A program made the position numbers and the translations under genes. A stretch of DNA of 64,000 nucleotides, from assembly GCA_000182565.2 (NCBI GenBank), contig KQ257468.1; one strand, given 5' to 3'. How positions within the stretch are numbered: the first letter of the stretch is position 1; each line of letters opens with the position of its first letter. The notes under the pieces are model-generated. The model was not told the DNA's origin, did not search any database, and saw nothing but the letters and a program-made list of their open reading frames with translations. Shown here piece by piece: positions 1 through 64,000 of this stretch. The stretch is from Spizellomyces punctatus DAOM BR117. Taxonomy: Eukaryota.

Positions 1-1791
1 CGTATTGATAGCATCCACCCAACGCTGAGCATCACCTTTCAAAGCCTGCATTACCATGAAAGCGTTGAGTAAATGCACCTGTTGTATAGTCTACGCTTAA
101 GCTTACCTCCAGGTAGTACGTTCGTTTCGGTGTATGGACGAAGAAATGTCGCGTCCCTTTCAGCTCCACTTTGAGCTTCTCTGACCATGGAATCTCACTC
201 TTTGCAATGAGCTTGCCTTCATCAAAAAATTGAAGTCGCGGTAAGTCTGTCAACACCAAGCCGCGCTTTTTGGAGAACAATCCTTTTCTCTATTTTTCCA
301 AAAAATGACTCTAGTGTTAACGGCAAAGTTGTGTCGCAGCGACAGATACTAGTATAACTTTACCTTGTAAACGGTACCATTCATAATGATGAGTTCGGTG
401 TGGGATATTATCCGTCTGATGGGCGACGAAGCTTGCTCCTCTAGTTTCTTTGACCGGTCCGGATTACCGGCAATCTCTGCTTCGGGAACAACCGGCATTT
501 CTTCGAATGGGTCTCGAATTGCAGCGTCAATATCTCCATGGAACTGCCCTGTTCCAGTTGCCAGCCCCTCCATATCGCTTGTTAAATCCTCCATATTGTG
601 ATGGGATGTAGCTGGTAAGAACGGTCTGAGATTTGGGGCGGGTTTTTCGTGAAGATTCTCCCAGTCAAAGCCATCGAAAAATGGATGCTTTTGGATCTCC
701 TCCAATGTCGGTCGTTTACATGGATCGAGAACAAGGATCCGACTGACCAGATCCCGTGCAGAATCTGGAAACCCGTCAGGAAAGGAGTACTCGAGCTTTA
801 TTATCTTTTGGAATGTCTGATACTCGTTGGCTCCTTTGAATGGTGGTTTCCCGGCCAAGAGGTGGTATAAAATGCATCCTATCGCCCATATGTCAGAGGC
901 CTTGGAAGCGGCGCGGTCATTCAGTAGCTCTGGAGAACAGTACTCTGCCGTCCCCACGAAAGAGTTTCGGGCAGAGGTCTCATCTCGTGCCTGCTCGGCA
1001 TCGTCGGTTTTCGTATCATTCAAGGGCTTCGCGGTCCCAAAATCTGTAATCTACAAGGTTACGATATGAGTCCGAGAGAGTTCATTAGGTCAGAGAAAAT
1101 TGGCTGTAGAAAGTTACCTTGACGTGCATCTTTTCGTCCAGTAATATATTCTTTCAGAAATCATATTAGGTCGATTGCGAGTCCTTGCGAACAGATGATT
1201 CCATACACGACTTACCTCCGGCTTCAAGTCCCGATGAATGACGTCCATGTTGTGCAGATACATTACACCCGTTATGATCTCCGCAATGTAAAACCTTGCC
1301 CCTTCCACCTCAAAAGAGCCCAGTTTTCTTATGTATCCCAGCAGATCGCCATCTTTGGCCAGCTCTAGCACAAAGTAGAGGGAATGCATGTCTTGAAATG
1401 TGTAGAACAGCTTGATAATGAAGGGATGGGACAGGCGGTTGAGAACATCTTTTTCAATGTTGACATACTTCACTTTCTTTTCTTTTATGATATGCCGCTT
1501 ATCCAAGACCTTCACAGCGAATTCGCGGCGGGTACCGCTTTCTTTAGCGTACAGAACGGTGGAATACGATCCTTCTCCTAGCACACGGCCAAAAACAAAG
1601 TCCTCAGGTGTCCGTTTCCTGGCAGGGTTGGATGTTGACCGCGCATGTGGTAGAGGGGAGGAGCTGCCTGCGTTGTCGCGCCTTGATGCAGGGGAACCTT
1701 CATTTCCTGATGTTGAGGAACGGTGGGTAATGTCCGTATCACTTTGACCAAGGTGCAACTGTGGAGCCTCGCGGTCTGAAACAGCTGCCAT
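1..1791 (-). CDS. PDK1: 3-phosphoinositide-dependent protein kinase 1 (PDK1/Pkh/Ksg1) with C-terminal PH domain; spliced, 3' end runs off the window
   Basis: Spliced exons give LGEGSYSTV, FAVKVLDKRHIIKEKKVKYVNIEK, HRDLKPE|NILLD, ITDFGTA and RNSFVGTAEYCSPELL. The PH segment reads KKRGLVLTDLPRL...FFVHTPKRTYYLE. Start taken at MAAVSD (1791). Confidence 0.93.
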
Positions 1792-1964
1792 GCGTCGATC
1801 TCTGAAAATGGAGAAGCTCCAGGTGCAACTATCTGCTAACGCGTTACAGGTCGTGCTTTTGACCATTATACGCGCCCCATTGATGGCAGTGAAATGCAAT
1901 TATACTCGTACGATACTCTTTATACTTGTGCTCATGATACTTTTTGAGAGGTAATTTTCATGCA

Positions 1965-2579
1965 TTATTCAATATGTTTTAGATATCCTGCTGTAATAAA
2001 TGGCTCTACATCTGTTCTTCGTAAATAATGCTGGCTATTCTTCACCAAGCGAACGGCTCCGTTTTCCGTCATGACTTCACCACAATCTTTCAAAACCCTC
2101 ACTTCTACAAACAAATCTCGTGGTGGAACTAACGCCGCTCCAAGGTCCACTTCCAAAAACTGCCCTCGGTATTCGCTCACCAATCCCGTATACCCTGTTA
2201 TAAAGTCAGCCTCACTTGAACTGAGATTACGTCGCAGATCTGCCGGCAGAGCTGCATTACTACTCCCGCTCCCTCCACCCAGCTCCCACAGCGTGTCCAA
2301 AATGCGGTCTACTCGATGCCGAGTATACGCAAGAAGGCAGCGTTTTGAACGTCGCAGGGCCAGGTGATGCATGGTGGCTGCCGCAGTGAGGCCTGTCACT
2401 TGTTCTGGCAACGCCTTTTCGCGTTGAGCAAGGATATCTCTTAAGGAGGCTTCAAGATGTCGCATTTCGAGGAGGACATTGCGGACGAGGTCGTCTCGGT
2501 ATGGGGAAAGGGAAGGTGTTTCGGCTGTGCGTTTGGCGTCCTTAACAAGTTTTAGAGCGTCGTCGCTGTATATAGACAT
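1965..2579 (-). CDS. PSF1: DNA replication GINS complex subunit Psf1 (GINS1), single exon
   Basis: 204-aa ORF with LRRSKRCLLAY, PPRDLFVEVRVLKDCGEV and SQHYLRRTDVEPFI motifs typical of Psf1. Confidence 0.95.
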   Translation of the reverse strand: MSIYSDDALKLVKDAKRTAETPSLSPYRDDLVRNVLLEMRHLEASLRDILAQREKALPEQVTGLTAAATMHHLALRRSKRCLLAYTRHRVDRILDTLWELGGGSGSSNAALPADLRRNLSSSEADFITGYTGLVSEYRGQFLEVDLGAALVPPRDLFVEVRVLKDCGEVMTENGAVRLVKNSQHYLRRTDVEPFITAGYLKHIE

Positions 2580-3355
2580 TTAAGAGAGGGGTGGCAAGTA
2601 AGGTTATAGCACGTTGTTGTTGGACGACGACAAGAATTCAGAATGCAGCTGTAGATCGTTTACTGTTCCCAGCTGTGAATGACCAAGTCAGCTGACTGAT
2701 GACTGTGCCAGCAAACCTGTCTTGCTTGCCTTGCTGGACTGAGTTGTTTCGGCAGATCGCTGGACGTGATTCAAGAAATTACAATCTTTTTCTTCCATCA
2801 GCGTATTCCCCTTTTATTGCTTTCATTTCCTGTTTATTCGTCTTTTCTCGATGCTACCGCTCTTCATTGAGTCCGAGTAGCCTCGAACGGAATCCTATAT
2901 TCTTTCGGTTTTTTTGTTAAGACTTGTCGACATTTGGACAACACCAACATATTTATCTCCCAGAATTTCAGTCCGAAAAAACTTCGGTTATTCGGCTACA
3001 TCCGACGCCAGATGGAGACTTCAGACCCGCGAGCACTGACTGAAAAAACGCCCACATTGCTGCACTGGCAAGCGAAGTTTCAACAACGGCCCTGCGTGAG
3101 AACCAGTGTTGCGTATATTCATCCTTTGAAAAAGGATCAGGAACGTTTATCAAAGTGTAGCTTTGAATCGGTACGTTCTCGATAGTCTCAACCGAGCGCA
3201 TAGATCTCACTTTGACCGTAACCCCACAGCTGTCCTGAGGCTCGATAGTTTCGAGCGGGGTAGAGCATAATCGGACAACATCCGTTTCGTTGTAAACGCG
3301 CAATTTGGAAAGAGTCTACGCATAGGGTGTCGCATATAGCACCGAGTCATCTATC

Positions 3356-6300
3356 ATGAATTACACGCGATCGGGCGGCCGTGGCCGTGGGCGACATCCG
3401 AATATCCCGGCCTCAGGTATGCTCATTTCATCTGGCGTATGGGAATGATATGAATTCTTGGATATGATACAGGAATAAGTGCTTCAAGCCGCTCCAGGAT
3501 GCTACTGTCCAATATTCTGCGAAATGATGGAGACCATTCCTATGCAAATCGTATTACAACAGCTGAGCAGCTGTCGTCTCTTTTGGCGTCAACACAGATG
3601 CATTCAAGTGCCATCGATCAAAGGACGCTGTTAGATTTGATATATCTAGCGCAACAGGAATTTGAACAGGTTTTACAGGAGCAACGGTATGCTTTCTCGA
3701 TTTATGCCGAGATATCCGTTGATATTAAACGGGTTTGCACGTAGAGCCCCGGCGGTGTTCAGGCAAGCGTTTTGCCGTGCTGTTGCCACCCTTGGTCGCA
3801 CCCTCCGTGGAGACATGCCTGTGTTCTTGCATTGGATTTTTGGGCGATTATTATCGCCAAGCACGACGGAAACTACCAAAGACATGGACATGGACACAAA
3901 AAGCTGGCTGTTGTTTACCTTGCGCGAGGTACGAGGAAGGGACACAGCGCTTTACGAACAGGGTCAATGAAGCTAATTTGTCATTCGCAGTTTCTTGATC
4001 TACCAGCGAACGGTCCTTTACAGTCAACTGCGTGGGTTGATGAACACATGGGATATATTTCGACAGAGTTACAAACGTTCCTGGATGCTATGGAGTCTCC
4101 GATTTATCTGCCAAAGACGCTTGACGTGATTCAAATAATAGCTGAAAAGCACCCGGAAAGGTTTACCAATTCATTCAAGGTAAGGAGACCTTTTTCTGTT
4201 GACAGTACAAAGACTAAATAGTTGTCGCAACCAGGATGTTGTCGATCTCCTTGTAGGATGGAGCATAGACCCCAACATCCCAAAGAACAATGTTTCGCTG
4301 ATAGCAGGTGCAGCGCGCGTTTATAAAATGCCAACACACAAGCAGCGGTTTACTTATTACGAATATTCGTTCAGATACTTTCAAAAAGCTATGGCCGTTC
4401 TGGCTGCAGCATATTGATTTCAGCCTGGAGCTCGCACGACATTTGATATCCGACATAGAAGGATTGGTGCAAGTGCAATGTAACCCCAGAGCCACCCAAG
4501 TTCCACATCCTGATGTCGACACAGTAAAAGATCGATCCCATCGTCTACCTCAGAGCGCGATTACACTTATGAGGTACATAAATATGATAATCAACCGTAA
4601 ATATGCCTACTCTTACGCTTTGGACGGGCATCGTGCAGATGTTTTCACGCAGTGCTGTATGTGATCACCTTTGCAGGATTTCCTAGCTTAAACGCAGAAT
4701 GCCAGGCCCCGTTACCATTCCAGTCGAATCCATATGAAAGCTACTTGTTACTAGTGCAATGGTGCCTAGATCTCATAGTTGCTGTCGGGCGGAAATATGA
4801 AGATCGCGGATGGTTATCACAAGGTTTCTACACTTTAGTCTGAGGATCTCGGCCGCTAGTATTTATGCATTGTTTGGCCGACTTTAGGTTACGGTTTCAT
4901 TAAATTCCTGAGTCGAGCGCTTGGCAAACACTTTATGCCCTATCAGCAGACTGCTGTAGAGTGCTTAATACTCGATTGCAGACTATTGGTTGATGAGAAC
5001 AATGCGTGGGATAGTCCTCTTGTCAAACGAGCTGTCGACGACTGGATAGAGTCGGTAGATGAGGTACTTTGTATGAGACCTTCCGAATTTTTGCATATAC
5101 ATTTATTTACCCTGCGGTCGCGTTTCAGATTCTGGCTCTGTGGGAACCGCACATTTCAAGCAAGATAGTGCCAGCTTTCATGGTGCCGTCCATTTCGCCC
5201 TTGCTGAAAGATCTGCGCAAAGCATGTCACCGGGATCCATCATTTTTGCGGAAACTCCGCAATTGGAGCACCAGGATATTGCAGGCCCTTGAAGCCGAAT
5301 CGCAGGATGCCTCCCAGACCAATGATGACAAAGCCGGGAGTTTGGACGAAGTTGTTCTTGAAATGCACGACATTTTTCGGAGGTTGATATCTCTGAATGC
5401 GAAAGATCATGATGATGCTCAAGCGGAGAAAATGGATGTATCTAATGGGACGTTCATTCATGAATCTCTCAGTCATGTTCTTTTGGGATTAGAAAAGCAC
5501 CGGGCGACCAGCACATCTTACTGTGAATATGTGGGACCCTTGCTCAAGGAAGACGTGGATATGCTTATCGATCTACTACTTTGGGATTGTCGATTCCTTG
5601 CTGATGCAGTGCAATACACAGCTGGGGGGCTTGATGGCGCCGGTCTTTTAGTATTACTGTCTTCGATGATAGAAAATGTGGGTAGGGTTGCTGTCATCAA
5701 TAACAGAATCGGATTGGGTACCAAGATTAGAGGGACTCTGCTACTTTCTGGTTATGTGGTTGCCCGCAGGTATGTAGATGTGCAGTTCAGGTGTTTCGGA
5801 GGAATACAACTGAATCTTGTCGCCTGTCAGTCAATCTTTCTTCTCCATTGAAAGCAAAGACCACAATGTTGATGAAAAGAAGAATTCCCAGGAGCGTTCT
5901 CTGAGTTACTTCCAAATGCAGCTAAAGTGCATTTTGACGGTCGCTCAATTCCCTGATATTGACCATGATGAGAAGCTGATTACCATTTGCTGGTTCTACG
6001 AACTTATGGACAGCATATTGCACGGTACCAAATGTCTGGCTGCAAGTCACTTGCTGATCGAGGAGTGCGCGGGACTTGTGCAAGCTTGCGTGGAGGCGTT
6101 CCGATATCTGCTTGGTAGCGTACGATCCTATGACGATGGTTAATTCCTGATACACCAACACCAACTCATTTTGATGTTCTGTTTCCTCTGCCAGATGTGG
6201 AAGCCGACGGTGAAATCCGCGGAGAGTTTGCTCTGGTGTGGAAGTCTTGTATCCGATGGACTGATGTATTACGACATTTTGGCTTGCGTAGCGCAATTGA

Positions 6301-9300
6301 CAGGATTGTGGGGATTATATTCAATGCTGCGATAGCAAGGTACGGCATGGTCGTGCTCTGCAATACACCGTGGAATTGAAGTTACTAAGAGGTGCAATAC
6401 AGGGTGCATGATATTGATAAAGCGGTAGCAGAAAGACATTTTGTCGTCCTTGCCTCCATGCGTCCTATAAGTACATTGATGGCAAGCAGCAAGCGGCGTG
6501 ATTCACATCATGATCCATTTTTACTCACGAAGGTATAATTACAATGTTCCTTGTTTCTTGCAATTGCTAAATGTGATCTCTTTTAAGATGGAACTAATGT
6601 CGAAGCCTCCATCGGGTACTTTCCGATCAAAACATTTCCAATTGGTTGTCGCGCAATTAGGCATGGAAGCATATTTCCTGCAATCAGATGAGCCAGGTGC
6701 CCCACCAGCTCAGGAACTTGATCATACAGACTGGCTGGAACGATTATTTCATGTCTGCCAATGTGCGACAGGCATGGAGCGATCTGCTGCTCCGACATCT
6801 GGTATACATGAGTGTTCAATGGTTTCATCGCTTGAACCGCTTTTGAGGGACGGTTTCTTCCTATTAAGGTTCTCCTGATGTCGTCCGAATTGATACATGG
6901 GAAGATCCTCTCCTTTTTTGGGCGCTGTGGGAAAGTGCCCGTTACTGTGTGTTGTCGAGGTTGCGAACACCGCTTGGGTCTCCGGTGCAGGTTAGTGCCG
7001 CATCAGTTCCCTCCTTCCTTATTTTGTGCAGCTTTATTGAAATCCCTTGAAGACGTTCGCGAGTATCGAAAGAGTATTGAAAGATTCAGTTGCAAATTTC
7101 GGTCGCCAGGCAGTACGCCCTGGAGATACCAATGAGCACTTACCAGCAACGTACGTGTGCAAACGTTTAGCGTCTTCGTGTCTCGTGAACTCAGCGGTTT
7201 CCAGCTTGATTAAGGACGCTCAACGGCTCCGACATCTACTCATGCTTATTGATTTACTGGAGATTCAAATTCGCAATGCTGCAGAAGGGGCTTACCACGC
7301 CTCTCCTGCTTCAACGTTATTTTTTCATACAAACAAGCGCACATGCGACGAGTGGTTCATGAGGATTCGGAAACATTTAGTTGCTGGCGGAAAGCTTACA
7401 GGGTCGGCCGCGTTCACCATAAAACATGGCATGGAGGTGCGCAGAGCAAAGATATCCAGATGTCGTACGCTGAGGGGCTTATTCGTATGCGATTTTTTCT
7501 GGGGCAGTATCTTGCGGAGCGGTCGGCAAGCATTTTGCGACATGACAAAAACGATAAAGCTACCTTCGCCGCGGATATTGAGAGCGTCACTGTTGATATT
7601 TGTAAGATTGCAACGCTTCGTTATGTGCGCTGCAATTAAACTCAAGTGAAGAGTTTCTGGTGCTCAGGCGATGCGTTGGTCACTTACAAAGATGCCGATA
7701 CTGTGTATGGGATTGCTGCATGGTTAGAGAAGGTGATACCCCAACGTTCGGATGAGTTATCACCAAGTGACGGGCAGCCATGTAAGTTTAAGACAGTATC
7801 GGTCAAGGAAGTGTATCGTCACCGACAGTCTTCGTATACACCATTGCAGCTGTAAGGTTACTCAAAAAGTCCGACGTTCACAACAATGCGGGCGGTAGTT
7901 CCCCATTCTCTTTTACGTGGGCTCGAAGTGCTGCAGATATTGCTGAAGTGAGTGATAGCATGAGGCTTTTGGAAATTCATACGTAGCTGGAGCAAGGAAA
8001 TTACCCTTCAGGGTCGTTACGAAACTGCTCTTCCGGAACTCCGTAACAAGTTCCAGGCTTCTATCAAGGGGGGCAAGATATCTTTCACAAAGTCTTTCAG
8101 CAGCCTGGTTCAAAATGTAGGTCCTGAAACCTGCGAAATGGCCTTTCTGACACCTATTTACGCTCCGTTTTTATAGATTACGCGCTGCTACCTACAATTA
8201 CGTGACTGGGACGGTTTAGCTGAATGGAATGGCATGCTGAAAACAGTGAAACAAGATGCACTCCATAACAATGATACATCGCCGTTCGATCTTGACCATC
8301 ATCGAACAATCTTGTCCGCGTGGTCCGAACTCACAGACCCCTATCAAGATCTCAATTCTGATCGAGGATTGACTCTGGAGAATTCATTTGATATTGCCGG
8401 AATCCAACATGTAGGCCTTCCTGGTGCATATATGGCCAGAGCGGAAGGGCAGCTATGGAAGGCTCTCACCCTGATGAGAGCAGAGGATCTGCCTAGTGCC
8501 CAGGAGTATTTGGCTTCTGCCCTTGAGTTATTGAAACAGATTATAAAGTACCATCCGGAGACCTCGCCACACGATTTGACGTATTCACTTGTGCAAGTCC
8601 AACTCGCCAAATGGATTGAAAATATAAATCTGCCTGCCAAATCTGACTTAGCGGGGTTATTATCGGAATGCGACAATGACCGAGCGCTAGCTTCTCTGAG
8701 ATGCGCGGATTTGTCGACTTTGAATCTTTTGCACAACATTGTTACTGCTGTGCTGCAGACCAAATTGTCCGTCCTAGAAGGGGCACAGTTCGAGACAGCA
8801 AACGAAAACTTGCGCTTTTCTGTTGGCAGGTTAGCGCGAAAGAGTAAGAATTATGCTCTTGCTCGCAGAACGTCGAAGTCAGCGGACCACCTGGGCTTTT
8901 TTTCCCTTCAGGATCTTAAGAGTCGCTACGATTTTGCCAAATTGTTATATGCTGATGGAAAGGCGGTCGATGCGTTGCATGCGGTGTTGTCCACTTTGGA
9001 CAAGCTCGGCAGGCCCCGTGTGGATCAATTGCGGAATAACGGCCGTGCCGAGTCTGAGGAAGGCAGCTGTGCAGTGATGTACTCAAAGCACTTGCTGCTA
9101 TTATCAAAGTGGATCCAAGCATTCCAACTGAATACTTCAGAATGGCGCGCTGTCGAAGACGCCATCCGAAGCGCTGAAATTGCCAATGACGTTCGGGCTG
9201 CTGCTTCGGAAGAGAAATCACAGACGGCTTTCGTTGGCAGTATAGCCGAGCGCTGCCTTGTTACAGCGACGGCGCACACCCCGATGTATCCTAAAGCATG

Positions 9301-12300
9301 GTTGAACTACGGACATTTCTGCTATCATCAAGGCAGGAAAGCTCTTGAGGACATGACAGGAAAGCCATTCAAAGTACTGGAGTCATTCCCGCTCGAAATG
9401 AAATATATGTTTGAAGAACTAGCAAGGGCTTCTACGCCTCGCGAAGAGAATGTCAAGGTAACACTGATACTTCCTGTCTCCTCTTTGTCGATGTGGATTT
9501 AACCAAGTTCTCCATTGTGTAGGTTATTTTAGAAATTATTTCGCAGGAGCTCGTTAACAGCACAAAACAGAAACCTCGCGACGACCATCCGCCTTTGGAG
9601 GGAGTTCTACGTGCAACCTTCCCAGAGCTCGAGGTTGAGGCAATTGAAAAGATCGGATCCGCTATACGGGCTTTAAAGCATAGAGTGCTGGACCGCTTCT
9701 ACTCGGCAGCATCGGCTTATTTCAAATTCTTGGACGTTGCGAATGCGGCTCACGTTGCCTCGGTAAGTCTTGGGATATGAACTAGTCACAGGTCTATCTA
9801 ATTCTTGTGCTAACTATTCGCGTGCTCAGGACGCTGACAATACCACTGCCACTCTTCGCATTCTGCGATTATTTTTGAATATTGGGGCGTACTTCAAGGA
9901 GGACTTCACGCGCATGTTCGAAGCCACCCCTTTGGTACCCTGGGAAAGTGTTCTCCCGCAGCTTTATGCGCGCACCGACCATCCAGAGGCTTTTGTGCGA
10001 GATACCATTGCGGACTTGCTTTGTAAGATAGGAAAAACGTCCCCTCACCTGGTCGTTTATCATGCCGTCGTGGAGTCGTCAACGGAACAAGCCACATCGG
10101 CGGAGATTCATATGCCATGGTCCAAGCGTGTACTCCAAGTATTGAAACAAGGCGGCTCGGAAGGATTAGTAACAGAGGTCCAGCGCATGGTGAACGAACT
10201 CAAGAGGATGACTGTGCTATGGGAAGAAATGTGGCTCCACAAGTTGCGGCACCTGCATGTTGACGCAATAAAGCGACTGCAGCAGATCGAAAGAGAGGCA
10301 AATAGGGTTGGCGCAAGTGTGTCGCTGCCTGAAACGGAGAAGAACACCATCATTTTCGAGTACTATCAGACTATAACGAGACCATTAGTCACCGCTCTGG
10401 AAACCCTTCTGCGTACAACAACTTGCTCACCCTCCAGCACACCGCACGAATTCTGGTTTCAAGATACGTACGGGAAACGAATCAAAGATGCCCTATTGGC
10501 TCTACAAAGCCCGAAAGATCCGACAATGCCTAGAGCTGCTTGGACGGCTTTCGAAGAGGTACAGTTATCGTCCGGCTGCATTGGTAGCCATTTGACTGAC
10601 CGTAATTTTACAGATTCACGCTGATCTTTCTCGAGAATTGCAACGCAACCGGCAGCTCAAGCTATCGAACGTCAGCCCAGTCTTGGCAAGGTCCCGTGAT
10701 TCGATTATCCCTATGCCAGGCATGCCTGTGCACGACCGTTTAGTCACTATACGGAGGTTTAATCATGATCTTCACGTTCTACCAACAAAGACAAAACCAA
10801 AAAAGCTGGAATTGATGGGTTCCGACGGTGTGCGATACACTTACCTCTTCAAAGGCTTGGAAGACCTCCATTTAGACGAGCGAATCCAGCAACTTTTGCG
10901 AACAGTCAACCAATTTCTCACGCGAGACAAATCTTCCGCACATCGTGGGTTGCATGCTCGGACATATCCCGTCATTCCCTTCGGACAACGGTTTGGCATG
11001 ATTAAATGGGTCGATGATGTCATCCCACTGTTTAGTTTGTATAAGCGTTGGCAGCACCGCGAGTACACGGCGAAAATGCTGCAAAGAAAAGAGGGGGATC
11101 CACCACCCCCAAAACCTCACGAACAATATTATGCGAAGATAAGAGCCGGCCTGCAGCGTCACGGGTTGTCAAAAAAGGCGGCACGCCGAAACTGGCCATT
11201 AGATGTTATGCGCGAAGCATTTCAAGAATTGAAGAAGGAGACGCCCACCAATTTACTAGCCAGGGAACTCTCCGGATCATCTGCCACCCCTGCGGATTGG
11301 TGGCGAAAAACCAAGTCTTTTGTGCGATCAGTTGCCGTTATGTCTGTTATCGGCTACGTTATTGGCCTCGGAGATCGTCATCTTGATAACATACTACTAG
11401 ATCCCGTCACTGGGGAAGTCATTCACATTGATTACAATGTTTGCTTTGAAAATGGACGCAAATTACGGGTGCCTGAGACGGTACCGTTCAGGTTAACTCA
11501 GAATATCTTAGGAGCATTTGGTGTCACGGGGGTGGATGGAGTATTCAAGATTGCTTGCGAAAACACAATGCGCGTCATGCGTGAGAACCATAAAACGCTA
11601 TTAACGTTACTTGAAGCCTTTGTGTATGATCCGTTGGTGGACTGGACGAAGGATCAAGCTGGCGTCTTAAGTAAGCAAACACTTGAGGTGAACGTAAACA
11701 TCGGTCTTCTCTGTTCTCGGATTGGTAAGTGCAGCCATTGGTGGGAGGGCGCTATGTTTATGTTGCTCATACGTCAGGTCCCGTGTAGCGGAGAAAAGAG
11801 AACCAGTCGGCAAATATGTGCATGCGCTTCTCTCCACTTGTGGTAGTAATGTTGACGACCAGGCGTCTAAAGGGATCCAAGAATCCATTGCCATGCTGGC
11901 CATCACAGACGGTCGCAGCGGGCAAGCGAAAAAAATGACACATGTCAGCGATCAAGACAAAGAGGCTTCCTTACGCGATGCGTTGCAAAAGCGCTATGTC
12001 GACTGCGAGACCTGGATCGCCCGACACTCCGCGGCCTTGCTCACATTGAAGGTGAGGCTTCGTAAATCAACATAGGAAGAGGTTCTGTGCAATTCTCAAT
12101 CAAATCCAATTATTTCAGGGACCTTACCTGCAGAGATGTGCTGCGGATGTTCTGAATGTCGACCCTGTCAATGTTTTTCCTCCATTTGCCCCTACAACCT
12201 ACGCATTGGGCGCGAATGAAGGCCATATAATGCGCTGCGTGGAAGTTGACCAGGAGATATTCCGCGTAACTACTGAACGGGCTGCCTGTTATCAAGTCAT

Positions 12301-15300
12301 TGTGAAGCATTTGCAGATGTATCAAGTCCTTGCCGCTCCTGTAGCGGACCTACTCTTGAACCAGGATTACTTCCTGAAGTGGAAGGGCATTCTTCAGACA
12401 CTGATCTCCTCGGAGCTTGATCAAACCGCGATTCAGAGAGTTCTTTCTTCGAATTCGGATGTGACTCGTACTGAACAGACTAGAAAAGCCGCGCTTGAAG
12501 CCATCATGAAAACAACATGTCTAGCAAAGGAGGAAGAATATATGAAATGCAGCGCTGCAGTTACTGCAGTATCTCCTGAACCAGAAGCGGCAGGTCAAGA
12601 ACTCGGCATCTTCTCAAATATACACGCGTCAAAAAAGCCCGTCGTTTTAATTCAGTGCGCAATGCTGGATACTCTGGCGCATTTCGGCCATCTACTCTAC
12701 GTGCTTATTAAGGATCCATTGAAACGCGAATCAATATTTGCAAACGATAACTTTGGAATCCAGCGAATATCGCAAAGATCGGTCCACGTGTTTGGCGGGT
12801 ACCCGTTTGAGCCAGATAATCTTCATGAGGTGCATTCCATAGCGTCTTCGGCAGTTGTCGCCATCGAGGGATTGAATGGTAAGTTGCCACTATTGAGCGC
12901 TTCGATTAATGGCATAAATTTAATCAATCACCACTAGAATCTGCCCACAAATCTGGCGACACTACGGATTCTGATTCTCTTCAAGTTCTTCAGAATTACG
13001 TCGATCTGTTAGAATGCGTCAGAGCCATTCAATGGCACGTCGCCGACGTTCTTGTTCCTGAAGTCATCCTTATCTTAGCCCAAAAGGAAGACTCTTCCCT
13101 GCAAAGCCTCCTGACTGATCTGGAAAGACTATGTTCAGGTGTCGACAATACACTCGACCAGAGCTCGGAAGCATTCCAAACCGTCGCGGCGAAATTGGTA
13201 AGTATTCGAGCTTCGGCAGAACCCATTCGCTATCTAACGCAAGTGTAAGGGTGCGGAGTTTCCGGCTCTGTGCGCGGAATATGGTTCGCAACCTTCCACC
13301 GGTGCCCAGGCGATCCTGTCATCTTTCAATCATTTTTTCACCCCGATAGTAAACGGAATGCGCCATCTTCCTGGTCAGAAGGGTACCAATGAAGCGCAGA
13401 TTATTCACAACGCCCTCATGGTGCAACAGATACTGGTACGGGTCGTCTCTCGTTATCTGACAGCTGCGACTTTCGCAACTCACTGCCGAATAGTCCATTT
13501 TGCACATATTGCAGGCCTCCCAGCGTTACTACCAACAGGCTGAAATGGATACTGACGATCCGTCCAATGAATGGATTGCCAATTATGATTTTTGCGACAT
13601 TATGCGGGAGAGCGAGCATTTTGCAACAGCGACTGCGACATTGAAGCGGTATCTCGACATCTGCATCAGAGAAATATGCATGAAGCCTATGGCAAAGCTG
13701 TTTAATAAAAGCATAAAGCGCGTTGGTGGGACTCTGGGAAGTGAGCGTGCAAACGACCAAGAGAAATCCGGCCGTGCACTGATCGGAATACCGTTTGTTG
13801 ACCAAGCACATGCTCTGATCAATGCTCATGTTCCCTTCGATGGAGAGCTTCGTCAGCAATTGATGGCTCTCCAAGATCTCCTTTCCCGTGATGTTGAGCG
13901 ACGTGTCCAAATGGACATCAGCCAAAAAGTAACTGACAGCGGCAATCACTCCATTGTGTTGCATTATATAACCTTGTAATCCTAACTTCATAGGGGATCG
14001 GCCATCTTCGACGATTTGAGGCCCGACTACAGCAGCGTAAGCTGGCGTTAACTCGGTACCAGCTAGTGCACGAATCAGCCTTGACGTACCCTATACGACA
14101 TGGTGCGACTGAGGCACCCTTACCGATGGAGACTCCTCGCCTACAGGTACTATGCTATGATCACAGTCACTCCTTACTATTGGTATTAACGGCTAGATAT
14201 CGTAGTTCATTGAAAGTTTAAAACGCGATATGCCCCTTCTATTACAGCTCTGTAGTGATTTGCGCTCACTTGCGGGAGCCTGCCAGATTTTGGAGTCTGA
14301 GCTCGCGCCACTTCTCGCTTGGTCCTCGGCAGATTCTTCCAAAGAGCATGCAATTAGCGCGTTCGGAGACGCCTGCCGTACGCGCCATGCTCAAATCATG
14401 ATGGAGACTCAGCGGGTGAGTGGGGTGACCCAAAGGATTCTGTGATAGTCGTCTTAATATTTGCTATAACTAGATTCAAGACATTATCGAACTCTGCGAT
14501 ACCCTTGTTCACTTTGAAACATTTCGCGGTCCTGGTGGAAGGATGCAGTCGATGGAAAAAGATACGTTAGAACTGGTGGAAGCACTCAAACAAGTGGTGA
14601 ACAAGCCTAATTACACTGGGGTCTTGAAACCGAATTCGGGTGTGAGTGAAGATGAGCAAGTTTCTATACAGGTACTTGATTCGACGGTAAATCTCACGCC
14701 AGGAAATTGTAATAACGTTACATTTGTTTAGGAGAAACTACTAGCAGTACATCATGCCTATCAGAATTGTGACAGAGTACTTGAGGACATTCACAAGATC
14801 ATGAAGAATCTATACAAAACATCCGCAGTTCTTCCCTCTGCGAAGAACATGACAGCCGAGATACAGGTAGGTGTTGAGAGACCGCGCATAAATTGCACTC
14901 GTCCTCACACATCTGGTAGGAGTATCTGAGTCAATGGAGCCATTGCGGCCAGAAAATAAAGGGGCTTGAAGTGGCTTCACGGAACCCGCCCGACAGGACG
15001 TCCCTGGTAATAACTTGTTGACGCCTGGCCAGAATGGAAATGAAACTCATTCTTTTCTCTGATGTGCAGGAGAAAACGATGAACAAAATTCACTTGGAAG
15101 TCGAAAGGTGCATCAAGATGCTCTTCTCCTTCAGCTCACTGAAGCCGCTAGAGATCGCACTGGAGGCGGAACGAGAGGAACTGGCTCAGAGTCCATTGCA
15201 ATCTCCCACCGAAGAGAAACTGCCTGAATCCCTACCTACGCACGAATCAGACTGGCTGGCTTTGCAGCCACACCAGCCAATGGTCGTTCATGAGAGTGGA

Positions 15301-15796
15301 GATCCGCTAATGCTGGAGGATATGGTCGCCCACGATCTTCCTTCCCCAGATCAACCACAAGTGATTGCGACCGTGGAAGAGAGTCGCCGCACCGAGGCAA
15401 CTTCACTGCACCATTTCCAGCAAGATGGCGTCGTTGCGGTAGACATGGAGATTACGGAGGCACTTGCACAGACTGGTTGTGAGAGAGAATATGTCCCGCA
15501 GGGTGGGAACTTAATTTTTCACTTGGGAGGCGTATGTTTTCCGCTGACATGTTTGTGCTCAGGGGAAGAACGAAATGCGTATGCGATTCACGTGCTGCGC
15601 CGCGTCAAAGCAAAGTTGAGCGGACGCGATGCTATCGATCAGGGCAAGATGACAGTACCGGAACAGGTGAGCAGCGGTGAATATGTTTGCATGGCTGAGC
15701 TGTCTGACCTCCTTTCAGGTGGACATGATAGTAGGAGAAGCGACCAATATGGATAACCTGGCCGTTATGTACGAAGGTTGGATGTCGTGGTTCTAA
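3356..15796 (+). CDS. SMG1: SMG1, PIKK-family Ser/Thr kinase of nonsense-mediated decay; multi-exon
   Basis: Kinase exon has LPTKTKPKKL, YLFKGLEDLHLDERIQQ, GLGDRHLDN, IHIDYNVCFE and LRVPETVPFRLT. FRB-like TVLWEEMW precedes it. A long insertion separates the kinase from the FATC end ERNAYAIHVLRRVKAKLSG...NLAVMYEGWMSWF-stop (15796). The start at 3356 (MNYTRSGGRGRG, then intron 3417-3472) is less certain. Confidence 0.92.
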
Positions 15797-16855
15797 TCTT
15801 GCCACAACATCGTCACAACTGATCGCATGCGCCGTGCAAGTAATCTAAGATACTGGTCCAGCAAGTGGGGCTCATGCCTATTGCTGGTTGCCGAAAACCA
15901 GTATTTGGATTTCCGAGTCTCGACGAAGCTCATCCTGCACTGCAGCGCTCCCCGGGACACCGGGTTGGGATCTGGCAAACTTTCCGACCAATTCATGTGT
16001 AACTTGAAGCCGTTTTGCGTAATTGCTTCGTGCGTCAGACAGATCAATGTCGTAAATATACCTTTGGTGTCACTTCACCTGTCGATACTTTTGATATTTT
16101 TGAATGGCTCGGGGATAAATCTGGTAGTCCAGCAGCGCGCCAACGGACCCAGACCTGGCTATGACCTTGGTAAATGACAGATGAATACACGTGAAAATCG
16201 CGAGACTAAGCCATGGAGGGCGAAACGTGGGAATGGACTGATCAACATTGTTGGTATTTAGAAAACCGTTACACCAACTTCATTCTGGACTCATACTTTT
16301 ATTGCTCAACTGCGAACATGATGAATTGGCGCATTAGCAGTGTTGGGTGAAGACCACATTGACCTGTTCCGCTCTACGTAGCCCGCAGAAATTAGCGCCA
16401 GGTATGTAGGGGCTGTACCGAAGATTCGTGTGTTCGTTTCAAGGTGTGCTTTTTGTTGTATCTACCGGGGGTGCCAGGTCCGTGTTCCAGGTGTTCTCAA
16501 TCTAGTGCTATGGAACCGGGGGAATTGCCCCACTTTTATTAATGATCCAGGAATGATCAAGATTCTGCTATGGGTAGAATGCATATCTGTCTATAGACTT
16601 GAACCCTTCACTAAATGCATCTGGGGATTAACTATGAAAGAATGAACATGAGCACACGCACGATCATGCAACCAGAATATCACTTTTATGGAGACTCACG
16701 CTGCTCCTTAAAGTCTTATCCGCACGGGTTGTAGCCAACAAAAAAACACGCGCGCCTTAAAAGCAACCGCGACCCGCCACCGGCCTTTCACTCGACATTA
16801 CCTGAATCCCAAACAGAACTTCTACTTACTTACAAAACCGTGCGCATTCAACGTG

Positions 16856-17667
16856 ATGGTTCGCTTAACACTCATAGCCGCTGCCGTGACTGCTGCACTG
16901 GCAGTTCTTAGCCCTGTCGCGGGAAGCGCGGATGGAAAAGACGCTGCGGAAGTTCCTCACAAGTGCCCCATCAGCGAAAAGGTACCAGCACCATTATTTG
17001 CAAAGTCAACCTTAAGGGCTGTCATTCTAATCATCTTGTAAATTCATTCATAGTGCCCTTATTATGAGGTAACTGGTTGGAATACACCGTGTACTATTCA
17101 GCAAACCGCTGATCTCGTCCTGACATCTGCGCAATGTAGCACGCAAAAGATACTGGAATGATAAAGTCAAGCGACGACAAGACAGCAACGAAAGGCTGTC
17201 CCTTGAAAGAAAAGGGCTGTCCGTACTATGAAAAGCACAAGGGTGACCACAATCTCGTCGACGCCCTTGTAACCGAGAATGACGATTGTCCTCTGGCTTC
17301 AAAGTGCAAATTCTACCAGGTGTGTATTTTGACTGTCCAAGGTCTCATGATGAACTACTGATAAGGTCTGTAGGATGTGAAAGACGGAACTGCCTCTGCC
17401 GTGAACTTCAACAAATCCGACTGTCCCCTTGCGCACAAGTGCCCCTACTATGATGAACTGAAGAAGAATGGCTCGACCACAGCAACCGATTGCCCAGTCC
17501 TTCACGCTTGTCCTCACTTTAGCAAAAAGGATTTGGAAACACAGCCGCACGTAGGGGGTCATCCCCATGGTCACGCGCATAAAGGTCATGAATGTCCGTT
17601 CATCGCAAAGAAGAAGGCGGAAGAGGCCCTGGAAGCAGAGAAGGTGCATGTCAAGGACGAATTGTGA
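16856..17667 (+). CDS. Uncharacterised 204-aa secretory-pathway protein: signal peptide, five CPx4-5C(P/K)(Y/H/F)(Y/F) repeats, His-rich segment, C-terminal KDEL
   Basis: Exons 16856-16981, 17054-17068 (15-nt microexon, CPYYE), 17140-17319 and 17374-17667 join in frame through GT-AG introns. N-terminus is hydrophobic (MVRLTLIAAAVTAALAVLSPVAG) and the protein ends KDEL-stop. Confidence 0.82.
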
Positions 17668-17754
17668 GCTTACGCAAGGGATCGTACTTTTCAGCTGAAG
17701 TAACCTGTATAACATGTATTACGTCCAAACGTTGTGACCTGAGAAAATAAATGT

Positions 17755-18971
<1,217 letters not shown>

Positions 18972-19059
18972 GGTAAGTGAAACTGAGATGCGACGAAAGA
19001 TTTTAGGTTTGCAAACGCTGAAGGATCTGCTGGTGTTCACCACCCGACCCCGAACGTGT

Positions 19060-19067
19060 TCACGTGA
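19060..19067. promoter_or_regulatory. Palindromic E-box TCACGTGA (Cbf1/USF-type bHLH site) in the BNA6/CBS divergent promoter
   Basis: Exact 8-mer lies in the 227-nt gap between the two start codons. Function is inferred. Confidence 0.4.
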
Positions 19068-19198
19068 GCTCCAGGATGTGGCACAGTCGACATGACGCTG
19101 ATGCCAGCTCACCAATGTTGGCTCAGCCAGGTTCACCCTTCACATCTGGCTGGATTGAATCAAGTTTGGACGCGAACCACAACTTGAAATCCAACAGA

Positions 19199-20542
19199 AT
19201 GACGAGCGTCGAGCAGCAAATTGCCGCGAATGGGACATTGTATGCTCTCTTGGACTCGCTCACCTGTGGAGAGGTGATCAAAGATCAAGATCCAGCCGCG
19301 AATAAGCTTGGGGCGCGACCTCAACATCCTCTATGCCTTGATAGCGAACTGTCTGTGAGCGAAGGTGTATAGCACTTTCCTTAACTGGCACAATCATGGC
19401 AGGAAACCGTGGCTGATGCGCTGTATTATATCTAGGATGCGAAGCACTTGCTGCCAATAGAATAACTTCCGCACCAGTGTACGACGCTAACAAGGGCGGC
19501 TTTATTGGAATGCTGGACTACCGGGACCTTGTTGCCTTCGTTCTGTCTGTCCTACATAAGGTGCCAAAAGACCCAAGCCCCGTAGATGTCAGCATGGTAG
19601 GGTGATGGTACACTGCGACGAAAATACGTAGATAATTCCTACATTTTGGACTTCCCATGGTGCAGGACGTCACGGATATCGTAAAGCGCGCTCTAGTAAA
19701 CAAAAGCGAAGTCCCAATCAAACTTGTCAGCAATTTGTCTCACTCGAATCCTCTTATTCCTGTGCAAGCCTCTGCATCCATCCGCGTGGCTGTAGAGGAA
19801 TTTGTGCGAAATCATGTTCATCGCGTTGTTGTGCTGCAACCGGAAAACGACACTGCCCACTTTGCTGGGATTCTCTCTCAGTCTGCTGTGGCTGCTTTGG
19901 TTGCGTCGCGCGTGGGAAAATTGGCCGGTGCTGCTGATCCGACCGCCAAATCAATGTGGGCGACAGGAAATAAGACATTACAAGAACTGGGTCTAGTCGG
20001 GAAGGACATCATATCAGTGATTCCGGATGACACAGTGAGTATTTTATGGCGTAAATTCACCGGAATATGGACAATCGTTGATGTCATTCTCCCAGGTCTT
20101 AGAAGGGCTGTATATGATGCACGAACACAAGATATCGTCTGTAGCAATCGTCGAGCGCACAGAGCAGGGAGATAACGTATGGGAGACGCGAATAATCCTT
20201 GCGCTACTAAATGGCATTTGTACTAACCATTCGACTATCAAAAAGCAGCTGGTGGGATCCATAAGCATGACAGATATCAAGGCTATACTTGCTGATCGGA
20301 AAGGTTGGAGGCGTCTTTACGAACGAGCGTTTGACTTCTTCACAAGCATGCGCTTTGAGCAAGGGCTCGAGGCGGGCGGAGATGACCGCATACCCACATT
20401 TACAGTCCATCCTGAAACCACTCTCATTGCGACAATCGAAAAGATGGCAGCTACCCGCGGACATCGTGTCTGGGTAGTGGAGGGAAGTCGCGCAGTGGGT
20501 GTTGTTAGTCTATCGGATATTATGCCACTTCTGCTAAAATGA
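19199..20542 (+). CDS. CBS-domain protein (Sds23 / AMPK-gamma-like); multi-exon
   Basis: Repeated CBS motifs: ITSAPVYD...FIGMLDYRDL, VHRVVV...AGILSQSAV, ISSVAIV...VGSISMTDI and HRVWVV...VGVVSLSDI. Confidence 0.85.
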
Positions 20543-21374
20543 TCGATGCAAAGAGAGAAAAGGAGTTTATGAACGGTCCCGATTTCTTGATTCTGTACAA
20601 TATATACGCTCTATCCCTCCCCTTCGTTAATCAAGCTCATAAAGTATGCTTCTCTCTGTGAAAGGTTTCTTATCAGCATCGGACCGACGGAAAGATTTTT
20701 TTAGACAAGACAACTCACTGGACAATAACTTTCCTATCGTATCGCGACACTCGGACCTAAAACTTGATAAATGTCATAGCCGACGTGAATGCCAACCACC
20801 GTCAATTTTACCTCAGCAGGAGTTTTTAATCGAGGAATCACTTCTGCTGGGTATTTCGAATACAAGCTCTGACTTCCATTAGAATATCCATAGGGATTTG
20901 TTGGCAGTTGTGCCGGCTATATGAGAAAGATTAGTAGGCGCCTTGCTCCAGTACATAAAGTACCAACCTGGCTGACCCGGCGCTTATAGATAGCCTGGAG
21001 TTGAGGACCTATTGCTGTTGCGTCTGCCCTAGTACTGTCTACCCGAACCAAAGTTTGTTATAGGTATTTACAATTTGCAGCGTCAGCTACTCTGCATACT
21101 TGTCCGGCTGGGGGGAGTCGCGTAAGGGAAAGGTACGTTAACCACGAGGCTCGGCAACGGGTCATCGGGCCGGGGGGCAAAGACCTCAGCTGCTGTGGGT
21201 GCACGCTCTGTACAAGCTAGAATATCATACGGTCCGGCGTTGCTGGAAGTCATTGCTTGTTATCCCAAGGAAGTTTGACTGGGATTGGATCTGCCATGCT
21301 TTGCGCTGTGTGGCGTAGCCATGTTCCATATTGTCATCAGTGACACTTTCGAGTTCGATTAGCGGATATCGGCA

Positions 21375-23193
21375 ATGTCCTTTCCTCGGCGTGTGGTGGT
21401 AACGGGTCTTGGGTTAGTGACGCCTTTAGGAACAGGGGTGAACCATGTGTGGTCTGGATTACTTGCAGGAAGGTCAGGAATCACTTCTCTTAAGGGAGTC
21501 AAGCATCAAGGTACCGGTCGGGGATACGAGGACATACCATCGCAAGTTGCTGCCCTTGTCCCGCGAGGCAATAAAGAGGGCGAGTTCGATGTGGACAAGT
21601 GGGTGAAGAAAGGGGTAGGTCTGCGAACCTTATTGGAGGCATTGTCAGAAAGACTCTGACAATCGAGACATCGGACTCACCGAACAACCTCGCGTGATAT
21701 CTTATGTGAAAATTCCGTACTGACTACCCGTTTCATGTATCGATATGTGCATTCATAGGATGTGCGAAATATGGCGCCTTTTATGCATTACGCGTTGTCA
21801 GCGGCGCAACAAGCTATAACTGACTCTGGTTGGCTTCCTACAACTGAACTGGAGAAGCAGCGCACGGTATGTTTTTTGCTCGATTTTGCTTGCAGATGTA
21901 ATACTGACTGTGGGAAGGTGATTCCAGGGCGTCTGTTTTGGGTCGGGTATTGGCTGTTTGGACGAGATGGAATCTACGGCAATATCTTTCGCTGAAAATG
22001 TAATTGTGGATCAAACTCCATTGAATCCACAAATATTGAACTGAGATACGAATAGGGAATGAGAAGAATTTCTCCTTATTTTGTGCCAAAGATCCTCATC
22101 AATTTGGCAGCGGGGCATATTAGTATGCGTTATGGCCTTCAGGTTGCAGCGTTCATTGGACTGTCGTTAGATTCATCGACTGAGCTTTGATTTGCTGTTG
22201 AAAAGGGTCCTAACCACGCCGCATCAACAGCTTGTACCACCGGGGCCCATTCAATCGGAGATGCCATGCGATTTATCCAATTCGGGGATGCGGATGTGAT
22301 GGTAGCTGGTGGTTCGGAGGCCAGTGTGTCGCCTTTGGCGATGGCAGGGTTTGCAAAGTAAGGGGTGTTCTGACTCTCAGCCTGCATGCCGGTGGTCTCA
22401 GTGCATCTGACCTCTACTAGAGCGCGGGCGTTATGCACAAAATTCAACGATGATCCGGAGGCCTCATCGCGGCCGTTTGATCGAGATCGCGACGGATTCG
22501 TCATAGGGGAAGGTGCTGGATGCATGGTGCTAGAGGAATATGAACATGCTAAAGCCAGGGGCGCCCGAATATATGCTGAACTCCGCGGATATGGGTTGTC
22601 CAGTGACGCACATCATATAACTGCACCTCCCGATGACGGCCGAGGGGCTGCCAGATCAATGCAGCGCGCGCTTGAGATTGGCGGTCTGACAGTGGAGGAA
22701 ATTGATTATATCAATGCACATGCCACAAGTACTGGATTAGGTACCATCCCTGTCAGATTGTGACTGCAGCATGATTGCATTCTGAGAACCCTACTGTAGG
22801 TGATTTATCGGAAACTCGAGCGATAAAAACGGTCTTTGGTGACTGCTCGCATAAAGTGGCTGTCTCCTCTACAAAAGGTGCGATTGGACATCTCCTTGGA
22901 GCTGCCGGCGCTGTGGAGGCGATTTTCACCGTTTTGGCAATCGTTAATGTAAGTTCGATTTATGTACGACTATGGGCTATGGCACATCACTGATCCTGTC
23001 TACCTAGGATGCACTACCACCGACGCTAAACCTTCACAACCCATATCCACGCGAAGATTTCTCTTTGGATTATGTTCCACTCGTAGCAAGAGACATGAAG
23101 GGGACCAACGGCGGGAAGGGAGTATTCGCAGCTCTTACAAATAGCTTTGGATTTGGAGGAACAAACGCAAGTCTACTGTTTGCGAAGGTGTGA
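21375..23193 (+). CDS. CEM1: Mitochondrial beta-ketoacyl-ACP synthase (OXSM/FabF-type); multi-exon
   Basis: [15 protein letters not shown], catalytic [51 protein letters not shown] and [13 protein letters not shown]. Confidence 0.94.
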
Positions 23194-23667
23194 GGCTATT
23201 TAATGAAGGCCGTCCTATGTGTAGGCAGGACCCTATTCTGGGCTTATAGCACTCGAATGATATTCAATGGATTATCTCACTTCGCCTTGATACCCATGAG
23301 AATGATTATTATGCTGTATGATGTGTTCCTTGTAACTTACCAGGCGGCGGAAAATATCATTAGAAAACATACACTCCCCCGTCAGCACCCCAACCGAGTC
23401 TAACCAGCTACTATATTAGTCAATGCCGCCCATACTTCTGTGCAATACCTTCTCACCATCCCATGTGCTACACTCTTTGAGCCTATCCGTAGCTCTTAAA
23501 AAGACGGCCTTTCATTCTTGAAAATTGATGGATACCCTCACTGGGGACATTATCTTTGCATACCGTAGCCGCATTAGCTCTGTCCTTCATCGCGTGACTA
23601 AGCCCAGATTTAGCCGAACGAACCCACTACCCTCATTTCGTCACACCAATGAGTTACTTCATTGACC

Positions 23668-25840
23668 ATGTTACTTCCGTATCATCGTGTAAGCTTTGGC
23701 CGGACGGTCCAGCGGGGCCACAGTCACATTTCACTTCGAACAATATCTGGATTGCAGAGAGTAGGTACCGACACGAGTTGCTGCAAAAATCAGCAGCGTT
23801 GACATTCCTTGGTGTGCTCTTCTAGGCAGATCTCTTCCGCGATTCTGCATACATTGGAGGGAAATGGACAGTTGCTGAGAGTGGCGCCAAGCACAATGTT
23901 GTCGGTAATGTCGTCAGTGATATTTTTACGGTGTCCAGTATGGCCAACCACTGGTCTCTTTGTAGATCCTGCCAATCTAGAGATTGTCGCAGCGGTACCT
24001 AACATGTCCTCCAACGATGCTAACGTTGCTATCAAACATGCACAGAAGGCACAAGCCGAATGGAAGAGAACAACGGCTAGGGTGAGCGATGTCTAGTTTG
24101 TAAATATAAGGATCATGTTGATTGACCTGTGGAACTAGCAACGGGCAAACATTCTACGAAGATGGTTCGATCTCTTGCACGCAAATCGAGACGATCTGGG
24201 TAACCGATCAATACCATATCATAACTATGAGAGGCGGATGTTCATTAACAAATTATTTTGCAGCAACAATCATGACAACTGAGTGCGGAAAGCCTCTCGC
24301 AGAGGTACTTGTGAGGATATATACTCGTCCTTTATCAAACATTCTTATATGCACCACATCAACAGGCGCGAGGAGAAGTTGCATATGGCGCATCCTTTAT
24401 TCAATGGTTTGCCGAAGAAGCACCAAGGTAGGGTCATTGAGCATTGCTTATATTGAATGCGAATTGATAAGGGAAACGGCATTTTAGGGCATACGGCGAT
24501 ATAATACCCCAGCACGCAGTTGGACGGCGGCTGTTGGCCATTAAACAGCCTATCGGAGTTGTCGGGGCCATTACACCCTGGAATTTTCCAATAGCAATGG
24601 TTACTCGGAAAGTTGCTCCGGCTCTAGCGGCCGGTTGCAGTATCGTCTTGAAGCCGGCCCCGGAGACACCTCTATCTGCACTTGCCCTTGCTCGTCTTGC
24701 TGAAGAAGCAGGTGTGCCACCTGGCGTTTTTAACGTCGTTACAGCGTCGAAAGAGAACACCCCCGAGATTGGAAAGGAGTTAACTACCAATTCGATAGTG
24801 AGAAAGATCACTTTTACTGGTTCGGTACGGTTGCGCCCGTGATTCATTTTCACGGAGTAAATGTACGAATATGTCGCTTGTTTATAGACCCAGGTCGGAA
24901 AAATTCTCGCCGCCCAAGCGGCAAGTACTGTGAAACGAGTGTCCTTGGAACTCGGTGGGAATGCCGCCTTTATTGTTTTTGGTAAGTGCTTCCTCTACTC
25001 ATAGGAATGCGGCGACCAATTAGTTTTTGACTGCCAACTATAGATGACGCCGACCTAGATGCTGCGGTAGAAGGGTGCATTGCATCAAAGTATCGTAATA
25101 CAGGGCAAACATGCGTCTCAGCCAACAGGATATACGTTCAAGCTGGTATATACGATGAATTTGCTGAAAGGCTAGCGAAGCGTATCAGACGTATGAATGT
25201 CGGTCATGGCCTTCAGGCCGGGGTTGACGTTGGGCCGCTGATCAGCAAAGAAGGCTGGGAGAAAGTGTCACGTCATGTGAGCGATGCGTTAAGTAAAGGA
25301 GCTGTCGCAATAGCCGGCGGGAAGCCACACGCTCTAGGAAATCACTTCTATGAGCCCACAGTATTGACCGGGTTGCAGAAGAACATGGCTCTGATACACG
25401 AAGAGACGTTTGGTCCTGTTGCAGGTCTGTACAAGTTTGAAACGGAGGCAGAAGGTACGTGTCCAAAGAAAGCAAAGTCCACCATTACCGCGAGCAGACT
25501 TAAATAACCAATGACCAACGCAGTCGTCGAGTTGGCGAATGACACACCATTCGGACTTGCCGGGTACTTTTTCTCCCGTGATGTTGGTCGTATCTTCCGT
25601 GTGGCTGAATCTTTGGAAGTGGGAATGGTTGGCGTGAATGAAGGTCTGTCTGTAACGATTTGAGCATGGGGTGTCTGCGTCAATTAACTGTGTCGGGGCT
25701 TTCCTGTAGGTATGATATCAACGGAATGTGCACCGTTTGGAGGGGTGAAAGAATCTGGAATGGGTCGTGAAGGCTCTAAATACGGGCTGGAGGACTATCT
25801 TGAAATCAAGTATATTTGTATGGGTGGTATACAAGAGTAA
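23668..25840 (+). CDS. UGA2: Succinate-semialdehyde dehydrogenase (ALDH5) with mitochondrial presequence; multi-exon
   Basis: Arg/Ser-rich N-terminus [16 protein letters not shown], then [46 protein letters not shown] and [22 protein letters not shown]. Confidence 0.92.
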
Positions 25841-25917
25841 TATTCAGTGTACTGGAGCTAGCCGACTACATTGTTGAATATTAGTCGGCTTTTGTTTGTA
25901 ATGATTGGAATGAATGA

Positions 25918-26110
25918 ATGGATGGATGGATGGATGGATGGATGGATGGATGGATGGATGGATGGATGGATGGATGGATGGATGGATGGATGGATGGATG
26001 GATGGATGGATGGATGGATGGATGGATGGATGGATGGATGGATGGATGGATGGATGGATGGATGGATGGATGGATGGATGGATGGATGGATGGATGGATG
26101 GATGGATGGA
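25918..26110. repeat. Perfect (GGAT/ATGG)n tetranucleotide microsatellite, about 48 units
   Basis: Directly visible tandem repeat, preceded by degenerate GAAT units. Confidence 0.99.
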
Positions 26111-26183
26111 GTGTGTATTCAACCACTGCGTCATGGTCTTCGCAATGACATTGCAGCACACAGTACCATCCACGTAAGACTTC

Positions 26184-29039
26184 ATGGAGAGCCTATTCTC
26201 GCCACGGGTGGATTTTGAGGATATTGTAGAGTATGCGATCTACAATGATTTCGGTGACCATAGTGGTATAGGTTCTGAGGAGTTGCGGAAAGCTGCACAG
26301 GATTTCGCAGCCGTCACCCAATCCTTCATTTCCCAATGGACCAATGGCTATATATGGCACAAAGATCCATTTGAGTTGAGCGTTGTGACAACAAAAGGTG
26401 CGTTGCCTATGCAAAGGCTGTCATCGATCGGTCTAGAATGCACAGATCCTTAAAATGGAGACTGAAAACCAAACCGGAAGCTAAGCCTGTGTGAAGACTT
26501 GGTCGCACCTTTTCTGCAGGGGAGGACCCGCCACGGTGATGGAGTTGAGGATGAGTGGTTCATTGTGTCGCTCTTACGTGAGCTGACGATACAGTTTCCG
26601 GAGGCAGTAGTGAGGTAAGTCGCTTATGCTGTTCAAAATCTGTTACCTGACCCGCTAGAGTTTATCTCATCCGTACTCCCAAGCGTACGGGACAATGATG
26701 GTGAGATCTTGCTGATTGAAGCTGCCGAGCATATTCCGCCGTGGTTGGATCCCAGTACCAGCCAGAACAGAGTACGTCTTGCGAACCCTCAACTTAACTT
26801 TTGCAGAGCCCCATCCCATTTAATGTCATTCTATCATACAGGTATTTCTTCACAAGGGTCTCGTTCACATCATTCCTATACCGCAAAATCCAGCCGAGAT
26901 TGTTTTGTATCCATCTGGACCCATCACACTAAATCGGGCACTTGATTTGGTGAGAGGGTCCGCACCGACTGAAGCACCGAAAAACGTTCAGGCAGCTATA
27001 ATGGCAAGGCTGGCGCGGTAAGAAAGGTTCTAGAGGTGTCCTTTCTATCAAATACCCCTAATCGGCCATGTCTCCGTCAGCTATCCTCAAGGTGCCAAAG
27101 AGAATATTCATCGCGCGAGATGTTATATTCCTCGGCCCGTAGCACATCTTCTGCACCATGACCCTCAGCTAGTAGCTTCCGCGGTCGAAGCATTCTACCT
27201 ACGTGATCCAATAGCAATGAAGGTTGGTCTTGGTCATGGGTTTTCTCGGGCATCTTCTCACAAGGACTCGATTGTAGGCATGCTATAAAATGGAGAAATT
27301 TCCGCCAACAAACAATGTGATGGTAACGGTTCGTATGAACCGCACCCATTACGCTCAGCTTGTCAGTCAAAAGTTCCACCCGCCGAAACCTTTTCGCTTA
27401 CCCCCAATATCATCTCCGAACTTTAAAGCGTGCGAACTTGGCATGAAGCTTGTAGGTTATCTTTGAAATTTTAGGTCGCAACCCTTACTGAACGATATAG
27501 CTAGGCGTGCGGATTCGAAATGCTTTGTGCCGATCGACACCTTCGGAGTTCTTCGAAACACAATGGACATCGTTCAGTTGATGTGCGTATAGCTTAGGCA
27601 CAAGTTTCGTGTCTGAGGGCCTGACACTTCACCTTGCAGACATACGCGTTCGAGGTGGACCCTGAATGGCAGGCCTTCCTAAGGAGGTTAGACAAGCTGA
27701 GCTATTTTGGGGTAGGTTCGAGTGCTGTCCAATTCTGCGAAGTCTTGAGGTTGATAAAGCGACTTCAACTATCAGAAAGAACTCCCCGGATCAGAGCTGT
27801 ACAAACAGCTGGAGAATACTGCGAAGAAACAATACCTACAGGCCAAATTCAGCGAGAGGTGGGATTTATGGGGCGTCAAATTTCCCTCTCCTGCTGTATT
27901 ATAACGACACTCGGTTTTAATTAGCGAAGTTTTCGGGGAAAATCCGATTGACAAGATAGAATATATTCTCAACCAACCTTTGGAGGATGAAAGTAACTTA
28001 TCTCAAGAACCAGAGGACAACGACAAGTGGATGGAAGTAGATCCGGCCAACTTAGATCGAATGTTTGATGAAGAAAAGCTCAAGATGTCAGCTGATGATT
28101 GGGAAGAGTTAAATCAGGAAGATCTGGTTGGTGCCCGAGAATCTCGTAAAAAAGTTATGTATCTAATGACCTAGTTGTGTTGTAGTCGGATCTTGATGAT
28201 GAAGAGAAGCATGATATGGAGGAGCTGTCGAAAATGTTCGGAGGCTTCACATCTTTTGTCGAGAAGGAGAGCGGACTCGGAGGAGTTGTGTTTCCACAGT
28301 ACGTTTGGGTAAAAAAGAAAATGGCGCAGCCAGTTGATGGACTCATCCGACTTTGGTTGATCCTCCAGTGAGAGAGATTTCGAAGAACAGGAAGACACAG
28401 ATGAGGAGGATACTCCTCTCAGATTTGAGGAGGGACAGTTTCTTCAGTCTATGATGGACGTACTAGGTGAGTAGAAGGACTGGCAACAGTATGTAGACTC
28501 AATTGTGATGGTGATGCTGTCATAGGTATCAATCGAGACGACTTTGATCGGATAACAAAAAGCAAAGGTAGTGGTTAGATGCTTACAAAAGTCTGCTGCT
28601 CTGTCTAAATCCACTTTATTTCCCAGCATCTGGAAATACCACTTTTTCAACAGCGGAGGACGTCCTTCGACCAATTGAGCGCGTCATGCCTAGTGTATCA
28701 TTTGATCTAGATGACAGCGAAGAACGCAAAACTGACGAAGCCAGTGAATTCGCGGACACTCCTGCTCCCGATGCGCAGCTTGAGTCTTACATGGACTCGA
28801 TGGATCGCGAACTCTCGCGGACCAAACTCGGCGATGATTTTGAGAAAATCACGTCGGAGGGGCCCAGCATCTCGGTTGTCAATGAGGAAGGGGAGGAGGA
28901 ACTGCAAAAGGTCGATTTAGATTTTAATTTGGTCAAAAATATTCTCGAGTCGTTCTCCGCTCAGGAGGGCCTTCCAGGTCCCGCTTCGAGCATATTAAAC
29001 TCCATGGGCATCGGGCTTCCACCCAAGCGAAGGAAGTGA
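26184..29039 (+). CDS. ECD: Ecdysoneless / hSGT1-family protein; multi-exon
   Basis: [63 protein letters not shown] and the C-terminal [26 protein letters not shown]. Confidence 0.9.
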
Positions 29040-29737
29040 GGGGCTAATATTTTGCATGTATATATCCTGCATTCTGGAATTTCCGTATACACTTTGTACA
29101 AAATAATCGTTGCAATATTTAGAAGACGGCCATGTAGAAATACTAGCGAGTTCTGCAGGTTGTCACGTGGCGACACTGATGTGGCGCGGGCGCAGCACTT
29201 GAAATCACCGAGGATTTCGCTTGCAACCCGTGCATTTCTCAACAGATTACTCTGGTCACTGAAGTACAATCGAGCACTCGCAGTAACTTACACCAATGGC
29301 CTTTAAGGCAACAGTGTGCTTGCGATGCTCTGGTTGTGGACTTCTGTGGAGGGGTGCGGGCCCGAAGGCCAGTGAACGAATAGCATATAACCTACAGCGA
29401 ACTGCTTCTCGTGGTGGTCAAGGCGTTAGATTCATTGGCACTTGCAAAGAACAGCAGTGGGCCCCATTTTCCTCCTCCATTATGTTCTCAAACCCGCCGA
29501 CCAAGCCCTTTCGGAAATTGCGAGCCTCAACGGTAGAGATCTTCTAGTCCGTGCTTGCCCGATTTCTCGAGCATAACTTGGGCAGACGTCCTGATGCTAT
29601 AGTGCCCCTATTGATGTGGATGTGGTTTATAGTCACTTGCTAGCGTTGCGGCCAACAGCATCGTATTTCGCAAGGCCTCAATAGCCATTGGTGCGTATTC
29701 CCATAGCAACGCGGTTGCCTCGATTTTTGATTTGGTG

Positions 29738-29746
29738 ATGAGTCAC
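29738..29746. promoter_or_regulatory. Gcn4/CpcA (AP-1-type) site ATGAGTCAC about 60 nt upstream of GRS1
   Basis: TGAGTCA core sits upstream of an aminoacyl-tRNA synthetase gene, a class known to be under general amino-acid control in fungi. Confidence 0.5.
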
Positions 29747-29805
29747 TTCAACTTTCGACTCACGTCCGTTCCAACCCATCTTCCCCCCTCCACGACCTCA
29801 CCATT

Positions 29806-32767
29806 ATGACCGACACAGACAGGCCCACCGGTAGTGCCGATCCAGCTCCAGACATCACAGCTCTGAAGGATGCAATTGCCAAGCAGGGTGACGTGGTAAA
29901 AGCTCTCAAGGCAGAGAAGGCACCGAAAGAACGATTGCAACCTGAGTTAGATCGGCTACTTGCCCTGAAGGAGGAACTTAAGCAGTTGTTGCTGAAGGAG
30001 GCTCAAGAGAACGAAAAGAACAAATTTGATAGATCTGGGTTGGAATCACTTCTCATCAAACGTTTCTTTTACGCCCCTTCGTTCCAAATATATGGCGGTG
30101 TGTTCTTTCATGTCACTGCGGTGATGCATTTTAGATATTAAATTATTCATGTTATTTCCAGGTATTGCTGGTCTGTACGACTATGGTCCTCCTGGATGTG
30201 CACTGCAAAACAACATCCTCTCACTTTGGCGCCAGCATTTCGTCCTGGAGGAGGACATGCTGGAGGTGGAATGCACAAACTTGACTCCAGAAGCTGTTCT
30301 ACAAACGTCCGGCCACGTCGAGCGCTTTGCTGATTACATGGTCAAGGACACAAAAACCGGGGACATCTTTCGAGCGGATCATTTAGTAAAGCAAGTCTTG
30401 AACCAACGCCTTGAGGATGACACAAAACTCCGCAGCGGAGCGGCGCCAAAGGCAGTCAAGGGTCAACCAAAAGTGGAGCCTCTGACTGCCGATCAGCGGG
30501 CGGAATATGAACTTGTTCTTGAAACGGTTTGTATCTCACATGTGTTGGCTGTCGATCCGTGTTGCAGCGCATAACCAAGAATATCTCCTGCAGTTGGACA
30601 ATTACCAGGGTGAGGATCTTCATCAACTCATTAGAAGACTGGACATCAGGGCCCCAGAAACTGGAAACGAAGTGACTGCACCAGTCCTCTTCAATCTTAT
30701 GTTTGAGACTCAAATAGGACCCACTGGCCAGTTCAAAGGGTGCGCGTGACCTGATTGAATAGGTGTAATCTTGCAGATAGCTGACTTCTGAATACCCAGA
30801 TACCTTCGACCAGAAACTGCCCAGGGCCATTTTCTCAACTTCAAAAGGCTCTACGAATTCAACACAGGCCAGATGCCATTTGCTTCCGCCTCCGTCGGTA
30901 AATCATTCCGTAACGAGATTTCTCCCCGCCAAGGCCTTTTACGTGTTCGGTAAGACTATGATGTACAGCAATGTTTTGGCTGTCGTCTAATATACGATGG
31001 TTTGGTTGTACAGTGAGTTTACAATGGCCGAAATTGAGCATTACGTGGATCCCACAAAGAAGGACCACCCTCGATTTGATGAAGTGCGCGATGTGGTACT
31101 ACCCCTTTACTCTGCGACAGCACAAGAGGCCGCCGCTGGGCCGACAAAGTTATCTATCGGAGAGGCCGTTGAAAAGGTTAGAACTCTCGTGTCAAAACAT
31201 GAAGGAATCTGAACTTATTAGAGTGAAATATGCAGGGCATCATCAACAACCAAACTCTTGGTTATTTCGTAGCCCGCATTTACCTTTTCCTCGTACGAAT
31301 TGGCGTGGATCCGGCGCGCTTGCGAATGCGTCAACACATGTCCAATGAGATGGCGCACTATGCATGTGACTGCTGGGATGCTGAAATCCAGAGCAGCTAT
31401 GTAAGAGATGGTTTTGGAAGGTCGACATATTTATCACACTAATCATTAATATCATGCAGGGTTGGATTGAGTGCGTTGGCTGTGCCGATAGGTCTGCGTA
31501 TGACCTCACGGCGCATTCAAACAAAACCGGTGAGAAGCTCGTTGTGCGGGAACAACTACCTGAGCCGATTATCGCGGATAAATGGGTTTTGGACGTCAAC
31601 AAGAAGAATTTTGGCCCCGCTTTTAAAAAGAACGCAAAAGCTGTCCAGGGCTACCTTGACAGCCTTAAAGAAGGGGATCAATGGAATGAAGCGAGATTGC
31701 TTGACCTACTTGATAAACTGAATACAGGGTACGCTTAAATTCCGAGGTCTTGTGAAAGTATCATGATGTGCTCCGTCTGATATATTGGATACAGGAAAGC
31801 TACAATTACCGGTACTGATGGTAACGAATACGAGTTGACAACGGACCTGATCAAGATTGAGAAGCGAACTTTCAAGGAGTACGGTTAGTAATCTTGGTGG
31901 ACCAGACCGTTTTATGATCGAGCGTTGGTGCGCGATGGCTACGCACATTCCTTAGATCCCTCATCATAGAAAGGGTAGGCCAGACCATCGGTCTGTTGCC
32001 GTAGCTCTTTCTCCCAGTCTTCGCTGGGTATTGGTGAGGCATGAGTCATAAATGTGCAAAATCAGTATACCTCTTTTGCTGCCCTATGTGGTGGTCGTTG
32101 CTCGCTAATTTCTGGCAGCCTTAACTTCGACCACCGCGGCGTTCAAGGGACATTAGTGTTTTTCACTTATCATTCCGTCTTTGCATTACTAAGATAGAGT
32201 TTGCTTCTCTTAGTGCGCGAGTATATCCCAAGCGTCATTGAACCATCATTTGGTATCGGGCGAATTCTATACCAGTTACTTGAGCATTCATATTATGTGC
32301 GCGAAGGAGATGAACAACGGGGTGTTCTCAAGTTCCCAGCATGCATTGCACCGATCAAAGCTCTTGTTTTGCCCATCAGTCACAGCGATGAGTTCCTCCC
32401 ATTCATTAAGGATGTTGTGACTGGACTACGTCGGTTCAACATTTCAAACAAGGTCGACGATTCCGGATCATCTATTGGGAAACGATATGCCCGAAACGAC
32501 GAACTTGGTACTCCATTTGCTGTCACTGTGGATTTCCAAACTGTGCAAGATCAAACTGTGACACTCCGTGAGCGAGATTCAACAAAACAGATTCGAGAAA
32601 AGGTGCGAAGGGCAACTATTTTGTATTTAGAGTTTGAACTCATTGAGTTTTGCTTTTTCAATCAGATTTCAACTGTTTTGGAGATTATCAAGGATCTTGT
32701 TGAGGAGAAGACTACATGGAGTGAAGTTGAGGCAAAGTATCCAACATTTGTTCAACAAGAATTGTAA
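29806..32767 (+). CDS. GRS1: Glycyl-tRNA synthetase (homodimeric eukaryotic type) with N-terminal WHEP domain; multi-exon
   Basis: [83 protein letters not shown] and [13 protein letters not shown]. Confidence 0.97.
31941..32155 (+). ncRNA. Intronic box H/ACA snoRNA; 5' pocket predicted to guide pseudouridylation in LSU rRNA helix 69 (yeast 25S U2266 equivalent)
   Basis: Lies in the 330-nt GRS1 intron (31884-32213). 5' hairpin: lower stem GCACATT/AATGTGC (31943-49/32051-57) and upper stem CCTCATCA/TGGTGAGG. H box AAATCA at 32059-64. 3' hairpin GTGGTGGTCG/CGACCACCGC, then ACA at 32150-52. Guides CCTTAG and GAGTCATA pair with rRNA UAUGACUC-UC-UUAAGG. Confidence 0.8.
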
Positions 32768-33575
32768 ATAGAGATTCATACACTGTACGTCGGACGGATA
32801 CGTAGATGACGCAATACAGTATCACTTGTAGAAACTACAAATACTCGCACCAGAAATGTGAGGGTGCACTGCCGTTGTACCTGGGGATCTTACAAGTAAA
32901 CGTGGCCGCCGCAGCCGTCGATTCAATGTCCGCAACGGATTGTTGTCGATTGCACAAGAAATAAAAAAAAAATGTCGCCACAGCTTTTGCGCTGTTTATT
33001 CCCAATATCCTTTTATTGCGAACAAAATTAACAGTGGTGTGATAGAGATGAGCGCGTCGCTAAGCCGCTCTGCTCTCAAAAATTTCAAGATTGGTACAAA
33101 TTCACTAGTGCAAAAAAACGACAAGAACGAAGCGAAAAAAAAACCTAGAGTGGGCCGATGAGCGCTCAACCAATAGATGCGTTAGACCACCCTGTCGTCC
33201 TGGACGTCGGTCGGAGCGCGGCGGAAGTAGCGACCAGACGGGGGCATTTTGTGATGCCAGAGGGCGCTGGATAGTTCACAGTGATTGAGAGTGCTACAGT
33301 AAATAATATGCCAAACATGGCCATCGACCGATGTTTGTTGACCAGGAAATAGTGTTTTGTGGGAGCAAACCGGAGGATTGTACCCATTCGTCCGTTCAGG
33401 TCCGATTTCGATCTTTGTATATACGTTGGACGTTGAAGCAGTTGTCCACTGCATCACAAGCAAGTCGGAGTTGGAACGATCCTACTACGACCGGCTATTC
33501 CAAAGAGCCTGGGCATAGCTTTGGGCATTTTATACCTCATCTATCCCACACGACGTCTTGTACCAGGACGGAGCA

Positions 33576-36500
33576 ATGTTGCCGCGTCATGTCCCTGCTG
33601 GCTCAGGGCAGTCCGATCGTGGAGACGATCAGACAATTATAGAAGATGCACAGCACGATCTTACACCTACTCTAAGTCTCTCATCTATCTATGATCGATG
33701 CTACACGCAAGCAGTCTACAAACCCATCGCAACTGAAAATAATGTGGGCAAGCACCACGTTGGAGATTACGAAGCCGTTTACCCCGATTCCTCAGAATCC
33801 TCACTATCAACTCCATTCCTTTCCCCTCCACGACGAAAAGAAACATCAGATGCCTATGACCCCGACGATATGCTGTGTACGGTCGCCGATGAGGCGTGGT
33901 CAGATAGGACACCCAAGATCTCATGGTTCCAACGAGTGCGAAGCTGGTATAAGCCTGTTTACGACTACAAAACTCCAGGATTAAGTTACGATGAAAGACG
34001 TAGACCTCGGTATTGTGGGGGAAGACTGAAACGGTGAGCTTGTTGCTGTGGGTGCAGATTGAAAAGAACAACCATAACAATCGAACTTGAACTGTAGATG
34101 GCAGTTCATCCTGCTTCATGCACTGATCATTGGACTATTCATGGCGATCGTCGTTGCACCCCTCACGTACTTTGTGATCATCCCCGCCATTATTCAGGTC
34201 GGTTATTATGCACTCTTTTGAAGTGAGTAATCCGAACTCAAAAGTTTTCTACTAATCGCAGAGCAAAATCAACGGCATCGATATGAATTCTCTGGGCATT
34301 TCGCGAATTGATGTTGTGAGCTGGTCTGCAAATGGCCTCCGCTTTGGTTTCGCAGCCATCCTGCCGTCCCAGCTCTTCCTTCCAATACGCGTCACCCTCG
34401 CACCAATGTCCGCCGTTGTCGGTGAAAAGAAGAATTTCAAAGATGGTTGGGCAGAAGCTAAATTGCCTGAGTTCAGCATCAAGATCAACGAGGAGATCAA
34501 ACTGGATTTTGAAGGGGATCTCCTAATTCGTGACAGTGTAGCGCTTGCAGGACTGATTGAGGCGTTTTCAAATGATAAACTGCAGGGAATGCCTATCAGG
34601 GCAAAGTTTGGAGCAACAATCAAATTCTGGGGAATTACTTGGTACAAGAATCTCCCTCTACACAAGGATCTGAATGTGCCCGACATAGGCCCAACTGTAG
34701 CTGGTCTCTATAAGGCTCTGCCGCAAGCTGTGAGGGCCAGAAATTTGAGTAAGTTGGAAGTTTCCATTACAGAGGAGAGAAATATGCGAAACTAACCCGT
34801 TGTGAAACAGATCAAGCAATAAGATCCCGTTTTGCAGCAAAGGATCTATGGACTTTTGAGGACCCAAGCCTCCCTGACATGGCCATCCAAAGTGTCAATA
34901 TCTCCATGTCTGATACCGGCCTTGGTTTGAACGTCGGCGTGGTATTCGAAAATCCCACCATTATTCAAGTTGGCGTTCCAACACTTTCCGTCGGGCTCTC
35001 TGTTCTTGACCGTACCATTGCCGTTGTGACATTACAGGGTGTCAATATGTATCGAGGCGTGACTGAGATGAAGCTGGAAGCTGATGTTCGATTCGTTGAG
35101 GCAGAGGCTGAGACCACTGGAAAAGTCATTGGAGCGTTGGTTGGATGGCTGCTTGGAGCGGAGGATCCAGAGGGGATGCGTCCTTCCGTAAAGGGTCCTG
35201 TTGCAATGGAAGGAGTACAATTTGTTGGAGATGTTACGAAACCGCTATCACTATTGCTGCCTGTCAATGCGACCCTCGAGGCACTAAATTTCGGCAATCT
35301 TAAGGGATTATTATCAGTATCAGGTATTGAGAGACTTTTGTCCTCGTCCAAGTTTTCGGCCTCTGTGGGCTCGACCGACATCACTGCCCCCATTTCTCTC
35401 TCGTTACCGCGATTAATACCACTTCCACCCATCGATTTCACGTACATCACATCCTTGAATGTTCATCGAGCCCTGGATGTCACCGTCAACCCGATTCGCA
35501 TTGTGACAGGACCAGAGGATATGAAAATCAGCACAACCGTGGTCGTCGTACCGGTTAACACGGACGCTGCTGCAGCCGGCCTTGCTGCCGCAATCAACCC
35601 CATCTTACAAGCCAAACCGCAGATCTCATCAATAAGCATTTTGGGGCTCACGTTTACCGCGCCGCTTGCTGCTACAAATAACACATCAAACAATACGACA
35701 ACGAGGACAGGTTTCAAATGGTCTGACACCCTTCTTAAACCTACGACCATTCCAGTACCCCTTCCGGTACTATGCATCCCTTGCATTGTGACTCAACTCA
35801 CCCGTAATGGAACACAACTTCCGCTTTCAATACACGCCCTCGACGTCAACCAATTACTTGATGCACCCGGATTTGGAGCCAAAGGGCAAGTAGGGATAGC
35901 GTACCCCACGGCGCTCGCCAAGTTGGAAATGAACGTCGGATACGTCGGAGTCGGTGTACAAATGGGGTCCGCCGCGGTTCCCGTCGTTGGAGTGGACCTA
36001 CCCACAGGGTTACGCTTTTCTCCAATTAATGGGAATGGCGAGACAGCGGTCGATCTTGATGCTCGATTGGTTATTGGAAGGAATGACAAGATTGTAGGAG
36101 TTGTGCAAGGTTTTGTTGATGCCTTCATGGCAGATACCCCAGCGAGCGACGGAGCAACTATTGTTACGATTACAGACATCCTCTTTGGGGCGGCACCGAC
36201 AAACCGATTTGTGACATTCTCGAAGATAGCACTCTCTATCGATACACAGCAGTTCAAAGAGATTGCTTCGACGTTTGTGAACTCAGCCCTCGGCCAAGTG
36301 CTGAAGAAGGATTTGATAGTCTTGAACGACTTGGGCCTCAACGTAATTTCAGCTGGGCAGGTGGATATTGGGATTAAAGCGTTGGTAAGGAATCCGGTGA
36401 TGATTGGGCTAAATATTGGTAGTATTGTCGTGGATGCGGCGTTGGATGATGGCCACTTGTCGGGTGTGTGGGTCTCACCCATCGTGCTTGGCAAGGGTAC

Positions 36501-39500
36501 ATCACCTATAGATTTGGCTGCAAGCGCGACACCGGCGACAGGTGGGAACGGCATGGCGAACAAAGTGGCTGTACTGGTCGGTGACTTAATCGCAGAACAG
36601 ATATCGTCGGTCGTACTGGGCATCAGTGGGTTCAAGATGATTCCACCTGGCATGGTGGCAGGAAATGGAACTGGCGGCGCGATTATTGACCAATTCAGCG
36701 GTCTGAAATTCCGTATCCCCCCCCCCCTGCTACATCGTCTGAATCCTTTGAGATCAGACGCTTCCATCAACCTATCGGAAATCTTAGGTGTTGACCCACA
36801 GCTGAATGGCTTTGGGTTGGCACTATCGAGTGCGTCTGTACGGACGCTCCCGCAAGCGTCTTTGGCAGTGGGCGCCGGGGCCCAACTGACTAATCCTATG
36901 CCAGTTTCCGCTAAAGTCCCTTATGCAGAGATTACAATGGAATTCGGAGGTTTGGACTTTGTGGTGGTGTCCGTGTCCAATATTTCGGTTGTGGCGAAGG
37001 GGACCGGCAGCATGACTCCATCGCTCTCAATGCGGTTTGTCCACAGCGAAGGCATTCAGGATAAAGTGGCTGAGTTCGTCAGCACCTTTATCAACGGGAG
37101 GATAATGGATGGCGTAGGTATCAAGACGATATACTTTGGCACAGGCCCAAATGAACGGAACGACCTTCTTTCCGCCGTAAAGCTAGACGTCAGTTCATTC
37201 ACGAAGAACATCCGAACCGAAAATATTGTGAACGGTATCGTTGGCATGGTTTTAGGCAAAGATTTCCACTTTCCTCTTAGCGTGAACGACCTTTTCGGCG
37301 CCGTAAAACAAATCGTGGAAGGTACGGTGCGTGTGGAGACCCAGGCCAACAAAATCATTGCGGCAAATCTGGATGGGATGAGAATGGCTTTTCCGTTTAC
37401 GATAGATGCTGACATTGGCCTGGTCGGGGTTGGCATCGGGATCGATGGAAATGGGCTTATGGATGTAAACATACCTACAGGTGTCAAAATTGTGACGAGC
37501 AGAATCAATGGGTTGGGAGCTCTTGTCAGATTTGCAGATGGGGAAGGCACGCAGAACAGTGTCGCCGACCTCGGTAGATGGATGTTCGAAGGGAACGAAA
37601 AAGGTGTTAGCATCGTCGCCGCTGGGTTGCGTTTGGGGGTCTCGGACTCGGACAGGATAAGCAGTTTCGATAAAGTCACGATCAGCATTCCGATTCAGTC
37701 TATAATTCGATCGGAAAGCGACTTGTCACCACTCCTGAACCTGTTCGCGCCCTCAATAACGCGAGTCAATTTGGCCACAATGCCTGGGAACGCCATGTCG
37801 CTCGCAGCTGGTGTTGCCATACAATCACCGATTCAACTTGCTGCCAAGTTGGGATGGGTTGGAGCCGATGTGAACTTGGACTCTCATCCTGTTGTGGATG
37901 TTGGCCTTCCCAACCTTGCAATTGATGCTTCCAACGGCTCAAGTACGCTGGCTGTAGCAACATCTTTGTTATTCAAAGACACGGACGGCACTCGCCGAGC
38001 AGTGGCAAAACTGGTCAACGGAATCGCAAATGGCGGTGTGGAAAATGTCATAGGCATTAAAGGTCTCGTGCTGGGCGCGTCGGAAGCGGACTCCATCAAG
38101 TCTTTCCAGAAGCTGTCCATTCCTTTCCGCGTTGCGAGTCTTTTGAGCCAGTTTGGCATGACGGTTCCCGTCGATTACGCGCAAGTCCAACGCTTCCTTA
38201 CATTGGGTCTTCTAAGCATGGCCATAGATATCACCAGTGGTAAGAAAATGGACGTGGGCGTCGGCGCCAATATTTCGATTGTGCCCTTCCCCACGACGAT
38301 CAACATTGGTAGTGTTGGTGTAGAGGTTGACGTAAATGGCGCGGGACTGATGGGAGTCGGACTATCGGAAGGTATCCATATTGGGCGCGCGAATACCGAA
38401 ATCAAGGCTACAGTGACCTTTAGAGAGTCTGACAGGACGGAGAGAGAGGTTGCACGGCTTGTGGATGGATTCCTAAACGGCCCTAAAGTTGGGTCTACCA
38501 TCGGGATAGGCCAACTGGTAATCGGGAACAGTTTTGCGAAAGAAGACCGTATCACCATATTGGATCAGGTCCATCTCCCATTGGATGTAGATAAAGTCTG
38601 CCAAGGGTTGGGGATCGCAGTTCCGATGGATATTACCCAGCTGCTAGGATCGACTTCTACCTCCCTCGGGACCCTCCATATTAAAACCGAACCCCGCCAA
38701 ACGCTGTCTATCACGGCCTCCACCAATTTTACCCTCCCATTCTCGTTCCCAGTTGATCTGAAGGTTGGCTATGTCTCGGCAGGCGCAAATGTTGGCGATA
38801 AGAGAGATCAAATGCACCCGCTGGCCGACTTCAGCATTCCAAATGGCATGGTGATCAAAGGAAATGGGTTTGGGGCCGACCTGAGAGCCTCCTTGAAGTT
38901 CAAAGACCAAGAGGCGACGCGAGAGGTTATTGCGGGTATGGTTCAAGGATTGTTTGATAAAGGCATGGACGGTTGGGTTGGAGTGGAGGGGATCAAGGTC
39001 GGCGGAAGCGAAAACGATGTTATCCGGGCCTTTTCAAAAGTGCGCGTGAATCTCTCGCTGGCAAGACTTCTATCGCAGCTCAATATCGCCACTCCCCTGA
39101 ATCTTCCATCGCTTGCGTCGCAACTGAATGCAACTCTCTCTGACCTGACGGTTGCAACTGCTCCAGCATCCTCTCTGGATGTAAGCACCAAACTTGGGTT
39201 TACCCTACCGTTACCCTTCAGCATCACGTTCCAAGCTGATTACTTTTATGCGCGGGCGACTGTTGGAAATGCTCCACTTGCGGTGCTTCAAATGCCGGGT
39301 CTAAGTTTGGGCACTGCTGATCACGGACGTAATACTCTCAATGTTGCGACCCGACTGAAGTTTTTAGAGACCGAGCAGGGGATGACTGAAGTTGCGAGGA
39401 TAGTTGATAACGTACTGCAAAGAGATAAGGCAGATTCCAGCGTTGGAGTTGATGGAGTGATGTTTGGTAGTAGTGACGATCCGGACAATTGGGTATGCAA

Positions 39501-42500
39501 CCTTGTCCTTAGCTGAAATCTACCCACAGGTGCTAATCGCCGAACACTCTCTAGATTCGCTTTCTCTCCAAAGCCAAAATCAATCTGCCCGCTGATTCTC
39601 TTCTTCAATCCTTCGGCGTGACCCTCCCTTTGTCGTTGACCTCTCTGCCATCAAGGCTCAATGTTACAATGGATAATCCTGTGCAGCTTAAAACACTGCC
39701 AAAACGTCAAATGGCCGTCAATACTGTGGCCAGTTTCGCCATGCCTTTTGCAATCGACTTGAGTATCGGTTTTGTCAGCGTTCGAGCCAATGTGAATGGG
39801 AAAGGGTTGGTTAATGTCGCCCTGCCTGGACTAACGGTGAAAAAAGATGAAGGAAGAAGCCGAATTACAGTAGATACAGTTGTGACGTTTGAGGATGGAT
39901 CGGATATCCAAGTGGAATTGGCAAACGTTGTCGCTGAAATTGTAGAGGCAAAGTTGAAGAGTAGGGTTGGCGTGGACCACCTAGTGTTTGGGGTCAGTGA
40001 GCAGGATACGGTATGTGTCGAGGAAAGAAGACAAGTCTTTGAAAATTGAAACTAATTTTGTTGGATAAACAGATCAAGTCATTCTCCAAAGCAAATCTGG
40101 CTCTCCCCGTGTCCGCCTTTGTCAATGCCACGGAGCCTATAAATCTGGGCACTGTCACGGCCTCCTACCTGGAAAGCATGCTCTTGTCGAACAATTCTTC
40201 AGAGTCAACAGGTCTAACAATCAAGCACGCATCCCTATCTGCGCTTCCATCCGACAAACTCAATGCCAAGGCGCAAGCTCACGTCCCACTCCCACTGCCA
40301 TTCAAGGTGGAGTTGGACATTGGGTACGCAGGCGTGAGGTGGATTGGAGTGGACAAAACCAAAGTTTTGGGAGTTGATGTTCGAGGAATACAACTCAAAG
40401 ATGAGAACGTGGAAATTGACGCCCTTATGGGGTTTGAAGACTCGGGCGATTCTAGAAGCGTTCTGAAGCACGTAACTGATGGGAATGGTGATGGCTCGTT
40501 TCCTGGCACGCTTGGTATCGCCGGTTTGGTGTTTGGCGCTACCGATGGTGACATTATTCAGGTGAGCGTGGTCTGATTTATCAGGGAAACGATCGAACAA
40601 GTGATTCTAAATAACTTCGTGGTATTAGGCCTTTTCAAAGATCGAGCTACCAATTCCAATCAACCCCGTTGGCCAAGTACTCTCTAAATATGTCAATCAG
40701 CTTATTGATAACCTGCTGTCTGGAGTTCCATCAACTGGTGCAATCCAACATGCACCTTCCAAAGGCTTCCAAATCCATTTCTCAAAAAATGCTTCACTGA
40801 CCATCTCTCACGCTAGTGTTGAGTTTCAACCTGCAAGTATAATAACCGCGGACGTAACCGGGAGCCTACAATTTCCGGTTGATATCGCGGCGGATTTGCC
40901 ATTTCTTGCAGTTGCAATCGGATTGGATGATGTCAGCTTTCTCGATACTAGCGTAAACGGTGTCAAAATCAATGGCCAAGGTGAAAATGGCCTGCAGCTC
41001 GGTGCTAAGCTTAAAGTCTTCGACTCGGATCCCGTTCAAGATAAAGTTGCGGCGATTGCTACGGCTTTCTTCGACAATCAGAGCAACCTCCCAGGTCGCT
41101 TGAGAATTACCGGGATCAAACTCGGTGTAGCATCGATAGATTCTATCGAGACTTTTAGCGAAATGGTGTTTTCCTTGTCCCTTGATCGAGTCCTCGGCCC
41201 TTTCATCAAAGGTTCGAAAAACCAAACACTTGACATTGGAGAGTATGTCAACGGGATCAAACTCAATAAAGTAGGGGTTCGCGCAGTAGAAGGTCGAGCT
41301 CTGATAGTGGACGCCGGAGTCGGATTTAACAGTCTATTCCCCATCACTATCAAAGGGCTTGGCTATGTTGCTGTCGATCTTGGGGTGGACGAAGTGGACT
41401 TGATGACGGTAGGCTTACCTGGGATAATGTTGGTTGACGGTGCAAACTCCATGGACCTCCGCGTGAACGTCGGTTTTCGTTCATCGGATAGCGTTCAGAC
41501 AAAGGTGGCGTCGTTCTTCCAGAATATCTACACCGTTGGATGGGGTAACACCAAGGAACTGCTTGCTCTCGCTGGTCTAAAAGTCGGATACAGTGAAAAC
41601 GACTACATACGCGCCTTCTCAAAAGCTAGGTTCGGACTTCCCAGTGCGACTGTGCTAAGTCCCGGAAATGTCGATTGGGTCCTGTCCCTAGTTGGCATGA
41701 ATCGCTCAGATTTCACTGCAGCGAACTTACTGCCGCGTATCGATATACGAGGCGCTCATATATCGTTCGATGACCAAGACAGGTTACAAGTTGTTGGCAA
41801 AGCTCTTTTGAAAGGCTTCTCCATTGACGCTTCGATTGCTTTCCCACACGTGTCTACTCAACTCGGACTGAGCGGGCTAGTGTTTGCGGATTTGGAGATG
41901 AAAAATCTTGTTATCAGGCAACAAGGTGGAAATGGACTCTTGACCGAATTTACCATGACCATGGCATTCCCTAATGGTGGAACAGGCGGGATTCAGCAAG
42001 CTGTGGCCGATATCGCGAGTGATATGCAAAAACCAAATGGAACAATTAGGGGCGTTGGGCAAGCGACCAAGTTTGGATTCGGCGTTTCCAGGGATGACAT
42101 GATTGACGCCCTTGGAAAATGTGTGGGTGAACTCTCCATGCAATCCATCGGCAGACCCGCTGCATCCCTTTTCCACGATCTGTTAGTATCAGTGGTTCTC
42201 GACCTTGTCGATTTGGCTCCTGTGAGCGAGAGTGCCTTAGAAGCGAACGTAATTGCCCATATGACCCCTATCATTCCAGACATTATGGCGTCGATTCCCT
42301 TCTTGTTTATTGACGTTCGAGTGGATAGCAATGTCTTCGTAATGGCAGAAGCGACAGATATTCGACTCGACCCGTCAGGCAAAGTGCTTGTCAAGGCAAA
42401 TGCGGGATTTGCATTGCAAAATCGCGCCGCGGCGCAGACACTGGCTACTATCGGTGGAGACGCCATATTCCGGCGTCCAAAGCCAATCTCAACCAAGGTT

Positions 42501-43847
42501 GCTTTTAGCGGTATCAGATTTGGAAGGTCAAAGGAGACTGCCATACGAATCGCTGAGACCGCGATCATCGATTTCGATGTAGCGACCTTCCTAAAGGGCG
42601 TTGCGGACTATATCTCATCCCCTGCAACTGAGATGGTTCTCACAGATATTATTACCCAGATTACACCGGAAGGCGCCGATGTCAAAGCAACAGGCAAACC
42701 TCTCGGACCCCTCATGCCATTCCGAGCCCGACCCGGAGCTAGCGCTGTAGCGGTTGTGACATACGACAAAACAGATATCGTTCAAGTGTATTTCAACAAA
42801 ATCGGCATTGAACCTGGCAAGCCTATTGAGCTGGACATCAAAGTCCACTTCCTTCTTCCAAATGTCGTAGAATCCCTGCAAGATATCATTCCGCGGTTGC
42901 TGACATGGCGAAATATTGCAGAACGAGCCACTTTGGGCAAATTGGCATTAACAATGGGTGACCCACGGTCTCCGAGTGTCAGCTTCAATATGTTTGACCA
43001 AGTCGCCATTCAGGCCCCCGAACTTTATATGTATCAGCCGCTGGTTGTTCGTCCCAAACTCGTCAATCCGTTAACCCAGGGTCTTGGCCTCGATGTCTTT
43101 GTCGGTATGCCAAATCCTGGTCCATTCCATTTGAATCTGGGTGTTGTCGGTGCGAAGATCACGAATGGTGGAGGAGAGTTTGGACGCGCCAGCACACCAG
43201 ACGGGATCGTTCTTAAGAATGTAAACGAGGGCGGCAATGATCCGAACCGTAATCAGTTCCGGCTGGCGGTTCGGCTAGAATTACCTAAGAATCCTCTGTT
43301 GATCTGGGGAGCGCTTCTCGACATTCTAACGGGAAAATTCACTGATTTTAACCTCGAGTTCTTTGCGGAAACGATCGGGGGCCAGCGGGTTCCGTGGTTG
43401 ACAGCGTGTTTGGATGGTGTTCCACTATATCTCAAAGGCAACCTTTTGCGAATTATTGTGGGTCTCCTTACACATATGAAAATCCAGCTTGGACCGCTTA
43501 CGATTCCGCCGCCTCCGATATTTAACCAGGCAGCGCAGAACCTCCTTGGCAGCCTGCCGCAACAGGTGCTGATTACAGACTTTGATGCTCCACTGGGCTT
43601 CCTGCCAGCAAATTCGACGCTTCCCGCCGCTAATCAAACGATACCGGCGAACATTACCTCGTCGGTCTCCTCATCCTTGTCTGCTCCGACCGTTTCCACA
43701 ACAGTTATACTGCAACCAACTTCCAGCGCGCCTAATAGGGCTGCTTCAGCGCCCGCACCCGCGCGGTCAGTCTCGGCATCGGCGTCGTTTGTTGCATCAG
43801 CCACAGCCGCAAGGCCACCGCCAGTACCATCACTGGTCGTTACTTAG
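33576..43847 (+). CDS. Giant (~3,300 aa) type II membrane protein of tandem ~150-160 aa Tag1/DUF3712(LEA_2)-like beta-rich repeats
   Basis: Approximate exons 33576-34033, 34099-34197 (TM: FILLHALIIGLFMAIVVAPLTYFVIIPAII), 34262-34749, 34811-39492, 39555-40010, 40073-40561 and 40629-43847. Recurring G(L/I)xFG...DxIxxFSK motif, many N-x-S/T sequons and an S/T/A/P-rich tail. Family assignment is from recall of the architecture. Confidence 0.75.
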
Positions 43848-44214
43848 AGTTTATACTTATTCATATATGTTACATAGCTAAGACCTCAGAAGCCTTTAAA
43901 TTATTCGCAGCCTGCAACAGTACATAGATAGACTAGCCACATATTGTAAGCTTAAATACGATACCATATATTAAGACCCCCTGGCAGATAAGATTACTAA
44001 ATCTCGTTCGTTCAACATTATCACTGACTATACTGAGTTACTACTCATAGAATAATCATCAGCCGCTTGAGAGCAGTATCATTCTTGAAAGATAGTCATC
44101 TTCAATACTGTTCAACCATCAACGTCCGCTATGCTGGCTGGATTTTCCTTGCGCTTTTGACGACGCATGTCAATAGGATTTGCTACTGATATTTACTATC
44201 ACGAAGGAATTTCT

Positions 44215-46049
44215 TCAAGATTTGAGGGCATGGTACAGTAGCAGAACACCGCCGGTTTCAGCCTTGTAATGAACAATTTCAAGCAAGTGTTCAGAAGAAA
44301 TGCGAAGAATGAATAAATGGGAAGGTGATGCAATCCACCTCCTGTCGTTCATAACTGAAATCTGCATGCGTACCTTATCCCTTGCTTCACCAACTGTGAT
44401 ATGTTTATCTAGCGGTTTCCCATGAATTGGTCGTGATAAAGTAACAACAAAGTCGTCGCTCGTCAGATCGCGAAATTGATCCGACTGCGCCGCGTAGTAC
44501 TCTCGGAGAACCATGGAGAGATGACCCACTGGAGAAGCAAGGAACACCTTTAACATCGCTTAACCATATATATGAGAATCTTAGAATCGCAACCTGTGCA
44601 TTCGTTTTCGGTACGTAGACGCAGGACTTCACCCAGTGGGAGGCGTTTGTCACAGGGGTGGGCTATAGCTGTGACTTCGATGGTCTCATCGGGGAGAAAG
44701 AGTCTCAGCATGCTTATCACATGCGTAACACCTTCCAGATCCAAAATACGCACCCACGGGGGTTGGTCTTGACCTGACAAAGTTTGAATACTCGCAGGCT
44801 CAGGCGATGGTGCGTCAGATACTGATGTTTCAGAACGAACTCCATCACTCTCCGTGTTGGATTCGCCGCATGTACCATTTTCAGACTCTATCTCGTAATC
44901 GTCATGACCATCCGGTGATATTCGTGGAGAACGTGCTGCCAGCGACAATTAGATGGACAAGACGTGAATTTAAAGGCGAAATCTTATAACATCCCTACCT
45001 AATCCATTTGCACAATCTGCAGCACCCACGGTAGTCGAGCGTTTCTGAGCGGGGACCACAGCGCTCTCTATAAGCATGAGTCCTGAAACGAGAAGATTCT
45101 CTCGGTATGATTCTACTCACCACACCCCGGCCCTTGCGGACCATTTCCTGCCTTTTAATACCCTCCTCGTACATTTTCCGGAGATTAAACGTTGATCTCG
45201 CAATTATGCTGTCGAGCTCAGTAGCGTCTTCCGTTTCAGATGATCCCAAGCTGGGATAGATCATTCGTATAATCTCGTCGAATCGGGTATCTGGGCGCAG
45301 ATTGCGCATGGAATGGCACTCTCGTCGACACGCAGGACACTCTTTGTTTCTGTCGGATATGTTAGCATCGAGAGCCAGTCAGCTCCACTGGTAAAGAGTG
45401 CATAACATACCCTTTGAAGAGTGCTTCCCTAATGCATGCATAGCAAAAGCGATGCATGCACTTTACACAGTTTTAATATCCCTCAAGATGGAATCATGAT
45501 CTGAATATTTCTTACCTCCACAGTTACCATTGTCTGTTGAAGGATATTCCGACACACTGGACAGGTGAATTCTTCACTCAGGACTTTGAGGGGACTGAAA
45601 TGCAGAGGTACAAGTTATAAAATGGTCCGGAATTACCTTTATCTGACAAAGCCAACAAGGTGCTACGTAGTGCTTATGAAGCCTCTCGCTCCTCTGACTT
45701 TGGCGCAATTATGGAAAAGCTTCCTGCCAGAACTCACAGTGTCACCTGAGTATCATCGGTTATTATAGGTATTGGAGGTCGTTGTTTTTCGTACGCAGAT
45801 AAGCCTGGAATAAACATAAAATTGCTCAAATACAATCCTTTCCACATGTCGGTCTTCGTACGGACTCTAACACATACGCAATCGGTAATCGTCCTCTGAC
45901 TGAGATTCGCTCTCATCAGCATTTCTCGCTCGTTTGTTTTTTGACTTTCCCTGCTGTACGACAGTCTTTCTTCAGAACACCGCGTGGGCTTTTCCTACGG
46001 TACATCCGGCGCCAGTATAACTTACTACAGTTTTTGTTCTAGCCTCCAT
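44215..46049 (-). CDS. RING1: RING1/RNF2 (Sce)-like PRC1 E3 ubiquitin ligase: N-terminal C3HC4 RING plus C-terminal RAWUL-like domain; multi-exon
   Basis: Spliced translation LSAYEKQRPPIPIITDDTQVTLPLKVLSEEFTCPVCRNILQQTMVTVECMHRFCYACIREALFKGNKECPACRRECHSMRNLRPDTRFDEIIRMIYP parallels the RNF2 N-terminus. C-terminus IEVTAIAHP...LRLRT...LDKHITVGEARDK|AETGGVLLLYHA fits RAWUL. Confidence 0.87.
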
Positions 46050-46206
46050 TGCTGAAGCGTTGATTGATACAGAGTCTGCAGATAATTTCAGCTTTCACAA
46101 CTCTTGCAAGCGGTCCGAACATTAAAACAAAAAATGTCAAGTGGTTGTTCAGTCGCCGTGGGAAGCACTGCACGCGTTGCGACTTCGATCGTGTTCGTAA
46201 TGATTA

Positions 46207-46230
46207 ATCACGTGATCACAGTCACATGAC
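46207..46230. promoter_or_regulatory. Clustered promoter elements between RING1 and RPS6: E-box ATCACGTGAT, Homol-D box CAGTCACA (46219-46226), GTCACATGAC
   Basis: Exact motif matches about 120 nt upstream of the RPS6 ATG. Homol-D is an established ribosomal-protein gene promoter element in fission yeast and other fungi. Confidence 0.6.
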
Positions 46231-46347
46231 TATATTGGAACCGTGCGCGGGCACAACAAGAAAAGCAATTGGCGAGCAGATTAAGAGGTCCTTCCCTTTT
46301 CGCACGCGCTTAACGGCTCTGAGACCAAAGCCAAGCGAACTCCCATC

Positions 46348-47436
46348 ATGAAGGTAGATGTCGACTTTGCGAATTTAATGAGGAGGGGATGTTGGGTGGA
46401 ATGGGAACGGGTCGATGGATGGATGGATGGACGGATGGATGGATGGATGAGCATGGGTGCTGGGACGTTCGGAGCATGAGTTAGATAGTTGGAAATGACG
46501 GACATTTGGACTAACTAGTGCCCTTCCTTGACCTCCCGATATTAGTTGAACATTGCGTACCCCGCTCTCGGGACCCAAAAGTGCATTGAGGTCGACGATG
46601 AGCGCAAGTAGTGAGTATTTTGGACAGTTGCAAGTGACAAACTCGGCTCAGAAACATCGAATCGGACGTGATCCTCACCTACCCAAACTCTTGTTCTATT
46701 TTCGATTAGCCGTATCTTCTACGACAAGCGCATGTCGACTGAAGTGAAGGGTGATGCCCTCGGTGACGAGTTCAAGGGCTACGTCTTCAAGATCACTGGT
46801 GGAAACGACAAACAAGGTTTCCCCATGAAGCAGGGTGTTTTGGAGGCCCGCCGTGTCCGTCTCCTCCTCTCTGCTGGTCACTCCTGCTACCGTCCTCGCC
46901 GGACGGGAGAGCGCAAGCGCAAGTCCGTCCGTGGGTGTATCGTCGGCAGTGACATTTCAGCTCTCTCCCTTGTTGTTGTGAAGCAGGGTGAGGCCGACAT
47001 TCCCGGTTTGACCGACACCCAGATCCCTAAGCGCCTCGGACCCAAGAGGGCTAGCAAAATCCGCAAGATGTTCAACCTCAGCAAGGAGGACGATGTTCGC
47101 AAATACGTCATCCGCCGCGAGATCCCCGGTAAGGGTGACAAAAAGGGCTACACCAAGGCCCCCAAGATCCAGCGGTTGGTCACTCCCCGTACTCTTCAGC
47201 GCAAGCGTCACTTGCTTGCTCTCAAGCGTCGTCAATCTGAGAAGGTTCAGGAGGTACGTAGTCGCATCTTGGCGGAATTTCACCGATGGTTGTGTTAACT
47301 TCATATGTCTCTAAAGGATGCTGCTGAGTACGCCAAGATTCTTGCTCAGCGTATCAAGGAGCGCAACCAGAAGCGTCAGGAACTCCACCTGAAGCGCCGT
47401 CTGTCTTCGACCCGCAAATCTACCGCCCAGGCATAG
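46348..47436 (+). CDS. RPS6: 40S ribosomal protein S6 (eS6); 4 exons
   Basis: Exons 46348-46353 (MK), 46546-46610 ([21 protein letters not shown]), 46710-47253 ([30 protein letters not shown]) and 47317-47436 with the [11 protein letters not shown] phospho-tail. Confidence 0.98.
46414..46448. repeat. Short imperfect (GGAT)n tract in RPS6 intron 1
   Basis: gatggatggatggatggacggatggatggatgga, about 8 units with one variant. Confidence 0.9.
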
Positions 47437-47820
47437 ATTATATGTCGGGAATAGTAGAGAAGTGTGGATATGGATGGTGTGCGTAGATGGGGTTGATGGA
47501 GCGGATACTGGTCTTGTGGATGGGATCGGGTCCGGTTTAATTCATCTTTTGTGGAATATATGCCATGAAACCTGGAAGTGTGTGTGTGGATGTTTCTGGG
47601 CCAGCCGGCTGCGATTTCATTGTTCCTTCGGTTGTGCTGGGTCTTTCAAAGTCGGTGTGGACCGGATGTTATATAGTACTCTTGGCAATAAGGAGAATTC
47701 TTGCATTATCTACTTGCACAACGTCATATTCACTCATACTTCTACAATTGACTGGCCTGCAGTCCAAACGCGATAATGATAATGGCCAAATTTCGACCCC
47801 ATAATGTCATTCTCCCCGAC

Positions 47821-49416
47821 TCACAGAACTGAATGTCCTGCAACCCTGACTTTCCGTTTAACTTCATTCCAGAGCGCCCAAACCCATTCCATTGGAGTAT
47901 CACAGGGCACACAACAAACAAACACAACATAGAGTAAGCGATCGTCCCAATTCGGGGCACTACTAGCGTCAGCGAGTCCCACGGTAACTGCAAATTGAGC
48001 GATTCCTTCAACGGTAAGGAGATCCATCGTCTCGGAAGGGGATGTACATGTGAAAGAGGTACCAAAGTGTGGGCCGCGAGTATAGGACGTGTAGTCGTAG
48101 CATTTGAGTTTAACAGATAGCCACATCCCAGTGCGTGTCTTCACGAGAAAAAGTAGGTGAGATGCTTTCATCTGGCAACATCAATACCACTTGAGGAGCG
48201 CTCACCTCTCCACGGATTTCTCCACAAACATCATCCTCCCTTCCCGCATAGGCCCTATACCAATCGTCAAAAATAGGTGTCCGCTTCCAGCTGCCACCCT
48301 TCCATTCAATCCTTTGAAATGCGTCAAAATATCTTTGCTCTATCCCCTTTAACGGGTAATGCAGAGTCTGGCATCTTTTGAGCAGTGCGTGCTTGTCGTG
48401 GAGGATGTTCGTACATTGAACGTCCAAGTCGGTCAGCACGGCGAGTATTGAGTGCCGGGATAGATGGGCCAGAAGCGCACGGAGAATGGGGAGCGCCGGA
48501 TGTAAGGTGGCAATGTATGACTCGTGCTAGACTTCGAAACCGACTTATTAGAGAAGTCCTCGAGTCTACTACATCGAGAAGCAAGGACAAACCTCGTCCA
48601 AAAACCTCTCGTTCAGACAACCACTTGTATCACCTTTCGTCCACTTCTCCACCATGTCGCCTTGCAAACACGGATGGGTATCCACTAATTCCCGCCCATC
48701 GGTCCCGTCAAGCAGGCCTTCCCAAAATGTTCGCACAGTTCCCTTCCATCCCAACCGGTTAAAGTACTCTGTCAGGGCCACCACTACGCCCTTGGCAATC
48801 TTTGCTTGATACTTAGTGACTTCCATTATTTGAACTTGAGCGGTATTGGGAGGGAGGTCAAGCATGGCGCAGAGAGATGCTGGAACGTCCATGTAGAGAT
48901 GGGTACTGTAGATGGTTTGCCAGCTAGAGCCCATTGGGTATCGAACCGTCCACGACAAAAATATGATGGGAAGTACTGATGAAGTAGTGGTAGGCGGGAT
49001 GAGACTGAGAATCGCCTTCTCCTTTTCACTAAGATAGCCTTTCCAAAGCGTTTCTAAATAGGGGCGAAGACATGACCTCTATACAGTAAAACATAAGATA
49101 CATATGTATTTCCATCATCATAAACTACTTGCATCGTCCATAAACAAACCCGTTCTGTGTCGTCGACCCAATCGAGATCCGCCCGAACACCTTTGATCGC
49201 CCCTCTCAACCACTCCACGCCCTTCTGCTCGTTCCTCTGTATCATTGCCGCATCCAATCTTCTCTTAACAATCGTCTTCACCCGAGAACCAATGTAAGCA
49301 CAGAGTTCTCTATTCGCCTTACCAAGTGTGAAGAGGTCGTGAACCGGAAGATGGGTTAATATTTCATCGATAATTTCGATGGGAAGCGTGCATGGGTGAA
49401 CAAATGGGGAAGACAT
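47821..49416 (-). CDS. F-box domain protein, remainder of unknown function; multi-exon
   Basis: N-terminal LPIEIIDEILTHLPVHDLFTL F-box motif. Downstream ORFs (48958-48569, 48439-48110, 48171-47821) appear linkable by GT-AG introns; internal boundaries are uncertain. Confidence 0.65.
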
Positions 49417-49541
49417 CTCTGCGGCGGGCTTGGGCTGGCTGAGAAGGTCAATCAGCTACAGTGTAAGTCGCGAGACACAGCCGATTACTTAATCTCGACG
49501 CGCCACTTTAGAATTTCTACACTATAGAACCTATATCCAAT

Positions 49542-50834
49542 CTACCAGTATCGATTCATGATGGCTAGGGCTCCTATTCGACCCAAAAAGCCTGCTGCAT
49601 TCGCCTGAGTAGTAAAAAATATTAATTTATGCTGCCAAGAAAACACAGTGAACACCAAAACTTACCGGAATTAATCGCAGCAGCGCTGGCGTGGTTCCTC
49701 TGAACAAAGCACCTACACCCTCCTGGCGTAGAATGCGAATTGCCGCGTCGGAAAAGCCGTTATAGGTACCAGGTGGGGATGACTGGATGCGAGATTTTAT
49801 CACGTCTGGAGGCTGCAGAACGAGGTGAATAGAGCAATTCTGCGAGTAAAAAAAGATATGACGGATAAACTTACAATCGCCAATGCCCATAGCGATCCAC
49901 CTCCAAGAACTGACAAAGAGGGAGTTTAGGTTCACGCACGCGTTACGGAGGCAGGCATTGATTATACCTGCAGTAAGCACAGCTATATAAAGATCTCGAG
50001 GATTCTTTTCTTCACCTGCCACCGCCCGATGGACAACCTCATATGCCACAAAATACGCCGCAAATCCAGGCACATCCCTAGCCAACGTTGCCCACGTCCC
50101 TCTATAAAGAGCTCTCAGTCCACCTTCACGAAGGAGTTCTCTGGTCGCGTTCCATATCCCGTATGTACGCTGATATTTCTGTGTAGGTGCGTGATGGTCT
50201 TGTGTTTGCATTGTAACCTTGATCTGTTCGGTTGGGACCGTGACGATACTCGAAGGGATAGCGGCCAAAGCACCTGCAAAGGCCGATTGGGAGACGCTCA
50301 ATTCTGGTAAAGATGTTGACGACGGCGCATACATCAAGTGACAACCAATATCATACGCCTAATGAAGTCGAGCATGATGAGGGCTCTTCCATGCTAGTGC
50401 AGCACTTGTGCTTCATCACCACATTATTACCCAGAATCTCAACGCATACCGCGGTGTGACACCAAGTAGTGGAGATCCCATGCCTCTGTAAAGCCCCCTA
50501 AACCCATGTCTTTGGATGGTTGTCTTGAAGCAGGCGGTCATTGACAAGTCCGTACGACATTTTTGCGTTTGCAACCGGACCTTGATCGTGTCGAACGGAT
50601 GCTAGAAAGCGTATTTCAATTCTTCATCAGATAAAGGGTCGTATTCGAGAACTTCATACAACTCGATAGACCAAAACATACACCTGCAACGACGGTTGCG
50701 GCGCCCGCTACAGCGCCAGATATAACACTCTTTGCTTGATCATATAATGCACCATCATGCTGCGTGTGATGTTCTTCATCGTTTTGTGAGCGGAATGAGG
50801 GCACAGATATCAAGTCCTGAAAGTTGTTGTACAT
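49542..50834 (-). CDS. CRC1: Mitochondrial carrier, carnitine/acylcarnitine translocase-like (SLC25A20); multi-exon
   Basis: Three carrier signatures HPFDTIKVRLQ, VPTEQIKVTMQ and PPDVIKSRIQ. GLYRGMGSPLLGVTP, TLARDVPG and LLRLIPANA are typical of the carnitine subfamily. Confidence 0.8.
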
Positions 50835-51565
50835 GCTCGCAGGAAGATGGGCGACTGCGAGATAGACCAGCGGCCTTTTGGCTTACTTGAGTCAGTTACG
50901 TCACAACTTTTGTTGCCATGTCAACATGCACATGCCTCTTGCTGGTAGTTATCATAAAATGTACAAAATAACCAAATGTAAACCATACTTCAACCTAATT
51001 GGAAGATGATTTAAATTAAGTATAATATACAGACATGGTAAGTGATATCAAGTGTGTGGTTACTTTTCACATAAAGAGGAACGTCAGCTGGGTTCGAAAG
51101 GACCTTGTAGATTGCAAGGTTTATGAAAATAATTGGGTGAAATGCAAGAATTGTGCGTAAGGATCCCACCTTCGCAGCGTAGCTTATTCATTTAGGGTTA
51201 TGAGCTTACGCCGATAATCTATAGTTATTCATCACAGAGCGTGATAAATTTGGTGATACTATCCGCCCGTATATCACTTGCACAATTATTATTTTAGGCA
51301 AGACTGTAATTCTTGTAGAACTTTAAGCCTGTGTTTTTGCAGTAGATCCTTAGAGTATTTCTTGGTACGGTAGTTGTGCATTGTTAGCTTCTGGATTTCT
51401 ACTATCTTTAGGTTACCACCCTTTTATTTTACAATAGTTGGAACATCAATGCCACGTTTGAAAAAGAATCGTATCAAAGAAAAATTGGAACTAACATTTT
51501 GTATGCTCAGGAAAATGTACAGTATGTTAAACAAAGCAATGTCATGGAAGAGCCACTCTAGTTCT

Positions 51566-53611
51566 TTACAACGGAATGTTGCCGTGTTTCTTCTTGGGGT
51601 TCTCCCTCTGCTTTGTTTTCAACATCTTTAGGTCCTCAACAATGCGGCGACGAGTCGTAGAAGGAAGAATAACGTCGTCGAGAAAACCGCGCTGGGCGGC
51701 GGGGAGCGGGTTTGCAAACTTGGCCACGTCTAGGGGGATGAACTTTAGAAACCGGCAATATCAACATCAAACAGTCAAGCCTACGTACATTCAGCCTCCG
51801 CTTGTGCTGGGTAACAAGAGAAAAGTCTATTAGCAGTGAATTCATCAATGAATCATATCCCGACAATATACGCACTCTTATCTTTGACATTTCTGAAAAT
51901 AATCTCAACGGCGCCCTTCGCGCCCATGACAGCAATCTCTCCACTGGGCCAGGAGTAGTTCAAATCCCCTCTTAAATGCTTGGAACTGAAACACAATCAC
52001 ATCAGCATACACAATAGGTTACTGGAAAAAGAAAACTGTCACCTCATGACATCGTAGGCGCCACCGTATGCTTTTCGTGTAATAATTGTAATCTTGGGAA
52101 CAGTCGCCTCAGCATAGGCATAGAGAAGTTTCGCCCCGTTACGGATAATGCCACCGTGCTCCTGGGCAGTTCCTGGCAGAAAGCCGGGCACATCGACGAA
52201 AGTCAACAGAGGTATATTGAAAGCGTCGCAGAATCGAACCCAACGGGCGGCCTTCACGGAGGCATTGATGTCTAATACACCAGACGATACCAAAGGCTGG
52301 TTCGCAATGATAGACACCGTCTGCCCTCCCATACGGGCAAATCCGATCACAATATTCTTCGCAAAATCAGGCATTATCTCGTAGAAGGTTCCGTCATCCA
52401 CTATTCGACCAATAACATCCTTCATATCATAAGCCTTGCTCGAGTCAACAGGAATGATAGTGTCGAGAGCTGCATCCGCGCGGTTGATGTTGTCCTCAGT
52501 CGGTCGGACTGGGACGTCATGACGATTAGACAAAGGTAGAAAATCTACGAATTCTCTCAGTCGCGACAGAGCTTCAATATCATTGTCAAAGGCAAGATGG
52601 GCGACACCAGATTTTGTGGTGTGCGGCTTGGCACCACCAAGCTCTTCTTGGGTCACGTTTTCGTTTGTTACGGCCTTGACGACTTCAGGGCCCGTAACGA
52701 ACAAGTAAGACGTGTCGCGTACCATAAAAGTGAAGTCCGTAAGGGCAGGGGAGTAGACGGCTCCTCCAGCGCACGGACCCATGATAAGCGAAATCTGCGG
52801 GACAACACCCGACGCCAGCACATTGCGCTGGAAAATGTCCGCATAACCACCGAGCGAGTCGACACCTTCTTGAATACGAGCACCGCCAGAGTCGTTCAAG
52901 CCAATTACAGGGGCGCCGACCATCAAAGCCTGATCCATGATCTTGCAAATTTTTTGGGCATGCATTTTTGACAAACTTCCTCCAAACGCTGTGAAATCTT
53001 GGCTGAAGACGTAGACCAGACGTCCATTGATTGTGCCGTGACCCGTCACTACACCATCTCCCGTTATCTATTTCAGAATTGAGGATTCAATAGGGAGCGC
53101 ACAAGAGATGGCGTACTGGTCGCAGCACTACCTTCTGTTTCTCCATCCCAAAGTCCACACACTGATGCTCAACAAAAGTGTCGTATTCGCGGAAGGAACC
53201 ATTATCCAAAAGGAGGTCAATTCGCTCCCGGGCCGTTAGTTTCCCCTGTAGAGAGACGAGGTCCAAAACCAGAGTTAGTGACAAGTTCACGGGTCCAGTC
53301 AAGTGTGACTGCTTATTACCTTTGCATGCTGGGTATCTATCCTCTTTTGCCCCCCGCCAAGTCTTGCTTCAGCGCGTTTCTCCTCCATCTTGCGAATCAT
53401 GGCCTATTTTCCTGTTAGCATTCGCAGCGGGTGTGCTAATGCGTTGTCCGATGGAACATACCGTTTCGCCTGACGTGACAGTTGCGGCCGCAGCTGTAGC
53501 CAGAGTGCGTGCCTGCATAACCGTGGCCCTTCCAACGCCAAAGAGATTTCGGGCTCCATACTGTGTGGCTCGCAGGCTTGCCCGCGAAATAGTGGCCATG
53601 TTGAGATGCAT
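51566..53611 (-). CDS. PCCB: Propionyl-CoA carboxylase beta (carboxyltransferase) subunit, mitochondrial; multi-exon
   Basis: Presequence [106 protein letters not shown] and the end KKHGNIPL. Start is 53611 or 53599. Confidence 0.94.
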
Positions 53612-53948
53612 CTTGTAGATCGCAATAATACGCAGTAATGGGGAATTCGGGATAATGCAGAGGAAGGTCACTTATCGGAAACCTACGGGAGCCTTCTTGA
53701 ACACAGTCCGATACAAAGTAGCTCTGTAGTAGGCGTCCACCTCTTGGCGTACACCAACTGTGTCCTCCACCACTTTGCTTGGTTTGTCGTTGCCGTCCGC
53801 TCGGCTTACAGCACCAATGCGACTGTGCCACAAAACTACACACAGTCACAGTGAACAGTTCCGTTGTCAATGGCAACTGTCTGATTCAACAGTTCACGAT
53901 TTAATTTGAAGTTGGTCCCAGCCTCGCGATCAACCAAATACTGCCACC

Positions 53949-55680
53949 ATGGCCATGAAGCTAACTCCGACAACCAAGAAGGTCTTGGTCGATGGTATGC
54001 TTGCAAAGACTTGAGGAGCATTCTTCTGTCGCTTAGGGTGGAGTGGAATAGTTTTGGATAGAAGTCGCTGATCTCTCGGTTGTTCCGCACTAGTGTCCAT
54101 ATTTGCGTTATCGCAAGTGGTGCTATACTTTGGGTAATTAACTGGTTAGCTACTCTTAATTTTGGTCTCTCTTATAACTTTATATATATACCATAGCGTC
54201 AAATGGGTCCTTTCTTCACTGGATCCTTTCAAGAAGAAGAAGGAGGAGGCAAAGGCAAAGAGCAACCGAGTGCTTGGGAAGCTGGGTGTATGTTGACTGC
54301 GGCGCACTATGCATGACGGAGACGTGCAATTCTTGAGCTGACTCCGATTACTAGATCCGCGACCTTAAGTTGACAGAACATGAGGAAATTATTGCCGCAG
54401 AAGTTGTATACCCTGAAGACATACCTGTCCGCTTCACAGGTTGGTATTCAACCTCGTGGCAATTTCATTACTGGCTTATTGAGTGTCTATCATTCAGATA
54501 TTGGCGGATTGGATAATATTGTCAAGTCATTGAAGGAGTCCGTAATCTACCCATTATGTTATCCACAGCTGTTCAGTTCGGCATCAGGGTTACTGGGAGC
54601 CCCGAAAGGAGTGTTGCTCCACGGACCACCAGGTAACCTCTTCCTTTCCGAGCTAATAGCGATATGATGGATCTTAACTTGCGCCTTACGTAGGGTGTGG
54701 CAAGACAATGCTAGCCAAGGCGCTTGCAAAGGAGTCAGGGGCAACATTTATCAACCTTCACGTATCTACCTTGATGGAGAAATGGGTATGACGTCCATAC
54801 TCTCGATGGAATACTGCAAATTTTCTAGATTCACTGATCTTTCCTTATTAGTTTGGCGAATCGCAAAAGCTGGTGTCAGCAGTTTTCACACTTGCTCATA
54901 AACTGCAACCGTGCATCATTTTCATTGATGAGATTGACTCATTCCTGCGGGAACGGAAGAGCCAAGATCACGAAGTGACAGCGATGATGAAGGCAGAGTT
55001 TATGACGTATGTGATCATATACTACTTTTGAGCGAGAAAGAAGCCTAGAATGAAACCAGTCTTGTCTAGGTTATGGGACGGTCTTGCCACGGGAGACATG
55101 CGTGTGTTGGTAAGCATCATAAGGATGACATTAATACGTGGGGACTGTGTGGCCGAACCTTATACCGCCATTTCAGGTCCTAGGGGCAACAAATAGACCG
55201 GGTGACATTGATCAAGCGATTCTTAGAAGGATGCCAAAACGCTTTGAAATCAAACTACCTGACGCAGAGCAGCGTAAACGAGTTCTCAGTCTGGTACGTA
55301 ACGTTGATGTGGTCATTGTCATGTGCCATATTGAACCTAAGTTTCGTTCAGCTTTTGCGTGGAGCCAATCTGGAACCTGGCTTTGACTTGAGAGAGTTGG
55401 TTATTAGAACAGCGGGATATTCTGGAAGTGATCTAAAAGAGCTATGTCGAAATGCAGCAATGATGCCTGTTCGGGAAGCAATTCGAGAGTATGATGGAAT
55501 GTTACATGAGGTGGACATTAGTGTACGTCGAAATGCTACGGTGGATCCTCTTCACAATTCTCATCTGCCTTCACTCTGTAGGAGGTACATATTCGACCAC
55601 TGAAGATTGATGATTTCTTTACTTTGAATGGCATGCATGTTGGGGATGGAACATTAGCAGAAGTTGTTGACCTGGATTGA
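53949..55680 (+). CDS. MSP1: Outer-membrane AAA ATPase Msp1/ATAD1; multi-exon
   Basis: N-terminal [74 protein letters not shown] and GATNRP. Start context is GCCACCATGG. Confidence 0.94.
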
Positions 55681-56199
55681 TAGCTTATTGTACTGGTTTT
55701 GGTGTCCTCTAGTTGTTGGCTCATACTTCTCCTTTACTTATATAGAATGATTTGTATAGTAATGTTTATTTTCATGCTTTGAAAAACATGCTCAATTTGA
55801 TGTTTTCGCCTGATTTGCCCAACCTTGAGCCAAGTCACCGGGCCGGTTCTTGTTGTATGCGCACAACACGGGCAAGTGGACACCAAGCTGCCAAGCTTTT
55901 GGGACTTACTTTCCTTGTTTTTCCGATACAAGGCTTTTGACTTGCATCTGGCGTGGGGTGTTGGAAAGGGCACCGCTAACAAGAAACGATCGCGCGTCTT
56001 TGGCTGCATCAAGTTGCATTGGGACTTTGCACCCACCAACCCGAATCTACCTGTAACATTTGCATTTTGCGCCACTAGTTATTGTATATATCCGGTAAGG
56101 GCTGCGAGCTTGCACAAAGGAGATAAGGAGAAGCCACCACAGGAGACTTGGTAGGCAATTGAAGGCGGCTTATTGAACCTATTTGTCTCAATTCCAGCT

Positions 56200-59180
56200 A
56201 TGCTTGGCCAACTGCGTTCCCACTTGCAACACACCCTGTCGCCTTCGACACCTAGGGCTCTTTGGGCACAATGCACGCTCCACAGCAGACGAACATCTAT
56301 GAGGGCTCTTGCTACGTCTACGGATTATGGAAAGGTAATCTGCATTTTGCGTGGCGGCCATTAAGCAAGCTGGGCCTGACGAGTTACTCGTGCTGGGAAC
56401 AGACTTTTGACAAGATCCTGATTGCCAACCGTGGTGAAATTGCCTGTCGTGTCATCAAAACAGGTCTGAGGGGCGCTTAGTGAGGATGTTGTGGGGACGT
56501 TTACTGATGCGGCTGGATTGGTTTATTTTAGCCAGAAAAATGGGCATCAAGACTGTTGCGATTTACTCGGACGCTGATGCAAACTCGCTCCACGTGCGAA
56601 TGGCCGATGAGGCTGTACATGTCGTAAGTCGTCTCTGTTTATGCTCGTAACGGTTACATGCCAGCTGAGCAAAAGTAAATCAGGGACCACCGGCCACAAG
56701 CAAGAGTTACCTGAACATTCCAAATATCATTGGGGCCATCAAACAAACTGGGGCACAAGCTGTTCATCCAGGTATGTTCGCGCACCGCGGTACATTGTAG
56801 CATCCTGAATGAGAAGCATGACAGTGTGCCCACACCAGGATACGGTTTTCTGTCCGAAAACAGTCACTTTGTGCATGCTCTCGATGAAATCGGCTGCACG
56901 TTCATTGGACCCAACGAAAAGGCCATGGCTGCCATGGGGGACAAGATTCAGAGTAAGATTTTTGCCCACGAAGCCAGGGTGAGCACCATTCCTGGATTCA
57001 ATGGTGTTGTGCAGAATGCGGACCATGCGGTTGAAATTGGTAAGATAGATGATTTAGGTGGCATTTGTCCGATTCGGTGTGATGACTTCTGAACCTTCTA
57101 GCGAAATCTATCGGATACCCTGTGATGATTAAGGTATGTTATGGAATTGACTAATACATTCGGAGCTCATTTAGGACTGACCTTGACTATCTGTCACCTT
57201 GTCCAGGCTTCAGCAGGCGGTGGTGGGAAAGGAATGCGAATCGCTTGGTAGGGCTTTACATGGGTCAATGTTCTCCTTCCGCAATTTTATTGATTCGAAT
57301 TTTGTTGTCCAAAGGAACGACCAAGAAGCTCGCGATGCGTTCAAAATTTCTTCCTCGGAAGCATTGTCTAGCTTTGGAGATGACCGATTGCTGGTGGAAA
57401 AGTTTGTTGAGCATCCGCGTCATATTGAGATTCAGTTGATTGGAGACAAGCACGGCAACGTGGTAAGTCAAGGCATCAAGCCCATTTCACATGTAACTCT
57501 CTATTTATTTATATATGTGCTGGTCAGATATATTTGCCGGAGCGTGAATGTTCCATTCAGCGACGTAATCAGAAGGTCATTGAAGAGGCACCTAGTGTTC
57601 ATATTGACCAAGCCACCCGGAAAGCCATGGGAGAACAGGCTGTTGCTCTCGCGAAAGCTGTAGGATACTATTCTGCCGGTGGGTTGCTATAAAGAAAGGA
57701 GGGTCTGTAGTTGCATTTGGTCATTAACCGTCTCACTGATTGGGGGAAATGCAGGGACTTGCGAATTTCTGGTGGATCCAAAACGGAACTTTTACTTCCT
57801 TGAGATGAATACTCGATTGCAGGTGTACGTTCTAGTCTTTGCTGAGAACTTGGAGTTAACCTGCGGTCTCAACTGATTGGATTTCCTCAGGGAGCACCCG
57901 ATTACCGAATACATTACCGGTTTGGATCTTGTCGAGCAGATGATTCGGGTGGCTGCGGGTCAGCAACTCGGCTTCAAGCAATCTGATGTTAAAATCAACG
58001 GATGGGCCTTTGAGTCTCGAGTGTATGCTGAGGATCCCGAGAAATACCTTCCCTCTATCGGAACCCTCAACAAGTACATTGAACCAAAGGGGAAAGGAGA
58101 TGAAGTTCGTTGTGATTCAGGAATCATTGAAGGGTCTGAAATCTCGATTTACTATGATCCGCTGATCTGCAAACTGTGCACACATGGAGCGACTCGAGAT
58201 GAGGCCATGAAAAATATGGAGAAGGCACTGGACGAGTATGTGATCAAAGGTGGGGCCGAGTTGTCAGTGTAGGAAATACAACAGCTATGTTCATACGTGA
58301 GACTCTCCGTAGGTGTCACACACAACATTCCCTTGCTTCGCGACGTGATTAGCCATCCCCGTTTTGTACAAGGCAAGCTTTCTACAGCTTTCCTGGCCGA
58401 AGAGTATCCTAAAGGGTTCAAGGGTCACCGATTGACGGAGCAGACCCGGGAGGAACTCGTTGCCGCTGCAGCGTTGGCGCATGCGAAGCGAGACTTGCGC
58501 AACCGGACGTGGGTTAGTGGAGGAGGACCGTTGACTGAGGGTGCCCCACAGCGGGATCAGTGGGACTTGTTTGTCGGTGTTGGTGCGGACGCGCCTGTAC
58601 CGGTTACGTTGAAAAGAAACGGGGATGGCTCTTTCTTGGTAGGTCATCCGAAATCGCCGCCAGCTGCGGGATTCGAGTTTATACTTGTTTTCTGTTTTAG
58701 GTGGACATTGACGGCAAACCTGTAACGATTTCTGCGGACTGGCCTTTGGAGAGTCCTATATTGAGAGCAGCTCTCAAAACCCCAGAAGGAACAAGCCGAA
58801 CCGCCACACTCCAATATCTTGAGTCGCACCCTCTTGGCTATAAACTAGCCCACCATGGGACCAAATTCGACGTTGTCGTGCACACCGCACTCCAAAATGC
58901 GCTCTCAAAACATATGAAGGAGAAACCTAAGTTGGATTTGACCCGCATGATTCTCGCTCCTATGCCTGGTTCCGTCGTATCCGTTGCTGTCAAAGAAGGA
59001 GATACCGTAGCAGAAGGTGCCGAATTGGCTGTGGTTGAGGCAATGAAGATGCAGAACGTGCTGCGGGCACCTAGAGTGGGTAAAATCAGTAAAGTGTTTG
59101 TACAGGCCGGCCAGAGTGTTGCTGGGGACGAGGTTATGATCGAATTCTTTGGCGAGGAGGAGGTGAAGAAGGCAGCGTAG
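56200..59180 (+). CDS. PCCA: Propionyl-CoA carboxylase alpha (biotin carboxylase + biotin carrier) subunit, mitochondrial; multi-exon
   Basis: Presequence; [73 protein letters not shown]-like segment, [10 protein letters not shown] and the biotin site EAMKMQN typical of PCCA. Confidence 0.92.
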
Positions 59181-59293
59181 ATTATTGCACCCATGTAGGA
59201 CATGAGTCAGAATTATTACAATAAAGCACATATGAATTTACATTGCCAGGGCACCGCCATGGCGATGAGTTTCTTTGCATCTATTCCCAGTAA

Positions 59294-61516
59294 TTACACT
59301 CTGTTCATAAATAAAGAAACCTTTTGCGACACCATTCCGCCCTGATTCAACCCTCCAAGAACAACAAATTCGAATGCGTTTACTCCATTCTCCAACCCCA
59401 CCAGACAGTCAAACACCGTTGCGCCCCCCATTTTGAACGCCAACGTCTTGGTTCTCATTCCGCGGTCACCTGGAAGCATCGTTTGCGTTCCTGTAATGGT
59501 ATATGATACTTGGTTAGACGATAATAGGAGAAGCCGAAGGTTTAGAGAGCGGACTTGTTGTGGGACCGTCATGGCGTGGGAGGTTTGGGTTGGAGTGGGG
59601 ATCGGGAGGATCATTCGGATATGATCGTCATTTGAGACGATGCCAAGAGATGTGACGAGGGAACGGGCAGGTGTGGCGTTGGATGCTGCTTCTGGACGGT
59701 TTGAGGACGTGGGGGTCGTGGCTGTTGTCGAAGGAGCTTTACTATTTGCATTGTTCCCTTCTCCTTCGTCTCCAGATGAAATGGCTTCAACATCGATAAA
59801 TGATTCTGGGTCGCCTATCCTCTCCTGTCCATTGACGAGTCTTTTCTGTTTTACTTCTTCAACTTTGGAAATCACTTCTTGCTCGGCATTCACGTTGGAA
59901 CGAGCAGGTGGAATCTTGATCTTCACTTTGGTCGCGTCCGGTATCTCAGACTGCTGTTCAGAGGGATGATCGGACTGCAGCACCAATCGGACGGCAGGGA
60001 GCGCCCCCTTACGACTCTTCTTTTGCACATCACTGACAGAAGAATCCTCCGCATCCTCCTCGATGACTTTGTTATGCGCTGTACCATTTGTTTTACTGGT
60101 CTGTTGTTGAGATCGTAACTATGTTAATTTTCCATCGTGTGGTATCCGGCGCAATCATTATTGCAAATTTACCTTTGACAAAAGCTTTGTCCATCCCGGC
60201 ACATCTGGATCAGCCACCATATCGAATGCTGTTTGTCCCCCAATATTCTCAAACTCTGTGTCGGCGTTGTAACTTTCCACCAGTAGCTGGCACATTTCTA
60301 GATTTCCCCCATATGCTGCCCACCCAAGCGGTTTCTGGCAGAATTTATTTGGCATCAGTATCAGGCTAACGAGAAAATGCACATATTCACACATACTGAT
60401 TGATACCACGTATCTGAGAGCTCGACATCAGCACCATGGTCGATCAATTGCGTGGCAATGTCACACCGTCCAAAATAGGCGGCAGCGTGTAATGGCGCCC
60501 AGGTGAATTTTGCACCAAATAGGTTTGCTTCAGTGAGCGTGTTTACATCGAGACCTTTGGCTAGAAGTCCTTTAACGGTTTTCAAGTCATCCATTTCAAT
60601 GGCCGAGATTAGTGCATCAAGATCTGCTATGAGAACATGAGTTTGCCAAATCCTCACGTAACATTTGGCCCGAGAACATATGCGCACCTTTTCCCGAATG
60701 GGCCTTCTTTGCGGTACTTTTCATGTTCTTTCTGCCAGCGTTTTCCTTTCCTTCAGCTACCTGTTGTAGCTCATCAATTAACCCCTCTTCTTTGACGTTC
60801 TCCAGCTCAGTTCTGAATCGCTGCAGCAGAAAAACAGCGTCCTTGTATATCCTTGACTGAGGTTGGTTATACTTTTTGGCATTTTCAAACACGAGTTCAA
60901 CGTCTGTTCGAAATGACTGGATGGACTTGTACTTGTTATGGTCCAACCTAGCCTATGATTCCGGAAGGTTGAATGAAGAACAACGCAAAGAGAGAAATAT
61001 GAAATATGTGGGCGTACCTGTATGCTATTCATGGCGATTGGCTTTGCGATAACCTCGTCATAATCCGGAAATTGAGTTCGTGGAGGAAGCTGAAGGTATG
61101 GTTCGGCTAACAGTCTTCCGCTGATAGCACCAACAAAAGGTACCCGTACTGTCAATAAAGAGGCACCAGAGTCTTCGGCAACAACAACAAAAGCCCTACC
61201 TGTCGTCTTTATAATATCGAACGACATCAAATAAGCGTCTACAGATACCCTGAATGTCTGATCCATTTGCAACTAAAGCGCCATCCACACTCGCTTCATG
61301 ATCGATCTTTTGAAAAACGCCATCCTTTGTTTAACAAGCACGGAAGGAGACACTTGTAAAATTACCTCCCGCACCGACCTTGTTTCCCATTCTTGCCTTC
61401 TTCGATCTCTGCCCTGGTTCCGGTGTTGCGCCAGGTGTAACACTTCGTATTGAACGACTTTCGATTGGAGCAGGTGAAGGATCACTCAATGCGGCACGCT
61501 TTCGCTTCGTAGACAT
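59294..61516 (-). CDS. Bromodomain (polybromo/RSC-like) + ankyrin-repeat protein with C-terminal beta-rich (Rsc4 Ig-like?) domain; multi-exon
   Basis: NLS-like MSTKRKR; bromodomain GRLLAEPYLQLP...PDYDEVIAKPI...FENAKKYNQPQSRIYKDA; ankyrin motifs APLHAAAYFG and KPLGWAAYGGNLEMCQLLV; terminal LENGVNAFEFVV...KVSLFMNRV. Confidence 0.82.
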
Positions 61517-62146
61517 TGTGTGGGAAAAGGTGGACACGCGGGGGATAGCGTTAGGCGCGTAGAGGTTTACTCCAGTGTTGATGTTGCTAATGAGAGTGAC
61601 GAGACCGTGTGTATTTATTTCAAGGGTGTGTCGGTGGAAGGATAAAACGATAGCAAGCGTCGCATGAGTCGTAATGGTCGCAAAGCCTCTGTCCCGTCTG
61701 AATTGAACAGCGCTACAATAGAGGTTCCAAGGGGGGTATACCAAACGTTGACCTTCCGACCTAACCTCTTCCCGTTCGCCAAGATGCAAGATTGTCGGTA
61801 ATAACAACGATTGCGAGCCTCGGACACATATTTGGGGAGCGGGTTTGAGGATCTTGCTTTGGGGGGCATTTGTTGTGGCACAGTGATTGTGCGTATAGTG
61901 GTTTCCAAGACAACTGTAGTGGTGAAATTGAGAGGCAAATTCTCACGAGTGGGAATTTTACGCACAAATTCCCACGCAGAAGCTTTCGAGCACAAGAATG
62001 ATGAAAAGTAAGGGGGGCTGGTTTGCCTCGCCTTGTGGGCGGTTTTCCCACCCAGCCATTTCTTGACAATTTAGAATTCATTTGTTTTTGGAATCTGACC
62101 TGCTGGAAAAGCAGATTGGAAAGCACGTAGAGGGTAATTTGTCACA

Positions 62147-63915
62147 ATGGGGTTTGGTTTCTTCAAAGCGTCAAAGAGCAAAGCCCAGCCAAAACCACCA
62201 GAGACATCCTCCACGGACTTGCGAAGAAAAAATTCGAGAACGAGCGCTCCTACAAACCCTTCACCAAGGTTTCTTACGAACGCTACGCCACGAGCTCAAA
62301 GCTTTGAAGCAGGGTAATGGCCGCTGGCTAGCATATCAAATGTACTATTTGAAGCTGACTGTCTATGATATAGGCAGTACCGAACGCTTGATCCAAAAGC
62401 GGATGCATTGGATTACACGAGGACAGAGGGCATTTCAAAAGGCTTTCTGGATGATGTCATGTTTGATTTCGATTCGAGGTTGGATTTGAGTGGGAACCCG
62501 GAGACAAAGAAACCAGAGCTTGGAAGCAAGAAAGAAGGTGGGTAAAGAAACCTGGGCTTCGAGCCAAGCAGTTTATCTTCATTATCGAGCGCTTGTTAAT
62601 TTCCCTACCCATAGTAGAACCGCGTTTTAAATATGAGTTGGTGCAGAAGACGATCCCAACATACACATACACACCGAAGGTCTATCGTCTGGGCACAGAT
62701 AGTGCCGAAGATAAGACTGCGAGTCACGTTGACGCGTCCTCATCAACGCCTAAAAAGTCCAGCAAAGATGCAGCTAGAGATGCGGATCTCGTTTCCGGCC
62801 TTGCCGAAGCGTCATTCTTATTTCGCAAAGTCAAATCAAGCAATGAGATAAGGGAGACCCCAAGTCCTAAGGCAGCGTCTAGAGGTGAAACGGAGGCAGT
62901 AAGATTTAACAGACGAGCACGACAGAACCCGGGTAGTCGTCCAGCGGTGGCGGGGTCATTGAACCGGTCGTCGAGCAGAGGACGAGGGCGCAACAGAGCG
63001 CCTACAAAGGGAGTGTCCGGAGAGTCAAGCGGAACCGAATCTGAGGACGACAGTGATCATGTGGCTCTTGCTCCATCTCGCCATCGCTCCACCTCCCGCG
63101 CGAGACCTGTTGTCCAACAGCATTCTGACTCTAATGCAAAGAGCTTGTCTTCGACAAATCTAACCCACTTGGCACAGCCAAAGCTTTCCCCAAGTCGAAT
63201 AAGAGGGAGGTCCGTTGGGCCTTTACCATCACCACCACCATCTCCCTCCGCCGGAAGTGGCCATGAACGTCCCCAGAGCCGTTCGCGATCTCGCTCGAGG
63301 ATGGGACGACAGATAGTTCCATCTACTTCCGATGAGGAGGAGGACTCGGAATCAGACGACGACGTTCCACTAGCTGGTGTTCGAATGCAAGCTATTGAAA
63401 ATCGACAGCATAGGGGACGCCGACGTACAGCTGCGACTCGAGCGCCATCATCGGATTCTCGGAGTCAAGCTGTCGAGTCTGCGGGACGTAGGTCGATAGA
63501 TGTAACACCTGGACGCAGCAGTCGCCGTAATGCGAGCGAGCAAGCCCCGCCGCCTCCCACTGACAACCTCCTGCCATCTTCCTATACCTACTCGCAACAG
63601 CAGGCAATGGCGGCGCTAGCCCAACAGCAACAAATGTGGGTAGCGTACTACCAACAAGCGGCCGTTTATCAACAGGCAGCATACCAGCAGATGCAACAGC
63701 AACAAGTAGGTAATATACCTTCTGCTGCGCCGTACGCTTTCCCAGGTGTCATGGGACAAGGGATGATGCCGTACGGAGTATTACCGTCAGCTGTCCCTTC
63801 TGTTGCGAAGAAACGAAGCAAGAATTTATCCAAGAAGAAGTCTGGAGTGTCGCTGCGTGGTAATGAGGAGAGTGTAGTGGTAGAGGGAGCCGTAAGTGGT
63901 GATTGTGCTGCATAA
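62147..63915 (+). CDS. Hypothetical low-complexity, probably disordered protein (Ser/Arg-rich, acidic tracts, Gln/Tyr-rich C-terminal part)
   Basis: 440-aa ORF 62593-63915 plus two upstream exons beginning MGFGFFKASKSK, joined by plausible GT-AG introns. Contains a DDDVPLA motif. Confidence 0.6.
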
Positions 63916-64000
63916 TCTAAGCAAGGCTTGTATAGAGATGATAGATGTGATTTAGAATTTTTGTGCGAGTGAAGTATACCTTAGAATGTAAATGTTTAAA

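What the first reader, a model, noticed from the sequence alone, without database searches (positions are those of the whole stretch)
16856..17667. ER-retained protein built from Cys-Pro pair repeats: candidate luminal heme/metal-binding protein
Seen: signal peptide, KDEL end, and 11 Cys of which 10 are in CP dipeptides. They are arranged as five units (KCPISEKCPYY, GCPLKEKGCPYY, DCPLASKCKFY, DCPLAHKCPYY, DCPVLHACPHF) plus HPHGHAHKGHECPF. Known: CP followed by a hydrophobic or aromatic residue is the heme-regulatory motif of Hap1, ALAS, HO-2 and cytochrome c heme lyase, none of which is ER-luminal. Inference: an undescribed ER heme buffer/chaperone, or a metal or redox buffer. I do not recognise the family.
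Basis: partly seen in the sequence, partly recalled or inferred. Interest (0 to 1): 0.8.

Follow-up and report, generated by a model that had tools for sequence, protein, structure and literature searches.

The report
ER-resident Cys-Pro repeat protein, early fungi
A real, spliced chytrid gene encodes an undescribed endoplasmic-reticulum protein made of paired cysteine-proline repeats; the same repeats sit on the inner face of some ER zinc transporters, which makes it a candidate zinc buffer of the ER rather than the heme chaperone first proposed, though nothing has been tested at the bench.

Summary
Observation confirmed. Four exons give a 204-aa protein, SPPG_08063 of Spizellomyces punctatus, with signal peptide, KDEL, 11 Cys and 10 CP; an RNA contig joins the exons, including the 15-nt microexon. 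It belongs to an undescribed family of chytrids and Glomeromycota that keeps all of these features; no Pfam, NCBIfam, PDB or fold match.

New evidence: the same CPxxxxCP[Y/H] unit forms the luminal N-terminus of ZIP7/Yke4-type ER zinc transporters at three places in their tree, where animal and protist ZIP7s carry a His-rich tract. No Yke4/ZIP7 gene was found in the S. punctatus assembly.

Best reading (0.45): a soluble, redox-sensitive ER metal buffer, most likely for Zn2+. Heme buffer or chaperone (0.25) rests on motif likeness alone; a disulfide-bonded redox or structural role (0.2) is open. Against the zinc reading: the fusion is rare (0 of 80 other ZIP7/Yke4 loci), the shared similarity lies mostly in the units and not the linkers, and the ER is oxidising. 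No ligand binding is shown.

The parts
16856..16981 (+). Exon 1 (aa 1-42): signal peptide, then the first Cys-Pro of unit 1
   Evidence: joint at 16981 in RNA contig X1
16856..16930 (+). Predicted signal peptide (about aa 1-25; cleavage site not determined)
   Evidence: hydropathy; hydrophobic N-terminus in relatives
16982..17053 (+). Intron 1 (72 nt, GT..AG, open in frame without a Cys-Pro unit, so the splice is needed for unit 1)
17054..17068 (+). Exon 2, a 15-nt microexon (CPYYE), second half of unit 1
   Evidence: its letters lie between the joint sides in contig X1 (table 5c)
17069..17139 (+). Intron 2 (71 nt, GT..AG)
17140..17319 (+). Exon 3 (aa 48-107): unit 2 (C67, C74, conserved H80; 17197-17238) and unit 3 (C97, C103; 17287-17316)
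17320..17373 (+). Intron 3 (54 nt, GT..AG)
   Evidence: 54-nt skip in X1
17374..17667 (+). Exon 4 (aa 108-204 and stop): unit 4 (C124, C130; 17422-17451), N-glycosylation sequon N139 (17467-17475), unit 5 (C147, C153; 17491-17520)
17548..17601 (+). His-rich stretch ending in the lone eleventh Cys-Pro (C181)
   Evidence: 2 to 6 His in this interval in 16 of 16 complete single-module proteins
17653..17664 (+). KDEL ER-retrieval signal
   Evidence: 56 of 117 hits end in an xxEL variant, HDEL commonest

Best explanation
A soluble protein of the ER lumen that binds transition-metal ions, most likely Zn2+, through Cys thiolates of its CPxxxxCP units helped by nearby His, and so buffers or hands on luminal zinc. 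SHOWN: the gene, its splicing and expression; conservation of signal peptide, 11-Cys module and retrieval signal; presence of the same repeat unit at the N-terminus of ZIP7/Yke4-type transporters. INFERRED from known biology: the protein is imported into the ER and retrieved by the HDEL/KDEL receptor; the N-terminus of those transporters faces the lumen. INFERRED, untested: each unit is a short Cys-turn-Cys-helix knuckle that folds around metal; oxidation of a Cys pair to a disulfide releases the metal, so the buffer follows ER redox state; in a fungus with no detectable Yke4 the free protein helps keep labile ER zinc low.
For: (1) Three profile hits are signal peptide + CP array + Pfam Zip domain: P0053 (E 9e-22), P0101 (3e-7), P0115 (7e-4); P0053 has 3 cluster members and P0115 has 2. 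They carry the LIV-1 HEXPHE motif (motif defined in PMC9861476, passages). (2) The fusions fall at three places in a ZIP7/Yke4 tree; 0 of 200 bootstrap trees join them. (3) Positional swap: 50 of 51 non-fungal ZIP7-type loci with 50 or more in-frame N-terminal residues have 8 or more His there (about 45 distinct). 17 of 19 fungal-type loci keep at least one C[P/S]+hydrophobic before the membrane domain, the other two being cut short, and L033 has three. (4) The match is more than CP spacing: 0 of 200 shuffles that keep every Cys and the next residue in place reach the real score, for each fusion. (5) 16 of 16 complete single-module chytrid-type proteins have exactly 11 Cys, an odd number, so one thiol cannot pair within the chain; His follows unit 1 in 12 of 16, unit 2 in 15 of 16 and unit 5 in 16 of 16. 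(6) No Yke4/ZIP7 was found in this assembly with five protein queries, Pfam Zip and a motif pattern, while CDF-family transporter genes are present (none assigned to the ER). (7) Labile ER zinc is held near 10 pM by ZIP7, and excess zinc inhibits Ero1-PDI oxidative folding (PMC13287676, abstract and passages), so a luminal sink has a use.
Against: No binding data. The fusion is rare: 0 of 80 other ZIP7/Yke4-type loci carry the array (best profile E 0.08), and the longer-protein search returned only P0053 as a fusion among 6 hits. When whole units are kept and only linkers are shuffled, 8, 12 and 39 of 200 shuffles reach the real score for P0053, P0101 and P0115, so the unit is shared but colinear descent of the whole module is weakly supported. 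Pro follows 92% of Cys (460 of 499), which is the heme-motif signature and is not needed for zinc sites. Units 3 and 4 lack a following His in 15 of 16 and 16 of 16 proteins. The five short Glomeromycota-type proteins have 8 to 10 Cys, four of them an even number. The ER is oxidising and C-x5-C pairs can form disulfides. With no ZIP7 in this genome the protein cannot be a dedicated partner of it here. No zinc-response motif stands out upstream. ZIP7/13-class transporters can also move iron (PMC4132284, search listing only), so the metal is not fixed.
Confidence: 0.45

Rival explanations
1. ER-luminal heme buffer or chaperone: each CP binds ferric heme through Cys with a nearby His as second ligand and passes it to secretory hemoproteins; on ZIP7 the array would be a heme or iron sensor.
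For: CP at 92% of Cys, followed mostly by Tyr, Leu, His, Val or Phe and preceded mostly by Lys or Gly. Weak Preseq_ALAS matches in 4 of 7 members (best E 0.12) and in exon 4 (E 0.055). HRMs bind heme through Cys-Pro and often a distal His (PMC8808069, passages). No route for heme into the secretory pathway was known and luminal chaperones were proposed (PMC4045156, passages, 2014).
Against: The ALAS matches are below cut-off (14.3 bits against 21). No fusion to a heme enzyme among the 18 longer or odd hits scanned with Pfam or the 6 hits. In HO-2, mutating the CP cysteines did not change heme buffering (PMC8808069, passages), and that paper's reference list describes the motifs as a thiol/disulfide switch, which an oxidising lumen would tend to close. 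The second Cys of unit 3 is followed by Pro in only 2 of 16 single-module proteins.
Confidence: 0.25
2. Disulfide-bonded ER protein: five C-x5/6-C loops act as a redox reservoir or as a structural scaffold or holdase, and the lone Cys forms mixed disulfides with PDI-family proteins or a homodimer; no metal or heme is bound.
For: Fixed spacing (5 residues in 170 and 6 in 37 Cys-Cys intervals) suits local disulfide loops. The lumen is oxidising. A luminal J-protein whose zinc-type Cys motifs are oxidised to disulfides (ERdj3) is a precedent recalled from memory; one search did not find it in the paper read. Plasma-membrane LIV-1 ZIPs carry a CPALLY motif thought to be disulfide-linked (PMC9861476, passages).
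Against: Does not explain the conserved His or why the array stands where other ZIP7s have a His-rich tract. No thioredoxin-type CXXC in the protein. Strict Pro after Cys is unexplained.
Confidence: 0.2
3. Store or detoxifier for another soft metal (Cu, Cd, Fe or an Fe-S cluster) in the secretory pathway.
For: The same Cys/His inventory fits Cu(I) or Cd(II); modules are multiplied two- to four-fold in some chytrids (up to 44 Cys), as expected for capacity. The unit resembles the C-terminal half of the endonuclease III Fe-S motif (recalled, not tested).
Against: The fusion partner is a zinc-transporter class; single-copy gene beside unrelated housekeeping genes.
Confidence: 0.1

Closest known systems
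Luminal N-terminal domain of ZIP7/Yke4 (LIV-1 subfamily, SLC39A7/KE4 type)
   Same: Same compartment; in P0053, P0101 and P0115/P0119 this domain is built from the same repeat unit.
   Different: Typical ZIP7 N-termini are His-rich and lack the array; SPPG_08063 has no membrane domain and ends in KDEL.
Metallothioneins
   Same: Small, Cys-rich, low predicted order without ligand (pLDDT 56); proposed metal-buffer role.
   Different: Metallothioneins are cytosolic (PMC13287676, passage) with dense CC/CxC motifs and few aromatics (recalled); this protein is 5% Cys, has C-x5/6-C pairs with Tyr/Phe, a signal peptide and KDEL. No Pfam match.
ERp44
   Same: Soluble resident of the early secretory pathway that binds Zn2+ and is retrieved through KDEL receptors (PMC13287676, passages; PMC6363758, listing).
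   Different: ERp44 is a PDI-family chaperone; no sequence or fold likeness was found.
Heme-regulatory (CP) motifs of ALAS and HO-2
   Same: Lys/Gly-Cys-Pro-aromatic context; faint Preseq_ALAS match.
   Different: Those are one to three motifs on cytosolic or mitochondrial enzymes (recalled); here paired CPs make up the whole luminal protein.
Prion protein family as descendants of ZIP ectodomains
   Same: Precedent for a LIV-1 ZIP extracytoplasmic domain existing as a separate protein (PMC9861476, passage).
   Different: Different ZIP branch (ZIP5/6/10), cell surface, no sequence likeness tested or implied.
CCCH zinc fingers
   Same: C-x5-C-x4/5-H in units 1 and 2 looks like the second half of a CCCH finger; one member hits zf-CCCH_AtC3H23 at E 0.0085.
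   Different: The first Cys of the finger is missing, only 1 of 7 members matches, and CCCH proteins are nucleocytoplasmic RNA binders (recalled).

Membership tests
ER-resident soluble proteins | N-terminal signal peptide and no further membrane segment | tested here: met
   Hydropathy only; SignalP not available
ER-resident soluble proteins | C-terminal KDEL/HDEL-type signal, conserved | tested here: met
   KDEL; 56 of 117 hits end in xxEL
ER-resident soluble proteins | Steady-state location in the ER | not testable with these tools
   Needs imaging or fractionation
Metallothioneins | About 20-30% Cys in CC/CxC clusters, few aromatics, cytosolic (recalled definition) | tested here: not met
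   11 of 204 Cys, spacing 5-6, many Tyr/Phe, signal peptide
Metallothioneins | Binds several metal ions in thiolate clusters | not testable with these tools
   Needs ICP-MS and spectroscopy
Heme-regulatory-motif proteins | Cys-Pro dipeptide with hydrophobic or aromatic follower | tested here: met
Heme-regulatory-motif proteins | Homology to ALAS presequence or another heme-motif family | tested here: inconclusive
   Preseq_ALAS 14.3 bits against cut-off 21
Heme-regulatory-motif proteins | Cys-dependent heme binding | not testable with these tools
   Needs hemin titration
CCCH zinc finger | C-x8-C-x5-C-x3-H ligand set (recalled) | tested here: not met
   Only two Cys per unit; next Cys mostly 13-27 residues away
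C2H2 zinc finger (UniRef label on P0005) | Pfam zf-C2H2 match | tested here: not met
   0 of 7 members match at E up to 1
PDI/thioredoxin family | CXXC motif and thioredoxin domain | tested here: not met
   No CXXC; no Pfam or PDB sequence match
LIV-1 ZIP, ZIP7/Yke4 type (for the fusion proteins P0053, P0101, P0115/P0119) | Pfam Zip domain with HEXPHE motif | tested here: met
   P0115 and P0119 read HEIPHEVSD, with Ser for the Gly of HEXPHEXGD
LIV-1 ZIP, ZIP7/Yke4 type (for the fusion proteins P0053, P0101, P0115/P0119) | Groups with named ZIP7/Yke4 references | tested here: inconclusive
   Tree rows are unnamed metagenome loci; no PDB chain matched; the ZIP7/Yke4 label rests on motif, His-rich relatives and recall
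Any solved fold | Structural match | tested here: inconclusive
   Low-confidence model (pLDDT 56.7); Foldseek 0 matches, VIA-align best Z 2.3

The most novel reading that the evidence does not exclude
Early-diverging fungi have a dedicated ER-luminal zinc buffer or chaperone. A Cys-Pro repeat module that forms the luminal sensing or capture domain of ancestral Yke4/ZIP7 also lives as a free KDEL protein, and in lineages that lost the transporter it takes over protection of oxidative folding from zinc, releasing metal as its Cys pairs oxidise. Dikarya-type Yke4s would keep only one vestigial Cys-Pro of it.
Probability: 0.2. Interest if true: 0.85.

Novelty: new variant of a known kind. Interest (0 to 1): 0.68.

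Why it matters
Whether zinc chaperones or buffers exist in the early secretory pathway is posed as an open question (PMC5666860, passage), and how heme reaches luminal hemoproteins was likewise unresolved (PMC4045156, passages). This small, soluble, single-copy protein makes both questions testable in one binding experiment. The fusion also points to an overlooked Cys-Pro at the luminal end of fungal Yke4-type transporters. The family reaches the arbuscular mycorrhizal fungi, which handle zinc for plants.

Tried and rejected
No family or fold: Pfam, NCBIfam (6 proteins), PDB sequences, ESM Atlas (no usable feature hit, structure TM 0.33 or less), Foldseek, VIA-align wide. A deeper alignment of 54 rows did not improve the model (pLDDT 55.7 against 56.7); the second model was not searched, and Cys-Cys distances could not be read.

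No relatives in viral contigs (56 pattern matches, none confirmed) or prokaryote genomes (12, none confirmed). No paralog in the genome.

Gene neighbours give no functional hint. Promoter motifs (recalled consensus words) occur at about chance level, and the upstream regions of the two Zrt-like genes used for comparison were only roughly placed.

RRM (P0018) and Ulp1 (P0036) fusions were set aside as probable gene-model merges: single cases with a cytosolic domain in place of the signal peptide. P0116 (E 9e-4) is treated as a chance repeat match. The amoebozoan and unnamed CPxFxxGCP arrays (P0063, P0102, P0104, P0114) share the unit but not the linkers (14 to 94 of 200 shuffles reach them; P0109 1 of 200) and are left as remote look-alikes.

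Literature searches for the locus tag and for a described family found none; the library lacks most subscription papers and no supplements were read, so expression tables may hold this gene. The ERdj3 precedent was not confirmed. No complex prediction was sent, since ligands are not scored and this genome offers no ZIP7 partner.

Full report
1. The observation. The product equals the deposited protein SPPG_08063 of the chytrid Spizellomyces punctatus. One contig from an RNA library (X1, depth 5) runs exon 1, microexon, exon 3, exon 4; raw reads of X9 cover the 3' end in the sense direction up to depth 153 but list no junction of this gene; X4 and X5 contigs are unspliced. The CP bias is far beyond chance (4e-11). 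The gene is single-copy and lies between a large kinase gene and a convergent QPRTase gene, which give no hint.

2. The family. Searches returned 27, 95 and 6 proteins, 117 distinct ids in all, including fragments and a few remote or chance matches. Named members come from many chytrid genera (Geranomyces, Powellomyces, Rhizophlyctis, Chytriomyces, Clydaea, Nowakowskiella, Synchytrium, Quaeritorhiza and others) and from Glomeromycota (Dentiscutata, Ambispora, Geosiphon). Only 25 proteins were looked up by name, so the range may be wider. Of 117, 56 end in an xxEL signal, 54 have a hydrophobic N-terminus and 30 have both. Among those 30, all 16 single-module chytrid-type proteins have 11 Cys, five pairs and a lone one; nine longer ones have 21 to 44; five short Glomeromycota-type ones have 8 to 10. 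Pro follows 460 of 499 Cys, and pairs are spaced by 5 or 6 residues. Synchytrium and Glomeromycota members share linkers as well as units (0 of 200 linker shuffles reach them). None was found in viral contigs or prokaryote genomes. No Pfam, NCBIfam, PDB, Atlas or fold match names the family. AlphaFold2 gives short helices after each Cys pair at low confidence (pLDDT 56.7 and 55.7).

3. The fusion clue. Three hits, P0053, P0101 and P0115, are a signal peptide, a CP array and a Pfam Zip domain. P0053 has three cluster members and P0115 two; all are unnamed. They carry HEXPHE, the LIV-1 signature (PMC9861476, passages). ZIP N-termini face away from the cytosol (PMC4196481, passage), and ZIP7 and yeast Yke4 are ER zinc transporters (PMC5666860 and PMC4196481, passages). 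A scan with their alignment kept the best 80 of 330 confirmed loci. None of the 80 carries the array (best E 0.08). Of 51 non-fungal loci with enough N-terminus to judge, 50 are His-rich there; 17 of 19 fungal-type loci keep at least one C[P/S]+hydrophobic before the membrane domain, and L033 has three. A tree of 32 hand-picked loci of the 80, the four fusion rows and one S. punctatus ZupT-like row puts the fusions at three places, with 0 of 200 bootstrap trees joining them; the outgroup and L030 have very long branches, so the root is not established and one gain with losses is not excluded. The shuffle test cuts both ways. With only Cys and the next residue fixed, 0 of 200 shuffles reach the real score for each fusion. 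With whole units fixed, 8, 12 and 39 of 200 do. So the repeat unit is shared, while descent of the whole module from a ZIP7 domain is only weakly supported.

4. This genome seems to lack Yke4/ZIP7. Five protein queries found only 20-34% identical ZupT/Zrt3-like loci. Pfam Zip found five loci, none with HEXPHE (subfamily labels recalled), and a motif pattern found none. The search is exon by exon on a possibly incomplete assembly, so this is probable, not proven. CDF transporter genes are present.

5. How it most likely works. The protein enters the ER, is retrieved by its KDEL, and presents five Cys-turn-Cys-helix units, a His-rich stretch and a lone Cys. The units stand on some ZIP7-type transporters where others carry a His-rich tract; the module has an odd Cys count in chytrids; His follows units 1, 2 and 5 in 12, 15 and 16 of 16 proteins. 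I therefore put 0.45 on a metal buffer or shuttle, most likely for zinc and gated by thiol oxidation. ZIP7 holds labile ER zinc near 10 pM, and excess zinc blocks Ero1-PDI oxidative folding (PMC13287676, abstract and passages), so a soluble sink would matter most where no exporter is found. All ligand steps are inference. Against it stand the rarity of the fusion, the weak linker signal, even Cys counts in four of five short members, no His after units 3 and 4, the oxidising lumen and an uninformative promoter.

6. Rivals. Heme (0.25): the CP context fits, and Preseq_ALAS matches faintly; a luminal heme chaperone was a proposed gap (PMC4045156, passages). An earlier unchecked note of this scan (e1-7219472) reports a secretory heme-domain protein in this genome, a possible client; I did not test it. 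But no heme-enzyme fusion turned up, and HO-2 buffers heme without its CP motifs (PMC8808069, passages). Disulfide-bonded redox or scaffold protein (0.2): fits spacing and compartment, not the His or the positional swap. Another metal (0.1).

7. Comparison and novelty. It may work like a metallothionein or like the zinc-binding side of ERp44, but fails membership of metallothioneins, CCCH and C2H2 fingers and the PDI family on tested features. Prion proteins are a precedent for a ZIP ectodomain living on its own (PMC9861476, passage). Searches for the locus tag and for such a family found no paper; four look-ups of this scan's notes found no earlier report of it. Papers were seen as passages (PMC5666860, PMC4196481, PMC8808069, PMC9861476, PMC9147092, PMC4045156), abstract plus passages (PMC13287676) or search listing only (PMC6363758, PMC4132284); no supplements were read. 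I rate it an undescribed family that is a new variant of a known kind, a Cys-rich metal buffer in a compartment where my searches found no dedicated one, with interest 0.68.

Noticed in passing
window 17700-18970, - strand: Nicotinate-nucleotide pyrophosphorylase (QPRTase_C, E 6e-21) runs convergently; its reads overlap the 3' end of the target transcript at about 17707-17840, and a last intron of 67 nt near 17840-17906 is spliced in 7 reads.
   Followed up: partly
window 8177-15756, + strand: Large multi-exon PI3K-like protein kinase gene upstream, looking like SMG1 (recalled from the translation).
   Followed up: no
genome G000 as a whole: No Yke4/ZIP7-type transporter found; five ZIP loci of other types.
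   Followed up: partly
L018-L033, L078 (start of the ZIP match): Fungal-type Yke4 proteins keep a conserved C[P/S]+hydrophobic just before the first membrane segment (17 of 19 loci); L033 has three such units and L018 one within a His-rich tract.
   Followed up: partly
P0102, P0114: Remote CP-pair arrays in front of a SnoaL-like domain (Pfam E 8e-5 for P0114; P0102 similar by eye), P0114 with a signal peptide; unnamed short contigs.
   Followed up: no
P0063, P0104, P0109: Related CP-x6-CP arrays in Planoprotostelium (about 20 units, labelled erythrocyte binding protein), Vermistella and an unnamed record; no Pfam family.
   Followed up: partly
P0018, P0036: Family members joined to an RRM or a Ulp1 protease domain, probably merged gene models.
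   Followed up: no
window, within 25844-26239: Long tetranucleotide microsatellite, read as HPSI repeats on the - strand.
   Followed up: no
P0005: UniRef labels this member C2H2-type domain-containing; Pfam does not support it.
   Followed up: yes

What the first reader, a model, noticed from the sequence alone, without database searches (positions are those of the whole stretch)
44215..46049. Polycomb PRC1 catalytic subunit (RING1/RNF2 orthologue) in a fungus
Seen only after manual splicing; the ORF track misses the RING. It has the RING1-specific N-terminal arm (LSAYEKQRPP..ITD), a C3HC4 RING ending GNKECPACR..LRPDTRFDEII..IYP, and a C-terminal RAWUL-like domain. Known: PRC1 and H2AK119 ubiquitylation are generally described as absent from yeasts and filamentous Dikarya. 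Inference: this lineage may retain a PRC1/H2Aub silencing system. The basic nucleosome-binding patch appears retained (CRRE..MRNLR).
Basis: partly seen in the sequence, partly recalled or inferred. Interest (0 to 1): 0.78.

Follow-up and report, generated by a model that had tools for sequence, protein, structure and literature searches.

The report
Known RING1 orthologue in a chytrid
This is a real gene for the RING1/RNF2-type Polycomb ubiquitin ligase subunit, but it sits in an early-branching chytrid fungus where such genes have already been reported, and part of its histone-binding surface has changed.

Summary
Window 44215-46049 (minus strand) encodes, in 11 exons, a 348-aa protein identical to SPPG_08072 of the chytrid Spizellomyces punctatus DAOM BR117.

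Its N-terminal arm, C3HC4 RING and C-terminal extension match human RNF2/RING2 far better than any other solved RING. E-values are 2e-35 to 2e-26 for RNF2, against about 1e-9 for TRIM21, PCGF5 and RNF4.

Pfam's RAWUL model misses the C-terminal domain. Profile-profile comparison (96.4%, E 1e-9) and a confident AlphaFold2 model both identify it as RAWUL. The model's best ubiquitin-like matches are the RING1B C-terminal domain.

So it is a RING1 orthologue. It is not new. PRC1 orthologues in this species are stated by de Potter et al. 2023, citing Grau-Bové et al. 2022, and the organism is not a dikaryon.

The "retained basic patch" is only partly true. The R98 anchor is kept, but K93 is E, K97 is M and R81 is F in all five Spizellomycetales.

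A PCGF partner and H2A ubiquitylation could not be tested here.

The parts
44215..46049 (-). Whole coding region of the RING1/RNF2 orthologue (SPPG_08072, 348 aa, 11 exons): 46049-46026, 45953-45878, 45804-45738, 45594-45516, 45460-45411, 45349-45121, 45044-44999, 44935-44754, 44684-44594, 44528-44374, 44262-44215
   Evidence: P0002 maps exactly to these exons. The joined CDS is 1047 nt and translates to P0002. All introns are GT..AG.
45564..45804 (-). N-terminal arm (aa 34-66, LSAYEKQRPPIPIITD...). It aligns to RNF2 residues 18-50. It contains intron 3 (45595-45737).
   Evidence: The phmmer alignment to full-length RING2 starts at RNF2 residue 18. VIA aligns model residues 27-32 onward to RING1B chains.
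45325..45563 (-). C3HC4 RING (C67..R107), split by introns 4 (45461-45515) and 5 (45350-45410)
   Evidence: Pfam zf-C3HC4_2 at 4.8e-11, residues 67-106. The eight zinc ligands are invariant in 71 homologues.
45250..45324 (-). Post-RING nucleosome-contact loop and helix (R108..S132: RECHSMRNLRPDTRFDEIIRMIYPS). E109 = K93, M113 = K97, R114 = R98 of human RNF2.
   Evidence: Ungapped alignment to RNF2. Residue counts in 67 and 144 other homologues.
44215..44756 (-). RAWUL-fold C-terminal domain (aa 251-348), with introns 8 (44685-44753), 9 (44529-44593) and 10 (44263-44373)
   Evidence: hhalign 96.4%, E 1e-9 over 97 columns. AF2 block-mean pLDDT is 83-97, mostly 89 or more, over residues 251-348. 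Foldseek 3ixs_I E 1.5e-6, TMt 0.80. VIA 3ixs_I Z 13.8, rmsd 2.4, 92 aligned.
44757..45120 (-). Helix (aa 133-173) followed by a low-complexity acidic/serine-rich disordered linker. It spans the end of exon 6, exon 7 and most of exon 8.
   Evidence: AF2 gives helix H133-173, and block-mean pLDDT of 46-54 for residues 181-250. This stretch is poorly conserved among orthologues.

Best explanation
The gene is the chytrid orthologue of animal RING1/RNF2 (Drosophila Sce), the RING subunit of PRC1-type E3 ligases. It is the annotated S. punctatus gene SPPG_08072.

Shown here: a zinc-binding C3HC4 RING; the RING1-specific N-terminal arm and C-terminal extension; and a RAWUL ubiquitin-like domain joined by a disordered linker.

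Inferred from the family:
- The RING recruits a UbcH5-type E2. The E2-contact position I53 is V69.
- The N-terminal arm clasps the RING of a PCGF-type partner.
- The RAWUL domain docks accessory proteins.
- The R98-equivalent arginine (R114) can still insert into the nucleosome acidic patch.

The rest of the basic nucleosome-binding surface is replaced in the whole order Spizellomycetales: K93 to E or D, K97 to M, R81 to F or Q. Efficient H2AK119-type ubiquitylation is therefore doubtful rather than expected.

The presence of PRC1 orthologues in this species is already published.
For: Identity:
- P0002 (SPPG_08072) is encoded exactly by the window.

Orthology:
- PDB phmmer gives ten RING2/RING1B sequences at E 1.9e-35 to 1.6e-26. 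The next hits are TRIM21 at 6.9e-10, PCGF5 at 8.9e-10 and BMI1 at 2.3e-07.
- A four-sequence profile gives the same order, 2e-41 against 2e-11.
- P0002 is 50.5% identical over 99 aa to the RING2 half of a RING2-BMI1 chimera, and 29% to the BMI1 half. All 153 of 153 collected sequences score higher on the RING2 half.
- The best hits outside the order include sequences from Culicoides, Strigamia and Ciona named RING-type E3 ubiquitin transferase, 85-92% identical to the RING2 half, plus amoebozoan sequences.

RAWUL:
- 32 of 71 aligned homologues carry Pfam RAWUL.
- hhalign of the chytrid C-terminal profile against a RAWUL profile built only from sequences outside the order gives 96.4%, E 1e-9.
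- The AF2 model shows a beta-beta-alpha-beta-alpha-beta domain with block-mean pLDDT of 83-97.
- The best ubiquitin-like matches are the RING1B C-terminal domain: 3ixs, 3gs2 and 3h8h at Z 13.8, 13.0 and 12.4. PCGF1 RAWUL scores 11.4 and Atg12 11.3.

Conservation:
- Orthologues occur in five further Spizellomycetales genera and a second Spizellomyces species. They form one clade (SH-like support 100) in a FastTree tree of the RING region.

Literature:
- PMC10638273, sections 6 and 9.
Against: - Pfam's RAWUL model does not hit P0002, or any of the four chytrid C-termini, even at E 10.
- A chytrid C-terminal profile finds no RAWUL chain in the PDB by sequence.
- The AF2 alignment contained RAWUL-bearing homologues, so the fold prediction is not independent of them.
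- No PCGF partner could be looked for, because no genome is held.
- Expression and splicing were not confirmed. The one RNA run laid gave 83 short reads, mostly at 44100-44240, with no splice joints and ambiguous strand.
- K93-to-aspartate is reported to abolish nucleosomal H2A ubiquitylation by human RING1B (review PMC7998361, passages only). The chytrid protein naturally has E there.
- H2AK119ub was reported only in some holozoans, in a survey that included this strain.
Confidence: 0.85

Rival explanations
1. One reading: the lineage keeps a canonical PRC1/H2Aub silencing system. In it this protein, paired with a PCGF, writes H2AK119-type monoubiquitin through the acidic-patch mechanism seen in 4R8P.
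For: The orthology, N-terminal arm and RAWUL domain are all present. The arginine anchor R98 is kept, as in 144 of 144 other homologues. The E2-contact I53 is V, as in 26 of 144 others. De Potter et al. speak of PRC1 orthologues, in the plural, in S. punctatus.
Against: K93 is E or D, K97 is M and R81 is F or Q in 5 of 5 Spizellomycetales. Among 144 others, K93 is K in 101 (acidic in 2), K97 is K or R in 132, and R81 is R in 128. K93D is reported to abolish nucleosomal H2A ubiquitylation in human RING1B (review passage). H2AK119ub was not reported outside holozoans in proteomics that included this strain, although the authors warn of false negatives. No PCGF, RYBP or BAP1 was examined here.
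Confidence: 0.3
2. A generic RING E3 (TRAF-, TRIM- or BRCA1-like, or a PCGF) that only resembles RING1 through the shared RING fold.
For: Pfam names only generic RING families. RING domains of many families are hit at E 1e-5 to 1e-10.
Against: There is a gap of about 16 orders of magnitude in E-value between the weakest RNF2 chain (1.6e-26) and the best non-RING1 hit (6.9e-10), and about 25 orders from the best RNF2 chain. The alignment runs outside the RING, through the arm and the LRPDxxFDxxIxxIYP extension. The C-terminal domain matches RAWUL best.
Confidence: 0.03
3. A decaying or unexpressed gene, or a gene-model artefact.
For: No splice-spanning RNA reads were obtained. Two annotated relatives, P0001 and P0006, have truncated or aberrant ends.
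Against: The frame is intact over 11 exons with canonical splice sites. 93 columns are invariant across four genera, including all zinc ligands and RAWUL core positions. The aberrant relatives look like annotation errors: P0001 reads through the position of intron 10.
Confidence: 0.04

Closest known systems
Human RNF2/RING1B (and RING1A; Drosophila Sce), catalytic RING subunit of PRC1
   Same: Same architecture: N-terminal arm, C3HC4 RING, LRPD..FD..I..IYP extension, helix, disordered linker, RAWUL. About 50% identity over the arm and RING. The RAWUL fold matches 3ixs, 3gs2 and 3h8h at Z 12.4-13.8. R98 is kept.
   Different: K93 is E, K97 is M, R81 is F and D56 is N. The RAWUL domain is only about 20% identical and falls below the Pfam threshold. 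The linker sequence is unrelated. No partner or substrate is shown.
PCGF proteins (BMI1, PCGF1, PCGF5), the RING+RAWUL partners of RING1
   Same: Same two-domain layout. The RING and RAWUL folds both match, with PCGF1 RAWUL at Z 11.4.
   Different: Similarity is much weaker: E 1e-7 to 1e-9 against 1e-32, and 29% against 50.5% identity. The RING1-type N-terminal arm is present instead.
PRC1 orthologues reported in deep-branching fungi (de Potter et al. 2023, PMC10638273; Grau-Bové et al. 2022)
   Same: Same species and same family. That paper also notes that Pfam RAWUL often fails and that AlphaFold2 reveals the domain.
   Different: I could not see the supplements, so I cannot confirm that SPPG_08072 is the exact accession they scored, nor whether they scored a PCGF in this species. 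They describe K97 as well conserved across RING1 orthologues. This clade is an exception.

Membership tests
RING1/RNF2 (PRC1 catalytic RING subunit) | C3HC4 RING with eight zinc ligands in RING1 spacing | tested here: met
   C67, C70, C83, H85, C88, C91, C103 and C106. Pfam zf-C3HC4_2 at 4.8e-11. These positions are invariant in 71 homologues.
RING1/RNF2 (PRC1 catalytic RING subunit) | Closest similarity to RING1/RNF2 rather than to other RING families | tested here: met
   RNF2 chains at E 1.9e-35 to 1.6e-26, against 6.9e-10 or weaker for others. The profile search agrees. 153 of 153 collected sequences are nearer the RING2 half than the BMI1 half. No broad multi-family tree was built: the only outgroup rows were three vertebrate BMI1/PCGF2 RINGs.
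RING1/RNF2 (PRC1 catalytic RING subunit) | N-terminal arm before the RING and the LRPD..FD..IYP extension after it | tested here: met
   Ungapped alignment of query 34-135 to RNF2 18-119. VIA aligns model residues 27-133 to RING1B chains at Z 14.2-15.4.
RING1/RNF2 (PRC1 catalytic RING subunit) | C-terminal RAWUL ubiquitin-like domain | tested here: met
   Pfam PF16207 is not hit and PDB sequence search finds nothing. However, hhalign gives 96.4%, E 1e-9. AF2 block-mean pLDDT is 83-97 over the domain. Foldseek 3ixs_I gives E 1.5e-6 and TMt 0.80. VIA gives Z 13.8, rmsd 2.4, 92 aligned.
PRC1 as an H2AK119 ubiquitin ligase (function) | Arginine anchor R98 for the nucleosome acidic patch | tested here: met
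   R114. It is R in 144 of 144 other homologues and in 5 of 5 chytrids.
PRC1 as an H2AK119 ubiquitin ligase (function) | Other basic nucleosome-contact residues K93 and K97 (R81 recalled) | tested here: not met
   E109, M113 and F97. All 5 of 5 Spizellomycetales have E or D, M, and F or Q at these positions. Among 144 others, position 93 is K in 101, position 97 is K or R in 132, and position 81 is R in 128. The roles of K93, K97 and R98 come from review passages. The role of R81 is recalled only.
PRC1 as an H2AK119 ubiquitin ligase (function) | E2-contact residues I53 and D56 | tested here: inconclusive
   V69 is conservative; V occurs in 26 of 144 others. N72 replaces D56, and D56 is said to be conserved only in metazoans.
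PRC1 as an H2AK119 ubiquitin ligase (function) | PCGF heterodimer partner encoded in the genome | not testable with these tools
   No genome is held. A search with the BMI1 RING listed only vertebrate BMI1/PCGF proteins, the best 120 of 690.
PRC1 as an H2AK119 ubiquitin ligase (function) | H2A C-terminal monoubiquitylation present in the organism | not testable with these tools
   Literature only. H2AK119ub was seen only in some holozoans in a survey that included this strain, with a stated risk of false negatives.
PCGF (BMI1-type RING+RAWUL) | Closest similarity to PCGF RINGs | tested here: not met
   BMI1/PCGF chains at E 1e-7 to 1e-9, against 1e-32 for RNF2. 29% against 50.5% identity.

The most novel reading that the evidence does not exclude
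In the order Spizellomycetales the RING1 orthologue has lost three of four basic nucleosome-contact residues while keeping the arginine anchor: K93 to E or D (a charge reversal), K97 to M, and R81 to F or Q. Among 149 RING1-like sequences, the combination of an acidic residue at 93 with a non-basic residue at 97 occurs only in this clade. This would be a natural PRC1-type ligase that no longer writes H2AK119ub in the canonical way. It may have moved to another substrate or to a non-catalytic role. That would fit the lack of detected H2AK119ub in this species.
Probability: 0.3. Interest if true: 0.5.

Novelty: already known. Interest (0 to 1): 0.28.

Why it matters
The textbook statement that fungi lack PRC1 is true of Dikarya but not of deep-branching fungi. 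This locus is a clean, well-conserved example of that. However, this was published in 2022-2023, and the gene is in the public annotation.

What remains open is whether a fungal RING1 actually ubiquitylates H2A. The clade-specific replacement of K93, K97 and R81 gives a concrete, testable reason to doubt it. It also makes this chytrid a useful natural experiment on what PRC1 did before, or apart from, H2AK119ub. I recall from no call here that the chytrid is genetically tractable.

Tried and rejected
- **Whole-genome search for RAWUL/PCGF.** PCGF, RYBP and BAP1/ASXL were therefore never examined.
- **Pfam on single exons.** Nothing useful.
- **Pfam and PDB sequence search with the chytrid C-terminal profile.** No RAWUL hit, only chance-level rows at E 0.23 and 1.1.
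- **RAWUL HMM built from sequences outside the order.** It hit the chytrid C-termini only weakly, at 8-17 bits, though at the right place.
- **RNA evidence.** One RNA run (X10) gave 83 reads of up to 60 nt, 72 of them only partly aligned, concentrated at 44100-44240. There were no joints, and all had the first mate on the minus strand. This cannot tell this gene's 3' UTR from that of the plus-strand neighbour, and it gives no splicing evidence. Runs X4-X6 are collinear with the genome, introns included, so they are probably DNA.
- **BMI1-RING search for a fungal PCGF.** Only vertebrate BMI1/PCGF proteins were listed.
- **My first 9-exon model** (424 aa). Dropped in favour of the deposited 11-exon model, because P0003-P0005 lack the two extra in-frame segments.
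- **Earlier notes of this scan.** None exist for this genome or topic.
- **The published version of Grau-Bové 2022.** Not held. I read the bioRxiv version by passages.
- **Complex prediction.** Not used. No candidate partner from this organism was available, and a human stand-in or a homodimer test would not have changed the verdict.
- **Deep placement in the tree.** The FastTree tree (112 columns, 153 rows) resolves the chytrid clade but not its deeper placement: 75 of 149 inner branches are open.

Full report
**What is there.** Reading the minus strand of 44100-46150 shows a multi-exon gene. The RING is split over three short exons, so no single ORF shows it. I first spliced it by eye into nine exons, giving 424 aa.

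A search with the last exon returned two named proteins. One of them is P0002, 'uncharacterized protein SPPG_08072 [Spizellomyces punctatus DAOM BR117]', 348 aa. P0002 maps letter for letter onto eleven window exons. The joined CDS of 1047 nt translates to P0002, and all ten introns are GT..AG and 55-143 nt long.

The deposited model differs from my first one mainly by removing two in-frame, stop-free introns (69 nt at 44685-44753 and 111 nt at 44263-44373). Orthologues from Phlyctochytrium, Powellomyces and Fimicolochytrium lack those segments, so I adopt the deposited model. The organism is a chytrid: Chytridiomycota, Spizellomycetales.

**Is it RING1?**
- Against all solved structures, P0002 hits ten RING2/RING1B sequences at E 1.9e-35 to 1.6e-26. 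The next families are TRIM21 at 6.9e-10, PCGF5 at 8.9e-10, RNF4 at 9.9e-10, BMI1 at 2.3e-07 and BRCA1 at 3.1e-07.
- The alignment is ungapped from query 34 to 135 against RNF2 18-119. It therefore covers the RING1-specific N-terminal arm and the LRPD..FD..I..IYP extension, not just the RING.
- A four-genus profile gives the same order, 2e-41 against 2e-11.
- A profile search of 1.84 billion representatives found 112 proteins at E 1e-30 or better.
- Named hits outside the order include sequences from Culicoides, Strigamia and Ciona, named RING-type E3 ubiquitin transferase and 85-92% identical to the RING2 half of the chimera. They also include amoebozoan and choanoflagellate sequences, and one protein labelled RNF1/2.
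- All 153 of 153 collected sequences score higher against the RING2 half than the BMI1 half of a RING2-BMI1 chimera. P0002 is 50.5% identical over 99 aa to the former and 29% to the latter.
- In a quick tree, the five Spizellomycetales rows form one clade with SH-like support of 100. They are separate from three PCGF outgroup rows. Deeper placement is unresolved.
- The ESM Atlas neighbours are RING2 and RING1a clusters.

**Is there a RAWUL domain?**
- Pfam names only generic RING families for P0002, and nothing for the C-terminal 103-136 residues of four orthologues.
- A profile of those C-termini finds no RAWUL chain in the PDB by sequence.
- However, 32 of 71 aligned full-length homologues carry Pfam RAWUL.
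- A RAWUL HMM seeded on three animal sequences, and grown only on sequences outside the order, hits the chytrid C-termini weakly but at the right place.
- hhalign of the two profiles gives 96.4% probability and E 1e-9 over 97 columns, the whole domain.
- AlphaFold2 with the 71-sequence alignment gives mean pLDDT 79. Block-mean pLDDT is 83-97, mostly 89 or more, for residues 251-348. The topology is beta-beta-alpha-beta-alpha-beta.
- Foldseek matches this domain to the RING1B C-terminal domain: 3ixs_I at E 1.5e-6 and TMt 0.80, and 3h8h at TMt 0.80.
- VIA-align ranks 3ixs_I (Z 13.8, rmsd 2.4, 92 aligned), 3gs2_C (Z 13.0) and 3h8h (Z 12.4) above UAF1 (11.6), PCGF1 RAWUL (11.4) and Atg12 (11.3).
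- The margin over other ubiquitin-like folds is modest, and the AF2 alignment contained RAWUL proteins. Together with hhalign, though, the domain is RAWUL.

**Functional residues.** Numbering follows the ungapped alignment to full-length RNF2. I checked it on the chimera.
- I53 is V69. V occurs in 26 of 144 other homologues.
- D56 is N72.
- R98 is R114. It is R in 144 of 144 others.
- K97 is M113. It is K or R in 132 of 144 others.
- K93 is E109. It is K in 101 of 144 others and acidic in 2.
- R81 is F97. It is R in 128 of 144 others.

All five Spizellomycetales with a RING share E or D at position 93, M at 97, and F or Q at 81. Among 149 sequences, the pairing of an acidic 93 with a non-basic 97 occurs only in them.

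A review (PMC7998361, passages seen) makes three relevant statements. R98, K93 and K97 form the acidic-patch interface, with R98 the most critical. R98A lowers nucleosomal ubiquitylation 50-fold. K93-to-aspartate abolishes H2A K118/K119 ubiquitylation. I did not see the primary papers for K93D. The role of R81 is recalled only.

**What is already in print.**
- De Potter et al. 2023 (PMC10638273; sections 6 and 9 and other passages read) state that fungi were believed to lack PRC1. [quoted passage not shown] 2022.
- They also note that Pfam often misses RAWUL and that AlphaFold2 reveals it.
- They report that I53, K97 and R98 are well conserved.
- They state that H2AK119ub has not been detected outside holozoans and Arabidopsis.
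- The bioRxiv version of Grau-Bové et al. (passages read) shows that histones of strain DAOM BR117 itself were analysed. It reports H2AK119ub 'only in some holozoan species', and says ubiquitylation is hard to detect without enrichment.
- A full-text search for Spizellomyces plus Polycomb found 6 papers. Only these two appear relevant by title and abstract.
- Supplements were closed. I therefore cannot confirm the accession they used, nor whether a PCGF was scored for this species.

**What could not be done.** No genome is held, so PCGF, RYBP, BAP1/ASXL and H2A were not examined. A BMI1-RING search listed only vertebrate proteins. RNA reads gave no splice or strand evidence.

**Verdict.** The novelty claim fails: the organism is a chytrid, not a dikaryon, and the point is already published. 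The H2Aub inference remains open, and the clade-specific loss of K93, K97 and R81 weakens it.

Noticed in passing
window 46672-47298 (+): First large exon of ribosomal protein S6e (Pfam PF01092, E 3.6e-48). It is transcribed divergently from the RING1 gene, across an intergenic region of about 620 bp.
   Followed up: partly
window 46415-46450: A short (GGAT)n-type microsatellite (tggatggatggatggacggatggatggatggatg) lies in the shared intergenic region between the RING1 gene and RPS6.
   Followed up: no
window 40629-43847 (+) and 34753-39516 (+): Two very long uninterrupted ORFs (1072 and 1587 aa) have no Pfam family at E 1e-5. The first ends in a Ser/Ala/Pro-rich tail and lies convergent to the RING1 gene.
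   Followed up: partly
window 44100-44240: The only appreciable RNA read depth in the laid stretch (18-30x, all with the first mate on the minus strand) sits just past the RING1 stop codon. It could be this gene's 3' UTR or that of the convergent plus-strand neighbour.
   Followed up: no
window 44685-44753 and 44263-44373: Introns 8 and 10 are multiples of three (69 and 111 nt) and contain no stop codon, so retained-intron isoforms would stay in frame. The deposited model of the sister species (P0001) reads through the equivalent of intron 10.
   Followed up: partly
P0001 (Spizellomyces sp. 'palustris') and P0006 (Gaertneriomyces semiglobifer): The deposited models look mis-annotated. P0001 starts at the M113 equivalent and so lacks the RING. 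P0006 has an unrelated C-terminus in place of RAWUL.
   Followed up: no
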